Assembly (NCBI RefSeq): GCF_003334385.1
Contig: NZ_QOWN01000080.1
Source of the DNA: Escherichia coli
GTDB taxonomy: Bacteria > Pseudomonadota > Gammaproteobacteria > Enterobacterales > Enterobacteriaceae
Reading direction: 5' to 3' (one strand)
Length of the DNA: 5,623 nucleotides
Part shown: piece after piece, positions 1 to 5,623 of the stretch
Position numbering within the stretch: the first letter of the stretch is position 1
Layout of the letters: each line of letters begins with the position of its first letter
Made by a program: the position numbers and the translations under genes
The notes under the pieces: generated by a model
Databases searched by the model: none
What the model saw: only the letters and a program-made list of their open reading frames with translations
Told to the model about the DNA's origin: nothing

Positions 1-1
1 A

Positions 2-748
2 CAGGCACGGGCACAGAACGCGCAGTATCTGAGCGAACGCCTTAAGGACCAGGCAGCCTTTTATGCCGAATCGGATGCGCAGCGTGCGGACTGGCAGAAA
101 GGGCTGCAGGAGGGGTTCAGTAACTGGGTGGATAATGCGTCCGATTACGCCTCACAGGCAGCACAGCTGGCGACGGAGGGTATCTCAGGGATGGTGAATA
201 ACATCACGGAGATGCTGAACGGGAATAAAGTGGAATGGCGCAACTGGGCCTCATCCGTACTGCAGGAAATATCAAAAGTTCTTATGAATGCCGCGATTGT
301 CAACGGGATCAAGACGGCGGCAAACAGTATGTCCGGTGCAGGAGGATTTATTGGCAGTATTGGTGACTGGCTGGGCGGTGCGGTGGCCAATGCAAAAGGC
401 GGCGTGTATACCTCGGCAAACCTGAGTGCGTACAGCAACAGCATTGTGGATACGCCCACGTACTTTGCCTTTGCAAAAGGGGCCGGGCTGATGGGGGAAG
501 CCGGACCTGAAGCCATAATGCCCCTGACCCGGGCGGCGGATGGCTCGCTGGGCGTACGTGCCGTGGGCAGGATGAACGGGAGTGCGGGTCTGGTGTATTC
601 CCCGGTCTACCACATCGCCATTCAGAATGACGGGGCCAACGGTCAGATAGGGCCGGAGGCGGCAGGCAGCCTTGTTCAGTTGATTGACCAGCGGGTGCAG
701 GCGGTGATGCTGTCCATGCGACGAGACGGAGGAATGCTGAGTGGCTGA
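2..748 (+). CDS. H: Tail tape-measure protein (lambda gpH-like), C-terminal part; 5' end lies upstream of the window
   Basis: Frame 2 is open from position 2 to the TGA at 746-748 (the ORF track reports only the 128..748 part). Gly/Ala/Ser-rich C-terminus typical of tape-measure proteins. Position immediately upstream of an M homolog, with H stop overlapping M start. Assignment rests on synteny and recalled similarity, not a search. Confidence 0.7.
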   Translation, partial: QARAQNAQYLSERLKDQAAFYAESDAQRADWQKGLQEGFSNWVDNASDYASQAAQLATEGISGMVNNITEMLNGNKVEWRNWASSVLQEISKVLMNAAIVNGIKTAANSMSGAGGFIGSIGDWLGGAVANAKGGVYTSANLSAYSNSIVDTPTYFAFAKGAGLMGEAGPEAIMPLTRAADGSLGVRAVGRMNGSAGLVYSPVYHIAIQNDGANGQIGPEAAGSLVQLIDQRVQAVMLSMRRDGGMLSG

Positions 749-1082
749 GATAAAAACGCTGCATCTGGTCCCGCGTGAAGGGATGCAGGTGAGTGAGAAA
801 CCGTCGGTGGTGAGGGTCCGGTTTGGTGACGGTTATGAACAGCGCCGACCGACGGGACTGAATGCCCGACTGAAGACATTTCAGGCAGTGTTCCGGGTGA
901 CGGATGAGGCGACCCGGCGCTGGCTGGATGAATTTTTATCGTGGCATGGTGGTTACCGTGCCTTTTTGTGGAAACCCCCGAAACATAACCGGACGGTCAG
1001 GGTGGTGTGCCGGGAGTGGAGTATTACGGATAACGCCAGGTACAGCGATTTCAGTTGTATGATGGAACAGGTAATAAGATAA
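741..1082 (+). CDS. M: Minor tail protein M (lambda gpM-like)
   Basis: 113-aa ORF. GTG start at 741 preceded by GGAGGAA (728-734). Contains VRFGDGY and GLNA-LKT motifs that I recall from lambda M. Start overlaps the H stop, suggesting translational coupling. Confidence 0.8.
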   Translation: MAEIKTLHLVPREGMQVSEKPSVVRVRFGDGYEQRRPTGLNARLKTFQAVFRVTDEATRRWLDEFLSWHGGYRAFLWKPPKHNRTVRVVCREWSITDNARYSDFSCMMEQVIR

Positions 1083-1288
1083 GTTTTTGAGAAAAAACCT
1101 AAAAGCATCGTTTATTAATTTGCTTGCTTGTTATTTTTGTTTTGTCTTGACATAAAGTGCTATCAAAGTTGTTTTTTTACATTTTGAAACAAAATAAAAA
1201 TTGAACCCGTAATTTAATTTACAATATTTTGAGTTTTGTTCATGACATCTCTATGCATGAATAGTTCAGTTTAAATAAGGATTAAATC
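1083..1288 (+). promoter_or_regulatory. AT-rich upstream region of the porin gene; probable promoter/regulatory region
   Basis: Sharp drop in GC relative to M. TTGACA at 1147-1152 and TTGAAC/TACAAT-like hexamers at 1201-1225 are present but none has ideal spacing. Shine-Dalgarno AAGGA at 1278-1282 precedes the porin ATG. The exact promoter cannot be fixed from sequence alone. Confidence 0.35.
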
Positions 1289-1357
1289 ATGAAAAAAATG
1301 ACAGTGGCACTTTCAGCTGTGGCAGCAGCTGTAATTTTTGCAGCGGGGGCGCAGGCT
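1289..1357 (+). other. Predicted Sec signal peptide of the porin (cleavage after AQA)
   Basis: Basic N-terminus (MKK), hydrophobic core, A-x-A site directly before the conserved mature porin N-terminus AEVYNK. Confidence 0.6.
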
Positions 1358-2452
1358 GCAGAAGTATACAATAAAGATGGCAATAAACTTGATGTGTATG
1401 GGCGTGCAACTGCACTCCATTATTTCTCCAGTGATAAGGGGGATGATGGAGATAAGACATACGCACGTCTGGGCTTTAAAGGTGAAACTCAGATTAATGA
1501 CCAGTTGACTGGTTTTGGTCAGTGGGAATATCAGTTCTCTGGTAATAAAGCTGAATCAGAGGGTGCTGCGGGTAATAAAACCCGTCTTGCATTTGCAGGT
1601 CTGAAGTTTGGTGAGTTTGGCACCATTGATTATGGTCGTAACTATGGTATTGCGTACGATGTTGGTTCTTATACTGACGTATTACCAGAGTTTGGCGGTG
1701 ATGGCTGGACCCAGACCGATAACTTCATGACAGCCCGTACTTCCGGGGTATTAACCTATCGTAATACAGATTTCTTTGGGCTTGTCGATGGCCTGAATTT
1801 TGCGGCACAGTACCAGGGTAAAAATGATCGGGGTGATCTCCGGAAAGCTAATGGTGATGGTCACGGTTTCTCAGCCAGTTATGAATATGAAGGTTTTGGT
1901 ATCGTTGCCGCATATATTAATGCGGACCGAACCAATAATCAGGAAAAAGGTCTGAATGGTACTCTGACGATTGAACAAACTGATCCTTTAACCGGTAAAG
2001 TGACTGAAAAGCAGATCGTTGTTGATTCCGGTAGTGTTGCAAAAGGTAAACACGCTGAGATGTGGGGAGTCGGACTAAAATACGATGCTGACAACCTTTA
2101 CCTGGCTACAACATATTCCGAAACTCAGAATCTGACGACCTTTGGTGATAAAGGAGTTGCAGATAAAGCGCAAAACTTTGAAGCGGTACTGCAGTATCAG
2201 TTTGATTTCGGTCTGCGTCCATCTCTGGCATTCCTGCAGTCTCGTGCTCAGGATGTCATTGTAGGTGGTAAAAACTATGGTGACCAGGATTTGGTTAAGT
2301 ATGTTGACGTAGGTGCGAAATATTACTTCAATAAAAATATGTCCACCTATGTTGATTATAAAATCAATCTGGTTGATGAGAATAAGTTTACCAGGGATGC
2401 GGGCATTGCAACGGATGATATCGTTGCTGTTGGTATGACTTATCAGTTCTGA
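1289..2452 (+). CDS. General bacterial porin, OmpC/OmpF/PhoE family, prophage-encoded (moron)
   Basis: 387-aa ORF with an RBS. Predicted signal peptide [23 protein letters not shown], then mature N-terminus [15 protein letters not shown], nearly identical to the enterobacterial OmpC N-terminus as I recall it. L3-loop PEFGG motif present. C-terminal ...YQF with terminal Phe typical of beta-barrel OMPs. AT-rich codon usage unlike the flanking tail genes. Confidence 0.9.
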
Positions 2453-2471
2453 TGATTACTGGTAAATAAAT

Positions 2472-2526
2472 ACAGGCCATCTGCCCTCACAGATGGCCTG
2501 TATCAGTGGAAGTTATATTTCCACTG
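2472..2526 (+). repeat. Two adjacent perfect hairpins in the porin 3' UTR
   Basis: Hairpin 1: ACAGGCCATCTG (2472-2483) pairs with CAGATGGCCTGT (2490-2501), 12-bp stem and 6-nt loop. Hairpin 2: CAGTGGAA (2504-2511) pairs with TTCCACTG (2519-2526). Neither is followed by a T-run on the + strand, so they look like stabilising or processing stem-loops rather than canonical terminators. Confidence 0.5.
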
Positions 2527-2610
2527 GTCACTGCGATCAGCTATTAGCTGATTTAATTTTCATTTTATTACCTTCATCGTTTTTGATTTTTTAATTGAAC
2601 TATTTTATCA

Positions 2611-2634
2611 GGGGCGCATTGCGCCCCTTTTTTT
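2611..2634 (+). terminator. Rho-independent terminator closing the porin cassette
   Basis: GGGGCGC-ATT-GCGCCCC stem-loop (2611-2627) followed by TTTTTTT (2628-2634). Lies 15 nt upstream of the L start codon. Confidence 0.75.
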
Positions 2635-2648
2635 ATGGGTGGATGTTT

Positions 2649-3347
2649 ATGCAGGAGATCAACGAAGAAAGCCTGAATGAGTCGGTTAAATCAGAGCAGT
2701 CACCGCGGGTGGTACTCTGGGAAATTGACCTGACGGTGCAGGGTGGTGAGCGGTATTTTTTCTGTAATGAGCTGAATGAAAAAGGGGAGCCGGTCACCTA
2801 GCAGGGGCGGAAGTACCAGGCATACCCGATTGACGGCAGCGGCTTTGAGATGAACGGGAAAGGGAGCAGTGCCCGCCCGTCACTGACGGTGTCGAATCTG
2901 TTCGGGCTGGTTACCGGGATGGCGGAGGATTTGCAGAGCCTGGTGGGGGCCACGGTGGTTCGTCGCCGGGTGTATGCGCGTTTTCTGGATGCGGTGAATT
3001 TTGTGGCAGGCAATCCGGAGGCTGACCCGGAGCAGGAGCTGACGGACCGCTGGGTGGTGGAGCAGATGTCGCAGCTCACAGCCATGACGGCCTCGTTTGT
3101 GCTGGCGACACCGACGGAGACGGACGGTGCGTTGTTTCCCGGCCGCATCATGCTGGCGAACACCTGTATGTGGACCTACCGCTCTGATGAGTGTGGTTAC
3201 ACGGGCGGGGCGGTGGCGGATGAGTTCGATAAACCCACCACCGATATCCGTAAGGACAGATGCAGCAAGTGCATGCGCGGGTGTGAACTGCGCAGGAATG
3301 TCGGCAATTTTGGCGGTTTCCTTTCCATTAATAAACTTTCGCAGTAA
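2649..3347 (+). pseudogene. L: Minor tail protein L (lambda gpL-like) interrupted by an in-frame amber codon at 2799-2801
   Basis: ATG at 2649 (MQEINEESLNE...) to TAA at 3345-3347 is 699 nt, matching the lambda L length as I recall it. One TAG at 2799-2801 splits it into 2649..2801 and the track ORF 2850..3347, but the 16 codons between the stop and the next ATG (QGRKYQAYPIDGSGFE) continue in frame and read as tail-protein sequence. The track ORF start at 2595 would span the terminator hairpin and is rejected. Confidence 0.7.
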
Positions 3348-3357
3348 ATCCCGGTTT

Positions 3358-4101
3358 ATGACACAGACTGAATCAGCGATTCTGGCGCATACCCGGCGGT
3401 GTGCGCCTGCGGAGTCGTGCGGCTTCGTGATAACCACGACGGAGGGCGAGCGGTACCTGCCCTGTGTGAATATCTCCGCAGCGCCGGAGGCGTATTTTCG
3501 TATTGCCCCGGAAGACTGGCTGCGGGCGGAGATGCAGGGTGAGATTGTGGCGCTGGTTCACAGTCATCCCGGTGGTCTGCCCTGGCTGAGTGAGGCAGAC
3601 CGGCGACTGCAGATAAAAAGTGCCCTGCCCTGGTGGCTGGTCTGCCGGGGTGACATTCACAAATTCCGCTGCGTTCCGCACCTGACCGAACGGCGCTTTG
3701 CGCACGGGGTGACGGACTGTTACACGCTGTTCCGGGATGCATACCATCTGGCAGGCATTGATATGCCGGATTTTCACCGTGAGGATGACTGGTGGTGCAA
3801 CGGTCAGAACCTTTACCTGGACAATATGGAGGCAACGGGCTTTTACCGGGTGCCCCTGTCCTCTGCACTGCCGGGCGATATCCTGCTGTGCTGCTTCGGC
3901 GCATCGGTGGCTAATCATGCCGCCATTTACTGCGGCAACGGTGAACTGCTTCACCATCTGCCTGAACAACTGAGTAAACGGGAGAGGTATTCCGAAAAAT
4001 GGCAACGACGAACGCATTCTGTCTGGCGTCACCGCCACTGGCACGCATCTGCCTTCACGGGGATTTACAACGATTTGGCCGCCGCTTCAGCCTGTATGTG
4101 A
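3358..4101 (+). CDS. K: Tail tip assembly protein K (lambda gpK-like) with JAB/MPN (JAMM) and NlpC/P60 domains
   Basis: ATG at 3358 (MTQTESAILAH...). JAMM motif HSHPGGLPWLSEAD (H-x-H-x7-S-x2-D). NlpC/P60-like Cys (GVTDCYTLF) with downstream His residues (NHAAIYCG, LLHH). The track ORF start at 3097 is an out-of-frame read-in over the L 3' end and is rejected. No obvious Shine-Dalgarno; start is 10 nt after the L stop. Confidence 0.8.
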   Translation: MTQTESAILAHTRRCAPAESCGFVITTTEGERYLPCVNISAAPEAYFRIAPEDWLRAEMQGEIVALVHSHPGGLPWLSEADRRLQIKSALPWWLVCRGDIHKFRCVPHLTERRFAHGVTDCYTLFRDAYHLAGIDMPDFHREDDWWCNGQNLYLDNMEATGFYRVPLSSALPGDILLCCFGASVANHAAIYCGNGELLHHLPEQLSKRERYSEKWQRRTHSVWRHRHWHASAFTGIYNDLAAASACM

Positions 4102-4679
4102 ACACGGCGGCGGAAGCCATCCGCGCCCTGTCGCTGCAGGTGCCGGGATTCCGCCGTCAGATGAACGAAGGCTGGTACCAGATACGCATTGCCGGTGAGG
4201 ATACGGCACCGGAGGCGGTGTATGCCCGCCTTCACGAACCACTGGGTGAGGGAACGGTTATCCATATTGTGCCGCGACTGGCCGGAGCCGGAAAGGGCGG
4301 ACTACAGATTGTGCTGGGGGCAGCTGCCATTGTGGGGTCTTTCTTCACGGCCGGAGCATCAATGGCGTTATGGGGTTCAGCCCTGGCAGCCGGTGGTTTT
4401 TCTGCCACCACGATGCTGTTTTCACTGGGTGCCAGCATGATACTGGGCGGTGTGGCCCAGATGCTGGCCCCGAAGGCAAAAACACCGGATTACCGCGCAA
4501 CGGATAACGGCAGACAGAACACGTATTTTTCCTCACTGGACAACATGATTGCCCAGGGCAACCCGATGCCGGTGCCCTACGGTGAAATGCTGGTTGGTTC
4601 ACGACGTATCTCTCAGGACATCAGCACCCGTGATGAAGGCGGAGACGGAAAGGTGGTGGTTATTGGTCGACAGGGATAA
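3999..4679 (+). CDS. I: Tail assembly protein I (lambda gpI-like)
   Basis: 226-aa ORF with RICL-GDLQRFGRR near the N-terminus and a Gly/Ala-rich hydrophobic segment followed by QNTYFSSLDNM, as I recall for lambda I. Overlaps the K 3' end by 103 nt in another frame. Confidence 0.8.
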   Translation: MATTNAFCLASPPLARICLHGDLQRFGRRFSLYVNTAAEAIRALSLQVPGFRRQMNEGWYQIRIAGEDTAPEAVYARLHEPLGEGTVIHIVPRLAGAGKGGLQIVLGAAAIVGSFFTAGASMALWGSALAAGGFSATTMLFSLGASMILGGVAQMLAPKAKTPDYRATDNGRQNTYFSSLDNMIAQGNPMPVPYGEMLVGSRRISQDISTRDEGGDGKVVVIGRQG

Positions 4680-4692
4680 AACATAAAAAAAT

Positions 4693-4717
4693 CCCGCAGT
4701 GATCGCGGAGCTGCGGG
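4693..4717 (-). terminator. Probable intrinsic terminator oriented for minus-strand transcription
   Basis: Inverted repeat CCCGCAG (4693-4699) and CTGCGGG (4711-4717). On the minus strand the stem is followed by T7 (plus-strand A-run 4685-4691). No T-run follows it on the + strand. Confidence 0.45.
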
Positions 4718-4788
4718 GACAGACAAATGAAGATTAATGTTAAGGAGTTGTTTTTGTTACTCGGGCAAAAAAACACTAACGCAGCGAA

Positions 4789-4816
4789 ATTATAAGCGCC
4801 ACAGTCAGTGTGTGAA
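4789..4816 (-). promoter_or_regulatory. Candidate sigma70 promoter on the minus strand (TTCACA-N16-TATAAT)
   Basis: Read on the minus strand: TTCACA (complement of 4811-4816), 16-nt spacer, TATAAT (complement of 4789-4794). Fires toward the minus-strand terminator at 4693-4717. Confidence 0.35.
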
Positions 4817-4890
4817 AATGTGAAGATATTCAGAATTTTTATGCCATTACCGGTTTTAACCAACAGGATTATCGGTGGGCATGAAAGAAA

Positions 4891-4918
4891 ACCCCGGTAT
4901 CTGCTGATACCGGGGTTT
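4891..4918. terminator. GC-rich hairpin with T-rich flanks on both strands; possible bidirectional terminator
   Basis: ACCCCGGTATC (4891-4901) pairs with GATACCGGGGT (4906-4916), 4-nt loop. Followed by TTCTGTTT on the + strand and by TTTCTTTCAT on the minus strand. Confidence 0.4.
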
Positions 4919-5021
4919 CTGTTTAGCATGGCAGAAATGTGTTTCATGCTTTTCGGGCGAAGGATATCCGACTTCTGTACGGAATGGCAAGTGGCGGTTA
5001 ATTTATTCAGGGGAAGGCTGT

Positions 5022-5623
5022 ATGGGAAAAGGTGGCGGTAAGGCACACACGCCTCGTGAGGCGAAGGATAATCTCAAATCCACGCAGATGATGAGTGTGA
5101 TTGATGCGATTGGTGAGGGACCGATAGAAGGTCCGGTGAAGGGACTGCAGAGTATTCTGGTGAACAAAACCCCGCTGACGGACACGGACGGTAATCCCGT
5201 GATACACGGTGTGACTGCGGTCTGGCGTGCCGGGGAGCAGGAGCAGACACCGCCGGAAGGCTTTGAGTCCTCCGGGGCGGAAACCGGACCAGGCGTGGAG
5301 GTGACGAAGGCAAAGCCGGTGACGCGCACCATTACGTCCGCGAACATTGACCGCCTGCGGGTGACCTTCGGGGTGCAGTCACTGGTGGAGACCACCTCAA
5401 AGGGTGACCGTAACCCGACGTCTGTCCGCCTGCTGATTCAGCTTGAGCGTGGTGGTAAATGGATGACGGAAAAGGATGTCACCATTAACGGCAAGACCAC
5501 CTCGCAGTTCCTGGCGTCGGTGATTCTGGATAATCTGCCGCCCCGGCCCTTTAACATCCGGATGGTCAGGGAGACGGCGGACAGCACCACGGACCAACTG
5601 CAGAACAGAACGCTGTGGTCGTC
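5022..5623 (+). CDS. J: Tail tip / host-specificity protein J (lambda gpJ-like), N-terminal part; continues beyond the window
   Basis: ATG at 5022 preceded by GGGGAAGG (5010-5017). N-terminus MGKGGGKAHTPREAKDNLKSTQ... and later GEQEQTPPEGFESSG, PPRPFNIRM, STTDQLQN match what I recall of the lambda J N-terminus. Frame is open to the window end. Absent from the ORF track because no stop codon falls in the window. Confidence 0.85.
   Translation, partial: MGKGGGKAHTPREAKDNLKSTQMMSVIDAIGEGPIEGPVKGLQSILVNKTPLTDTDGNPVIHGVTAVWRAGEQEQTPPEGFESSGAETGPGVEVTKAKPVTRTITSANIDRLRVTFGVQSLVETTSKGDRNPTSVRLLIQLERGGKWMTEKDVTINGKTTSQFLASVILDNLPPRPFNIRMVRETADSTTDQLQNRTLWS

Follow-up and report, generated by a model that had tools for sequence, protein, structure and literature searches.

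GTG start of the tail gene M within the 3′ end of the tape measure gene H in a lambdoid Escherichia coli prophage

In a lambdoid Escherichia coli prophage, translation of the distal tail protein gene M starts at a GTG codon (positions 741–743) that lies inside the last codons of the tape measure gene H, an assignment that is well supported by several independent lines of evidence. We regard as very probable the explanation as a whole, namely that M starts at this GTG, that its Shine-Dalgarno (SD) sequence is written in Gly-Gly codons of H, and that M synthesis is tied to H synthesis; the coupling of translation in this explanation, and the route it would take, we infer from the geometry of the junction. 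The window analysed here, a stretch of 5,623 nt (5.6 kb), was identified by PHROG scans as the tail-tip part of the prophage, and its genes run in the order H, M, a porin insertion, L, K, I and J, which matches annotated relatives. The same scans recovered the C-terminus of H, M (phrog_14), the porin, L in two pieces, K and I. Among complete E. coli genomes the best match is NZ_CP075632, which is 99.6% identical over the whole window and is annotated there with a tape measure protein, a phage tail protein, porin OmpC, L, a C40 peptidase (K), a tail assembly protein (I) and J. At the DNA level, any single phage record covers at most 72% of the window, because the porin segment is absent from all phage records. 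An Rfam scan of the whole window at the gathering threshold gave no credible match, and in NCBIfam a model for M or I was not found.

The H/M junction and the start codon of M

The 3′ part of H occupies positions 2–748 of the plus strand, with a frame that runs open back to the window's left edge and is closed by the TGA stop at 746–748; the listed open reading frame 128–748 ends at this same stop. The C-terminus of H matches phrog_1716 (tail length tape measure) with an E-value of 9.5e-101 over profile positions 718–927 of 943, and both NZ_CP075632 and the phage record ON470626 annotate a phage tail tape measure protein that ends at the equivalent base, the full-length gene in NZ_CP075632 being 3243 nt long. 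With this C-terminal profile match and its position before M, H is a tape measure gene. Gene M (741–1082, plus strand) encodes a 113-aa distal tail protein of the lambda gpM family. Its product matches Pfam PF05939 (Phage_min_tail; i-Evalue 5.6e-28) from model position 2 to 108 of 108, corresponding to residues 6–112, and phrog_14 (E 1.2e-35) from residue 2 onwards, while residues 2–108 of gpM in PDB 8iyk (chain 8iyk_M) align to M residues 5–112 (E 3e-25). The AlphaFold (AF2) model of M has a pLDDT of 79, and of ∼75 for residues 1–20, and its best PDB match is the lambda tail tip chain 8iyk_E, of gpM length (109 residues), with an E-value of 7.4e-10, TM-scores of 0.78/0.81 and 43% identity. 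A full-length profile match, a tube-like beta-sandwich fold and a place that directly follows the tape measure gene and precedes L-K-I-J thus characterize M as a gpM, and the names that the initial annotation had given to both genes are borne out, H by phrog_1716 and M by PF05939, 8iyk and the fold match.

In the M frame, a TGA at 738–740 stands directly before GTG 741, so that the M reading frame can begin no earlier than at this GTG, and it shares with H the 8-nt overlap GTGGCTGA (741–748). The only in-frame start candidates are at 741, 783, 789, 807 and 810, and upstream of the ATG at 783–785, which encodes Met15 and is the rival start, GTG 741 is the only one. The SD sequence GGAGGAA (728–734, plus strand) arises from two adjacent Gly codons, GGA GGA, at the H C-terminus (..RRDGGMLSG*); its predicted duplex with the 16S 3′ end has −9.5 kcal/mol at an optimal gap of 7 nt from GTG 741, compared with −2.2 kcal/mol at ATG 783. 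Both the position of the GTG within the last codons of H and the presence of this SD inside the H coding sequence had been read off earlier, and the coordinates proved exact. GGAGGAA occurs once in the 5.6-kb window; however, anti-SD pairing of at least this strength is found at 2.7% of all positions of the window and, among ATG/GTG/TTG triplets, at 3.1%; with ∼3% of positions reaching −9.5 kcal/mol, the SD by itself is thus modest evidence and its placement is what counts. What is not due to chance is the combination of the first in-frame start, the 7-nt gap and the position of the upstream stop, in a geometry that is kept in 23 distinct junctions from three protein clusters. The codon GGA accounts for 19 of 94 Gly codons (20%) in full-length H, and GGA-GGA for two of its eight Gly-Gly dipeptides, and the use of GGA-GGA is therefore too weak a sign to conclude that there is selection on the SD. 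The direct repeat CTGAG..CTGAG (737–741 and 745–749) was considered as the trace of an 8-nt duplication; removal of one copy does not give a lambda-like junction, and the repeat was taken as chance.

The segment between GTG 741 and ATG 783 has the properties of M coding sequence. M residues 2–14, upstream of Met15, are AEIKTLHLVPREG, and residues 5–14 align to residues 2–11 of lambda gpM. The cryo-EM structure of the lambda virion resolves gpM in full, with all 109 residues (PMC10721106), and thus the M segment before Met15 belongs to the assembled protein. When the M frame was translated independently of gene calls, the 106 junctions of the family survey described below gave 58 distinct N-terminal peptides, with Phe at −66 in 54 and Trp at −60 in 51 of them, both upstream of the Met15 position. 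Nucleotide entropy at the three codon positions of the M frame was 1.10/1.02/1.47 between −72 and −43, with a third-position peak that is also seen in the downstream coding control (1.14/1.00/1.69), and upstream of the GTG the entropy maximum shifts to the H frame. The coding region of M therefore extends upstream of ATG 783, and must begin at 741. RefSeq/PGAP and a GenBank phage record annotate the equivalent start, with the same 8-nt overlap.

We give a very small chance to the alternative that M begins solely at ATG 783, as a 99-aa protein preceded by a 34-nt gap instead of an overlap, the GTG and the SD being coincidental in H. ATG is the commoner start codon, 99-aa calls are found in several database entries (P0006, P0011, P0014 and P0033), and Met is strongly conserved at the 783-equivalent position, in 50 of 58 peptides, but both amino-acid conservation and third-position variation in the M frame reach further upstream, and residues 1–11 of lambda gpM are present in the virion. 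Moreover, a start at ATG 783 would cost the Pfam model its first ∼10 positions and would be without a usable SD, and in 7 of the 106 distinct junctions the equivalent codon is not a start codon. Alignment, conservation, entropy, Pfam, SD and annotation thus agree on GTG 741 as the start, as the initial annotation had held against ATG 783, and the latter is most likely an ordinary internal Met codon.

A mixed use of both starts, in which full-length 113-aa M would be accompanied by a minor, low-level 99-aa form lacking the first strand, is improbable. The 783-equivalent codon is a start codon in the other 99 of 106 junctions, and in some clades (L086 and L118) a GGAGGG-like element with −10.5 kcal/mol stands just upstream of it; however, with only 2 nt between its end and the ATG, the element in these clades is placed too near, and the conserved P-R-E-G-M codons account for the motif. 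ATG 783 of the window lacks an SD, the lambda structure contains full-length gpM only, and a 99-aa form would miss part of the beta-sandwich.

Public M homologues, namely the four entries named above together with P0015 and P0023, carry inconsistent start calls, which give proteins of 99 aa (from the internal ATG), 110–112 aa, or, in a sister clade, 117–118 aa. These longest calls start from an ATG without SD (+0.9 kcal/mol) that is missing in close relatives. The 113-aa call for M is correct, and since the database starts are inconsistent, the present evidence serves to fix the right call; beyond correct annotation its significance is small.

Stop-to-start distances in the family and translation of M

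Around M homologues, ∼400 loci from five scans of viral contigs yielded 129 distinct junctions, 106 of them with a long upstream ORF. In an initial set of 80 related loci, identity was 91–99% and the junction hardly varied (six variants), which made the set uninformative for codon-level tests; hence four more scans were seeded with divergent homologues. The distance from the H stop to the M start was −8 nt in 23 junctions, −4 nt in 29 (lambda included), −1 nt in 15, 0 nt in 15, +2 to +12 nt in 15 and 44 to 81 nt in 9, so that 82 of 106 junctions have one of the four values −8, −4, −1 and 0 and 97 of 106 have at most 12 nt, counts that refer to phylogenetically related junctions and not to independent samples. 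When M proteins were clustered at 80% identity, the start lay at most 12 nt from the H stop in 24 of 28 clusters. Because 9 of 106 junctions have spacers of 44–81 nt, this juxtaposition is not obligatory for the family. The −8/GTG form is present in three clusters, that of the window itself and two whose representatives are 70% (L093, L118) and 53–54% (L393, L399) identical to the window M. The three share an H C-terminus of the form ..RRDGG(M/L)x(S)(G/A)*, in which the Gly-Gly codons make up the SD and the GTG lies across the Ser and Gly/Ala codons, and all 23 distinct −8 junctions keep GGAGG or GGGGG as well as the GTG.

The start codon of M has itself turned over within the family. Relative to the GDGY motif, comparison of window positions 741–752 with L164 and other loci placed an ATG at −75 and GTG codons at −75, −78 or −84, always near the H stop. 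Such turnover with constant closeness to the H stop would indicate selection for coupling and not for a particular N-terminus; the M start has moved several times yet stayed a few bases from the H stop, which fits selective upkeep of short overlaps between subunits of one complex.

Coupling of M translation to that of H would be a reasonable reading of this geometry and of the literature. According to PMC10666635, −4, −1 and −8 nt are, in this order, the three commonest same-strand distances among 2.66 million prokaryotic gene pairs, distances from −8 to +10 nt are taken as predictive of termination-reinitiation, subunits of one complex are enriched among such close pairs, and the upstream gene's last 15 nt are enough. 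The H/M pair is co-directional, its distance of −8 nt is within this range, and GGAGGAA precedes the M start with a 7-nt gap. The initial annotation had called the arrangement ordinary phage gene packing, which is in line with the rank of −8 nt in that survey and with the fact that the H/M overlap is already annotated; arrangements of this kind are among the most frequent in bacteria and phages.

Both H and M are carried by the phage late transcript. A ribosome that ends H at TGA 746–748 would be 5 nt past the M start and ∼12–18 nt past the SD, and this closeness to GTG 741 would make a local restart by termination-reinitiation possible. A fresh 30S subunit may also bind the strong SD once an H-translating ribosome has opened the region; the two routes are both plausible and are not mutually exclusive. 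The outcome would be that M synthesis is linked to H synthesis, both proteins belonging to the same tail-tip complex. In the lambda tail tip the C-terminal helix of gpH and the gpM ring are both present, gpM as a hexamer and gpH at three-fold symmetry (PMC10721106).

It is also conceivable, though on balance unlikely, that M starts at GTG 741 by de novo initiation on its strong SD, independently of H translation, and that the overlap reflects genome compaction. The SD has optimal spacing, and when the RNA of 681–800 was folded, no significant structure hiding the SD or the GTG was found (MFE −36.5 kcal/mol, z −0.75), the sole stable element of the centroid fold being a weak hairpin around ATG 783; thus M could start independently of H. 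Moreover, lambda needs more copies of M than of H, and since pure reinitiation cannot exceed upstream translation, some independent initiation is likely; the nine family junctions with long spacers also work. On the other hand, close juxtaposition is kept in the 24 clusters despite start-codon turnover, and reporter assays show tight coupling for native E. coli pairs that overlap in this way (PMC10666635). We favour a GTG 741 start whose use would be coupled to H translation, probably with some independent initiation.

Finally, we give next to no credence to programmed +1 frameshifting at the stop of H that would fuse H to M with GGAGGA as stimulator, in the manner of prfB, and rejected this candidate. 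The TGA stop does have an SD-like element upstream, and with respect to H the M frame is shifted by +1, but the SD ends 9 nt from the last sense codon, whereas in prfB it ends 3 nt before the frameshift codon, and the junction is without a slippery codon, re-pairing from GGC to GCU being poor. Furthermore, the frame relation of H and M is not conserved, as distances of −8, −4, −1, 0 and +2 among relatives cover all three phases, and an H-M fusion is not seen in the lambda virion structure.

The porin insertion and genes L and I

Less ordinary than the H/M junction are two other features of the window, the porin gene at the M/L junction and the amber codon in L. Downstream of M, positions 1071–2645 form a 1.57-kb segment of low GC content (0.24–0.47, against ∼0.58 in the flanks) that is inserted exactly at the M/L junction. 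It carries an OmpC-family porin gene (1289–2452, 387 aa), which scores 496.7 bits with NF007841 at a cut-off of 484. In relatives without the insertion the M/L junction is a 1-nt TGATG overlap; by comparison with L002, the insertion rewrites the end of M from ..EQVVN* to ..EQVIR*, the last 3–4 codons being changed. Across 50,697 phage records, the best protein match to the porin has 68.7% identity and is NmpC/OmpD-like, located at another genome position and on the opposite strand, and 91 complete E. coli genomes carry the segment over the full length of the window. Porin alleles in the databases at 79–93% identity suggest a variable family. The segment resembles a ‘moron’, here in an unusual place within the tail operon; the literature, when searched for prophage porins lodged between tail genes, yielded no specific case, and the moron site at PR' in the anti-sRNA paper (PMC4104026) is in a different region.

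At 2610–2648 a strong intrinsic terminator, AGGGGCGCATTGCGCCCCT followed by T7, is located ∼20 nt before the start of L (ATG 2649). With this terminator-bearing insertion in front of it, L has lost its stop/start overlap with M, and it now relies on a weak SD of its own (−5.8 kcal/mol) and on polymerase, presumably Q-modified, reading through the terminator. Within L (2649–3347), an in-frame TAG at 2799–2801 replaces the TGG (Trp51) of the 99.6%-identical NZ_CP075632 through a single G-to-A change at 2800. In this strain L is a pseudogene or an amber mutant, and this probably prevents the prophage from making tails.

The start of I is ambiguous as well. PGAP places it at GTG 4098, in a GTGA overlap with the K stop, to give 193 aa; the frame is, however, open back to ATG 3999 (SD −8.5 kcal/mol), which makes the true start uncertain. 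The longer form has 226 aa and overlaps K by 103 nt, and phrog_4244 aligns from its residue 1. In lambda, K and I overlap in the same manner as this long form.

The 343-nt non-coding gap between I and J (4680–5021) is 99% conserved in PPompW-type phage records, where it is unannotated. On its minus strand, a promoter-like site close to consensus, TTCACA-16-TATAAT (4816 to 4789), is accompanied by a terminator-like hairpin with a T-run (4709 to 4693); judged by these motifs, the pair would produce a ∼95-nt transcript. The plus strand has a 22-aa ORF (4727–4795). An Rfam scan of the gap with E up to 1 gave no credible match, and the z-score of its fold was −1.24.

Comparison with known systems

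The lambda H/M junction has the same gene order and the same proteins, the core of lambda M being 47% identical to that of the window, and there too the M start overlaps the H stop, with a strong SD inside H (−10.8 kcal/mol). The two differ in form, in that lambda has an ATGA with an ATG start and a 4-nt overlap, whereas the window has a GTG start and an 8-nt overlap. The Met1 codon of lambda aligns to ATA (Ile4) of the window, whose start is 9 nt further upstream, and hence the N-terminus of the window M is three residues longer than that of lambda gpM. Within the window, the K/I junction is likewise a stop/start overlap of tail genes (GTGA, 4098–4101, as called by PGAP), but it differs from H/M in the upstream extension of the I frame and the long overlap with K that this entails.

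Short same-strand overlaps of −4, −1 and −8 nt are coupled by termination-reinitiation according to Huber et al. 2019 (PMC6728339) and PMC10666635, and the H/M pair is likewise co-directional with an 8-nt overlap. It resembles this class also in that its SD falls inside the final 20 nt of the upstream gene and its products are subunits of one complex. Among the E. coli pairs tested experimentally are hyfH-hyfI, ydbH-ynbE and menD-menH, and H/M may be coupled in a similar way. The H/M junction of the window thus differs only slightly in form from that of lambda; it is already annotated publicly, belongs to a well-described class, and is not novel.

Follow-up and report, generated by a model that had tools for sequence, protein, structure and literature searches.

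Why should a lambdoid prophage of Escherichia coli carry an outer-membrane porin gene between two of its tail genes, and what might such a gene do for the lysogen? The window, i.e., the whole stretch of 5,623 nt analyzed here (assembly GCF_003334385.1, contig NZ_QOWN01000080.1), contains a 1,566-bp AT-rich insertion (1083–2648) that separates tail genes M and L. Its left flank is the minor tail protein gene M (741–1082, + strand; PHROG 14, E 1e-35), assigned from the open reading frame (ORF) list and the junction alignment, with the TAA stop codon ending at 1082. The right flank is L (2649–3347, + strand), taken from the ORF list and starting with the ATG at 2649. GC content is 0.24–0.33 at 1001–1300, 0.39–0.47 over the porin ORF and 0.52–0.65 in the tail genes. 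Related phages aligned with the window in two pieces at 72% coverage, leaving a gap of about 1,567 bp, and in phage vB_EcoS-783R2 the M stop codon overlaps the L start (M 941–1282, L 1282–1980 of L007). Where the insert is lacking, the aligned junction reads CAGGT followed directly by GGTGAACTGATGCAGG; in the window, the left edge of the insertion is CAGGT plus AATAAGATAA and the right edge is ...TATGG plus GTGGATGTTTATGCAGG. The insertion has replaced the last M codons, which encode VIR-stop here versus VVN-stop in insert-free relatives, and a Shine-Dalgarno-like sequence for L (GGGTGGA, 2637–2643, + strand) is kept at its right edge, reading GGGTGGA or GGGCGGA across all allele classes. Among the 15,090 places matching the tail region in complete E. 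coli genomes, 91 had the cassette. None of the deposited phage genomes had it, and 272 phage records were insert-free. The cassette is therefore an insertion and not the common arrangement, as a sequence-only reading of this DNA had proposed; the drop in GC content and the two-piece alignment bear out the approximately 1.57 kb of AT-rich DNA that it had placed between M and L.

We rejected a mobile-element origin, as terminal repeats and a target duplication are absent at 1083 and 2648; moreover, the inverted repeats of the cassette adjoin coding sequence and contain G-U pairs that suit RNA, not DNA. A search of the literature did not find a porin described at the M–L junction, and anti-phage defence libraries run against the window gave no PADLOC hit. 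Nor did J link the carrier phage to an OmpC/OmpF receptor: over its last 260 residues, the sole match was to phage PhiR12_5 (99.6%), and identity to J proteins of the lambda type did not exceed 46%.

The cassette occurs in 91–93 of 5,426 complete E. coli genomes (about 1.7%). It falls into at least four diverged allele classes with a between-class dS of 0.55–1.4, all located at the same M–L junction behind two types of M, one of them lambda-type. Ten distinct intact alleles yielded dN/dS values of 0.06–0.10. The porin gene is thus under strong, long-term purifying selection, and the cassette is old and recurrent and no one-off event. Many of the E. coli carriers are human stool and STEC isolates. 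An exact-pattern scan of other species, with one genome each, gave nothing; a relative of the protein with 82% identity is present in Citrobacter farmeri.

The porin gene (1289–2452, + strand) encodes 387 residues of the OmpC family, as supported by the ORF, NCBIfam, PHROG 410 (E 5e-193) and dN/dS. In a profile search, residues 7–387 scored 496.7 bits against the OmpC subfamily (NCBIfam NF007841; cut-off 484), the whole length of the porin matched solved OmpC at E 1.7e-128, and PF00267 (general bacterial porin) is on record for an identical protein. The signal peptide is encoded at 1289–1357 and cleaved between AQA and AEVYNK, which leaves a mature porin of 364 residues. The full-length OmpC-family porin with signal peptide read earlier from the letters alone is hence confirmed. 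The protein ends in YQF, has the loop-3 motif PEFGG (PEFGGD), and conserves the constriction residues R42, R82, R132, D113 and E117 (OmpF numbering), with K16 replaced by R. Loop 4 is short, loop 5 has an insertion of 30 residues, and surface loops 5 and 6 contain most of the variation. The nearest named relatives are the phage porins Lc and NmpC with 68–72% identity. By family membership, the product would be expected to form a trimeric outer-membrane diffusion pore.

The cassette had further been read as a moron with promoter, gene and terminator. Gene and terminator (8 stem pairs, then T7) are found, whereas a scan of 1050–1300 for a consensus sigma-70 promoter had no match. We took the AT-rich upstream region (1083–1288, + strand, GC 0.24–0.33) as regulatory region and 5'UTR. 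Between allele classes it is 62–76% identical overall and 77–93% identical over the final 60 nt before the ATG. An OmpR-box-like sequence, TTTACATTTTGAAACAAAAT (1177–1196, + strand), shares 16 of 20 bases with the box TTTACATTTTGAAACATCTA upstream of K-12 ompC, which we take to be OmpR site C1; the alignment sets both boxes in register, and TTTACATT(T/C)T is common to all four allele classes. The -10-like hexamer TACAAT (1220–1225, + strand; TAAAAT in classes B and C) lies 24 bp downstream of this box, is conserved in the alignment and is aligned with a region of ompF that presumably is the ompF -10. From these two conserved elements, and not from a consensus sigma-70 site, we infer a cassette promoter, with a putative transcription start near 1232. 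Resemblance to the ompC box suggests that OmpR may control it. Further downstream, the 5'UTR segment AATAGTTCAGTTTAAA (1260–1275, + strand) is homologous to AATAGTTC of the ompF and nmpC leaders and complementary to 3'UTR positions 2589–2604 (inverted repeat I3).

The 3'UTR (2453–2636, + strand) is a candidate IpeX-like small RNA of about 185 nt, a length set by analogy with the 167-nt IpeX; fold, covariation, conservation and a covariance match to ipeX point to this assignment. In it, three hairpins are followed by 56 nt of AU-rich single strand and then by a terminator, and its fold has a z-score of -8.5. The consensus structure comprises 38 pairs, with 99.1% of cells paired compared with 37–45% in slid controls, and contains 8 compensated pairs, the covariation being based on 9 related sequences from about 4 lineages. 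Substitutions accumulated about fourfold more slowly than at synonymous sites (K 0.15–0.28 versus dS 0.55–1.06). Hairpin 1 (2470–2503, + strand) has a 14-bp stem, i.e., the 100% complementary inverted repeat I5, with compensatory changes at 3 pairs. Hairpin 2 (2504–2526, + strand) has a 10-bp stem with 4 such pairs, and hairpin 3 (2535–2553, + strand; 7-bp stem) is preceded by the invariant linker GGTCACTGC (2526–2534). The sequence GTCACTGC of the hairpin 3 region is also present in the 3'UTR of an Lc-clade variant. Two putative seeds follow on the + strand: seed 1 (2551–2582; core UUAUUACCUUCAU, 2560–2582) is AU-rich, single-stranded and antisense to the regions in which translation of ompC and ompF starts, and seed 2 (2583–2609), defined by duplex energy and inverted repeat, is antisense to the 5'UTR of the cassette and includes the U-rich stretch preceding the terminator. 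The intrinsic terminator, AGGGGCGC-ATT-GCGCCCCT followed by T7 (2610–2635, + strand), has 8 pairs, 7 of them G-C, and its stem is invariant in all classes. We discarded an internal promoter for the RNA: the sole candidates (TTCCAC, 17 nt, TATTAG) are poor and unconserved, and class C has an insertion there.

We derived a covariance model (R1) from this 3'UTR and ran it against 320 kb of sequence, where it found DLP12 ipeX (30.8 bits, E 7e-4) and the Lc-variant 3'UTR (35.2 bits, E 8e-5), both over the full model length, the E-values being rough owing to a short calibration. The other matches, all weak, fell on micF and on the strands antisense to the leaders of ompF, ompC and nmpC. Moreover, the seed motif AAC(T/C)TTCTGTTAT..TACC(C)TTTATT is common to classes C and D and ipeX. 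Covariance and conservation mark the 3'UTR as a structured RNA that is conserved and is a homologue of IpeX. Both the 3' hairpins and the terminator reported earlier are thus real, but the hairpins belong to this RNA and not just to the terminator.

What might this RNA pair with? Whole-UTR RNAduplex calculations (110–196 nt) gave long, uninformative duplexes, and split seeds, shuffles and a genomic background were used instead; the background was 100 kb of K-12, i.e., neither the whole genome nor a true set of 5'UTRs. Seed 1 reached -21.5 kcal/mol with ompC (target -14 to +12) and -21.4 kcal/mol with ompF (target -22 to +9), duplexes that cover SD and AUG of both mRNAs, and none of 13,320 background windows matched these energies, with the proviso that energies of AU-rich RNA duplexes are weak evidence. 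Host ompC and ompF mRNAs are thus complementary to seed 1 to an unusual degree in their ribosome-binding and start regions. With the cassette's own mRNA, seed 1 gave -7.6 kcal/mol, its own start region lying at the background median. The core alone (2560–2582) paired with ompF at -20.6 kcal/mol, which none of 6,660 background windows equaled. When the G+C-containing arm of hairpin 3 was included, ompC ranked 13th and ompF 4th of 6,660. With the whole 64-nt single strand, the own leader scored about the same as the host targets (-22 to -28 kcal/mol), so that the phage porin mRNA may not be spared. As a yardstick, the true MicF–ompF pair ranked first and MicF–ompC was at background. The natural host of a 99.6% identical prophage retains chromosomal ompC, with a leader identical to that of K-12. 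The predicted pairing suggests that the 3'UTR may lower OmpC and OmpF.

The cassette shows several marks of a moron: it is extra DNA, deviates in base composition and ends in its own terminator. We propose that it is probably a self-contained porin-replacement moron of a lambdoid prophage and that lc/nmpC-ipeX is its paralogue, the position between M and L being new. In the lysogen, the cassette would be transcribed from its own promoter, probably in an OmpR-dependent manner, up to its own terminator, and the phage porin would be exported to the outer membrane and be assembled there. The 3'UTR, either intact or after processing, would be an antisense RNA that, together with Hfq, keeps ompF and ompC from being translated, and the phage porin would thereby stand in for the host porins. 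The lysogen would likely gain an altered surface, in which the OmpC and OmpF receptors for phages and colicins are lost, and an altered permeability. The second RNA arm could pair with the cassette 5'UTR just upstream of the ribosome-binding site, in a 5'–3' closed loop or as feedback. In lytic growth, the late transcript as modified by Q should, from established lambda biology, run past the cassette terminator. Replacement of host porins had been guessed in the sequence-only reading, and the IpeX-like RNA supplies a candidate mechanism for it.

A plainer account would be that the cassette contributes an extra surface porin and nothing else, with hairpins and terminator just stabilizing and ending the mRNA and the complementarity to ompC and ompF as a by-product of common ancestry. 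Stable 3' hairpins are indeed common mRNA stabilizers, and as the single strand resembles an inverted porin leader, complementarity to all porin leaders, including its own, could have come by descent. We consider this account unlikely, if worth keeping in mind, because the AU-rich single strand has changed much more slowly than synonymous sites even though it has no fold to preserve, and because the core seed lacks a partner in its own mRNA, yet its ompF match outdoes the entire background set. In addition, activity in trans on OmpC and OmpF is reported for the homologue IpeX (PMC5069750), and this also speaks against an RNA acting in cis.

Such an RNA, directed mainly at the cassette mRNA by 5'–3' pairing or by feedback from a released 3' fragment, with host porins not as main target, appears to us decidedly improbable, even with the pairing that the cassette offers. 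The 3'UTR segment 2589–2604 and the 5'UTR segment 1260–1275 are 88% complementary over 16 nt, and their duplex of -15.2 kcal/mol was equaled by only 3 of 6,660 background windows. Classes B and C contain mutually matching 5' and 3' versions of this helix, with G-U pairs that function only in + strand RNA, and a second helix (2549–2565 with 1273–1289) runs across the cassette's own SD. Against this stand the mismatch in the class A helix, a true double change at only one position, and the most conserved core, UUAUUACCUU, which is without a partner in the cassette leader.

The porin could also be cargo of the lytic cycle and not mainly serve lysogenic conversion. Its expression would then come largely from the late transcript antiterminated by Q, and it would change the envelope of a dying cell or keep progeny from adsorbing to debris; the gene is oriented like the tail genes, and we saw no sequence barrier to late transcription from M. 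We regard this as very unlikely, given that a conserved upstream region of its own and a strong terminator are the layout of a moron, and that porin assembly late in infection would leave little time to matter. Moreover, the related nmpC is expressed in a lysogen, with NmpC of prophage Perceval at 10-fold over background (PMC9928086). Scarcely credible, finally, is a decaying relic without current function: an amber codon (2799–2801) interrupts L in this window, whose copy may be decaying for that reason, and one genome (H50) annotates the porin as two fragments, but the ten intact alleles with their low dN/dS and the conserved UTRs argue against it.

A phage porin joined to an RNA against host porins would thus not be peculiar to PA-2 and DLP12 but would be a reusable module that entered a second lambdoid site and diversified there. 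The base-pairing predictions for the cassette RNA with ompF (-22 to +9) and ompC (-14 to +12) can be tested. In about 1.7% of complete E. coli genomes, annotation pipelines label a second gene 'ompC', which can mislead porin-based forecasts of how permeable a strain is to antibiotics and how susceptible it is to phages or colicins. Should the RNA function as predicted, a lysogen would have an effective porin set other than that expected from its chromosome.

Among known systems, chromosomal OmpC belongs to the same protein family, and PGAP calls the cassette gene 'porin OmpC'; both genes have an OmpR-box-like sequence. The cassette porin is, however, only 64% identical to chromosomal OmpC and barely passes the subfamily cut-off, and its gene is a second one beside the resident ompC, with differing loops 4 and 5 and a different leader. 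The lambda morons lom and bor are outer-membrane protein genes expressed from the prophage, and lom lies in the lambda tail region after J. Like the cassette, they have foreign composition and their own signals among late genes. Lom is a small barrel of the Ail/Lom family, whereas the cassette product is a 16-strand general porin, and we know of no regulatory RNA that accompanies Lom.

MicF (RF00033) is the chromosomally encoded antisense RNA to ompF. MicF and the cassette element are both about 90–110 nt long, each with a 5' part that is single-stranded and a terminator after it, and they have in common the seed core UUUAUUACC(G/U)UCAU, complementary to AUGAGGGUAAUAAA of ompF. MicF is encoded divergently upstream of chromosomal ompC, whereas the cassette element follows the porin gene in the same orientation, and unlike MicF the cassette seed is predicted to pair also with ompC. 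Membership in the MicF family was rejected: the match, spanning the full model length, had 28.3 bits at E 0.49, below the gathering score of 79, classes B and C gave no hit, and the K-12 micF control scored 114.4 bits. We therefore retain the likeness to MicF only as an apparent resemblance of the core seed.

The closest parallel is lc of phage PA-2 and nmpC-ipeX of the cryptic prophage DLP12. These, like the cassette, consist of a prophage general porin with its own regulatory region and a 3'UTR of about 165–185 nt between the porin stop codon and a Rho-independent terminator. IpeX and the cassette RNA both have three hairpins and then an AU-rich single strand that is antisense to leaders of host porins, and the 5'UTRs of both systems contain GACATC...AATAGTTCA. 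The location differs: lc and nmpC, on the opposite strand, are flanked by Q and the lysis genes (quuD - nmpC - essD in DLP12), a neighborhood that the sequence-only reading had also named, and the cassette lies at the M–L junction on the strand of the late operon. The cassette porins form a clade distinct from Lc and NmpC, with a long, variable loop 5. The seeds of classes A and B have diverged from IpeX and cover SD and AUG of ompF and ompC, whereas those of IpeX and of classes C and D address the ompC leader at -32 to -4; about 35 nt between seed and terminator, predicted to pair with the cassette's own 5'UTR, further distinguish the cassette from IpeX. A review describes the action of IpeX on ompC as not by simple complementarity (PMC12197685), whereas our calculation predicts pairing of IpeX with ompC at -32 to +10. 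As a tentative and rather speculative extension, prophage porin 3'UTRs might be a re-targetable silencing RNA on one conserved scaffold, made up of three hairpins, the AU-rich guide and a terminator. The guide would have switched targets, facing the leader of ompC in IpeX and in classes C and D, and the start codon region of ompF and ompC in classes A and B, which would mimic MicF. The second arm would close a 5'–3' loop that couples or protects translation of the phage porin while host porins are shut off. If so, the long-standing view that IpeX acts without complementarity would need revision.

The window carries a run of plus-strand tail genes, assigned from the ORF list and profile searches: the 3′ end of the tape-measure gene (128–748), M (741–1082), a porin ORF of 387 aa (1289–2452), L (2649–3347), then K, I (ending at 4679) and, after a gap of 340 bp, the beginning of J. 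The composition profile confirmed the AT-rich insert, with a GC content of 0.24–0.33 at 1001–1300 and 0.39–0.47 in the porin ORF and its 3′ flank vs 0.52–0.65 in the tail genes. Across 272 related phage records at most 72% of the window was covered, and the best aligned as two pieces omitting about 1,567 bp. M and L overlap in insert-free relatives, e.g., in phage vB_EcoS-783R2 the L start overlaps the M stop, and alignment with them located the break point between CAGGT and GGTGAACTGATGCAGG. After insertion, M of the window ends in CAGGT-AATAAGATAA, and a Shine-Dalgarno-like GGGTGGA is retained 5′ of L at the insert edge.

A porin occupied the M–L junction in 93 of 5,426 complete E. coli genomes; of the 15,090 places that matched the tail region, 91 carried it. 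Most tail regions thus lack the cassette, which, with phage relatives devoid of it, is an insertion as the sequence-only reading had held. IMG/VR prophage contigs and RefSeq genomes yielded ten different cassette proteins and four or more UTR classes (A, the window's, to D). Synonymous divergence among classes was 0.55–1.4, and the insertion is not recent. At L034 (1938–2267), a class D cassette follows an M of lambda type (MKTFRWKV...), and the tape-measure protein differs as well; judged by eye, this M has well under half of its residues in common with that of the window, hence the same junction is occupied in two tail-gene lineages. No record in a collection of 50,697 phage genomes had the M–L porin clade; its 42 phage porins were all of the Lc/NmpC type with at most 69% identity to the cassette porin. 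Our literature search found no account of a porin at this junction; PGAP names the gene 'porin OmpC', and no RNA is annotated at the cassette. In the E. coli G1/2 prophage (L001), the cassette matches the window exactly across bases 1000–2750. Annotation gives frameshifts in seven genes of this prophage (HNH endonuclease, capsid, portal, major tail, T, J and tail fibre), which points either to faulty assembly or to a prophage in decay that has kept its porin intact.

Because L has an in-frame amber TAG at 2799–2801, where 23 related loci have TGG and lambda L has Trp, the source prophage is probably tail-defective, barring sequencing error. The unannotated I–J gap (4680–5040, 340 bp) also occurs in relatives without a porin. 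On its minus strand, a near-consensus promoter (TTCACA, 16 nt, TATAAT; 4816→4789; 11/12 match) and an intrinsic terminator (4709→4693 plus T-run) predict an RNA of about 95 nt; Rfam gave no match in the gap, and the fold z-score was only −1.3. A G+C-rich hairpin between A and T runs (about 4890–4920) has the look of a two-way terminator. In a near-identical prophage (L227, 14023–17553), the last 260 aa of J match only phage PhiR12_5 (99.6%), with at most 46% identity to lambda-type J proteins. Downstream are a side-tail-fibre-like gene and one encoding a protein with a YadA C-terminal domain, the latter of which may be another moron.

The 387-aa protein proved to be a general porin, complete and of the OmpC family as proposed earlier. 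It narrowly passed the NCBIfam OmpC subfamily cut-off (496.7 vs 484), aligned with solved OmpC structures along its full length (E 1.7e-128), has a signal peptide (AQA/AEVYNK), loop-3 PEFGG and the constriction residues, and ends in YQF. Identity over aligned columns was 72% to Lc/NmpC, 64% to K-12 OmpC and 61% to OmpF. Compared with OmpC, loop 4 is short and loop 5 carries a 30-residue insertion, with loops named after the OmpF structure. Among alleles, loop 5 has 0–30 extra residues, loop 6 varies too and the barrel is conserved. dN/dS was 0.06–0.10 overall, 0.04–0.09 outside loops 5 and 6 and 0.11–0.41 inside them. By these sequence measures it appears to be a working gene with surface-exposed variation.

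A sigma-70 consensus scan upstream of the porin gave no promoter. An element conserved across classes, TTTACATTTTG(A/T)(A/T)AC (1177–1196), matches 16 of 20 bases of box TTTACATTTTGAAACATCTA upstream of K-12 ompC, which we take to be OmpR site C1. The hexamer TA(C/A)AAT, also conserved across classes, lies 24 bp 3′ of it, and the subsequent leader, GACATC...AATAGTTCA...AAGGA, shares homology with those of ompF and nmpC. We infer an OmpR-dependent promoter with a start near 1232. Of the promoter-gene-terminator layout suggested by the sequence-only reading, the intact gene, 3′ hairpins and terminator stood; the promoter is a prediction from the OmpR-box-like sequence and the hexamer.

The cassette 3′UTR (2453–2636) is a conserved RNA. 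Its 185-nt fold reached −67.1 kcal/mol (z −8.5 vs shuffles), and nine distinct sequences have a common architecture of three hairpins, a 56-nt AU-rich single strand and a terminator. In the consensus structure, 99.1% of cells were paired vs 37–45% in controls with slid partners, and eight pairs showed changes on both sides. Divergence was low compared with synonymous sites (A–B, 0.15 vs 0.55; A–C, 0.28 vs 1.06).

The 5′UTR at 1260–1275 is complementary to 2589–2604 in the 3′UTR (16 nt, 88%; −15.2 kcal/mol; 3/6,660 background windows as good). Class B (CAATTAAAA / TTTTAATTG) and class C (CAGTTTAAA / TTTAAATTGG) versions match mutually, and the wobble pairs are compatible only with plus-strand RNA. 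Support for this pairing is modest: a true double change occurs at a single position, and class A carries a mismatch. The helix may form a 5′–3′ closed loop or serve feedback. In two cassettes (L018, L019), a class C 3′UTR goes with an upstream region and leader of class A. The 5′ and 3′ ends are therefore exchanged by recombination inside the cassette, which may explain the class A mismatch.

The background for predicted duplexes was 100 kb of K-12, cut into 60-nt windows on both strands; we counted the windows pairing at least as well. Seed 1 of the single strand (2551–2582) paired with ompC mRNA at −14..+12 (−21.5 kcal/mol) and ompF mRNA at −22..+9 (−21.4 kcal/mol), each with 0/13,320 in the background; its core (2560–2582) reached −20.6 kcal/mol on ompF (0/6,660). 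The cassette's own start region (−7.6 kcal/mol) was at the background median, and phoE, ompA and nmpC were unremarkable in energy and background. With the G+C-containing hairpin-3 arm added, ranks dropped to 13 (ompC) and 4 (ompF) of 6,660, and when the entire single strand was used, predicted pairing with the leader of the cassette itself was about as strong as with the host mRNAs. The class C seed was predicted to pair with the ompC leader at −31..−4 (−24.9 kcal/mol; 0/13,320). As a benchmark, MicF scored −27.4 kcal/mol on ompF (0/13,320) and background level on ompC. A strain with a prophage 99.6% identical to the window has chromosomal ompC with the K-12 leader. The M 3′ end made by the insertion (AGGTAATAAGAT, 1069–1080) looks like a porin ribosome-binding region and is 92% complementary to core seed 2562–2573, which may be chance or a trace of cassette arrival.

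With anatomy, selection, homology and complementarity established, we infer expression, OmpR control, RNA processing, Hfq-dependent host-porin repression and phenotype. Most likely, the cassette would replace the lysogen's major porins with a phage-encoded porin bearing different surface loops.

Assignment of the 3′UTR to MicF was rejected (28.3 bits, a weak full-length match vs the gathering score of 79); class A and B seeds contain a MicF-like core. IpeX is a 167-nt RNA from the nmpC/lc 3′UTR, made within the porin transcript and reported to repress ompC and ompF (PMC12197685, PMC5069750, PMC8065619). Like the cassette 3′UTR, that of DLP12 runs from three hairpins through an AU-rich stretch to a terminator, and the motif AAC(T/C)TTCTGTTAT[ATAT]TACC(C)TTTATT is common to ipeX and classes C and D. 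A covariance model from hairpin 3 to the terminator, searched against 320 kb, matched an Lc-variant 3′UTR (35.2 bits, E 8e-5) and DLP12 ipeX (30.8 bits, E 7e-4); the other hits, all sub-threshold, were micF and the antisense strands of the ompF, ompC and nmpC leaders. Rfam gave no match in the DLP12 ipeX region. The IpeX seed paired with the ompC leader at −32..+10 (−26.1 to −26.7 kcal/mol; 0/13,320). Its segment AACCTTCTGTTATATATTACCCTTTATTTTT (DLP12, L004 868–965, minus strand), complementary to this K-12 leader (L002) at about −26 kcal/mol, is similar to the MicC 5′ end. This pairing contrasts with reviews in which IpeX does not act by simple complementarity (PMC12197685). Homology thus points to the 3′UTR RNA as an IpeX relative, and to the cassette as a paralogue, at a new site, of the lc/nmpC-ipeX porin-replacement module.

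Follow-up and report, generated by a model that had tools for sequence, protein, structure and literature searches.

An open reading frame for an outer-membrane porin lies among phage tail genes in a stretch of 5,623 nucleotides from Escherichia coli (contig NZ_QOWN01000080.1), which we refer to as the window. Its mature part begins like chromosomal OmpC, its signal peptide differs from that of OmpC, and the encoded protein is long. Small hydrophilic antibiotics enter mainly through porins, to which many phages, colicins and antibodies also dock. The locus raises the question of what this porin is, how it came to lie in a tail module and what it might do for a lysogen. Considering all observations together, we regard it as probable that positions 1358..2449 (plus strand) encode, in its mature form, a functional general-diffusion porin, which is carried by the prophage as a moron and participates in a replacement of the host porins as proposed below.

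Identity and ancestry of the porin

The open reading frame spans positions 1289-2452 of the plus strand and encodes 387 amino acids, which confirms the extent originally given; the stop codon occupies positions 2450-2452. Codon 24 begins at position 1358 and the codon for Phe387 ends at position 2449, leaving a mature protein of 364 residues. The Pfam family Porin_1 (PF00267) matches residues 29-387 over the entire length of the model (1-337 of 337; 465 bits), and a HMMER search against solved structures retrieved OmpC with an E value of 1.7e-128. The AlphaFold model (pLDDT 73.7, pTM 0.73) contains 16 barrel strands and is similar to OmpC, OmpF and OmpK36 according to Foldseek (target-normalised TM-score 0.86-0.90); loop L3 is poorly modelled. 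At the sequence level, the constriction-loop motif PEFGG is conserved (LPEFGGD, residues 132-138). Relative to the constriction residues of OmpF, which we take to be K16, R42, R82, R132, D113 and E117, the pore lining retains R60, R99, R150 and D130 as invariant and E134 as nearly invariant positions, and R39 stands in place of K16. The reading frame is intact in all alleles read, and the records found by megablast annotate the gene as a porin. We are highly confident of this identity and of the loop assignment described below. The protein presumably forms trimers and channels in the outer membrane.

The signal peptide is encoded by positions 1289..1357 (plus strand). It is probably cleaved after AQA (AQA/AEVYNK), because Ala24 aligns with residue 1 of the crystallised OmpC chains; at the other end, the protein terminates in TYQF, with the aromatic residue expected of such porins. 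The original prediction had called the signal peptide divergent and the mature N-terminus almost identical to that of OmpC. Both statements are accurate for OmpC itself, but neither singles out this protein. The signal peptide is only 33% identical to that of OmpC and 70% identical to that of NmpC/Lc; it is typical of its lineage. The mature N-terminus matches K-12 OmpC exactly over its first 12 residues, but it matches OmpN just as well and differs at only one or two positions from OmpF, PhoE and NmpC, so that the motif is family-wide. Over residues 24-60, the porin is no closer to OmpC (70% identity) than to NmpC (70%), and Salmonella OmpD reaches 78%.

With 387 amino acids, the protein is indeed longer than the K-12 porins (OmpC 367, OmpF 362, PhoE 351, OmpN 377, NmpC 365), as had been suspected, yet lengths of 384-387 are common within its own lineage. 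Close homologues outside this lineage mostly measure ∼349-378 residues, with a few outliers of 386-486; the 385-residue entries for NmpC/Lc differ by a 20-residue upstream-start extension only.

In a phylogenetic tree, the porin falls into its own clade beside NmpC, Lc and OmpD, apart from OmpC/OmpN and OmpF/PhoE, and every segment of the protein is nearest to its own lineage. The nearest named relatives are NmpC and Lc (68-69% identity by BLAST, ∼73% over aligned mature positions), which form a separate clade with long branches in between. OmpD, OmpC, OmpF, PhoE and OmpN share the same fold, the L3 motif and the N- and C-terminal motifs at 63-72% identity over aligned mature positions. Plasmid-borne porins were considered as members of the same group and rejected, the closest being at most 68.7% identical. 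The NCBIfam model NF007841 ("porin OmpC") is barely passed (496.7 bits against a cut-off of 484), and this is a "subfamily" model and not an equivalog. OmpC proper groups elsewhere in the tree and occupies the micF-ompC-rcsD locus, whereas the porin described here sits between the tail genes M and L. Judged by its sequence, the porin is a separate prophage-borne lineage nearest to NmpC, Lc and OmpD.

Variable loops on a conserved barrel

Extra length in surface loops had been predicted, and alignment together with structure prediction places it there: ∼25 residues in L5 and 3-4 in L7. Loop L5 comprises residues 214-254 (positions 1928..2050, plus strand). The alignment to solved OmpC is interrupted at query residues 220 and 250, and none of the solved porins matched by sequence aligned across the insertion, since HMMER either splits at these residues or treats the stretch as an insertion. 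DSSP assigns two strands to the model (residues 223-231 and 238-246), which lie between barrel strands 9 (203-213) and 10 (255-267) and make up a predicted β-hairpin (residues 223-246, positions 1955-2026, plus strand). Confidence of the model is moderate in L5, with 10-residue block means of pLDDT between 68 and 87. Compared with OmpD, OmpC, OmpF, PhoE and OmpN, L5 is 21-27 residues longer; L4 is short, as in OmpF and PhoE. By alignment, loop L7 (residues 320-333, positions 2246..2287, plus strand) exceeds that of OmpC, NmpC and OmpF by 3-4 residues; in the AlphaFold model, it caps the long strand pair 309-325/328-346.

L5 is the hot spot of length and sequence variation in this lineage. Its length ranges from 16 to 41 residues, and among 20 distinct members its mean pairwise difference is 0.46, compared to 0.04-0.09 for most strands and 0.04 for L3. 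Estimates of dN/dS, obtained at a dS of ∼1 and therefore near saturation, are 0.05 for the barrel, 0.00 for L3 and 0.40 for L5, the highest value of the protein. The barrel and L3 are thus under strong purifying selection. The original prediction had gone further and regarded longer loops as what one would expect if the porin were selected to evade phage or immune recognition while the barrel is kept. The conserved barrel and the exceptional variability of L5 bear out part of this idea; dN/dS in L5 stays below 1, so positive selection is not proven, and the pattern fits an exposed loop under either relaxed or diversifying pressure. A motif DP(L/V)TG(D/K)VTEK is retained in several 387-residue alleles. 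Other members of the lineage lack the L5 hairpin, carry a different L5 cassette or have an insertion in L6 instead.

A relative of 378 amino acids (P0104) has a different L5 insertion; its gene lies beside one for a sulfatase, on a non-phage island.

The insert between tail genes M and L

The porin gene is flanked on the left by a gene for minor tail protein M (741..1082, plus strand; PHROG 14 "minor tail protein", E value 1e-35; annotated as "phage tail protein" in strain G1/2) and on the right by a gene for minor tail protein L (2649..3347, plus strand; the intact copy of G1/2 matches TIGR01600 phage_tail_L with 365 bits). Between them lies an AT-rich insert (1083..2648, plus strand) that consists of a regulatory region, the porin gene and a structured 3′UTR. 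Its GC content is 0.30-0.46, compared to 0.55-0.64 in the flanks. In related phages without the porin, M and L directly follow each other; of 272 phage records, those with the best matches account for ∼69-72% of the window in two to three pieces and do not contain the insert. The order M-porin-L recurs in E. coli chromosomes, in metagenome contigs and in a Citrobacter farmeri assembly, and the position of the insert is the same in diverged tail modules, one of which has an M gene only ∼50% identical. For this lineage, a location as an AT-rich insert between M and L was the rule without exception. Because of the low GC content, the absence from related phages, the strong terminator and the identical position in diverged tail modules, we consider it likely that the porin gene is a self-contained moron, placed between M and L in a lambda-like prophage of E. 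coli, and serves lysogenic conversion.

A moron is also expected to bring its own transcription signals, and here the terminator is clear. Upstream of the porin gene, we found only an OmpR-box-like site, TTTACATTTTGAAACA (1176..1191, plus strand), which agrees at 16 of 16 positions with K-12 sequence lying 164-179 nt before the ompC start codon, presumably OmpR site C1. About 0.01 such matches are expected per shuffled window, and the TTTACAT core is present in all alleles. The distance from the box to the start codon is 113 nt in the prophage and 179 nt in ompC. A scan for σ70 promoters upstream of the porin gene and upstream of the seed described below yielded no convincing –35/–10 pair. The OmpR-like box suggests that the porin may be expressed from the prophage by an OmpR-responsive promoter of its own.

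Similar morons are known from lambdoid phages. Like lom and bor, the insert adds an outer-membrane gene of deviant base composition with its own terminator between genes that are adjacent in relatives. It differs by encoding a 16-stranded diffusion porin followed by a structured 3′UTR, in place of a small 8-stranded protein of the Ail/Lom type or a lipoprotein. The closest comparison is with Lc of phage PA-2 and NmpC of the cryptic prophage DLP12, which are likewise prophage-borne general porins with a signal peptide of the same type. However, the porin of the window belongs to a separate protein lineage, which has a long hypervariable L5, and its gene lies on the strand of the late operon. 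The genes for Lc and NmpC are instead found between the antiterminator gene Q and the lysis gene S, and are transcribed against them.

By the 3′UTR search, ∼2% of complete E. coli genomes carry the insert lineage, and megablast with the insert gave matches in 214 of 5426 E. coli genomes. The L gene of the window contains an in-frame amber codon (TAG, 2799-2801), which is due to an A at position 2800 where G1/2 has a G (TGG to TAG), and frameshifts are annotated in several structural genes of the G1/2 prophage. At another locus (L012), the porin gene and its 3′UTR are intact, but the tape-measure and L genes are reduced to fragments beside IS elements. Solved receptor-binding domains of J proteins, among them those of lambda J and of the OmpC-binding A8 gpJ, gave no sequence match to the last 135 residues of J from G1/2. 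A superinfection-exclusion rationale for the porin is therefore not tied to OmpC or OmpF.

The 3′UTR and a possible exchange of porins

The untranslated stretch from the porin stop codon through the terminator (2453-2636) is highly structured, with a fold z-score of –8.5. It contains, all on the plus strand, hairpin 1 (2472..2501; 12-bp stem, CCCUCA loop), hairpin 2 (2504..2526; 8-bp stem), hairpin 3 (2536..2552; 6-bp stem, with a larger loop in other alleles) and a Rho-independent terminator (2610..2636), identified by a terminator scan, with a GGGGCGC/GCGCCCC stem and a U run ending 12 nt before the L start codon. In seven sequences, hairpins 1 and 2 are 100% paired with three pairs each changed on both sides, and hairpin 3 is 97.6% paired with one such pair. 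Compensatory changes thus affect seven pairs, and 97% of the cells are paired compared to ∼40% in slid controls; none of 500 shuffles reached the observed value. The terminator stem is invariant in all alleles.

Between hairpin 3 and the terminator lies a single-stranded, conserved stretch (2553..2585, plus strand) resembling the seed of MicF, as judged from Rfam, local alignment and predicted duplexes. The 3′UTR of the window is only 64-71% identical to those of three other alleles (L008, L009 and L011), but all E. coli alleles retrieved by BLAST have the same seed core, TTATTACCTT (2565-2574, plus strand). The best Rfam match is MicF (RF00033), covered over its full length by positions 2546-2636 with 28.3 bits, well below the gathering score of 79. 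In the reciprocal search, a model of the 3′UTR reached K-12 micF with an E value of only 0.26. The similarity is concentrated in the seed: its local alignment to MicF nucleotides 10-43 was better than those of 1000 out of 1000 dinucleotide shuffles, and the core UUAUUACC(G/U)UCAU matches the ompF-binding nucleotides of MicF. A strict seed pattern had no match in the species-representative genomes; a loose pattern gave one, in a Desulfonatronovibrio MAG, which we dismissed as chance.

We then compared the seed alone with 55-nt start regions of mRNAs, using shuffles and 61 real start regions as controls; low duplex energies come easily in AU-rich RNA. The predicted duplex with the ompF ribosome-binding region, which covers the Shine-Dalgarno sequence and the start codon, has –24.4 kcal/mol, a value reached by none of the 61 control regions; for ompC and the allele of the window, it has –21.5 kcal/mol, and two of the 61 are as low. 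Among the porin mRNAs compared, pairing is predicted for those of ompF and ompC only, and not for those of phoE, ompN or the prophage porin itself. The same procedure recovers the reported specificities of MicF for ompF and of IpeX for ompC more than ompF (PMC7177473). An earlier variant, RNAduplex with full-length RNAs against 125-nt targets, was abandoned, since it produced uninformative long duplexes and 157 of 1000 shuffles were as good.

The layout of this region is also that of ipeX in DLP12: it extends from the porin stop codon through the terminator, with three hairpins and an unpaired seed whose complement lies in the ribosome-binding region of a host porin mRNA. IpeX is reportedly made within the porin transcript and represses OmpC and OmpF (PMC12197685, PMC7177473). 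Direct similarity to ipeX is partial and confined to the terminator end. The 3′UTR model matched the DLP12 ipeX region with 33 bits (E value 7e-4), and local alignments were significant for the L008 and L007 alleles. For the allele of the window itself, local alignment to ipeX is not significant, since 221 of 1000 shuffles score as high, and blastn-short against the DLP12 nmpC/ipeX region gave nothing above chance, so that the relation emerged only from the covariance model and the architecture. Moreover, the Desulfonatronovibrio chance match scored 37 bits with the same model, by construction, from which it follows that the ipeX matches of 31-34 bits rest heavily on the terminator. Rfam reported no IpeX family match, not even for the genuine DLP12 ipeX region. 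The seeds of the two elements are unlike, that of the prophage being the one that resembles MicF. With MicF, the element shares a length of ∼90 nt, the Rho-independent terminator at its end and the linkage to a porin gene. MicF, the chromosomal repressor of ompF translation, is encoded upstream of ompC and divergently, whereas the prophage seed lies downstream of its porin gene, on the same strand and within the 3′UTR; it lacks a promoter of its own in our scan and, unlike MicF, is also predicted to pair with ompC. In the literature on prophage porins in tail modules and on MicF-like phage RNAs, only IpeX was relevant, with subscription papers thinly covered, so that this absence is weak evidence.

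From these observations, we propose the following mechanism. The prophage porin would be exported by Sec and inserted as a trimer, and its variable exposed loops would give the lysogen a surface unlike that of cells displaying OmpC and OmpF, and porin-binding phages, colicins and antibodies would recognise it differently. The structured 3′UTR would release, or itself act as, an antisense RNA like MicF and IpeX, whose conserved seed would base-pair at the ribosome-binding sites of the host mRNAs ompF and ompC but not at that of the prophage porin. By analogy to what is reported for the Lc porin and ipeX of phage PA-2, the lysogen would exchange its major porins for the prophage version. The predicted pairing leaves the chances about even that the 3′UTR represses ompF and ompC in trans. 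It is a tentative but serious possibility that the porin morons of tail modules are, in general, porin-swap cassettes, in which one transcript would provide a loop-variable porin together with an antisense RNA derived from MicF, and the latter would shut off OmpF and OmpC but leave the prophage porin untouched.

What the alternatives dispute is partly the RNA and partly the protein. A functional conversion porin could have a 3′UTR that acts in cis only, the hairpins blocking 3′ exonucleases, the last one terminating transcription and the MicF-like stretch being an inherited or convergent AU-rich spacer. Hairpins and terminators are ordinary in mRNAs, the MicF score is under the Rfam threshold, and AU-rich seeds pair so readily that some control start regions reach similar energies. 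A mere spacer, however, would hardly account for a seed core that is invariant within a diverging 3′UTR, for a similarity falling exactly on the target-binding nucleotides of MicF or for predicted pairing with just the two host porin mRNAs, and the equivalent region after nmpC/lc is the reported repressor of OmpC and OmpF (PMC12197685, PMC7177473). We consider the cis-only reading rather unlikely, though it deserves attention. A positive function of the L5 hairpin itself in place of variation or evasion, as an adhesin-like tip, a pore-gating lid or a shield over neighbouring subunits, is improbable: the ordered β-hairpin, predicted in place of a disordered loop, and the retained motif speak for it, but members with other loop architectures indicate that no single L5 structure is required, and L5 has the highest dN/dS of the protein.

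Two further readings concern the origin and the state of the gene. The first is the mosaic implied by the original prediction, with an ompC-derived mature N-terminus, a foreign signal peptide and loops diverged for evasion. The 12-residue identity and the unlike signal peptide suggested it, but the former is shared with OmpN and the latter is of the NmpC/Lc type; the tree places the protein away from OmpC, and megablast shows no trace of exchange at the DNA level. The insert has no 28-nt identical word in common with chromosomal ompC, ompF or phoE in more than 5200 genomes, because only 214 of the 5426 genomes matched although these three genes occur in every one. We therefore rejected recombination between host and phage genes, and the mosaic is very improbable. 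Scarcely credible, too, is a decaying passenger, that is, a functionless porin gene captured by a defective prophage. The amber codon in L and the frameshifts of G1/2 are what one would expect of such a prophage; the porin gene, in contrast, persists intact even in an IS-ridden remnant, its pore-lining residues are invariant, and the low dN/dS values of barrel and L3 contradict decay.

A prophage porin with variant loops, possibly combined with repression of OmpF and OmpC, would shift permeability and recognition together. If the proposed exchange of porins is true, outer-membrane permeability and recognition by phages, colicins and antibodies would be rewired in ∼2% of E. coli genomes, and phages would have recruited MicF-type seeds more than once, ipeX being a second, ompC-biased version. 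For ipeX, a mechanism other than simple complementarity has been described, and a base-pairing explanation would be worth re-testing. The 3′UTR is a directly testable candidate for a phage-borne MicF-like regulator, and the stretch TTATTACC is the part of the seed we name for mutation. The NCBI pipeline labels the prophage gene "porin OmpC"; carrier genomes consequently seem to hold a second ompC gene, and both ompC typing and the inference of resistance can be misled.

A porin insert in the tail-tip module

The window corresponds to the tail-tip module of a lambda-like prophage. After the last part of the tape-measure gene (128-748) and M (741-1082) come an ORF encoding a 387-aa porin (1289-2452), then L (2649-3347), K (3358-4101), I (4098-4679) and the start of J (from 5022). 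In E. coli strain G1/2, whose chromosome matches the window with 99.4% identity, the prophage adjoins btsS/btsR. The flanks are 92-94% identical to related phage genomes, but these account for no more than 72% of the window, in 2-3 pieces, because their M genes lie directly beside L and the porin stretch is absent. GC content is 0.30-0.46 across ~1050-2700, compared with 0.55-0.64 in both flanks. Based on the low GC content and the absence from related phages, we regard the porin block (1083-2648) as a moron-type insert. In DLP12 (nmpC) and in isolated phages, whose closest porins are 68.7% identical, the porin gene is flanked by Q and the lysis genes and runs on the opposite strand, whereas the window's porin gene lies between M and L.

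Minor tail gene L carries an in-frame amber codon (TAG, 2799-2801), a single G-to-A change at 2800 relative to the TGG (Trp) codon of G1/2 and lambda-type L proteins. Judged from this sequence, full-length L could not be made from the window's prophage copy, unless the codon is suppressed or reflects a sequencing error. In lambda, I and J are adjacent. Here, a 342-nt non-coding spacer of lower GC content (4680-5021) separates them, with a GC-rich hairpin just past the I stop codon (~4693-4716) and a perfect 13-bp hairpin (4889-4918); the spacer is also found in related phages without the porin.

Porin family and surface loops

Porin identity and loop mapping come from direct computation. The protein matches Pfam Porin_1 with 465 bits, and the closest sequences in the PDB belong to OmpC, OmpK36, OmpF and PhoE (E 1e-128 to 1e-108). 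An AlphaFold model (94 sequences; pLDDT 73.7, pTM 0.73) contains 16 barrel strands and, when superimposed on solved OmpC and OmpF, gives target-normalised TM-scores of 0.86-0.90. All of 94 homologues retain the L3 motif LPEFGGD and the equivalents of OmpF R42, R82, R132 and D113. In a neighbour-joining tree, the porins encoded between M and L form their own clade, nearest to NmpC/Lc/OmpD and apart from OmpC/OmpN and OmpF/PhoE. We regard the protein as a variant of the known phage-borne porins of the Lc/NmpC type, distinguished by its location in the tail module, a long L5 that is hypervariable, and an ipeX-like 3′UTR containing a MicF-like seed. Its RefSeq name "porin OmpC" results from barely passing the NCBI subfamily model (496.7 bits, cut-off 484). 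All insert copies bear this label, so that carrier genomes seem to have extra ompC genes.

The mature part (1358-2449) had been delimited exactly: codon 24 begins at 1358, and in the alignment with crystallised OmpC chains, Ala24 is matched to residue 1. The original prediction described an OmpC-like N-terminus behind a divergent signal peptide, an impression that arose because only OmpC was used for comparison. The first 12 mature residues are indeed those of K-12 OmpC, but they are the same in OmpN and differ by 1-2 changes in OmpF, PhoE and NmpC; over residues 24-60, identity is 78% to OmpD and 70% to both OmpC and NmpC. Likewise, the signal peptide shares only 33% identity with that of OmpC, compared with 70% for NmpC/Lc. 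A host/phage mosaic is not borne out, since no protein segment is nearer to OmpC than to the NmpC/OmpD group. Megablast gave no sign of recombination either: the insert is matched in only 214 of 5426 complete E. coli genomes while ompC, ompF and phoE occur in all, so it shares no 28-nt identical word with these genes. The prediction is thus partly confirmed, with its mosaic idea unsupported and its interpretation of the loops upheld.

The porin is unusually long, as proposed, exceeding both the K-12 porins (351-377 aa) and most homologues outside its own lineage. According to the OmpC alignment and the AlphaFold model, the extra residues fall in extracellular loops L5 and L7 and none in strands or periplasmic turns. 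Against solved OmpC, the alignment is interrupted at query residues 220/250, within the stretch (214-254) that joins strand 9 (203-213) to strand 10 (255-267) and represents L5. This loop contains a predicted β-hairpin (223-231/238-246, moderate model confidence). Only 14-20 residues of the K-12 porins align within it, indicating an insertion of ~21-27 residues. By alignment, L7 exceeds its counterpart in OmpC, NmpC and OmpF by 3-4 residues, and L4 has the short form seen in OmpF and PhoE.

Among 20 distinct lineage members, the length of L5 spans 16-41 residues and its mean pairwise difference is 0.46, compared with 0.19-0.23 for the other external loops, 0.04-0.09 for most strands and 0.04 for L3. 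Some alleles lack the hairpin, others carry a different L5 cassette, and three have an insertion of 8 residues in L6 instead; a tandem duplication of NGTQTV separates allele L007 from another, P0005. Nei-Gojobori estimates from six alleles (dS ~1) gave a dN/dS of 0.40 for L5, against 0.14 for all external loops combined, 0.05 for barrel and turns, and 0.00 for L3. Clearly, selection maintains the porin gene; L5 is strongly relaxed or diversifying, with omega never above 1.

Within the lineage, the short periplasmic turn T2 (residues 108-110; 1610-1618) varies as much as L5 (mean pairwise difference 0.48), occurring as GEF, ADL, ADV, GDF and other variants; such variability would not be expected of a turn facing the periplasm. 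In the tree, the sister branch of the tail-module porins is P0104 (loci L031-L033, gene 4001-5137), an E. coli porin of 378 aa whose L5 carries another insertion at the same position. The island that contains its gene is non-phage: a sulfatase-family gene follows directly, and a gene for a TonB-dependent receptor is located further downstream.

Upstream region and 3′UTR

An OmpR-box-like sequence at 1176-1191 is identical in all 16 positions to the stretch that precedes the K-12 ompC start codon by 164-179 nt, which we take to be OmpR site C1. A shuffled window would yield about 0.01 such matches, and all alleles retain the TTTACAT core. A weaker match to the micF-ompC intergenic region (25/29) lies at 1139-1167. 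These similarities suggest a relationship between this regulatory region and the one of chromosomal ompC. A promoter scan found no –35/–10 pair upstream of the porin gene.

Between stop codon and terminator end, the 184-nt stretch 2453-2636 folds far better than shuffled sequences (z-score –8.5). Three hairpins (2472-2501, 2504-2526 and 2536-2552) are followed by a conserved single-stranded MicF-like seed stretch (2553-2585) and the terminator (2610-2636), an arrangement shared with the DLP12 ipeX region. The hairpins show seven compensatory pair changes and are 97% paired, compared with ~40% in slid controls; none of 500 shuffles attains the value observed. The hairpin-2 sequence 2507-2526 is complementary in 19 of 20 positions to K-12 ompF codons ~82-88 (blastn-short E 6e-4), probably by chance because it lies inside a stem with compensatory mutations between alleles.

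The best Rfam match over 2546-2636 is full-length MicF, with a score of 28.3 bits, below the gathering score of 79; the genuine ipeX region gave no IpeX-family match in the same database. A model made from six 3′UTR elements recovered K-12 micF weakly at its annotated coordinates (E 0.26) and matched the ipeX region downstream of nmpC (E 7e-4). The local alignment with MicF exceeds all 1000 dinucleotide shuffles and covers MicF nucleotides 10-43, its ompF-binding region.

Pairing of the seed is predicted with the ribosome-binding sites of ompF and ompC. For the seeds of four alleles, predicted duplexes reach –19 to –24 kcal/mol with the ompF start region (z –2.3 to –3.9 against shuffles) and –21.5 to –27 kcal/mol with that of ompC (z –2.9 to –4.4). 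Values for phoE, ompN and the prophage's own porin are not significant (–9.5 to –14.7 kcal/mol; z –1.6 to +1.1). When 61 real start regions served as background, ompF came first and ompC third for the window's seed, and both ranked first for the seed of allele L008. This test also recovered MicF-ompF pairing and showed ipeX to favor ompC over ompF, in agreement with reported specificities (PMC7177473, PMC12197685). For the single-stranded part of ipeX (K-12 DLP12, locus L002, 2367-2455, minus strand), extensive pairing is predicted with the ompC 5′UTR from ~–32 to the start codon (–26.9 kcal/mol, z –5.4; an energy reached by none of 61 control start regions). The action of IpeX has been described as independent of simple complementarity.

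Distribution and proposed role

Insert alleles differ by 10-25% at the DNA level, the L5 region being least conserved. The 3′UTR is present in 107 of the 5426 genomes, always on the chromosome and in at least five sequence classes. Twelve metagenome contigs with the seed-plus-terminator pattern carry the porin upstream and/or L downstream wherever they are long enough, and a Citrobacter farmeri assembly shows the M-porin-L order with the same RNA element. One E. coli allele adjoins an M gene only ~50% identical to the window's. In strain DETEC-P1056 (locus L012, NZ_CP116169.1, 1366-2670), only fragments of the tail module are left, lying among transposase remnants of the IS66 family and others. 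Both the porin gene and the 3′UTR are intact there, which suggests host-side selection after prophage decay.

The best-supported interpretation of the insert is a lysogenic-conversion cassette. It would supply a replacement porin with a variable exposed face under OmpR-type regulation, and the tail of its mRNA would probably act in a MicF-/IpeX-like manner, lowering host OmpF and OmpC. Expression of the gene, export of the porin, its effects at the surface and the function of the RNA are inferences. Superinfection exclusion as a motive is speculative, since the prophage receptor could not be deduced. Some complete E. coli genomes harbor two copies of the porin insert, located in different prophages.

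What the first reader, a model, noticed from the sequence alone, without database searches (positions are those of the whole stretch)
2453..2648. Structured 3' UTR of the porin gene abutting the L start
Two perfect hairpins (12-bp and 8-bp stems) follow the porin stop codon, and the actual T-run terminator lies about 160 nt downstream, ending 15 nt before the L ATG. The hairpins could be mRNA-stabilising elements, REP-like sequences or the scar of the insertion event. The right-hand junction coincides almost exactly with the L start, suggesting insertion into the M-L intergenic point.
Basis: seen in the sequence. Interest (0 to 1): 0.3.

Follow-up and report, generated by a model that had tools for sequence, protein, structure and literature searches.

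The report
IpeX-like sRNA behind prophage porin
The stretch after this prophage-borne porin gene is a diverged relative of IpeX, a known phage small RNA that shuts off the host's own porins OmpC and OmpF, so phage porin and silencer travel as one cassette; this is a new family member at a new insertion site, not a new kind of element.

Summary

Across ten sequence variants, all at the same M-L junction of E. coli lambdoid prophages, the hairpins keep pairing through compensatory changes. They are therefore selected RNA structure, not a scar or REP.

Its first 26 nt are conserved and antisense to the ribosome-binding regions of host ompF (14 contiguous bp) and ompC (22 bp over -14..+11). They pair poorly with the phage porin's own start region.

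The porin is NmpC-like (68% identity). Covariance models built from this family and from IpeX, the nmpC/lc 3'UTR sRNA of DLP12/PA-2, find each other reciprocally, and the two share an architecture.

Best explanation: an IpeX-family, 3'UTR-derived sRNA that lets a lysogen replace host porins with the phage porin. Expression, processing and repression are inferred, not shown.

Verdict: new member of a known kind, moderate interest.

The parts
1073..2648 (+). Whole inserted cassette (moron): AT-rich upstream region, porin gene, structured 3'UTR and terminator. It replaces the overlapping M-stop/L-start of porin-less relatives.
   Evidence: Junction alignment with porin-less phage ON470626. 28% of the window is uncovered in porin-less phages. 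The same placement holds in all E. coli and IMG/VR relatives.
1289..2452 (+). Porin gene, 387 aa, NmpC/Lc-family (PGAP calls it 'porin OmpC').
   Evidence: 68% identity to K-12 NmpC fragment 1 and 57% to K-12 OmpC. RefSeq annotation.
1260..1271 (+). Box AATAGTTCAGTT in the porin's own leader (-29..-18), complementary to the distal box of the 3'UTR.
   Evidence: 12-bp helix with 2593-2604. Complementarity is retained with each variant's own leader.
2470..2503 (+). Hairpin 1: 14-bp stem, loop CCCUCA (2484-2489; CCCUUA in other variants).
   Evidence: Three pairs show double compensatory changes and 98.6% of cells are paired. The loop is 91% conserved against 85% for the stems.
2504..2526 (+). 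Hairpin 2: 8 perfect bp, 10 with extension.
   Evidence: Four pairs show double compensatory changes and 100% of cells are paired.
2527..2534 (+). Invariant linker GUCACUGC, which differs from the RybB 5' seed GCCACUGC at one position. GUCA (2527-2530) is paired with the stop-codon UGAU (2450-2453) in the consensus fold; CUGC (2531-2534) is unpaired.
   Evidence: 100% conserved in 10 variants. It pairs with GCAGUGGC in the ompF (-43..-36) and ompC (-49..-42) leaders, the same 8-mer that RybB matches. GUCA pairs with UGAU in the RNAalifold consensus, four invariant pairs. The helix length is not significant on its own.
2536..2552 (+). Hairpin 3: 8-bp stem, longer with an internal insertion in other variants.
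   Evidence: one double compensatory pair; 98.6% of cells paired.
2553..2578 (+). Proximal seed module UUAAUUUUCAUUUUAUUACCUUCAUC, antisense to the host ompC and ompF translation-initiation regions.
   Evidence: 14-bp helix 2564-2577 with ompF -16..-3. 11-bp helix 2553-2563 with ompC 0..+10, plus 5+6 bp reaching -14. Energies are -18.9 (ompF) and -20.6 (ompC) against -7.5 (own TIR) and -9.9 (nmpC). Shuffles give 0/1000 and 1/1000. 90% conserved. Overlaps the weak Rfam MicF match.
2579..2609 (+). Distal, less conserved U-rich stretch. It includes box AAUUGAACUAUU (2593-2604), complementary to the porin's own leader, and the U-rich run just before the terminator.
2610..2634 (+). Rho-independent terminator: 9-bp stem with 7 G-C pairs, then U7. 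It is the 3' end of the porin transcript and of the proposed sRNA.
   Evidence: Top-ranked terminator in the scan. The stem is invariant in all variants.
2649..3347 (+). Tail gene L, immediately downstream and outside the cassette. In this window it is interrupted by TAG at 2799-2801.

Best explanation
The region 2450-2634 is a diverged member of the IpeX family. IpeX is a regulatory RNA made from the 3'UTR of a prophage NmpC/Lc-type porin gene.

Proposed mechanism. In the lysogen the cassette's own promoter transcribes the porin and its 3'UTR, and transcription stops at the terminator at 2610-2634. The 3'UTR, either whole (~185 nt, like the 167-nt IpeX) or cut by RNase E after hairpin 3 into an ~85-nt RNA, exposes a conserved AU-rich seed (2553-2578). 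This seed pairs with the Shine-Dalgarno and start-codon regions of the host ompF and ompC mRNAs and blocks their translation. The terminator hairpin, its U7 tail and the U-rich run before it would serve as the Hfq-binding module. The phage porin's own start region differs in the SD-AUG spacer and escapes. The outcome is replacement of the host general porins by the phage porin. That changes surface receptors (superinfection exclusion, as described for PA-2/Lc) and permeability. During lytic growth, Q-modified RNA polymerase would read through the terminator to express L-K-I-J.

Shown here: the structure and its covariation, family membership by reciprocal covariance models, conservation of the unpaired seed, and statistically unusual, correctly positioned complementarity to ompF and ompC.

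Inferred: expression, processing, Hfq dependence, actual repression, and the biological pay-off.
For: 1. Context. Every copy sits directly behind an NmpC-family porin gene (68% identity to NmpC, 57% to OmpC) in a cassette at the M-L junction.

2. Structure. z = -8.5. In 10 distinct variants 99.3% of cells are paired, against 37-46% when partners are slid. Eight pairs show double compensatory changes and 0/500 shuffles reach the covariation score.

3. Shared architecture with K-12 ipeX: three hairpins, an AU-rich single strand containing UAUUACC, then a GGGGCG terminator.

4. Reciprocal covariance models. Model R1, built from this family, finds ipeX as the best hit in the DLP12 locus (35.4 bits, E~3.5e-7) and a divergent ipeX (42.3 bits). 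Model R2, built from ipeX variants, finds window 2448-2639 (26.2 bits, E~6e-5) and the other variants, and nothing else in 96 kb. The L003/L004 variants (UUUCUGUUAUUACCUUUAUUGG) bridge to ipeX (CUUCUGUUAUAUAUUACCCUUUAUU).

5. Seed. There is a 14-bp contiguous helix with ompF -16..-3; only 2 of 6,662 background K-12 windows reach 14 bp. There are 22 bp with ompC -14..+11. Energies are -24.0 and -20.6 kcal/mol against shuffles at -11.6 +/- 2.6 (0/1000 and 1/1000). MicF on ompF scores -20.8 by the same method.

6. Discrimination. The proximal module gives -18.9 (ompF) and -20.6 (ompC) against -7.5 for the porin's own start region.

7. Conservation. The unpaired seed (90%) and linker (100%) are better conserved than the stems (76-85%).

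8. Targets. The ompF and ompC start regions are >=99% identical in 5,397 and 5,366 of 5,426 E. coli genomes.

9. Literature. IpeX is made from the nmpC/lc porin transcript's 3'UTR by processing and represses OmpC and OmpF (PMC12197685, PMC5069750, PMC8065619, PMC7177473, PMC3333887).
Against: - There is no expression, 3'/5'-end or interaction data for this element. All functional steps are inferred.
- There is no blastn-level similarity to ipeX: K-12-type loci were not among the hits, and GenBank phages gave no hit. Homology rests on covariance models with deliberately rough E-values, built from few independent lineages (about 4 groups; effective sequence number about 1). Hairpin-rich models can also score unrelated hairpins: the window's reverse strand scores 27 bits with R1.
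- AU-rich RNAs pair promiscuously. One of 40 unrelated K-12 start regions (yqeA) reached -23.9 kcal/mol with a patchy duplex.
- The whole single-stranded stretch also scores -20.0 kcal/mol against the porin's own leader, so self-targeting is not excluded.
- The seed is only about 50% unpaired in thermodynamic ensembles.
- The original IpeX study, as I recall its abstract and as the 2025 review paraphrases it, reported that ompC inhibition is not explained by simple complementarity and is Hfq-independent. That cautions against a pure antisense model.
Confidence: 0.68

Rival explanations
1. Passive 3'UTR. The hairpins only protect the porin mRNA from 3'-5' exonucleases or RNase E, and the terminator insulates the cassette. 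The AU-rich stretch would be a spacer with no trans-acting function.
For: Stable, covarying hairpins directly after a stop codon are compatible with stabilisers. No expression data exist. An intrinsic terminator is a standard part of phage morons.
Against: The best-conserved segments are unpaired: the linker at 100% and the proximal single strand at 90%, against 76-85% for the stems. The proximal module shows statistically unusual complementarity placed exactly on the SD/AUG of two host porin mRNAs. The homologous ipeX has trans-acting activity according to the literature.
Confidence: 0.15
2. REP/IRU-like dispersed repeat, or a scar left by the insertion event.
For: Perfect palindromes lie close to an insertion junction.
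Against: The 65-nt HP1+HP2 probe has 1-2 places per genome in 22 of 5,426 genomes. The whole UTR is found in 107 genomes and always behind the porin. The hairpins lie 120-180 nt inside the insert rather than at its edge. They covary across diverged cassettes. The same architecture follows nmpC at a different prophage site.
Confidence: 0.02
3. A captured or ancestral copy of the host micF gene, that is, a true MicF homologue (Rfam RF00033) rather than an IpeX relative.
For: Rfam gives a full-length but weak MicF alignment at 2546-2636 sharing UUUAUUACC.UCAU and the terminator (28.3 bits, E 0.49). It targets the same ompF region as MicF.
Against: The score is far below the MicF gathering threshold of 79 bits. 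Model R1 scores micF at only 13.9 bits but ipeX at 35-42 bits. micF lies upstream of and divergent from ompC, whereas this element lies downstream of and co-directional with its porin. Resemblance limited to the seed is what convergence on the same target would give.
Confidence: 0.05
4. A cis- or auto-regulatory element. The 3'UTR pairs with the leader of its own porin mRNA, for 5'-3' communication or negative feedback. The similarity to host porin start regions would then be a by-product of the stretch having originated as an inverted copy of a porin leader.
For: The distal box 2593-2604 forms a 12-bp helix with the own leader at -29..-18. Each variant keeps complementarity to its own leader: L002 has 13 perfect bp with changes on both sides, L003 has AACUGAAC:GUUCGGUU, and L004 has 13 bp with 2 G-U. 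The whole stretch aligns with the reverse complement of the leader.
Against: The distal box is among the least conserved parts (71%). It lies upstream of the SD. The proximal, best-conserved module fits the host start regions far better than the porin's own (-19 and -21 against -7.5 kcal/mol). This reading is compatible with, and not exclusive of, the trans-acting model.
Confidence: 0.1
5. A small protein is encoded in the UTR (33-codon ORF at 2493-2594).
For: An ATG-initiated ORF exists in the window.
Against: The ORF is absent or different in L003 and L004. Indels of 12 and 15 nt fall inside it in L003 and L004-type variants (alignment A3). The ATG lies inside the hairpin 1 stem and there is no SD.
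Confidence: 0.01

Closest known systems
IpeX, the sRNA from the 3'UTR of nmpC (cryptic prophage DLP12) and lc (phage PA-2); Castillo-Keller et al. 2006
   Same: It lies directly after the stop of an NmpC-family prophage porin gene and runs to a GGGGCG...U-tail terminator. The order of parts is the same: three hairpins, an AU-rich single strand containing UAUUACC, then the terminator. A CCCUCA hairpin loop is present in both. Covariance models hit reciprocally. The complementarity is to the ompC and ompF ribosome-binding regions, which are the two published IpeX targets.
   Different: No blastn-detectable similarity. It sits at the M-L tail-gene junction and is co-directional with the late operon, whereas ipeX lies between Q and the lysis genes and is antisense to them. 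The seed is retuned: here 14 bp on the ompF SD and 11+5+6 bp across the ompC start codon, whereas in K-12 ipeX there are 15 bp on the ompC SD (-21..-7) and 10 bp on the ompF SD. CCCUCA sits in the loop of HP1 here and of HP2 in ipeX. The function of this element is untested.
MicF (Rfam RF00033), chromosomal antisense regulator of ompF
   Same: It shares the core UUUAUUACC.UCAU that pairs with the ompF SD region. The predicted duplex energy is similar (-21.6 against -20.8 kcal/mol). It ends in a terminator, and an RNA cleaved after HP3 would be about 85-90 nt.
   Different: It scores 28.3 bits against a 79-bit threshold. The genomic context differs, since it is part of a porin mRNA 3'UTR with no promoter of its own detected. 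It also matches ompC, which MicF does not (-13.6 kcal/mol).
RybB, the sigma-E-dependent repressor of many outer-membrane protein mRNAs
   Same: The invariant linker GUCACUGC differs by one base from the RybB 5' seed GCCACUGC and matches the same GCAGUGGC sites in the ompC and ompF leaders.
   Different: The resemblance covers only 8 nt. A helix of this length is common by chance (4.4% of windows). The rest of the RNA is unrelated.
3'UTR-derived Hfq-dependent sRNAs of enterobacteria (e.g. CpxQ, SroC, DapZ, MicL) and lambdoid phage 'morons' (Juhala/Hendrix)
   Same: The parent mRNA's terminator is reused as the sRNA 3' end, with a seed upstream of it. The cassette has the moron layout of its own upstream region plus gene plus terminator inserted between two phage genes.
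   Different: Processing by RNase E and Hfq binding are not shown here. The regulator and the gene it rides on act on the same cellular function, porin composition.

Membership tests
IpeX (nmpC/lc 3'UTR sRNA) | Located in the untranslated region between the stop codon of a prophage NmpC/Lc-type porin gene and its Rho-independent terminator. | tested here: met
   The porin is 68% identical to NmpC. The UTR spans 2453-2609 and the terminator 2610-2634. The same arrangement holds in all 10 variants.
IpeX (nmpC/lc 3'UTR sRNA) | Sequence and structure homology to ipeX of DLP12/PA-2. | tested here: met
   No Rfam model exists and blastn fails. Reciprocal covariance models succeed: R1 to ipeX at 35.4-42.3 bits, and R2 to window 2448-2639 at 26.2 bits with no other hits in 96 kb. 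E-values are rough and the lineages are few.
IpeX (nmpC/lc 3'UTR sRNA) | Produced from the porin promoter as part of the porin transcript and processed to a stable RNA of about 167 nt. | not testable with these tools
   No sigma-70-like promoter was found on the + strand inside or just before the UTR, which is consistent with co-transcription. No transcript data are available.
IpeX (nmpC/lc 3'UTR sRNA) | Lowers OmpC and OmpF expression post-transcriptionally. | not testable with these tools
   Only complementarity could be tested. It is unusual and sits on the SD/AUG of both mRNAs.
MicF (Rfam RF00033) | Covariance-model score at or above the curated gathering threshold (79 bits). | tested here: not met
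   28.3 bits, E 0.49.
MicF (Rfam RF00033) | Independent gene divergent from ompC. | tested here: not met
   The element is downstream of and co-directional with a prophage porin gene.
REP / IRU-type dispersed extragenic palindromes | Many copies dispersed in intergenic regions of the host chromosome. | tested here: not met
   1-2 places per genome, in 22-107 of 5,426 genomes, always in the same prophage context.
Lambdoid phage moron | An extra gene with its own terminator (and promoter) inserted between two genes that are adjacent in related phages. | tested here: met
   M and L overlap in ON470626 and are separated by 1,576 bp here. The terminator is present. A promoter was not identified by the simple scan, so that sub-feature is inconclusive.
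Hfq-dependent sRNA (Hfq-binding module of Ishikawa/Otaka/Aiba) | Terminator hairpin preceded by a U-rich stretch and followed by a long poly(U) tail. | tested here: met
   UAUUUUAUCA precedes the stem and U7 follows it. Actual Hfq binding is not testable here.

The most novel reading that the evidence does not exclude
The porin-plus-3'UTR unit is a self-contained, mobile 'porin-swap' cassette. Its RNA would be a composite of several seeds: a TIR antisense retuned between lineages to ompF and/or ompC, a RybB-like GUCACUGC linker, and an anti-SD CCCUCA loop. It would also pair with a co-varying box in its own leader. On this reading the single-stranded stretch arose as an inverted copy of a porin leader and has since been tuned to silence host porins while sparing, or feedback-controlling, its own. 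IpeX-family repression of ompC would then be ordinary base-pairing at the SD (a 15-bp helix in K-12 ipeX), contrary to the published view that complementarity does not explain it.
Probability: 0.3. Interest if true: 0.6.

Novelty: new member of a known kind. Interest (0 to 1): 0.4.

Why it matters
If this is right, about 2% of complete E. coli genomes (107 of 5,426), many of them STEC isolates, carry an unannotated regulator of the two major porins. Every copy is currently labelled only as 'porin OmpC' followed by blank intergenic DNA.

Such lysogens would be predicted to show altered OmpC/OmpF levels. That has consequences for phage receptor availability, for antibiotic permeability, and for interpreting porin phenotypes in clinical isolates.

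It also shows that the IpeX module is an evolving family that moves between prophage sites and retunes its seed, not a one-off of DLP12/PA-2. The variants form a natural series for testing how IpeX recognises ompC, which the literature leaves unresolved.

Tried and rejected
- Rfam. Only a sub-threshold MicF match and a spurious miRNA match inside the porin CDS. Rfam has no IpeX model, since K-12 ipeX gives no hit.
- blastn of the UTR against GenBank phages: no hit.
- blastn against E. coli genomes: it found only the same M-L cassette and not ipeX, so sequence similarity alone could not link the two.
- Unrestricted RNAduplex on whole RNAs: it gave meaningless long patchy duplexes. I replaced it with windowed duplexes, contiguous-helix counts, and shuffle and genomic backgrounds.
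- The original IpeX paper (PMC1347279) is not held. Its content is cited from memory of the abstract and through later papers.
- Literature searches for a prophage or phage-encoded porin at this site returned nothing.
- REP, insertion scar and small-ORF readings were rejected.
- Search for an internal promoter for an independent sRNA gene: none by the consensus scan.
- The Tree et al. 2014 EHEC prophage sRNA paper was checked for the I-J intergenic candidate and for ipeX. It had nothing relevant.

Full report
WHAT THE WINDOW IS

The window is the tail-tip region of an E. coli lambdoid prophage. In order it holds:
- the end of tape-measure gene H (to 748);
- M (741-1082);
- a 387-aa porin gene (1289-2452);
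- the region in question (2453-2648);
- L (2649-3347), K, I (to 4679);
- a 342-bp gap;
- the start of J (5022 onwards).

The same arrangement, with RefSeq annotation 'porin OmpC' between 'phage tail protein' (M) and 'minor tail protein L', occurs in 107 of 5,426 complete E. coli genomes. It comes in four sequence groups that are 100, 87, 76 and about 73% identical in the UTR.

OBSERVATION CHECK

- HP1 is 2470-2483 / 2490-2503. It has 14 perfect bp, not 12, and loop CCCTCA.
- HP2 is 2504-2511 / 2519-2526.
- A third perfect 8-bp hairpin (2536-2543 / 2545-2552) was missed.
- The terminator stem is 2610-2628 with T7 at 2628-2634. It starts 158 nt after the stop and ends 14 nt before the L ATG.

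The UTR folds 8.5 standard deviations better than dinucleotide shuffles.

Against a porin-less relative whose M stop overlaps the L start (ON470626), homology is lost after 1072 and resumes at the L ATG.

THE HAIRPINS ARE SELECTED RNA STRUCTURE, NOT REPEATS OR A SCAR

A 65-nt HP1+HP2 probe finds 1-2 places per genome, in 22 genomes only.

I collected 10 distinct UTR variants from E. coli genomes and IMG/VR viral contigs. Every one is followed by the L start. On their alignment:
- 99.3% of pair cells are standard pairs, against 37-46% when the partners are slid;
- 8 pairs carry double compensatory changes (3 in HP1, 4 in HP2, 1 in HP3);
- no shuffle out of 500 reaches the covariation score.

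The terminator stem is invariant. No ORF in the UTR is conserved.

THE OVERLOOKED PART

Between HP3 and the terminator lie 57 unpaired, AU-rich nucleotides (2553-2609). Rfam in permissive mode aligns 2546-2636 end-to-end with MicF. The score is weak (28.3 bits against a threshold of 79). The shared letters are UUUAUUACC.UCAU, the part of MicF that covers the ompF Shine-Dalgarno sequence.

I tested this against the K-12 ompF and ompC start regions. These are >=99% identical in 5,397 and 5,366 of 5,426 E. coli genomes.
- ompF: 2564-2577 forms a 14-bp contiguous helix (one G-U) with -16..-3, AUGAGGGUAAUAAA. Only 2 of 6,662 45-nt windows from 50 kb of K-12 reach that length.
- ompC: 2553-2563 forms 11 bp with AUGAAAGUUAA (0..+10). 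After one mismatch and one bulge, pairing continues for 5+6 bp to -14, giving 22 bp in all.
- Energies: -24.0 (ompF) and -20.6 (ompC) kcal/mol, against -11.6 +/- 2.6 for 1,000 dinucleotide shuffles (0 and 1 shuffles as good). MicF on ompF scores -20.8 by the same method.
- Discrimination: the first 26 nt alone give -18.9 (ompF) and -20.6 (ompC), but only -7.5 with the phage porin's own start region and -9.9 with nmpC.

Conservation also fits a seed. The proximal module is 90% conserved and the linker GUCACUGC 100%. The hairpin stems are 76-85% conserved and the rest of the single strand 71-73%.

LINK TO IpeX

The porin is closer to NmpC (68%) than to OmpC (57%).

In K-12, the DNA between the nmpC stop and its terminator is ipeX, which is not annotated in RefSeq. 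According to the literature it is a 167-nt RNA made from the nmpC/lc porin transcript by processing, and it represses OmpC and OmpF. The original 2006 paper was not available.

K-12 ipeX folds into the same order of parts:
- a long hairpin;
- an abutting 8-bp hairpin, with loop CCCUCA;
- a third hairpin;
- an AU-rich single strand (AACCUUCUGUUAUAUAUUACCCUUUAU);
- a GGGGGCG terminator.

blastn does not connect the two, and Rfam has no IpeX family. I therefore built covariance models in both directions.
- The model from the M-L family finds ipeX as the top hit in the DLP12 locus (35.4 bits, E~3.5e-7), and a divergent ipeX variant in IMG/VR loci (42.3 bits). micF scores only 13.9 bits.
- The model from nine ipeX variants finds window 2448-2639 (26.2 bits, E~6e-5) and the other M-L variants. 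It finds nothing else in 96 kb, which includes 50 kb of unrelated K-12 DNA.

The L003/L004 variants (UUUCUGUUAUUACCUUUAUUGG) are visibly intermediate to ipeX (CUUCUGUUAUAUAUUACCCUUUAUU).

The ipeX single strand itself forms a 15-bp helix with the ompC SD (-21..-7) and a 10-bp helix with the ompF SD. The divergent ipeX gives 15 and 14 bp. The family therefore keeps complementarity to the two host porin start regions while the exact register changes.

MECHANISM (INFERRED)

In a lysogen the cassette is transcribed on its own and terminates at 2610-2634. The 3'UTR, whole or cleaved after HP3 (a GA|UUU RNase E-type site at about 2550), acts in trans. Its seed occludes the ompF and ompC ribosome-binding sites. 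The terminator hairpin, U7 tail and preceding U-rich run match the Hfq-binding module described by Aiba's group.

Host porins would be replaced by the phage porin, as described for PA-2 lysogens. The late-operon polymerase must read through the terminator to reach L, which is the usual solution for morons.

None of these steps is shown here.

CAVEATS

- The covariance-model E-values are rough, and the sequences represent few independent lineages.
- AU-rich RNA pairs easily: one of 40 unrelated start regions reached -23.9 kcal/mol, though with a patchy duplex.
- The full single strand also scores -20.0 kcal/mol on the porin's own leader.
- The seed is only about half accessible in predicted ensembles.
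- The literature describes IpeX action on ompC as not explained by simple complementarity.

RIVALS

- A purely passive stabiliser-plus-terminator UTR (0.15). This is disfavoured because the unpaired segments are the most conserved.
- An autoregulatory 5'-3' pairing element (0.10). It is compatible with the main model.
- A true MicF homologue (0.05). It fails the Rfam threshold and the context test.
- REP or insertion scar (0.02) and a small ORF (0.01). Both are rejected.

VERDICT

The element is best filed as a new, diverged member of the IpeX family, carried with an NmpC-type porin in a cassette at a previously undescribed site, the M-L junction.

This is a useful annotation and a good natural variant series for settling the IpeX mechanism. 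It is not a new kind of system. Interest 0.4.

Noticed in passing
window 2799-2801: Tail gene L carries an in-frame TAG where all 11 relatives that share the flanking sequence have TGG (Trp). L would be cut to 50 aa, so this prophage is probably tail-defective, unless this is an amber allele or a sequencing error.
   Followed up: partly
window 4680-5021: A 342-bp non-coding insert lies between tail genes I and J, which to my recollection are adjacent in lambda (not checked here). It is shared at 99% with PPompW and Stx prophages and is unannotated or labelled hypothetical there. On the minus strand it has a near-consensus promoter (4816-4789, 11/12 matches) and a terminator (4709-4693 plus T-run), which would bracket a candidate sRNA of about 95 nt. 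There is also a bidirectional-looking hairpin at about 4889-4925. Rfam gives no hit and the fold z-score is only -1.2.
   Followed up: partly
window 2593-2604 with 1260-1271: The distal box of the 3'UTR (AAUUGAACUAUU) is complementary to the porin's own leader (-29..-18). Each variant keeps complementarity to its own leader: L002 has 13 perfect bp with changes on both sides, L003 has AACUGAAC:GUUCGGUU, and L004 has 13 bp with 2 G-U. The whole single strand reads like an inverted copy of a porin leader. This may be autoregulation, 5'-3' communication, or a relic of its origin.
   Followed up: partly
window 2527-2534: The linker GUCACUGC is invariant in all 10 variants. It differs by one base from the RybB 5' seed GCCACUGC and matches the same GCAGUGGC in the ompF (-43..-36) and ompC (-49..-42) leaders and in the phage porin CDS (+13..+19). 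An 8-bp helix is common by chance (4.4% of windows), so this is only a lead.
   Followed up: partly
window 2484-2489; L005 (K-12 DLP12) ipeX hairpin 2 loop; L070 hairpin 2 loop: The hairpin loop CCCUCA (CCCUUA in some variants) is conserved while the stems around it covary, both here (HP1) and in both ipeX types (HP2). It is complementary to UGAGGG, found in the ompF SD and at about -65 in the ompC leader. It may be a second, loop-exposed anti-SD site.
   Followed up: no
L005 2360-2529 minus strand (K-12 ipeX) against L006 (ompC leader): K-12 ipeX contains AACCUUCUGUUAUAU, a 15-bp complement (one G-U) to the ompC SD region at -21..-7. This seems at odds with the literature statement that complementarity does not explain its action on ompC. 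The original paper could not be read here.
   Followed up: partly
window 1068-1082: The insertion rewrote the last residues of M (...EQVIR* here against ...EQVVN* in porin-less phages) and abolished the M-stop/L-start overlap. L now depends on a GGGUGGA Shine-Dalgarno-like sequence 7 nt upstream of its ATG and on read-through of the terminator.
   Followed up: partly
window 1083-1288: The AT-rich region of about 200 bp upstream of the porin gene presumably holds the cassette's promoter. The simple sigma-70 scan found none on the + strand. The leader motif AAUAGUUCA is shared with the nmpC leader.
   Followed up: no
GenBank phage collection: No deposited phage genome contains this 3'UTR, although 107 E. 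coli chromosomes and 32 IMG/VR contigs do. The cassette seems known only from prophages so far.
   Followed up: no

Follow-up and report, generated by a model that had tools for sequence, protein, structure and literature searches.

A lambdoid prophage of Escherichia coli carries an amber codon inside its tail-tip (hub) gene L. The question raised by this locus is whether the stop is a real mutation and, if so, how it arose, how old it is and what it would do to the tail. The DNA analysed, here called 'the window', is 5,623 bp long and is the entire contig QOWN01000080.1 of draft assembly GCA_003334385.1, the two sequences being identical.

Gene L and its interruption by one amber codon

The window holds the distal tail module of a lambda-like prophage in the order H-M-porin-L-K-I-J, all on the plus strand. 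The C-terminal end of tape-measure gene H (2-748), intact and cut by the contig end, is followed by M (741-1082; PF05939), an OmpC-like porin gene (1289-2452; 387 aa; WP_000738902.1, 'porin OmpC'; PF00267), L (2649-3347; 232 codons plus the stop), K (3358-4101; a C40 peptidase), I (3999-4679) and the N-terminal part of the tail-fibre gene J (5022-5623), which is open and cut by the other contig end. M, the porin gene, K and I are intact, so that all frames other than that of L are open on the contig. Gene I comprises 226 aa when it is started at ATG 3999, versus a start at GTG 4098 in the RefSeq annotation of relatives.

The gene order H-M-L-K-I-J is common to lambda and this prophage, and the position of L fits a lambda-type tail module with a porin gene inserted between M and L. 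Whereas M and L abut in lambda, they are separated here by the porin gene and by a terminator-like GC hairpin with a T-run at 2610-2638 (plus strand), which lies 3′ of the insert and ends 10 nt before the L start codon. Another hairpin, at 2472-2501, is located between the porin gene and this stronger one. The GC content is 44% in the porin gene versus 58% in L.

The L frame runs from ATG 2649 to TAA 3345-3347 and would encode 232 residues were it not for one internal stop. This stop, TAG at 2799-2801 on the plus strand, is codon 51 counted from ATG 2649, and stands in place of the TGG of Trp51. The mutated base is 2800, which is A here and G in all relatives compared base by base.

The restored L protein was compared with TIGR01600, the NCBIfam equivalog for phage minor tail protein L. 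It scores 365 bits against the curated cut-off of 70.75, with residues 11-230 matched to model positions 1-224 of 224 in a single stretch (E 8e-110). PF05100 matches it over residues 31-230 (E 2e-92). The predicted 50-residue N-terminal fragment upstream of the stop (2649-2798) corresponds to TIGR01600 positions 1-39, and the residual 165-codon open reading frame that begins at the first ATG past the stop (2850-3347) to positions 57-224. Because a single family model crosses the stop, L is one interrupted gene. The preliminary description, which had reported a lone TAG in a 232-codon frame with L-like sequence on both sides, is borne out by these matches. The alternative that L genuinely ends at codon 50 and is followed by a separate gene finds no counterpart among the orthologues, which are continuous 232-codon genes without a separate downstream gene; the annotated relatives all have one gene of 699 nt.

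Lambda gpL itself has the same 232 residues and aligns without gaps, 1-232 to 1-232, with the restored protein (E 6e-125). Both have Trp51, and both have the four cysteines at 173, 182, 205 and 212 that in lambda hold the 4Fe-4S cluster. The lambda gene (NC_001416, 13429-14127) has TGG at codon 51, as the preliminary description had it, unlike this prophage with its TAG. Since the frame of a functional L family member is uninterrupted and this one is broken at codon 51, L on QOWN01000080.1 is, as sequenced, a pseudogene copy of the TIGR01600/PF05100 family. It should be labelled as a pseudogene in annotation (internal stop, Trp51 amber).

A base private to one contig

Window positions 2600-3400 are matched at 800 of 801 bases by six complete E. 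coli genomes (2015C-3121, 2018-166, G1/2, G6/7, G8 and NCTC9112). The lone mismatch is 2800, A here versus G there, as seen base by base in 2015C-3121 and NCTC9112; strain 2018-166 also has G at the equivalent position. In these close relatives L is intact, 699 nt long and annotated as WP_021565053.1. All other relatives spanning the site (ED1a, the NCTC assembly UGDE01, QOYC01 and JAIQNT01) have G at 2800 as well. The stop thus departs by a single base from otherwise identical intact genes and is no accident of a frame that merely happens to be open.

The ancestral codon was read from an alignment of orthologues. TGG occupies L codon 51 in 10 of 10 aligned alleles, phage lambda among them, and Trp51 is retained even in the distant homologue of Pseudomonas F2-pyocin. 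The codon has thus gone from TGG (Trp) to TAG, a state private to QOWN01000080.1. A search of 5,426 complete E. coli genomes with a 71-base query centred on the stop gave 2,701 matching places, none of them exact. A TAG-containing 20-mer, built to tolerate a known allelic base at 2795, had no match in IMG/VR or in JGI metagenomes, versus at least 120 IMG/VR contigs for its TGG version, and a TAG-containing 33-mer had none among GTDB representative genomes.

Strain 2018-166 allows the surroundings of the stop to be compared. It differs from the window at 22 positions, clustered in H, M and J, and between 1092 and 4337 (3.2 kb) base 2800 is the sole difference. Among all relatives compared, only two bases are private to the contig, 2800 and 5096. 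The latter is a C-to-T change that is synonymous in Ser25 of J (AGC to AGT); as another C-to-T transition without effect on the protein, it is in keeping with real drift. The contig has no further decay downstream of the stop. Because the stop is the only difference across 3.2 kb and its neighbours are intact, the lesion is recent; unless it is an artefact, it must be very young.

At first sight, metagenome assemblies suggested otherwise. The exact 50-aa L fragment occurs in 48 index blocks, and 8 of 9 inspected metagenome contigs carrying it (loci L005-L013) end precisely at 2799; the 47-aa prefix was found on 11 contigs and the 53-aa prefix on 8. A widespread G/A polymorphism at 2800, at which an assembly graph would branch, was considered for these ends and rejected, as an allelic SNP at 2744 together with k = 55 accounts for them best. 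Strain 4/1-1, which represents a common L allele, carries C at 2744 but matches the window at every base of 2745-2810. Alleles of the two kinds merge in the 55-mer 2745-2799, 55 being the metaSPAdes default k, and contigs therefore stop at 2744 + 55 = 2799. This merger probably explains the contig ends, though perhaps not those of all the 'METAG-scaffold' contigs.

One metagenome contig of another kind, assembled by MEGAHIT (ENA ERZ27255881 k141_58879; L014 hereafter), does have TAG at L codon 51, on a different allele background. Its terminal 25 bases include GTG ACC TAG CAG GGG CGG CAA TAT. Six complete genomes have this allele with TGG instead.

These searches also bear on whether the stop is tolerated or even used, with full-length gpL still made by means of an amber suppressor tRNA of the host or prophage or by programmed recoding. 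No positive evidence speaks for readthrough; the UAG here precedes a C, a context regarded as comparatively weak for termination in E. coli. Recoding sites are conserved, whereas this stop is not conserved among orthologues (TGG in 10 of 10 alleles; in IMG/VR, no TAG versus at least 120 TGG): the searches of isolate genomes and viral contigs gave no further TAG, and its sole other instance is the end of L014. A suppressor tRNA or RNA element within the window was sought by tRNA and Rfam scans, which gave no tRNA gene and no Rfam element there. Natural readthrough at a low level would provide only trace amounts of a structural protein that is needed at three copies per tail. We therefore judge a tolerated or recoded stop to be extremely improbable.

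The Dcm site at codon 51

The codon for Trp51 belongs to an ancestral CCTGG at 2797-2801, a Dcm (CCWGG) site, which is kept in 10 of 10 alleles and now reads CCTAG. On the minus strand the site is CCAGG, and its inner C, the base that Dcm methylates, lies opposite G2800; G2800 to A is the change of this inner C to T, a C:G to T:A transition. The second C of CCWGG is the methylation target of Dcm; deamination of 5-methylcytosine leaves a T:G mismatch in CTWGG/CCWGG, which is countered by very-short-patch repair with Vsr, and such sites are known in E. coli as hot spots of mutation (PMC2715241, PMC3527292).

How special this position is can be counted. There are 78 possible single substitutions that create a stop in L, only 2 of which, at 2800 and 2817, hit the inner C of a Dcm site. 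Among stop-creating transitions the Dcm inner-C targets are 2 of 18, and the observed change is one of these. For a single event, falling in this hot-spot context has p of about 0.03-0.11 under uniform alternatives.

Many E. coli strains have Dcm, and Dcm sites also underlie the classical amber hot spots in lacI and lambda cI; the work on 5-methylcytosine hot spots in these two genes is said to be that of Coulondre and Miller and of Lieb. The present case is like them in having a CCTGG ancestor, a C:G to T:A change at the methylated inner cytosine and the amber product CCTAG. The classical ambers arise by CAG to TAG at CCAGG on the coding strand, whereas in L it is the template strand that bears the methylated C, and TGG becomes TAG.

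We consider it highly probable that the stop is a real and very recent spontaneous nonsense mutation, most likely generated through deamination of 5-methylcytosine at the Dcm site. The sequence context suggests deamination as the cause, with the site presumably methylated in the host. A G:C to A:T transition in the isolate's lineage would have turned Trp51 (TGG) of L into an amber codon (TAG). For this, the minus-strand 5-methylcytosine at CCTGG would have deaminated to thymine, and the resulting T:G mismatch would have evaded Vsr repair and then been fixed at replication. Translation would consequently halt after 50 residues, leaving no gpL with an N-terminal hub domain and a C-terminal iron-sulfur domain.

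The main competitor is that the A at 2800 is an error of sequencing or assembly, a wrong consensus base in a genome where the gene is intact. The A is unique among thousands of copies and comes from a draft assembly, in a contig of 5.6 kb with prophage repeats at its ends. Moreover, another assembly of this prophage family has clear technical indels. This is the NCTC assembly GCA_900449675.1 (UGDE01000001.1; loci L017 and L004), with single-base indels in homopolymer runs at window-equivalent positions 1995, 2602, 2756 and 3614. They split the porin gene, L and K and probably stem from consensus errors of long-read sequencing, not from biology.

On the other hand, the change at 2800 is a substitution and not a homopolymer indel, and the remainder of the contig is free of suspicious differences. 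It also falls on one of the two Dcm-target nonsense positions in L, for which the probability under random error is about 0.03. Repeat collapse or cross-mapping of reads is ruled out as a source of the A because every paralogous L allele examined has G. Taken with these points, an error is unlikely, though less so than any other alternative considered here. A second assembly of the same isolate was searched for with the H fragment at the contig end and none was found, so that the A rests on one draft consensus; a literature search for the assembly and contig accessions found no mention of them. As a private substitution in a draft contig, it should be confirmed in the reads before any biological conclusion is built on it.

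GCA_900449675.1 had itself been taken up as a candidate for a second TAG case, as it yields the same 165-aa fragment. It was rejected, because codon 51 is TGG there and the T-run at 2756 has lost one base, which is what breaks L.

L014 was likewise not accepted as an independent recurrence, given that its TAG is 20 bases from the contig end and that the query itself selected stops at codon 51. It is weak evidence for recurrence and may reflect either a separate mutation of the same Dcm site or an error near the contig end. If it were genuine, the event may have been seen twice, in QOWN01000080.1 and in L014. That the CCTGG at Trp51 is a recurrent mutational weak point for the tail tips of E. 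coli prophages, or that the strain has a natural amber suppressor, which would make the prophage conditionally viable in the wild, is a bolder proposal to which we give very little weight. The sequence at L codon 51 concerned in it is NCCTAGCAG, and the second Dcm target is at codon 57 (2817), where CAG would become TAG.

Tail tips, porin cargo and prophage decay

The preliminary description held L to be essential for the tail tip, in agreement with the structure of the lambda virion (gpL structures PDB 8IYK, 8IYL, 8K35, 8XCG and 9E7M were compared). gpL has an N-terminal beta-sandwich and a C-terminal domain whose 4Fe-4S cluster is held by Cys173, Cys182, Cys205 and Cys212, and the domain limits used here are those of the same study (PMC10721106). 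The 50-residue fragment is the only product predicted in the absence of suppression. Restart at ATG 2850 would give a product without residues 1-67 of the N-terminal beta-sandwich, and inspection by eye upstream of this ATG gave no good match to a Shine-Dalgarno sequence. As the 50-residue product has neither the N-terminal hub nor the Fe-S domain, the prophage by itself should, by analogy with lambda, make no functional tail tips.

The median number of L copies per L-carrying E. coli genome is 2, which makes supply of gpL in trans by a co-resident prophage conceivable; an amber suppressor of the host is conceivable as well. Tail production by the prophage of the window alone should not be assumed. 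Strains G1/2, G6/7, G8, EC2 and SCU-104 each contain two prophages with closely related L alleles.

Lambda mutants of the same type exist. Amber mutants called 'sus', in tail genes including L, reportedly form part of Campbell's conditional-lethal collection. They resemble the present case in that an essential tail gene carries an amber codon, with no tails expected without a suppressor and rescue expected by supE or supF. They differ in being laboratory-selected, whereas the amber described here lies in the wild-type-like prophage of a sequenced isolate and is known from sequence alone.

Could the stop instead belong to a long-standing domestication, in which an old cryptic prophage is kept for its porin gene and L has decayed along with the rest? 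This had been put forward in the preliminary description, together with the suggestion to look for inactivating mutations in other phage genes. The porin gene is indeed intact inside the tail operon. At least 80% of the window is covered in 91 complete genomes, and the porin insert is found in many E. coli prophages. Related prophages of other strains have a broken portal gene, J or tape-measure gene.

Within the contig itself, H, M, K, I and the start of J are all intact, leaving the L stop as the only inactivating mutation, and this stop is private to the contig and is its sole difference from 2018-166 between 1092 and 4337. The same porin gene is carried by relatives with intact L. Furthermore, loss of tails would give the host no protection from killing on induction, and no host benefit is evident. 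A private and isolated stop fits long-term domestication poorly, and the proposal that a cryptic prophage was kept for its porin is not supported; we regard it as very improbable. The lesion looks like a very recent one rather than a mark of long-term domestication. The L stop is in any case uninformative on selection for the neighbouring porin gene.

Disabling lesions are scattered among the relatives. With L intact, 2018-166 has a frameshifted portal gene, 2015C-3121 a frameshifted J and a split porin gene, and ED1a a split J. In G1/2, the second prophage has frameshifted tape-measure and I genes and a fragmented J. Among 102 L copies in IMG/VR, about 4-5 are frameshifted, that is, about 4-5% have disabling lesions.

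Because broken genes are frequent in this prophage family and L lesions occur at 4-5% in IMG/VR, the stop is ascribed to ordinary prophage decay; both the event and its mechanism are of a kind already known. Like other E. coli prophage pseudogenes, such as the frameshifted portal, J, I and tape-measure genes of the relatives, L has a single disabling lesion in a structural gene. Unlike them, it bears the only visible lesion in 5.6 kb, and this is a substitution and not an indel. The locus offers a tidy natural case of a textbook mechanism, an amber codon from a Dcm 5-methylcytosine site.

A minor observation concerns the spacer between I and J (4680-5021), which is 342 bp long here versus about 60 bp in lambda. 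Its minus strand has a near-consensus promoter-like site at 4816-4789 (11 of 12 matches), followed by a terminator-like hairpin at 4709-4693, and its plus strand has a 10-bp GC hairpin with a T-rich tail at 4892-4915. The spacer has no Rfam match and a fold z-score of -1.4. The small RNA svsR of lambdoid prophages was considered for this feature and dismissed, since svsR maps to cI instead. A small transcript may nevertheless arise from this spacer.

Follow-up and report, generated by a model that had tools for sequence, protein, structure and literature searches.

Does gene K of this Escherichia coli tail module really end within the gene that follows it, or has its C-terminus been altered? 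The window, by which we mean the whole 5,623-nt stretch analysed (RefSeq assembly GCF_003334385.1, contig NZ_QOWN01000080.1), carries a K reading frame that runs 103 nt into gene I. The initial annotation recognised K as a lambda-type protein and considered that it might carry a C-terminal extension or a shifted stop. Our analysis indicates that 3358-4101 is very probably an ordinary, intact K gene from the tail module of a lambda-like E. coli prophage, followed by an I gene that begins at ATG 3999 (Table 1). This gene structure is already known for K and involves no extension, frameshift, read-through or novel fusion.

Table 1. Features of K, I and their surroundings, with positions counted along the window.
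Feature	Position	Strand	Basis or remark
Tail module in the order H, M, OmpC-type porin, L, K, I, J	H (terminal part) 128-748; M 741-1082; porin 1289-2452; L 2649-3347; K; I 3999-4679; J start ~5022	+ for K, I and porin	Comparison with E. coli 2018-166
Gene K, tail tip assembly protein, 247 aa	3358..4101	+	ORF/translation, Pfam, phrog_30, annotation of relatives
JAMM/MPN+ (Prok-JAB) metalloprotease domain, K residues 3-105	3364..3672	+	Pfam, conservation, Foldseek, match to PDB 2kks (JAB)
JAMM residues of K	E19 3412-3414; H68/H70 3559-3567; S78 3589-3591; D81 3598-3600	+	Alignment
NlpC/P60 (C40) papain-like peptidase domain, K residues 114-224	3697..4029	+	Pfam, conservation, Foldseek
NlpC/P60 catalytic residues of K	C121 3718-3720; H187 3916-3918; H199 3952-3954	+	Conservation
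C-terminal alpha-helix of K, residues 230-246, SAFTGIYNDLAAASACM	4045..4095	+	AlphaFold2, ortholog conservation
Shine-Dalgarno-like GGGAGAGG	3980..3987	+	11 nt before ATG 3999, within K codons for conserved KRERY
Gene I, tail tip assembly/plug protein, 226 aa	3999..4679	+	Pfam, PDB 8iyk, PHROGs, AlphaFold2
K/I overlap, 103 nt, I in the -1 frame relative to K	3999..4101	+	Same length in lambda; codon-phase diversity
GTG, codon 34 of I, start per PGAP/pharokka in relatives, judged not the real start	4098..4100	+	After beta1/beta2, variable codon, no Shine-Dalgarno

The K frame extends from ATG 3358 to the TGA at 4099-4101 (247 codons) and begins 10 nt past the L stop; a mechanical list of open reading frames started it at an upstream TTG (3097), but all homologs begin at MTQTES instead. 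Pfam detects a Prok-JAB domain (PF14464, residues 3-105, E 3.6e-15) and an NLPC_P60 domain (PF00877, residues 114-224, E 1.1e-12), and in PHROGs K is phrog_30, "minor tail protein", aligned over residues 1-247 (E 6e-156). The JAMM signature is complete, E19 ... H68-S-H70-PGGLPWL-S78-EA-D81: its core HSHPGGLPWLSEAD (H68-x-H70-x7-S78-x2-D81) is encoded at nt 3559-3600 and Glu19 lies upstream. The papain-like residues are C121 in DCYTLF, H187 in NHAAIY, and H199/H200. In an alignment of 30 K sequences that reaches down to ~31% identity, E19, H68, H70, S78, D81, C121, H187 and H199/H200 are all invariant or nearly so. The Pfam matches and these conserved catalytic residues bear out the earlier proposal that JAMM and NlpC/P60 domains reside in one lambda-type K protein. 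AlphaFold2 models K with a mean pLDDT of 95.8 and a pTM of 0.90. Foldseek against the PDB matches the JAMM half to Pyrococcus furiosus JAMM1, AMSH, CSN5 and Rpn11, and the NlpC/P60 half to the hydrolases 4hpe and 9ubf and to MepS (8xud); the same search returned these separate domain matches only and no solved K homolog. With motif and fold both present, K is a putative zinc-dependent peptidase or isopeptidase. Against the NCBIfam model TIGR02219 ("putative phage cell wall peptidase, NlpC/P60 family") K scores 20.5 bits, below the cut-off of 81.9, and it is an NlpC/P60 protein outside that equivalog. K shares the traits of phrog_30-type K (TAPK) proteins, that is, both domains, a position between L and I/J, and full-length collinearity with lambda K. 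A length of 247 aa is the norm, found in protein clusters with thousands of members, and relatives carry the gene as 744 nt, annotated "C40 family peptidase" or "tail tip assembly protein K".

The C-terminal tail of K belongs to this common architecture. Residues 215-229 (WQRRTHSVWRHRHWH) make up the basic, His/Arg/Trp-rich segment already pointed out in the initial annotation, and the amphipathic helix that follows (residues 230-246) is predicted with block pLDDT values of 96 and 86 by AlphaFold2. Across 17 K proteins from Escherichia, Salmonella, Citrobacter and Edwardsiella (65-93% identity) the ends differ by at most 2 residues, and all share KWQRRTHSxWRHRxWxxSAFTGIYNDLxAAS, among the best conserved stretches of K. 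The motif HSxWRHxxWxxSAFTGIYNDLxAAS stays conserved and in register across orthologs of 99% to ~61% identity, and in the wider K subfamily the tail is still recognisable at ~36% identity. At the DNA level the window, lambda and two phages align collinearly through the K stop.

Beyond the lambda clade, the type of tail tracks the gene arrangement. In tailed K proteins with the pattern "...W-Q-xxx-F-T-[AG]-I-x-N-D-L", the overlap with I measures 55-64 nt, the ATG or GTG of I lying within the W-Q codons (loci L090, L091, L221, L211/212), and in the lambda clade, which has the W-Q pattern too, the overlap is 103 nt. Tailed K proteins with the pattern "H-P-...-N-D-[LF]" overlap I by only -2 to 4 nt (L092, L093, L218, L219); there, a long overlap is precluded by the I frame itself, which opens no more than 11-31 nt ahead of the K stop. 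This correspondence (55-103 nt for W-Q tails, ~0-4 nt for H-P tails) suggests that one lineage created or resolved the overlap while both peptides were kept. The ND[L/F] motif persists even in relatives that lack the overlap, and its distance to HSxWRH is equal in overlapping and non-overlapping tailed K proteins, which argues that the helix is conserved for K itself and is not merely a by-product of coding for I. A search in the non-overlapping L092 and L093 for shifted-frame similarity between the 5' region of I and the K tail found no trace of a duplication that resolved the overlap. Elsewhere, a contig of GCA_051651345.1 (L220) carries a lone K (1201-1938) with its tail intact, beside HxlR and flavodoxin-like host genes and followed by only the first ~20 codons of I; it is a decayed prophage remnant that kept K.

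Why, then, does lambda K look shorter? The database entry (UniProt TIPK_LAMBD) does count 199 aa against the 247 aa of the window protein, but the missing 48 residues are N-terminal, not C-terminal, and the shortfall stems from one G missing upstream of codon 49 in J02459/NC_001416. In NC_001416, the homolog of the window K ATG lies at 14133, reads MTQTESAILAHARRCAPAESCGFVVSTPEGERYFPCVNISGEPEA and then falls out of frame; in the alignment, lambda has GGAGGC-TATTTCC where every relative has GGAGGCGTATTTCC, which places the absent base at ~14266 (~1262 in L001). Lambda imm434, otherwise identical here, has the G and a continuous 247-aa K frame. The check for a frameshift relative to orthologs thus came out the other way round: window K contains none, and the indel is in the lambda reference. 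Among phage records, an 81-nt query over the site aligns without a gap only to J02459, NC_001416, OR474059 and OR974322, and with one extra base (G) to lambda imm21, h434 imm21, DE3, KT232076, LC730321 (48,503 bp), PV340536, HK629/630 and many others. IMG/VR and the GTDB representative genomes contain no match to a 31-mer lacking the G; the 32-mer containing it has 55 in IMG/VR and 1 in the GTDB representatives, the latter a 610-bp contig of an Ancylomarina assembly that is presumably lambda contamination. The G is also present in each of the eight longest contigs that encode exactly the 199-aa protein; since that length results there from other indels or from the choice of start, these contigs say nothing about the missing base.

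Restoring the G gives lambda a predicted K of 247 aa, and TIPK_LAMBD is, as read from these sequences, an N-terminally truncated model without Glu19. The missing base is either a sequencing error of 1982 or a mutation private to the sequenced stock; a search of the literature at hand for a published note on this indel found none. The truncation explains why a 2020 review recognises only one peptidase domain in a "199-residue" gpK (PMC7291167). The textbook 199-aa lambda K, which is still in reviews, therefore owes the absence of its first 48 residues, including the JAMM catalytic Glu, to a one-base reference discrepancy, and the 247-aa protein is the one to take for structural or functional studies of gpK.

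The other side of the junction is gene I, whose product consists of a 13-residue leader, a ubiquitin-like beta-grasp (Ubl) domain (residues 14-97), a Gly-Gly pair (100-101), a hydrophobic segment and a C-terminal plug domain. It has the Ubl domain, Gly-Gly, hydrophobic segment and plug domain of Lambda tail assembly protein I (PF06805, phrog_32/phrog_4244), with the expected ...AGAGKG-G101 boundary after the Ubl domain. The Pfam model Lambda_tail_I covers residues 15-97 of this long form. The PDB entry for lambda gpI (8iyk, E 1e-94) and phrog_4244 both align from residue 1, and the phrog_32 alignment begins at residue 13. AlphaFold2 places the Ubl fold at residues 14-95, and its first strands (beta1 14-19, beta2 29-33; pLDDT 95-97) both precede Val34.

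That K runs 103 nt into I holds if I starts at ATG 3999, and the lambda annotation has the same overlap (K 14276..14875, I 14773..15444; NC_001416). We surveyed the junction in more than 200 loci, which yielded 60 distinct junction sequences with K at 60% identity or more. An ATG stands exactly 103 nt before the K stop in 55 of the 60 and at 106 nt in 2 more (57/60 in total); of the remaining three, L208 has a shifted K stop, and L163 and L209 are frameshifted exceptions. The initial annotation had named in advance, as the mark of a normal gene structure, orthologs with the same tail and overlap, and such orthologs are what we find.

Nucleotide diversity by K codon position, computed over 116 distinct sequences anchored on the K stop, shows how the two frames share this DNA (K position 2 is I position 3, and K position 3 is I position 1). 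The K-only zone displays the usual coding periodicity (0.117, 0.025 and 0.315 at K positions 1, 2 and 3; 0.151 overall), and in the I-only zone (0.172, 0.438, 0.223; 0.277 overall) diversity peaks at the third positions of I, with 0.438. In the proximal overlap, which encodes the I leader (0.11, 0.096, 0.28; 0.162 overall), the K periodicity persists and the leader is variable at the protein level; over these first ~45 nt, constraint from the end of the P60 domain of K would dominate and leave I with a poorly conserved 13-residue leader. The distal 52 nt, where the K helix lies over beta1-beta2 of I (0.062, 0.12, 0.178), have the lowest overall diversity of the four zones (0.121), and the "silent" positions of both frames are suppressed. 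The distal ~55 nt are genuinely dual-coding, for the terminal helix of K and for beta1-beta2 of I, and both frames are constrained. The K/I junction is thus a clean example of a conserved long overlap with constraint on both frames, and anyone engineering lambda tail-tip genes should expect a "silent" change in one of the two to alter the other.

Three other readings of the locus have to be weighed against this one. An abnormal C-terminal extension of K, through a lost or shifted stop or a frameshift, would make the 103-nt overlap an artefact of this genome. Its only ground was the shorter lambda K of the 199-aa database entry. Yet lambda and window K end at the same aligned residue, their C-termini matching residue for residue, and share the 103-nt overlap; the 48-aa gap is N-terminal and due to one missing G, 247 aa is the normal length in clusters of thousands, and the tail is modelled as a confident helix. 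The alignment to lambda and 16 orthologs and the junctions surveyed in over 200 loci rule out an extension or shifted stop, which retains next to no probability. A programmed -1 ribosomal frameshift within the overlap, yielding a K-I fusion in the manner of lambda G/GT, is highly improbable as well. The frame of I is indeed -1 relative to that of K, Iyer et al. (2006; PMC1779556) cite a prophage in which TAPI and a JAB domain are fused, and a few database ORFs (P0023, P0043, P0109, P0111; 348-428 aa) join K and I domains. These ORFs fall, however, in clusters of 1-2 sequences, against thousands of separate K proteins, and probably reflect indels or assembly errors in the overlap, not natural fusions. 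No X_XXY_YYZ slippery heptamer occurs in any frame between 3900 and 4098, as a pair of the lambda G/GT type would have, and I possesses its own conserved ATG and Shine-Dalgarno-like sequence.

The remaining alternative is that I begins at GTG 4098, in a 4-nt GTGA overlap with translational coupling, so that the upstream I frame would be open without coding. GTGA stop-start overlaps are common, and overlaps of 4-8 nt occur in the non-tailed PhiBP82.1 and LL5 and also in L218. PGAP and pharokka place the start of I at the GTG on the K stop, with a 4-nt overlap and an I of 190-193 aa, in L217 (5599-6180), in L002 and L003 (4499-5080) and in most RefSeq relatives, and a 2020 review likewise takes gpI as a 190-residue protein. 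The long spacing of 11 nt between GGGAGAGG and ATG 3999 also counts against the upstream start. However, a start at 4098 would take away beta1 and beta2 of the Ubl fold, and homologous strands stand at the N-terminus of every I protein examined: all 24 aligned sequences, including those of HK97, T1-like, Burkholderia and Pseudomonas phages, have beta1 (x-[IV]-x-[LF]-x-G-x-L-xx-F-G) near the N-terminus, the distant ones beginning just 1-3 residues ahead of it. The GTG codon itself is GTA or ATA in 33 of the 116 distinct variants, and nothing resembling a Shine-Dalgarno sequence was found before it; by comparison, GAGAGG or GGAGAGG is conserved across junction variants, and the lambda imm434 annotation sets the ribosome-binding site of I at the spot equivalent to GGGAGAGG. 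The third positions of I have a diversity of 0.12 upstream of 4098 against 0.438 downstream, a drop to which K coding contributes, and the PHROG and PDB alignments to lambda gpI start at residue 1 of the long form. Upstream of ATG 3999 the I frame opens just 0-33 nt earlier in the junction variants. Lambda and Salmonella-type phages have a second I ATG (Met14, 64-nt overlap) that could serve as the start in lambda itself; this codon is CTG in 70 of 116 variants, the window among them (PPLAR vs PGMAR), where ATG 3999 is the sole start codon upstream of beta1. Taken together, codon conservation and the structural model indicate that I starts at ATG 3999 and that the long overlap is real; GTG 4098 is rejected as unlikely, with only a small probability left to it. 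Automatic pipelines that begin I at the GTG, as they often do, remove two strands of the Ubl domain.

With I starting at ATG 3999, what could the two proteins do? K would be a non-structural tail-tip assembly factor that combines a JAMM/MPN+ zinc metalloprotease, an NlpC/P60 cysteine peptidase and a short C-terminal helix, and it might act on I during tip assembly. JAMM/MPN+ deubiquitinases and desampylases act on ubiquitin-like beta-grasp domains that end in Gly-Gly. The JAB domain of K probably cuts I after the Gly-Gly that ends its Ubl domain, which would leave just the C-terminal plug portion in the virion. Release of the Ubl domain of I at its C-terminal glycine by the JAB domain of K was proposed by Iyer et al. 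(2006; PMC1779556). In lambda cryo-EM structures only gpI residues ~134-223 are seen in virions, as a trimeric plug that holds the gpH C-terminus, and gpK is not detected in virions (PMC10721106, PMC12617516). The overlap, together with the weakly placed Shine-Dalgarno sequence, may also keep I translation low and tied to that of K. It is conceivable, if doubtful, that the dual coding of the distal ~55 nt is ancient and has been maintained by selection. In that case the helix might be a functional element that docks, for example, onto the Ubl domain of I or the nascent tip, and it would be written over the beta1-beta2 hairpin of that very substrate, coupling evolution and translation of the two.

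The surroundings of K and I, which are 99.6% identical to E. coli 2018-166 across the entire window, have peculiarities of their own. Between the tail genes M and L sits an OmpC-family porin gene (387 aa, 1289-2452, + strand), which scores 496.7 bits against the NCBIfam model "porin OmpC" (cut-off 484) and is named ompC by PGAP in E. coli 2018-166. It is followed, shortly before the L start, by a strong intrinsic terminator (AGGGGCGC-ATT-GCGCCCCT plus T7, 2610-2628). The porin gene is a classic moron within the late tail operon and recalls phage-borne porins. Codon 51 of L (2649-3347; codon at 2799-2801) is TAG in the window vs TGG (Trp) in E. coli 2018-166; since this amber codon interrupts L, tail building by the prophage probably depends on suppression of that codon, and the module may make no tails at all. 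The I-J intergenic region (4680-5021) measures 342 nt vs 60 nt in lambda. On its minus strand, a promoter-like TTCACA-16-TATAAT (11/12 to consensus, 4816 to 4789) is followed by a terminator (4709 to 4693, plus T7), and a small antisense RNA of ~95 nt could run between them. Positions 4889-4918 hold a second perfect hairpin, AAACCCCGGTATC...GATACCGGGGTTT. An Rfam scan of the window gave no matches.

Lambda gpK/gpI is the closest known system: (i), the gene order L-K-I-J, the 103-nt overlap and the frame relation are the same, with ~86% (K) and 69% (I) amino-acid identity; (ii), the C-terminal length and tail motif of K are identical, and both systems have JAB and NlpC/P60 in K, and Ubl and plug in I. 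Lambda differs in its 199-aa K entry, a product of the missing G, and in keeping the Met14 ATG that the window lineage lost. HK97 gp19 and the K proteins of T1-like LL5 and Burkholderia PhiBP82.1 share JAB plus NlpC/P60 and the position in the tail-tip module, but they end ~20 residues earlier, without the C-terminal helix, and adjoin I with 4-8-nt overlaps or with morons in between. The functional model adopted here for K and I comes from the F-pyocin pair PA0639 (gpK homolog) and PA0640 (gpI homolog, the tip plug), a non-structural factor and a plug that lacks its N-terminal domain in the mature particle; F-pyocin entries 25vf and 9l9p of the PDB match I. In that system tips do not form without the gpK homolog; the gpI homolog retains its N-terminal domain in stalled precursor tips, which fail to join the tube, and loses it ahead of that attachment. 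The F-pyocin sequences are distant, however. Outside phages, K resembles Rpn11, CSN5, AMSH and P. furiosus JAMM1 in its E-x(n)-H-x-H-x7-S-x2-D motif and fold. It differs from the JAMM deubiquitinases in that its JAMM domain is fused to NlpC/P60 in a phage morphogenesis protein, and in that its putative substrate, I, is a linear Ubl fusion and not an isopeptide conjugate.

Follow-up and report, generated by a model that had tools for sequence, protein, structure and literature searches.

The I-J spacer of an Escherichia coli lambdoid prophage very probably encodes an allele of the Hfq-dependent small RNA PasB

RESULTS

Organization of the tail-gene block and the I-J spacer

The window analyzed here, a 5,623-nucleotide stretch of an Escherichia coli contig (NZ_QOWN01000080.1), is a lambdoid prophage tail-gene block that runs from the end of H through M, a porin moron, L, K, and I into a spacer and the first part of J. 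Gene I (3999..4679, plus strand) was placed from the list of open reading frames, and every homologous locus annotates it as a "tail assembly protein." The 5′ part of the tail tip/host specificity gene J (5022..5623, plus strand) was recognized by its sequence and by the gpJ annotation of homologous loci. In phage lambda the gap between I and J is short, at about 60 bp. The two genes are separated in the window by 342 bp (I stop, 4679; J start, 5022), and the AT-rich character previously ascribed to a spacer of this length was confirmed, with a G+C content of 43% compared with 52% for the window. Elsewhere in the block, the minor tail gene L was found to be split by an in-frame TAG (2799-2801): the open reading frame 2595-2801 stops at this codon, L-like sequence continues in the same frame, and the next listed open reading frame is 2850-3347, an arrangement that may reflect either a defective prophage or an amber or sequencing variant.

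On the minus strand of the spacer, a predicted sigma-70 promoter was found at 4789..4816 (−35 TTCACA, 4816..4811; N16; −10 TATAAT, 4794..4789), exactly where a TTCACA-N16-TATAAT promoter had been proposed. It matches the consensus at 11 of 12 positions and was the top site of the window in the promoter scan. Dinucleotide shuffling of the window produced an 11/12 promoter in 26 of 500 sequences (5%), and shuffling of the spacer did so in 11 of 2000 (0.55%); because it recurs in shuffles, the promoter by itself is only moderately unusual and is suggestive, not decisive. A Rho-independent terminator is located on the same strand at 4685..4717, with a 7-bp stem (CCCGCAG/CUGCGGG, 4717..4693), an 11-nt loop, and a U7 tract (4691..4685), and the terminator scan placed a minus-strand call at 4709..4693 followed by ATTTTTTT; the intrinsic terminator that had been described at 4693-4717 plus T7 is therefore present, with a 7-bp GC stem. 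[quoted passage not shown] Transcription from a predicted start at ~4782, ~7 nt past the −10 hexamer, would generate a 98-nt RNA with no ATG, one GTG, and two TTG codons, in agreement with the ATG-free transcript of roughly 95-100 nt anticipated in the original prediction.

Identity of the spacer unit with PasB

The predicted RNA was found to correspond to PasB (pathogenicity-associated sRNA B), which was discovered in the EPEC strain E2348/69 by Hfq RIL-seq (Pearl Mizrahi 2021, PMC8550237). PasB is recorded in Table S6 of that study as an 83-nt RNA of prophage PP6 on the minus strand of NC_011601.1 (1466343..1466261; E2348C_1436/E2348C_1437), and its size was confirmed by Northern blot (PMC8550237). 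The published RNA aligned to 4685..4767 of the window (minus strand) with 81 of 83 positions identical, the two substitutions being C27A and G33A. The published PasB Northern probe, AATCCCGCAGTGATCGCGGAGCT, matched 4690-4712 exactly and did so in none of 200 shuffles; since the match is to the plus strand, the RNA is on the minus strand. In the type locus of E2348/69 PP6, PasB is positioned between E2348C_RS07635 (tail assembly) and gpJ, i.e., in the same I-J spacer position and in the same orientation with respect to I and J as in the window. The two loci are near-identical from the I stop codon to ~4845 before diverging, and the 190 nt that could be aligned, promoter and terminator regions included, are the same save for the two substitutions and two differences in the flanks. 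The window copy differs from that of PP6 in that (i) C27A and G33A are located where the RNA pairs with napF, fabR, and caiF; (ii) its spacer has an extra 176-bp segment (4846-5021); and (iii) its prophage carries a porin moron, which PP6 lacks.

Published data for the E2348/69 allele are those of an Hfq-dependent RNA. The Northern blot signal of PasB disappeared in the hfq deletion strain, its log2 fold change in the absence of hfq was −6.8 and −2.4 in two growth conditions (Table S2), and the RNA was more common in the "non-activating" condition (overnight static LB, 37°C); 37 interactions were recorded, and the RIL-seq partners number ~35 (PMC8550237). A preprint has since described PasB as embedded in a phage structural operon and proposed a seed just 5′ of the terminator (10.64898/2026.05.13.724894). 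Overall, the unit in the I-J spacer is very probably an allele of this known prophage sRNA, that is, an independent pasB gene of lambdoid I-J spacers with an Hfq-dependent, trans-acting product; an independent minus-strand sRNA gene had been correctly predicted for the spacer, and it is the published PasB.

The published expression also bears on whether the signals in the spacer are fortuitous, with a promoter-like match that happens to lie beside a hairpin ending or insulating I and that has no dedicated product. The number of promoter-like sites in the window (six, compared with 5.2 expected from shuffles) is what such a reading would anticipate. However, the T-run of the hairpin is on the minus strand only, so the hairpin cannot terminate I; the promoter is conserved in relatives; and both Northern blot and Hfq RIL-seq revealed the transcript in E2348/69, with homologues detected in Sakai. 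A fortuitous promoter is thus refuted by the published expression of the near-identical E2348/69 allele and is hardly conceivable as an account of the locus.

The 176-bp second half of the spacer (4846-5021), missing in E2348/69 PP6, is itself a structured and well-conserved segment. In 1,446 E. coli genomes, CFT073 and O157:H7 among them, its identity is 95% or higher, and it keeps 99% identity even where the neighboring PasB part is down to 91%. Its predicted folding was much stronger than that of shuffles on both strands, with z = −4.6 on the plus strand and z = −6.1 on the minus strand. The segment includes an 11-bp GC hairpin (4888-4916) with U-rich runs flanking it on both strands and a weak promoter-like site on the minus strand (4990..4961); no Rfam match and no annotation were found for 4846-5021. 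This segment could represent a second small transcription unit or a terminator/insulator.

Conservation and distribution of the PasB unit

The PasB unit was aligned with 17 relatives of down to ~72% identity, all from loci between I and J, and the position between I and J convergent with I was observed for the type locus, the window, and 15 further loci. Invariant or near-invariant across the 17 loci were the block 5′ of the −35, the −10 register, CTGCGTTA, the U-run, UUAAUC(UUC), and the terminator stem with its U-tract; the RNA body between these fixed signals and the terminator loop were found to vary. The −10 register reads TATAAT or AATAAT, the −35 hexamer is lost in the two most diverged of the 17 variants, and CTGCGTTA, which provides the first transcribed bases, is nearly invariant and accompanied by a T-run of 6-8. 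The terminator stem is unchanged apart from three single mismatches, with a loop that ranges from 4 to 16 nt. Both the promoter and the terminator, on the conservation of which the original prediction had been staked, are therefore kept in the I-J relatives. As judged from the alignment, conservation is a stronger argument than promoter score for a PasB unit.

Directly 5′ of the −35, the block AAAAATTCTGAATATCTTCACATTT (4817..4840, minus strand) is invariant even in the most diverged relative, with TTCTGAA..TCTTCACATTT the same in 17 of 17. Within this region, a 20-nt block, TTCTGAATATCTTCACATTT, is better conserved than the RNA proper and includes a direct repeat, TTCACA-N2-TTCACA, preceded by an A-tract. 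The 4817..4840 block is possibly an UP element or a regulator site of the PasB promoter.

The terminator hairpin was the sole conserved structure in the consensus fold of the relatives, with the rest of the RNA single-stranded. No covariation was detected in the consensus fold of the 17 relatives, and nothing was supported 5′ of the terminator; for the terminator stem, the lack of covariation is explained by the stem being invariant. In the fold of the 98-nt RNA, the U-run of the leader pairs with a downstream A-run, a hairpin that the consensus fold of the relatives did not support.

The alignment was also informative as to whether the spacer encodes a small protein, either from a 22-codon plus-strand open reading frame, MKINVKELFLLLGQKNTNAAKL (4726-4794), or from the minus-strand GTG frame. 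Both frames are open, and in one phage record a "hypothetical protein" is annotated on the plus strand of the spacer. However, the plus-strand ATG is missing in diverged relatives (TCTTCAT to TCTTCGT), homopolymer runs and 1- to 6-nt indels shift both frames, and the minus-strand GTG is without a Shine-Dalgarno sequence. Coding potential was rejected for both strands on the basis of the frame-breaking indels and the unconserved start, and a protein product appears scarcely credible.

The PasB spacer module was identified in 1,814 of 5,426 complete E. coli genomes, with as many as 11 matching places in a single genome. Only the half of the spacer nearer to I (to ~4845) is common to the diverged relatives, which include Stx1, Stx2, and Stx2c phages. 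A pattern scan with the promoter block, performed on one genome per species across 100,044 species, returned mostly chance matches, with true PasB loci only in E. albertii and on three stray contigs. The latter were from a Collinsella MAG, Parendozoicomonas haliclonae (460 nt), and Asaia platycodi (546 nt), and most likely reflect E. coli prophage DNA that contaminated or was misbinned into these assemblies. The alignment of the Asaia contig to PasB ends right after the −35 region, and the sequence past this break resembles the end of an IS3-family (IS629-like) element.

The 5′ end of PasB

The published 5′ end of PasB corresponds to 4767, which is 22 nt past the −10 hexamer, compared with the predicted start at ~4782. 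The interval between them, 4768..4782 on the minus strand, is a strongly conserved predicted 5′ leader composed of GCGUUAGUG and a U7 run. The published end was derived from coverage and Northern blot size, not from start-site mapping (PMC8550237). A 5′ end 22 nt past the −10 implies that the promoter assignment and/or the 5′ end need revision or that the RNA is processed; it is possible that the 83-nt form is a processed RNA or that the coverage-based end is imprecise. As the published 5′ end misfits the sole good and conserved promoter, the primary and mature forms of PasB need to be mapped.

Seed region and predicted pairing with RIL-seq partners

In the RIL-seq table for the non-activating condition, PasB was the second RNA in every chimera. 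The highest chimera counts were for E2348C_2648 (71), the napF 5′UTR (70), map (67), and yhhX (57), followed by an nlpD-region IGR (56), hflX (55), and fabR (50). The other partners were bfpB, caiF, cesD2, espC, ffh, ftsZ, glk, gshA, the raiA 5′UTR, rplX, the tolC 5′UTR, trmJ, the ydbJ 5′UTR, ydiY, yfcM, yfeA, ygeV, yhiD, yibT, yidF, and a few intergenic fragments. The unstructured part of PasB was compared with eight partner regions to find contiguous helices, and the longest helices for four of these regions (napF, fabR/yijD, tolC, and caiF) were all found to fall within nt 37-60 of the 98-nt RNA (4746..4723). This single-stranded seed (4723..4746, minus strand), which reads UCCUUAACAUUAAUCUUCAUUUGU in the window and UCCUUCACAUUGAUCUUCAUUUGU in E2348/69, is unpaired in both the single-sequence and the consensus folds.

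The napF helix of 16 bp with one G-U, formed by CUUCACAUUGAUCUUC with GAAGGUCAAUGUGAAG, spans the Shine-Dalgarno sequence and the GTG start; the fabR helix is a perfect 11 bp located 5-15 nt 5′ of the yijD start; and the tolC (11 bp, one G-U) and caiF (10 bp) helices are each positioned over the ATG. The napF helix was better than those of all 400 shuffled PasB sequences, and 1 of the 400 attained the summed helix score of the eight partners, an aggregate signal that is mostly due to napF. By this contiguous-helix measure, four of the eight partners (E2348C_2648, yhhX, map, and hflX) had no helix above shuffles. Both substitutions of the window allele, C27A and G33A, are inside the seed. This allele can no longer form the 16-bp napF helix or those with fabR and caiF; an alternative 13-bp napF helix is left, and the tolC helix is unaltered. 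When the plus strand is read across the same region (4726-4794), the DNA complementary to the seed has the appearance of a start region, GGGGACAGACAAATGAAGATT..., which probably reflects a seed built for "AUGAAGA"-type start regions such as that of tolC.

Relationship of PasB to the porin moron

The presence of a porin moron in the window had led to the suggestion that the sRNA is partnered with this gene and acts on OmpC/OmpF, a suggestion supported neither by linkage nor by the RIL-seq partners or pairing. As to linkage, PP6 has PasB, with M and L adjacent and no porin between them, and the moron (at least 80% coverage) was detected in 89 genomes, compared with 1,445-1,814 that have the PasB module. 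Among the RIL-seq partners, ompC, ompF, ompA, and other general porin mRNAs are absent from the list, and the sole outer-membrane partners are the tolC 5′UTR and ydiY. The target prediction that had been proposed against ompC, ompF, and phage mRNAs gave pairing that was not significant compared with shuffles: when full-length PasB was tested by RNAduplex with the start regions of ompC, ompF, the window porin, L, K, I, J, and M, none was significant after eight tests, and the best scores, for the J region (z = −2.0) and then ompC (z = −1.8), were for long, loopy duplexes. The proposed covariance-model search for known sRNA families likewise found that no Rfam family (DicF, MicF, or others) matches the spacer. 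With the whole window searched at E up to 10, nothing meaningful was returned in the spacer, where the sole match was to Hrs1, lay on the opposite strand, and scored 18.8 bits compared with a threshold of 56.4 (E = 4).

An IpeX/MicF-like RNA that is partnered with the porin moron and represses host OmpC/OmpF could still be argued from a 10-bp helix (two G-U) that manual inspection allows between AUUAAUCUUC and ompC GAGGGUUAAU, and from a PasB-ompC duplex energy that is marginally better than shuffles. A 10-bp helix with G-U pairs is nonetheless expected by chance in about one in six start regions (a rough estimate), and the ompF and window-porin start regions pair at chance level. When these considerations are added to the porin-free type locus, the disparity in genome counts, and the RIL-seq data, the porin-partner reading is already largely refuted, and we regard it as very unlikely. 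PasB resembles MicF, IpeX, and DicF in that these are trans-acting, terminator-ended enterobacterial sRNAs, of which IpeX and DicF are prophage-borne; it differs in that its spacer has no Rfam match to MicF or DicF and PasB has no porin partner in RIL-seq.

The MicF-like sequence of the window was found not in the I-J spacer but in the 3′UTR of the porin moron (2453-2636, plus strand), a structured region of 184 nt with a strong terminator at its end and a MicF-like core. The Rfam MicF model scored 28.3 bits at 2546-2636, below the threshold of 79 (E = 0.49). Two elements of this region may pair with porin mRNAs: (i) UUUAUUACCUUCAU (2564-2577), for which a 14-bp helix (one G-U) with the K-12 ompF ribosome-binding site AUGAGGGUAAUAAA is possible; and (ii) UUUAAUUUUCAU (2552-2563), for which a 12-bp helix with the ompC start region is possible. 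A 79%-identical moron has the same 3′UTR architecture and UUAUUACCUU core, with compensatory changes in two upstream hairpins. No clear similarity was found between the DLP12 nmpC 3′ region (IpeX) and the window porin 3′UTR. The predicted pairings and structure of the porin 3′UTR appear to fit the idea of an sRNA associated with the porin better than PasB does.

DISCUSSION

Our analysis points to the following mode of action for the pasB gene of the window. In the lysogen, pasB would be transcribed from its own sigma-70 promoter, opposing the late operon, and transcription would end at the Rho-independent terminator, 5 nt short of the I stop codon, giving an RNA of ~83-98 nt. This RNA would have an unstructured 5′ and central part followed by the terminator hairpin, with a U7 tail that is expected to bind Hfq, a layout that is typical of a trans-acting sRNA. 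Hfq-assisted pairing through the single-stranded stretch just 5′ of the terminator (4746..4723) would then engage mRNAs of the host and of horizontally acquired genes, chiefly at or near start codons and Shine-Dalgarno sequences (napF, tolC, caiF, and yijD downstream of fabR), and the outcome would most likely be translational repression. Hfq-assisted pairing of the seed with translation start regions is the best-supported mechanism. For the E2348/69 allele, others have demonstrated that the RNA is expressed, what size it has, that Hfq stabilizes it, and which RNAs it meets in vivo; the present analysis establishes which RNA the window copy corresponds to, that its gene signals are conserved, and that the seed is complementary to partners. 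That the predicted promoter is active, whether targets are repressed or activated, and how the window allele behaves are inferred.

An alternative is that the main action of PasB is in cis, with either the RNA serving as antisense or its convergent transcription as a roadblock against the late operon. As pasB lies inside the Q-antiterminated transcript that runs from I to J, PasB is fully complementary to that mRNA and could trigger its cleavage or dampen J, either of its own prophage or of a superinfecting relative. The gene is convergent and between I and J in every locus examined, this position is strictly kept while the RNA body diverges, and many genomes have several diverged copies, one per prophage, all of which suit a function in cis. 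Counter to this, the trans partners in RIL-seq are abundant, and none is an annotated I or J mRNA. The tail genes are silent in lysogens, from which all PasB data were derived, and the missing I and J partners are consequently weak evidence; in addition, the J start is at least 255 nt from the PasB gene, and no ribosome-binding site is covered. We consider a primarily cis-acting PasB to be unlikely and favor the trans-acting RNA described above.

Relatives of PasB may already have been detected in EHEC. EcOnc22, of the Stx1 phage Sp15, is an Hfq-bound RNA of ~85 nt on Northern blot that is destabilized without hfq, and its homologues in EHEC O157:H7 Sakai are EcOnc23 (Sp14) and EcOnc24 (Sp11) (Tree 2014, PMC4104026). 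The three Sakai loci are at 2,902,714-2,902,774, 2,676,643-2,676,704, and 2,166,694-2,166,753 of NC_002695. The reverse complement of the probe shared by EcOnc22-24 was found to align to the PasB-family body and has UUAAUCUUCAU and the start of the terminator in common with the PasB family, whereas the body and seed flanks are diverged from PasB. A 23-nt part of this probe is exact in one PasB-family member and matches at 21 of 23 positions in the annotated I-J spacer element of 04-00955. By its coordinates, EcOnc22 is ~22 kb from stx1 and on the strand opposing the late operon. From these coordinates and the match to 04-00955, we infer that EcOnc22-24 are in the I-J spacer, and by sequence they appear to be diverged PasB-family members. 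The ~85-nt Northern size of EcOnc22 does not discriminate between a processed 83-nt form of PasB and an imprecise coverage-based end. The name "EcOnc" has no occurrence in the 2026 Pas preprint (10.64898/2026.05.13.724894), and the PasB row of Table S6 (PMC8550237) holds no note of an EHEC homologue.

Other prophage sRNAs of EHEC are comparable to PasB in design. HnrS (EcOnc10/11/12), AgvB, and AsxR are moron-type sRNAs of lambdoid prophages that have their own promoter and intrinsic terminator, oppose the late operon, and target host mRNAs or sRNAs together with Hfq. They differ from PasB in location and sequence: HnrS is downstream of the Rz lysis gene and has no sequence similarity to PasB, and AgvB and AsxR are downstream of PR′, with no Rfam AgvB or AsxR match in the window. 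Three candidates were examined and set aside, namely (i) HnrS (EcOnc10-12, 66 nt), which had been suspected as a multicopy RNA and was found at the Sakai Sp9 locus after the endopeptidase gene with an unrelated sequence; (ii) svsR of prophage NC-SV, which is located at the cI 3′ end and hence unrelated; and (iii) Sakai Sp5 as a source of I-J spacers, this phage being short-tailed and lacking I and J.

The PasB RNA is already named, detected, and surveyed, and its recognition in the window adds little; what remains new is slight and concerns where the RNA starts (a length of 83 or ~98 nt), the seed variant of the window, and the connection to EcOnc22-24. We tentatively propose, at rather less than even confidence, that PasB is one allele of a larger and under-recognized family of I-J sRNAs, including those of Stx phages and EcOnc22/23/24, in which the promoter, first bases, and terminator are fixed and the seed diversifies; that the window allele drops fabR/yijD and caiF, weakens napF, and keeps tolC; and that the primary transcript is ~98 nt with a conserved 5′ end absent from annotation. 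The EcOnc22-24 link would join two literatures and extend the PasB family to Stx phages. The part of the RNA that base-pairs with its strongest partners in vivo differs between natural PasB alleles, and thus strains recorded as carrying "PasB" may not share a regulon. If this proposal is true, each prophage brings a differently targeted regulator through the diversified seed of its I-J sRNA.

Follow-up and report, generated by a model that had tools for sequence, protein, structure and literature searches.

What might a symmetrical, G+C-rich stem-loop be doing between two tail genes of an Escherichia coli prophage? The window analysed here, that is, the whole stretch of 5,623 nt, is the tail region of a lambdoid E. 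coli prophage and carries H, M, a porin moron, L, K, I and J. Gene coordinates were obtained by mapping the annotation of E. coli 2018-166 onto the window (with a 1-nt offset upstream of the porin gene); the region between I and J, queried as 343 bases (4680-5022), shares 100% identity with a prophage carried by that strain. On the + strand, the end of the tape measure gene H (to 748) and M (741-1082) are followed by the inserted gene for an OmpC-family porin (1289-2452; 497 bits), L (2649-3347) and K (3358-4101), and then by the two neighbours of the gap, the tail assembly gene I on the left (4098-4679, from the RefSeq annotation of the identical region) and the 5' end of the tail tip gene J on the right (5022-5623). 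In phage lambda I and J abut; here 342 bp lie between them. The gap is a mosaic, made up of a small RNA gene, pasB, on the left (4680-4845) and a 176-bp non-coding cassette, hereafter module B, on the right (4846-5021), the hairpin being located in the latter.

The core of the hairpin (4891-4916), which can be read on either strand, is a perfect G+C-rich stem of 11 bp, ACCCCGGTATC pairing with GATACCGGGGT, whose arms (4891-4901 and 4906-4916) enclose the four-nucleotide loop TGCT. Two further A-T pairs lengthen the stem to 13 bp, so that positions 4889-4918 read AAACCCCGGTATC TGCT GATACCGGGGTTT. The sequence-only reading that had pointed to this site described an 11-bp GC-rich stem, and both the sequence and the pairing bear this out. 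Folded as RNA, the core yields a free energy of -20.8 kcal/mol. With its flanks included the values are -27.5 kcal/mol (z = -6.68) for the + strand RNA and -24.8 kcal/mol (z = -6.40) for the - strand RNA, and none of 200 shuffled sequences matched the fold energy on either strand. The likelihood of such a stem arising by chance was assessed with 2000 random windows generated from a first-order Markov model of the whole 5,623-nt window: 0.55% of them contained a perfect stem of 11 bp or more with a loop of 3-8 nt, and none of the 2000 contained one of 13 bp or more, which rules out a chance origin. In its stability, short loop and G+C-rich stem the structure matches the stem-loops of intrinsic terminators.

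The sequences on either side of the stem, GAAAGAAAA to its left and TTTCTGTTT to its right, mirror each other, and a T/U-rich tail therefore follows the stem whichever strand is transcribed; mirrored A and T tracts of this sort are a hallmark of bidirectional terminators. The A-rich left flank ATGAAAGAAAA (4881-4890) becomes, on the - strand, the U-tail UUUUCUUUC, while the T-rich right flank (4917-4925; TTTCTGTTT in this window) supplies the U-tail of the tail-sense strand, UUUCUGUUU. A score of the d'Aubenton-Carafa type is positive in both directions, +11.4 on the + strand and +23.7 on the - strand, and the earlier description of the hairpin as bidirectional-looking, with T-rich tracts on both sides, is therefore sound. 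In intrinsic terminators some 7-9 U-rich nucleotides follow the stem at once; here each of the U-rich tails is broken by a C or a G, with tail scores (nT) of 2.8 on the + strand and 3.6 on the - strand versus 4.6 for the porin terminator described below, and termination may be partial because of these interruptions. A simple consensus scan for terminators did not include the hairpin in its output, probably because its greedy stem extension took up the first Ts of the tail, and the structure was scored by hand instead.

Copies of the hairpin collected from viral contigs and fetched loci, 118 in all, vary little. The left A-rich flank is unchanged in 113 of them and the right tail takes four forms, TTTCTCTTT (104 copies), TTTCTGTTT (6), TTTTCTTT (6) and GTTCTCTTT (2). 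The copy in prophage Sp12 of strain Sakai, which bears the TTTTCTTT tail, is a perfect palindrome of 18 bp per arm, A and T tracts included, and scores +24.7 and +23.7 on the two strands. The hairpin is a real, unannotated example of a familiar element and, as modelled by folding and scoring, looks like an ordinary two-way transcription stop signal; we infer from the same models both that termination would occur there and in which directions.

A companion terminator before L had also been proposed, and a strong, one-way element is present there (2610-2635, + strand), consisting of a stem at 2610-2628 followed by T7, with scores of +43.7 (+ strand) and -32.1 (- strand). It closes the porin moron and, as the sequence-only reading had it, tail-sense transcription from H and M to J must pass two terminator-like elements, this one and the hairpin. 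The 3' region of the porin moron (2453-2640) is highly structured as a whole, with a 14-bp perfect hairpin at 2470-2503 and smaller stems at 2504-2552 preceding the terminator. Its layout resembles that of the region downstream of nmpC in the K-12 prophage DLP12, with only small sequence identity; that region we take to encode the IpeX RNA, ipeX being unannotated in the K-12 record examined. Rfam gave a weak MicF-like match (2546-2636; E = 0.49), whose 28 bits fall short of the gathering score of 79, and variants of the region with 73-100% identity occur in 111 genomes. The porin 3' region could be a 3'-UTR small RNA acting on host porins. A further terminator-like hairpin lies inside gene M (943-962, + strand), where GGCATGGTGGTTACCGTGCC is followed by TTTTTG; it scores +12.8 and may be a chance occurrence.

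Module B (4846-5021) contains, besides the hairpin, a weak second stem-loop (4926-4951) and the ribosome-binding site of J, GGGGAAGG at 5010-5017. Its left boundary was placed by alignments with the prophages of E2348/69, Sakai Sp15 and phage PhiR12_2, homology with E2348/69 ending at about 4845. Since an unrelated spacer follows that point in E2348/69, in Sakai Sp11, Sp14 and Sp15 and in PhiR12_2, the hairpin belongs to a separable cassette of 176 bp. The cassette is missing from many phages that bear pasB and is combined with more than one version of the pasB body, strain MS20657 being one example. Of 5426 complete E. coli genomes 1446, about a quarter, carry it, with a median of one copy per genome; all but one of the records cover at least 80% of it, and identity is at least 99% in 1327 records and never below 95%. 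Carriers among the records listed include O157:H7 Sakai (Sp12), EDL933, O145, O111 and CFT073. The Sakai Sp12 gap spans 2217392-2217732 of NC_002695.2, with the hairpin at 2217496-2217521; Term-seq, dRNA-seq and total RNA-seq exist for this EHEC strain (Sy et al. 2020, PMC7547250; reused in a 2025 HnrS preprint).

The genomic setting of module B is as constant as its sequence. All 60 of the sites listed, out of 1806 places in E. coli, overlie the J gene, and each of the 118 collected copies lies in the I-J context with the same right flank, the left flank differing only where an IS element or a deletion intervenes. The hairpin is thus not scattered over many unrelated chromosomal sites in the manner of dispersed repeats of the REP or BIME kind. 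Among degraded prophages (L010, which is E. coli NZRM4165, and L041) a deletion is seen that begins within gene I and stops at the hairpin's 3' edge, and in one an IS3-family element has inserted some 20 nt to the left of the hairpin. What variation there is within module B falls mostly in the A and T tracts, the stem being invariant; with every copy at least 95% identical, a covariation test is impossible for this hairpin. In a loop-degenerate scan of one genome per species, E. albertii and a single MAG contig labelled Collinsella were the only places to yield the cassette. No partial homologue or donor was found elsewhere in phages and E. coli genomes (distant blastn for both), in viral contigs (exact pattern) or in one genome per species. 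The same 10-bp arm, CCCCGGTATC/GATACCGGGG, does recur in about 40 unrelated bacteria (L126-L168), in many of them with A/T-rich flanks; judged by sequence, these further matches are convergent terminator-like hairpins and not homologues.

Two long open reading frames span the hairpin, one of 66/77 amino acids on the + strand (a hypothetical protein in phage ASU11, of the 66-residue gp9c type) and one of 128 amino acids on the - strand. Both frames are shifted in Sakai Sp12, whose T tract is shorter by 1 nt, and in another copy (L092) that has a deletion in the A tract, and we therefore do not regard the hairpin region as coding. The covariance models of Rfam 15 gave no match at E <= 1 in 4680-5022, AgvB, AsxR and STnc100 being detected in a Sakai control locus. 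An anti-sRNA of the AgvB/AsxR type, suggested by the CA-rich - strand, was rejected on this basis, the gap being blank to Rfam and AgvB being found in the control; according to PMC4104026, the AgvB and AsxR genes sit at the pR' moron site. HnrS (66 nt, EcOnc10-12) was likewise set aside, as it maps near the terminase region of Sp12, outside the I-J gap.

The left part of the gap holds a complete pasB unit on the - strand, antisense to the tail operon, comprising a promoter, an RNA of 83-98 nt and a terminator. PasB is an Hfq-dependent small RNA of EPEC E2348/69, for which a Northern probe, AATCCCGCAGTGATCGCGGAGCT, and RNA ends at 1466343..1466261 have been published (PMC8550237, Table S6). The probe matches the + strand here exactly, and alignment with E2348/69 carries the published ends over to 4767..4685 of the window. 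The gene accordingly occupies 4685-4782: the published RNA of 83 nt corresponds to 4767..4685, and the promoter TTCACA-16-TATAAT (4789-4816, 11/12 matches) predicts a start near 4782. The terminator (4685-4717) has the stem CCCGCAG...CTGCGGG followed by a U7 run and lies 6 nt past the stop codon of I. Upstream of the promoter a conserved A+T-rich block extends to about 4845. The part of it upstream of the -35 element (4811-4845; GTGTGAAAATGTGAAGATATTCAGAAWTTTTAT), with its repeated TGTGAA, is kept in all pasB variants; it may be an UP element or the site of a regulator, which would fit the condition-dependent expression of PasB (PMC8550237). Between the conserved promoter block and the conserved terminator, the RNA body exists in at least four versions across related phages.

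Small RNAs reported earlier from strain Sakai may belong to the same family. EcOnc22, EcOnc23 and EcOnc24 are Hfq-bound, Hfq-dependent RNAs of about 85 nt (Tree et al. 2014) and fall in the I-J gaps of Sakai Sp15, Sp14 and Sp11 (NC_002695.2; loci L005, L006 and L007), given a coordinate shift of +137 to +146 that was measured at AgvB1 and assumed to hold at 2.2-2.9 Mb. As the shifted positions lie inside a divergent PasB homologue, these RNAs are probably of the PasB family; the equivalence is absent from both Pas papers (Pearl Mizrahi et al. 2021, PMC8550237; Zhu et al. 2026 preprint). The hairpin resembles PasB in being a non-coding feature of the I-J gap and part of the same mobile unit. 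It is nevertheless distinct, lying outside the 83-nt PasB transcript at more than 120 nt from the RNA ends 4767..4685, and E2348/69, the strain in which PasB was defined, is without it.

How, then, is the hairpin placed with respect to the transcription units around it? It stands between the pasB promoter, which fires leftwards, and the start of J, which is read rightwards. The extended stem ends 103 nt before position 5022, in accord with the previously quoted distance of about 100 nt; the accompanying phrase 'immediately upstream' was loose. Known bidirectional terminators usually sit between convergent genes. The hairpin has the G+C-rich stem, short loop, 5' A tract, 3' T tract and positive scores on both strands of the bidirectional intrinsic (Rho-independent) terminators of E. 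coli, but differs from them in its interrupted U-tails and in that pasB and J both point away from it. With both flanking units facing away, no annotated transcript ends at the hairpin; nor was one found among published transcripts.

A second comparison is with the morons, the promoter-gene-terminator cassettes inserted in lambdoid late operons, through which Q-modified polymerase continues (Juhala et al. 2000, cited in PMC4104026). Like these, module B is extra DNA between tail genes, possesses signals of its own and adjoins an autonomous gene, pasB; the porin gene with its terminator is a second such unit in the window. Unlike the terminators of morons, the hairpin is outside the transcription unit of pasB and upstream of its promoter, and so is not the moron's own terminator.

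Our preferred reading, to which we would assign about an even chance, is that the hairpin is a symmetric stem-loop of the intrinsic-terminator type and insulates transcription at a site where the tail operon has taken up a moron. As long as the prophage is repressed, the hairpin would stop ordinary RNA polymerase travelling in the tail-sense direction before J, whether this had leaked through L, K and I, was transcribing antisense to pasB or had started divergently at the A+T-rich pasB promoter. Since the cassette is symmetric, polymerase leaving J in the antisense direction would likewise be halted short of the pasB promoter. During lytic growth, Q-modified polymerase from the late promoter pR' would pass both the hairpin and the porin terminator at 2610-2628. 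By analogy with lambda and its morons, Q-dependent read-through is the natural expectation, and related complete prophages have a Q antiterminator gene upstream of the late operon on the same strand, among them Sakai Sp12, which carries module B. Dependence on Q, or insulation of the inserted units, had been suggested by the sequence-only reading, a reasonable view that finds partial support; the hairpin does lie in inserted, non-tail DNA, but the minus-strand pasB gene in the gap, which lends substance to the idea of insulation, had been overlooked.

The phages that lack module B offer an independent view of the same position. In E2348/69, Sakai Sp11, Sp14 and Sp15 and PhiR12_2 the I-J gap measures 240-250 bp, a short unrelated spacer replacing 4846-5021. 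The relative abundance of the two arrangements was gauged from 80 loci with close relatives of the J N-terminus, pooled with the loci gathered earlier: pasB with the short spacer occurred in 67 and pasB with module B in 117, figures that are biased by the 113 loci fetched by means of the hairpin itself. The short spacer carries a hairpin of its own, CAGGCAYYC-loop-GGGRTGCCTG followed by TTGTTTTT (E2348/69 PP6, Sakai Sp11/14/15, PhiR12_2 and 67 viral loci). Short spacers occur as 19 distinct sequences, every one with this hairpin and TTGTTTTT directly after the pasB promoter block, and the 45 nt that separate hairpin from J start exist in three unrelated versions. Read on the tail-sense strand, this hairpin has scores of +12 to +29; on the opposite strand they are -13 to -43. 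Within its stem 97.6% of cells are paired, compared with 35-44% when the partners are slid, and one pair covaries, being C-G in 6 sequences, U-A in 6 and U-G in 1; as a single pair among related sequences, this provides modest support.

The two hairpins are alike in occupying the same site, between the pasB promoter block and the ribosome-binding site of J, and in having a G+C-rich stem and a tail-sense T run. They differ in that the short-spacer hairpin has no sequence similarity to that of module B, is one-way by its scores, displays one compensatory pair and sits in a spacer of 55-65 bp rather than 176 bp. Two unrelated spacers, as far as their sequences tell, both position a tail-sense, terminator-like hairpin between the pasB promoter and the J ribosome-binding site, that of module B being predicted to act in the antisense direction as well. 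A third type of gap departs from this pattern. In 12 of the 80 loci retrieved with J, the gap contains a minus-strand gene for a Cu,Zn superoxide dismutase (sodC; 218 bits), as in the viral contigs L171 (812-1370) and L169. The gene has a minus-strand terminator of its own, GGTAAGGGG-CGGG-CCCCTTACC followed by TTTATTCC, and a pasB remnant without promoter adjoins it. No comparable hairpin was found before J in these sodC-type gaps, from which it follows that an insulator is not obligatory at the I-J junction.

The sodC-type gaps also bear on a different explanation, namely that module B could be a functionless relic of a decayed insertion. The hairpin would then be the terminator left over, together with a 5' region, from a deleted moron between pasB and J, and would be carried along because the cassette supplies the ribosome-binding site of J. 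Related phages do hold inserted genes at this place, sodC with its own minus-strand terminator beside the promoter-less pasB remnant being an example; the boundaries of module B are sharp and it recombines independently of the pasB body variants; and the deletions and the IS insertion of the degraded prophages end at or beside the hairpin. No donor can be named, however, as searches of phages, of E. coli genomes and of one genome for each species brought no partial homologue of module B to light elsewhere, and a relic would hardly be expected to retain a perfect palindrome with matched A and T tracts in 1446 genomes. Moreover, the independent short spacer keeps a terminator-like hairpin here and has done so with a compensatory change, which argues that the position is under selection. 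We consider a relic rather unlikely.

A second small RNA is another possibility, likewise an unlikely one. The hairpin would be the terminator of an unannotated minus-strand RNA of about 65-75 nt starting at about 4950-4960, and module B a small RNA moron in tandem with pasB. A promoter-like site, TTGCCA-18-TATCCT (4990..4961), is present at the right distance, but it matches at only 9 of 12 positions, and sites of such quality number 6 against 5.2 expected from shuffled sequence. The predicted RNA (4956..4884) would begin with a stem-loop, joined by an A-rich linker to the terminator hairpin, with a free energy of -29.9 kcal/mol and a z-score of -7.4; this z-score, however, is due to the hairpin alone, and the linker before the terminator is A-rich, not U-rich, with an interrupted U-tail to follow. 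The slightly higher score of the minus-strand tail relative to the plus-strand tail fits the proposal, as does the arrangement in the sodC-type gaps, where exactly this position relative to pasB is taken by a gene on the minus strand that has a terminator of its own. Against it, the published Sakai Hfq-CRAC table has no peak in the Sp12 I-J gap (a result uninformative on termination either way), the Rfam search was negative and the hairpin sequence was not found in the literature searched. The Hfq interaction data for E2348/69, a strain without module B, include nothing for the I-J gap but PasB among the interactions listed. That module B is in fact a second autonomous small RNA gene, placed in tandem with pasB and encoding on the minus strand an RNA of about 70 nt that ends at the hairpin, strikes us as more doubtful still.

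It is improbable, too, that the hairpin acts on the late mRNA as an element of stability or processing. It might block 3' exonucleases, so that the L-K-I portion outlives J, or protect J after cleavage of a PasB:mRNA duplex. In favour of this, PasB is complementary, without a mismatch, to the part of the late transcript that lies just upstream of the hairpin, three stem-loops are predicted for the tail-sense RNA of the cassette, and the tail-sense orientation is common to the short spacer and module B. The argument is a purely inferential one, however; 103 nt separate the hairpin from the J start, it is not at a predicted 5' end, and the T run conserved after the short-spacer hairpin is a terminator feature for which a stability element has no need.

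Finally, a role as a DNA-level palindrome, i.e. a site bound by a dimeric protein or used in recombination, has very little to recommend it. The inverted repeat is perfect, with up to 18 bp per arm in Sakai Sp12, and a rearrangement endpoint coincides with the hairpin edge in one degraded prophage. But G+C-rich arms between runs of A and T are what marks a terminator, the reappearance of the same 10-bp arm in about 40 unrelated species, with A/T-rich flanks, indicates a generic design of RNA hairpin, and there is a single copy per prophage, with no partner site.

Taken by itself the hairpin is of little consequence, being a further example of a terminator-type hairpin where a moron joins a tail operon and fitting the textbook picture of Q read-through. 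The setting is of broader interest, the I-J gap of many E. coli prophages being a modular, non-coding insertion site that receives pasB and one of two unrelated spacers. Should the second small RNA prove real, about a quarter of E. coli genomes would carry an array of two small RNAs at the I-J junction, one member of which had never been noticed. If instead the hairpin terminates transcription as an insulator, it would define how the expression of PasB and the silence of the tail genes are kept separate in lysogens.
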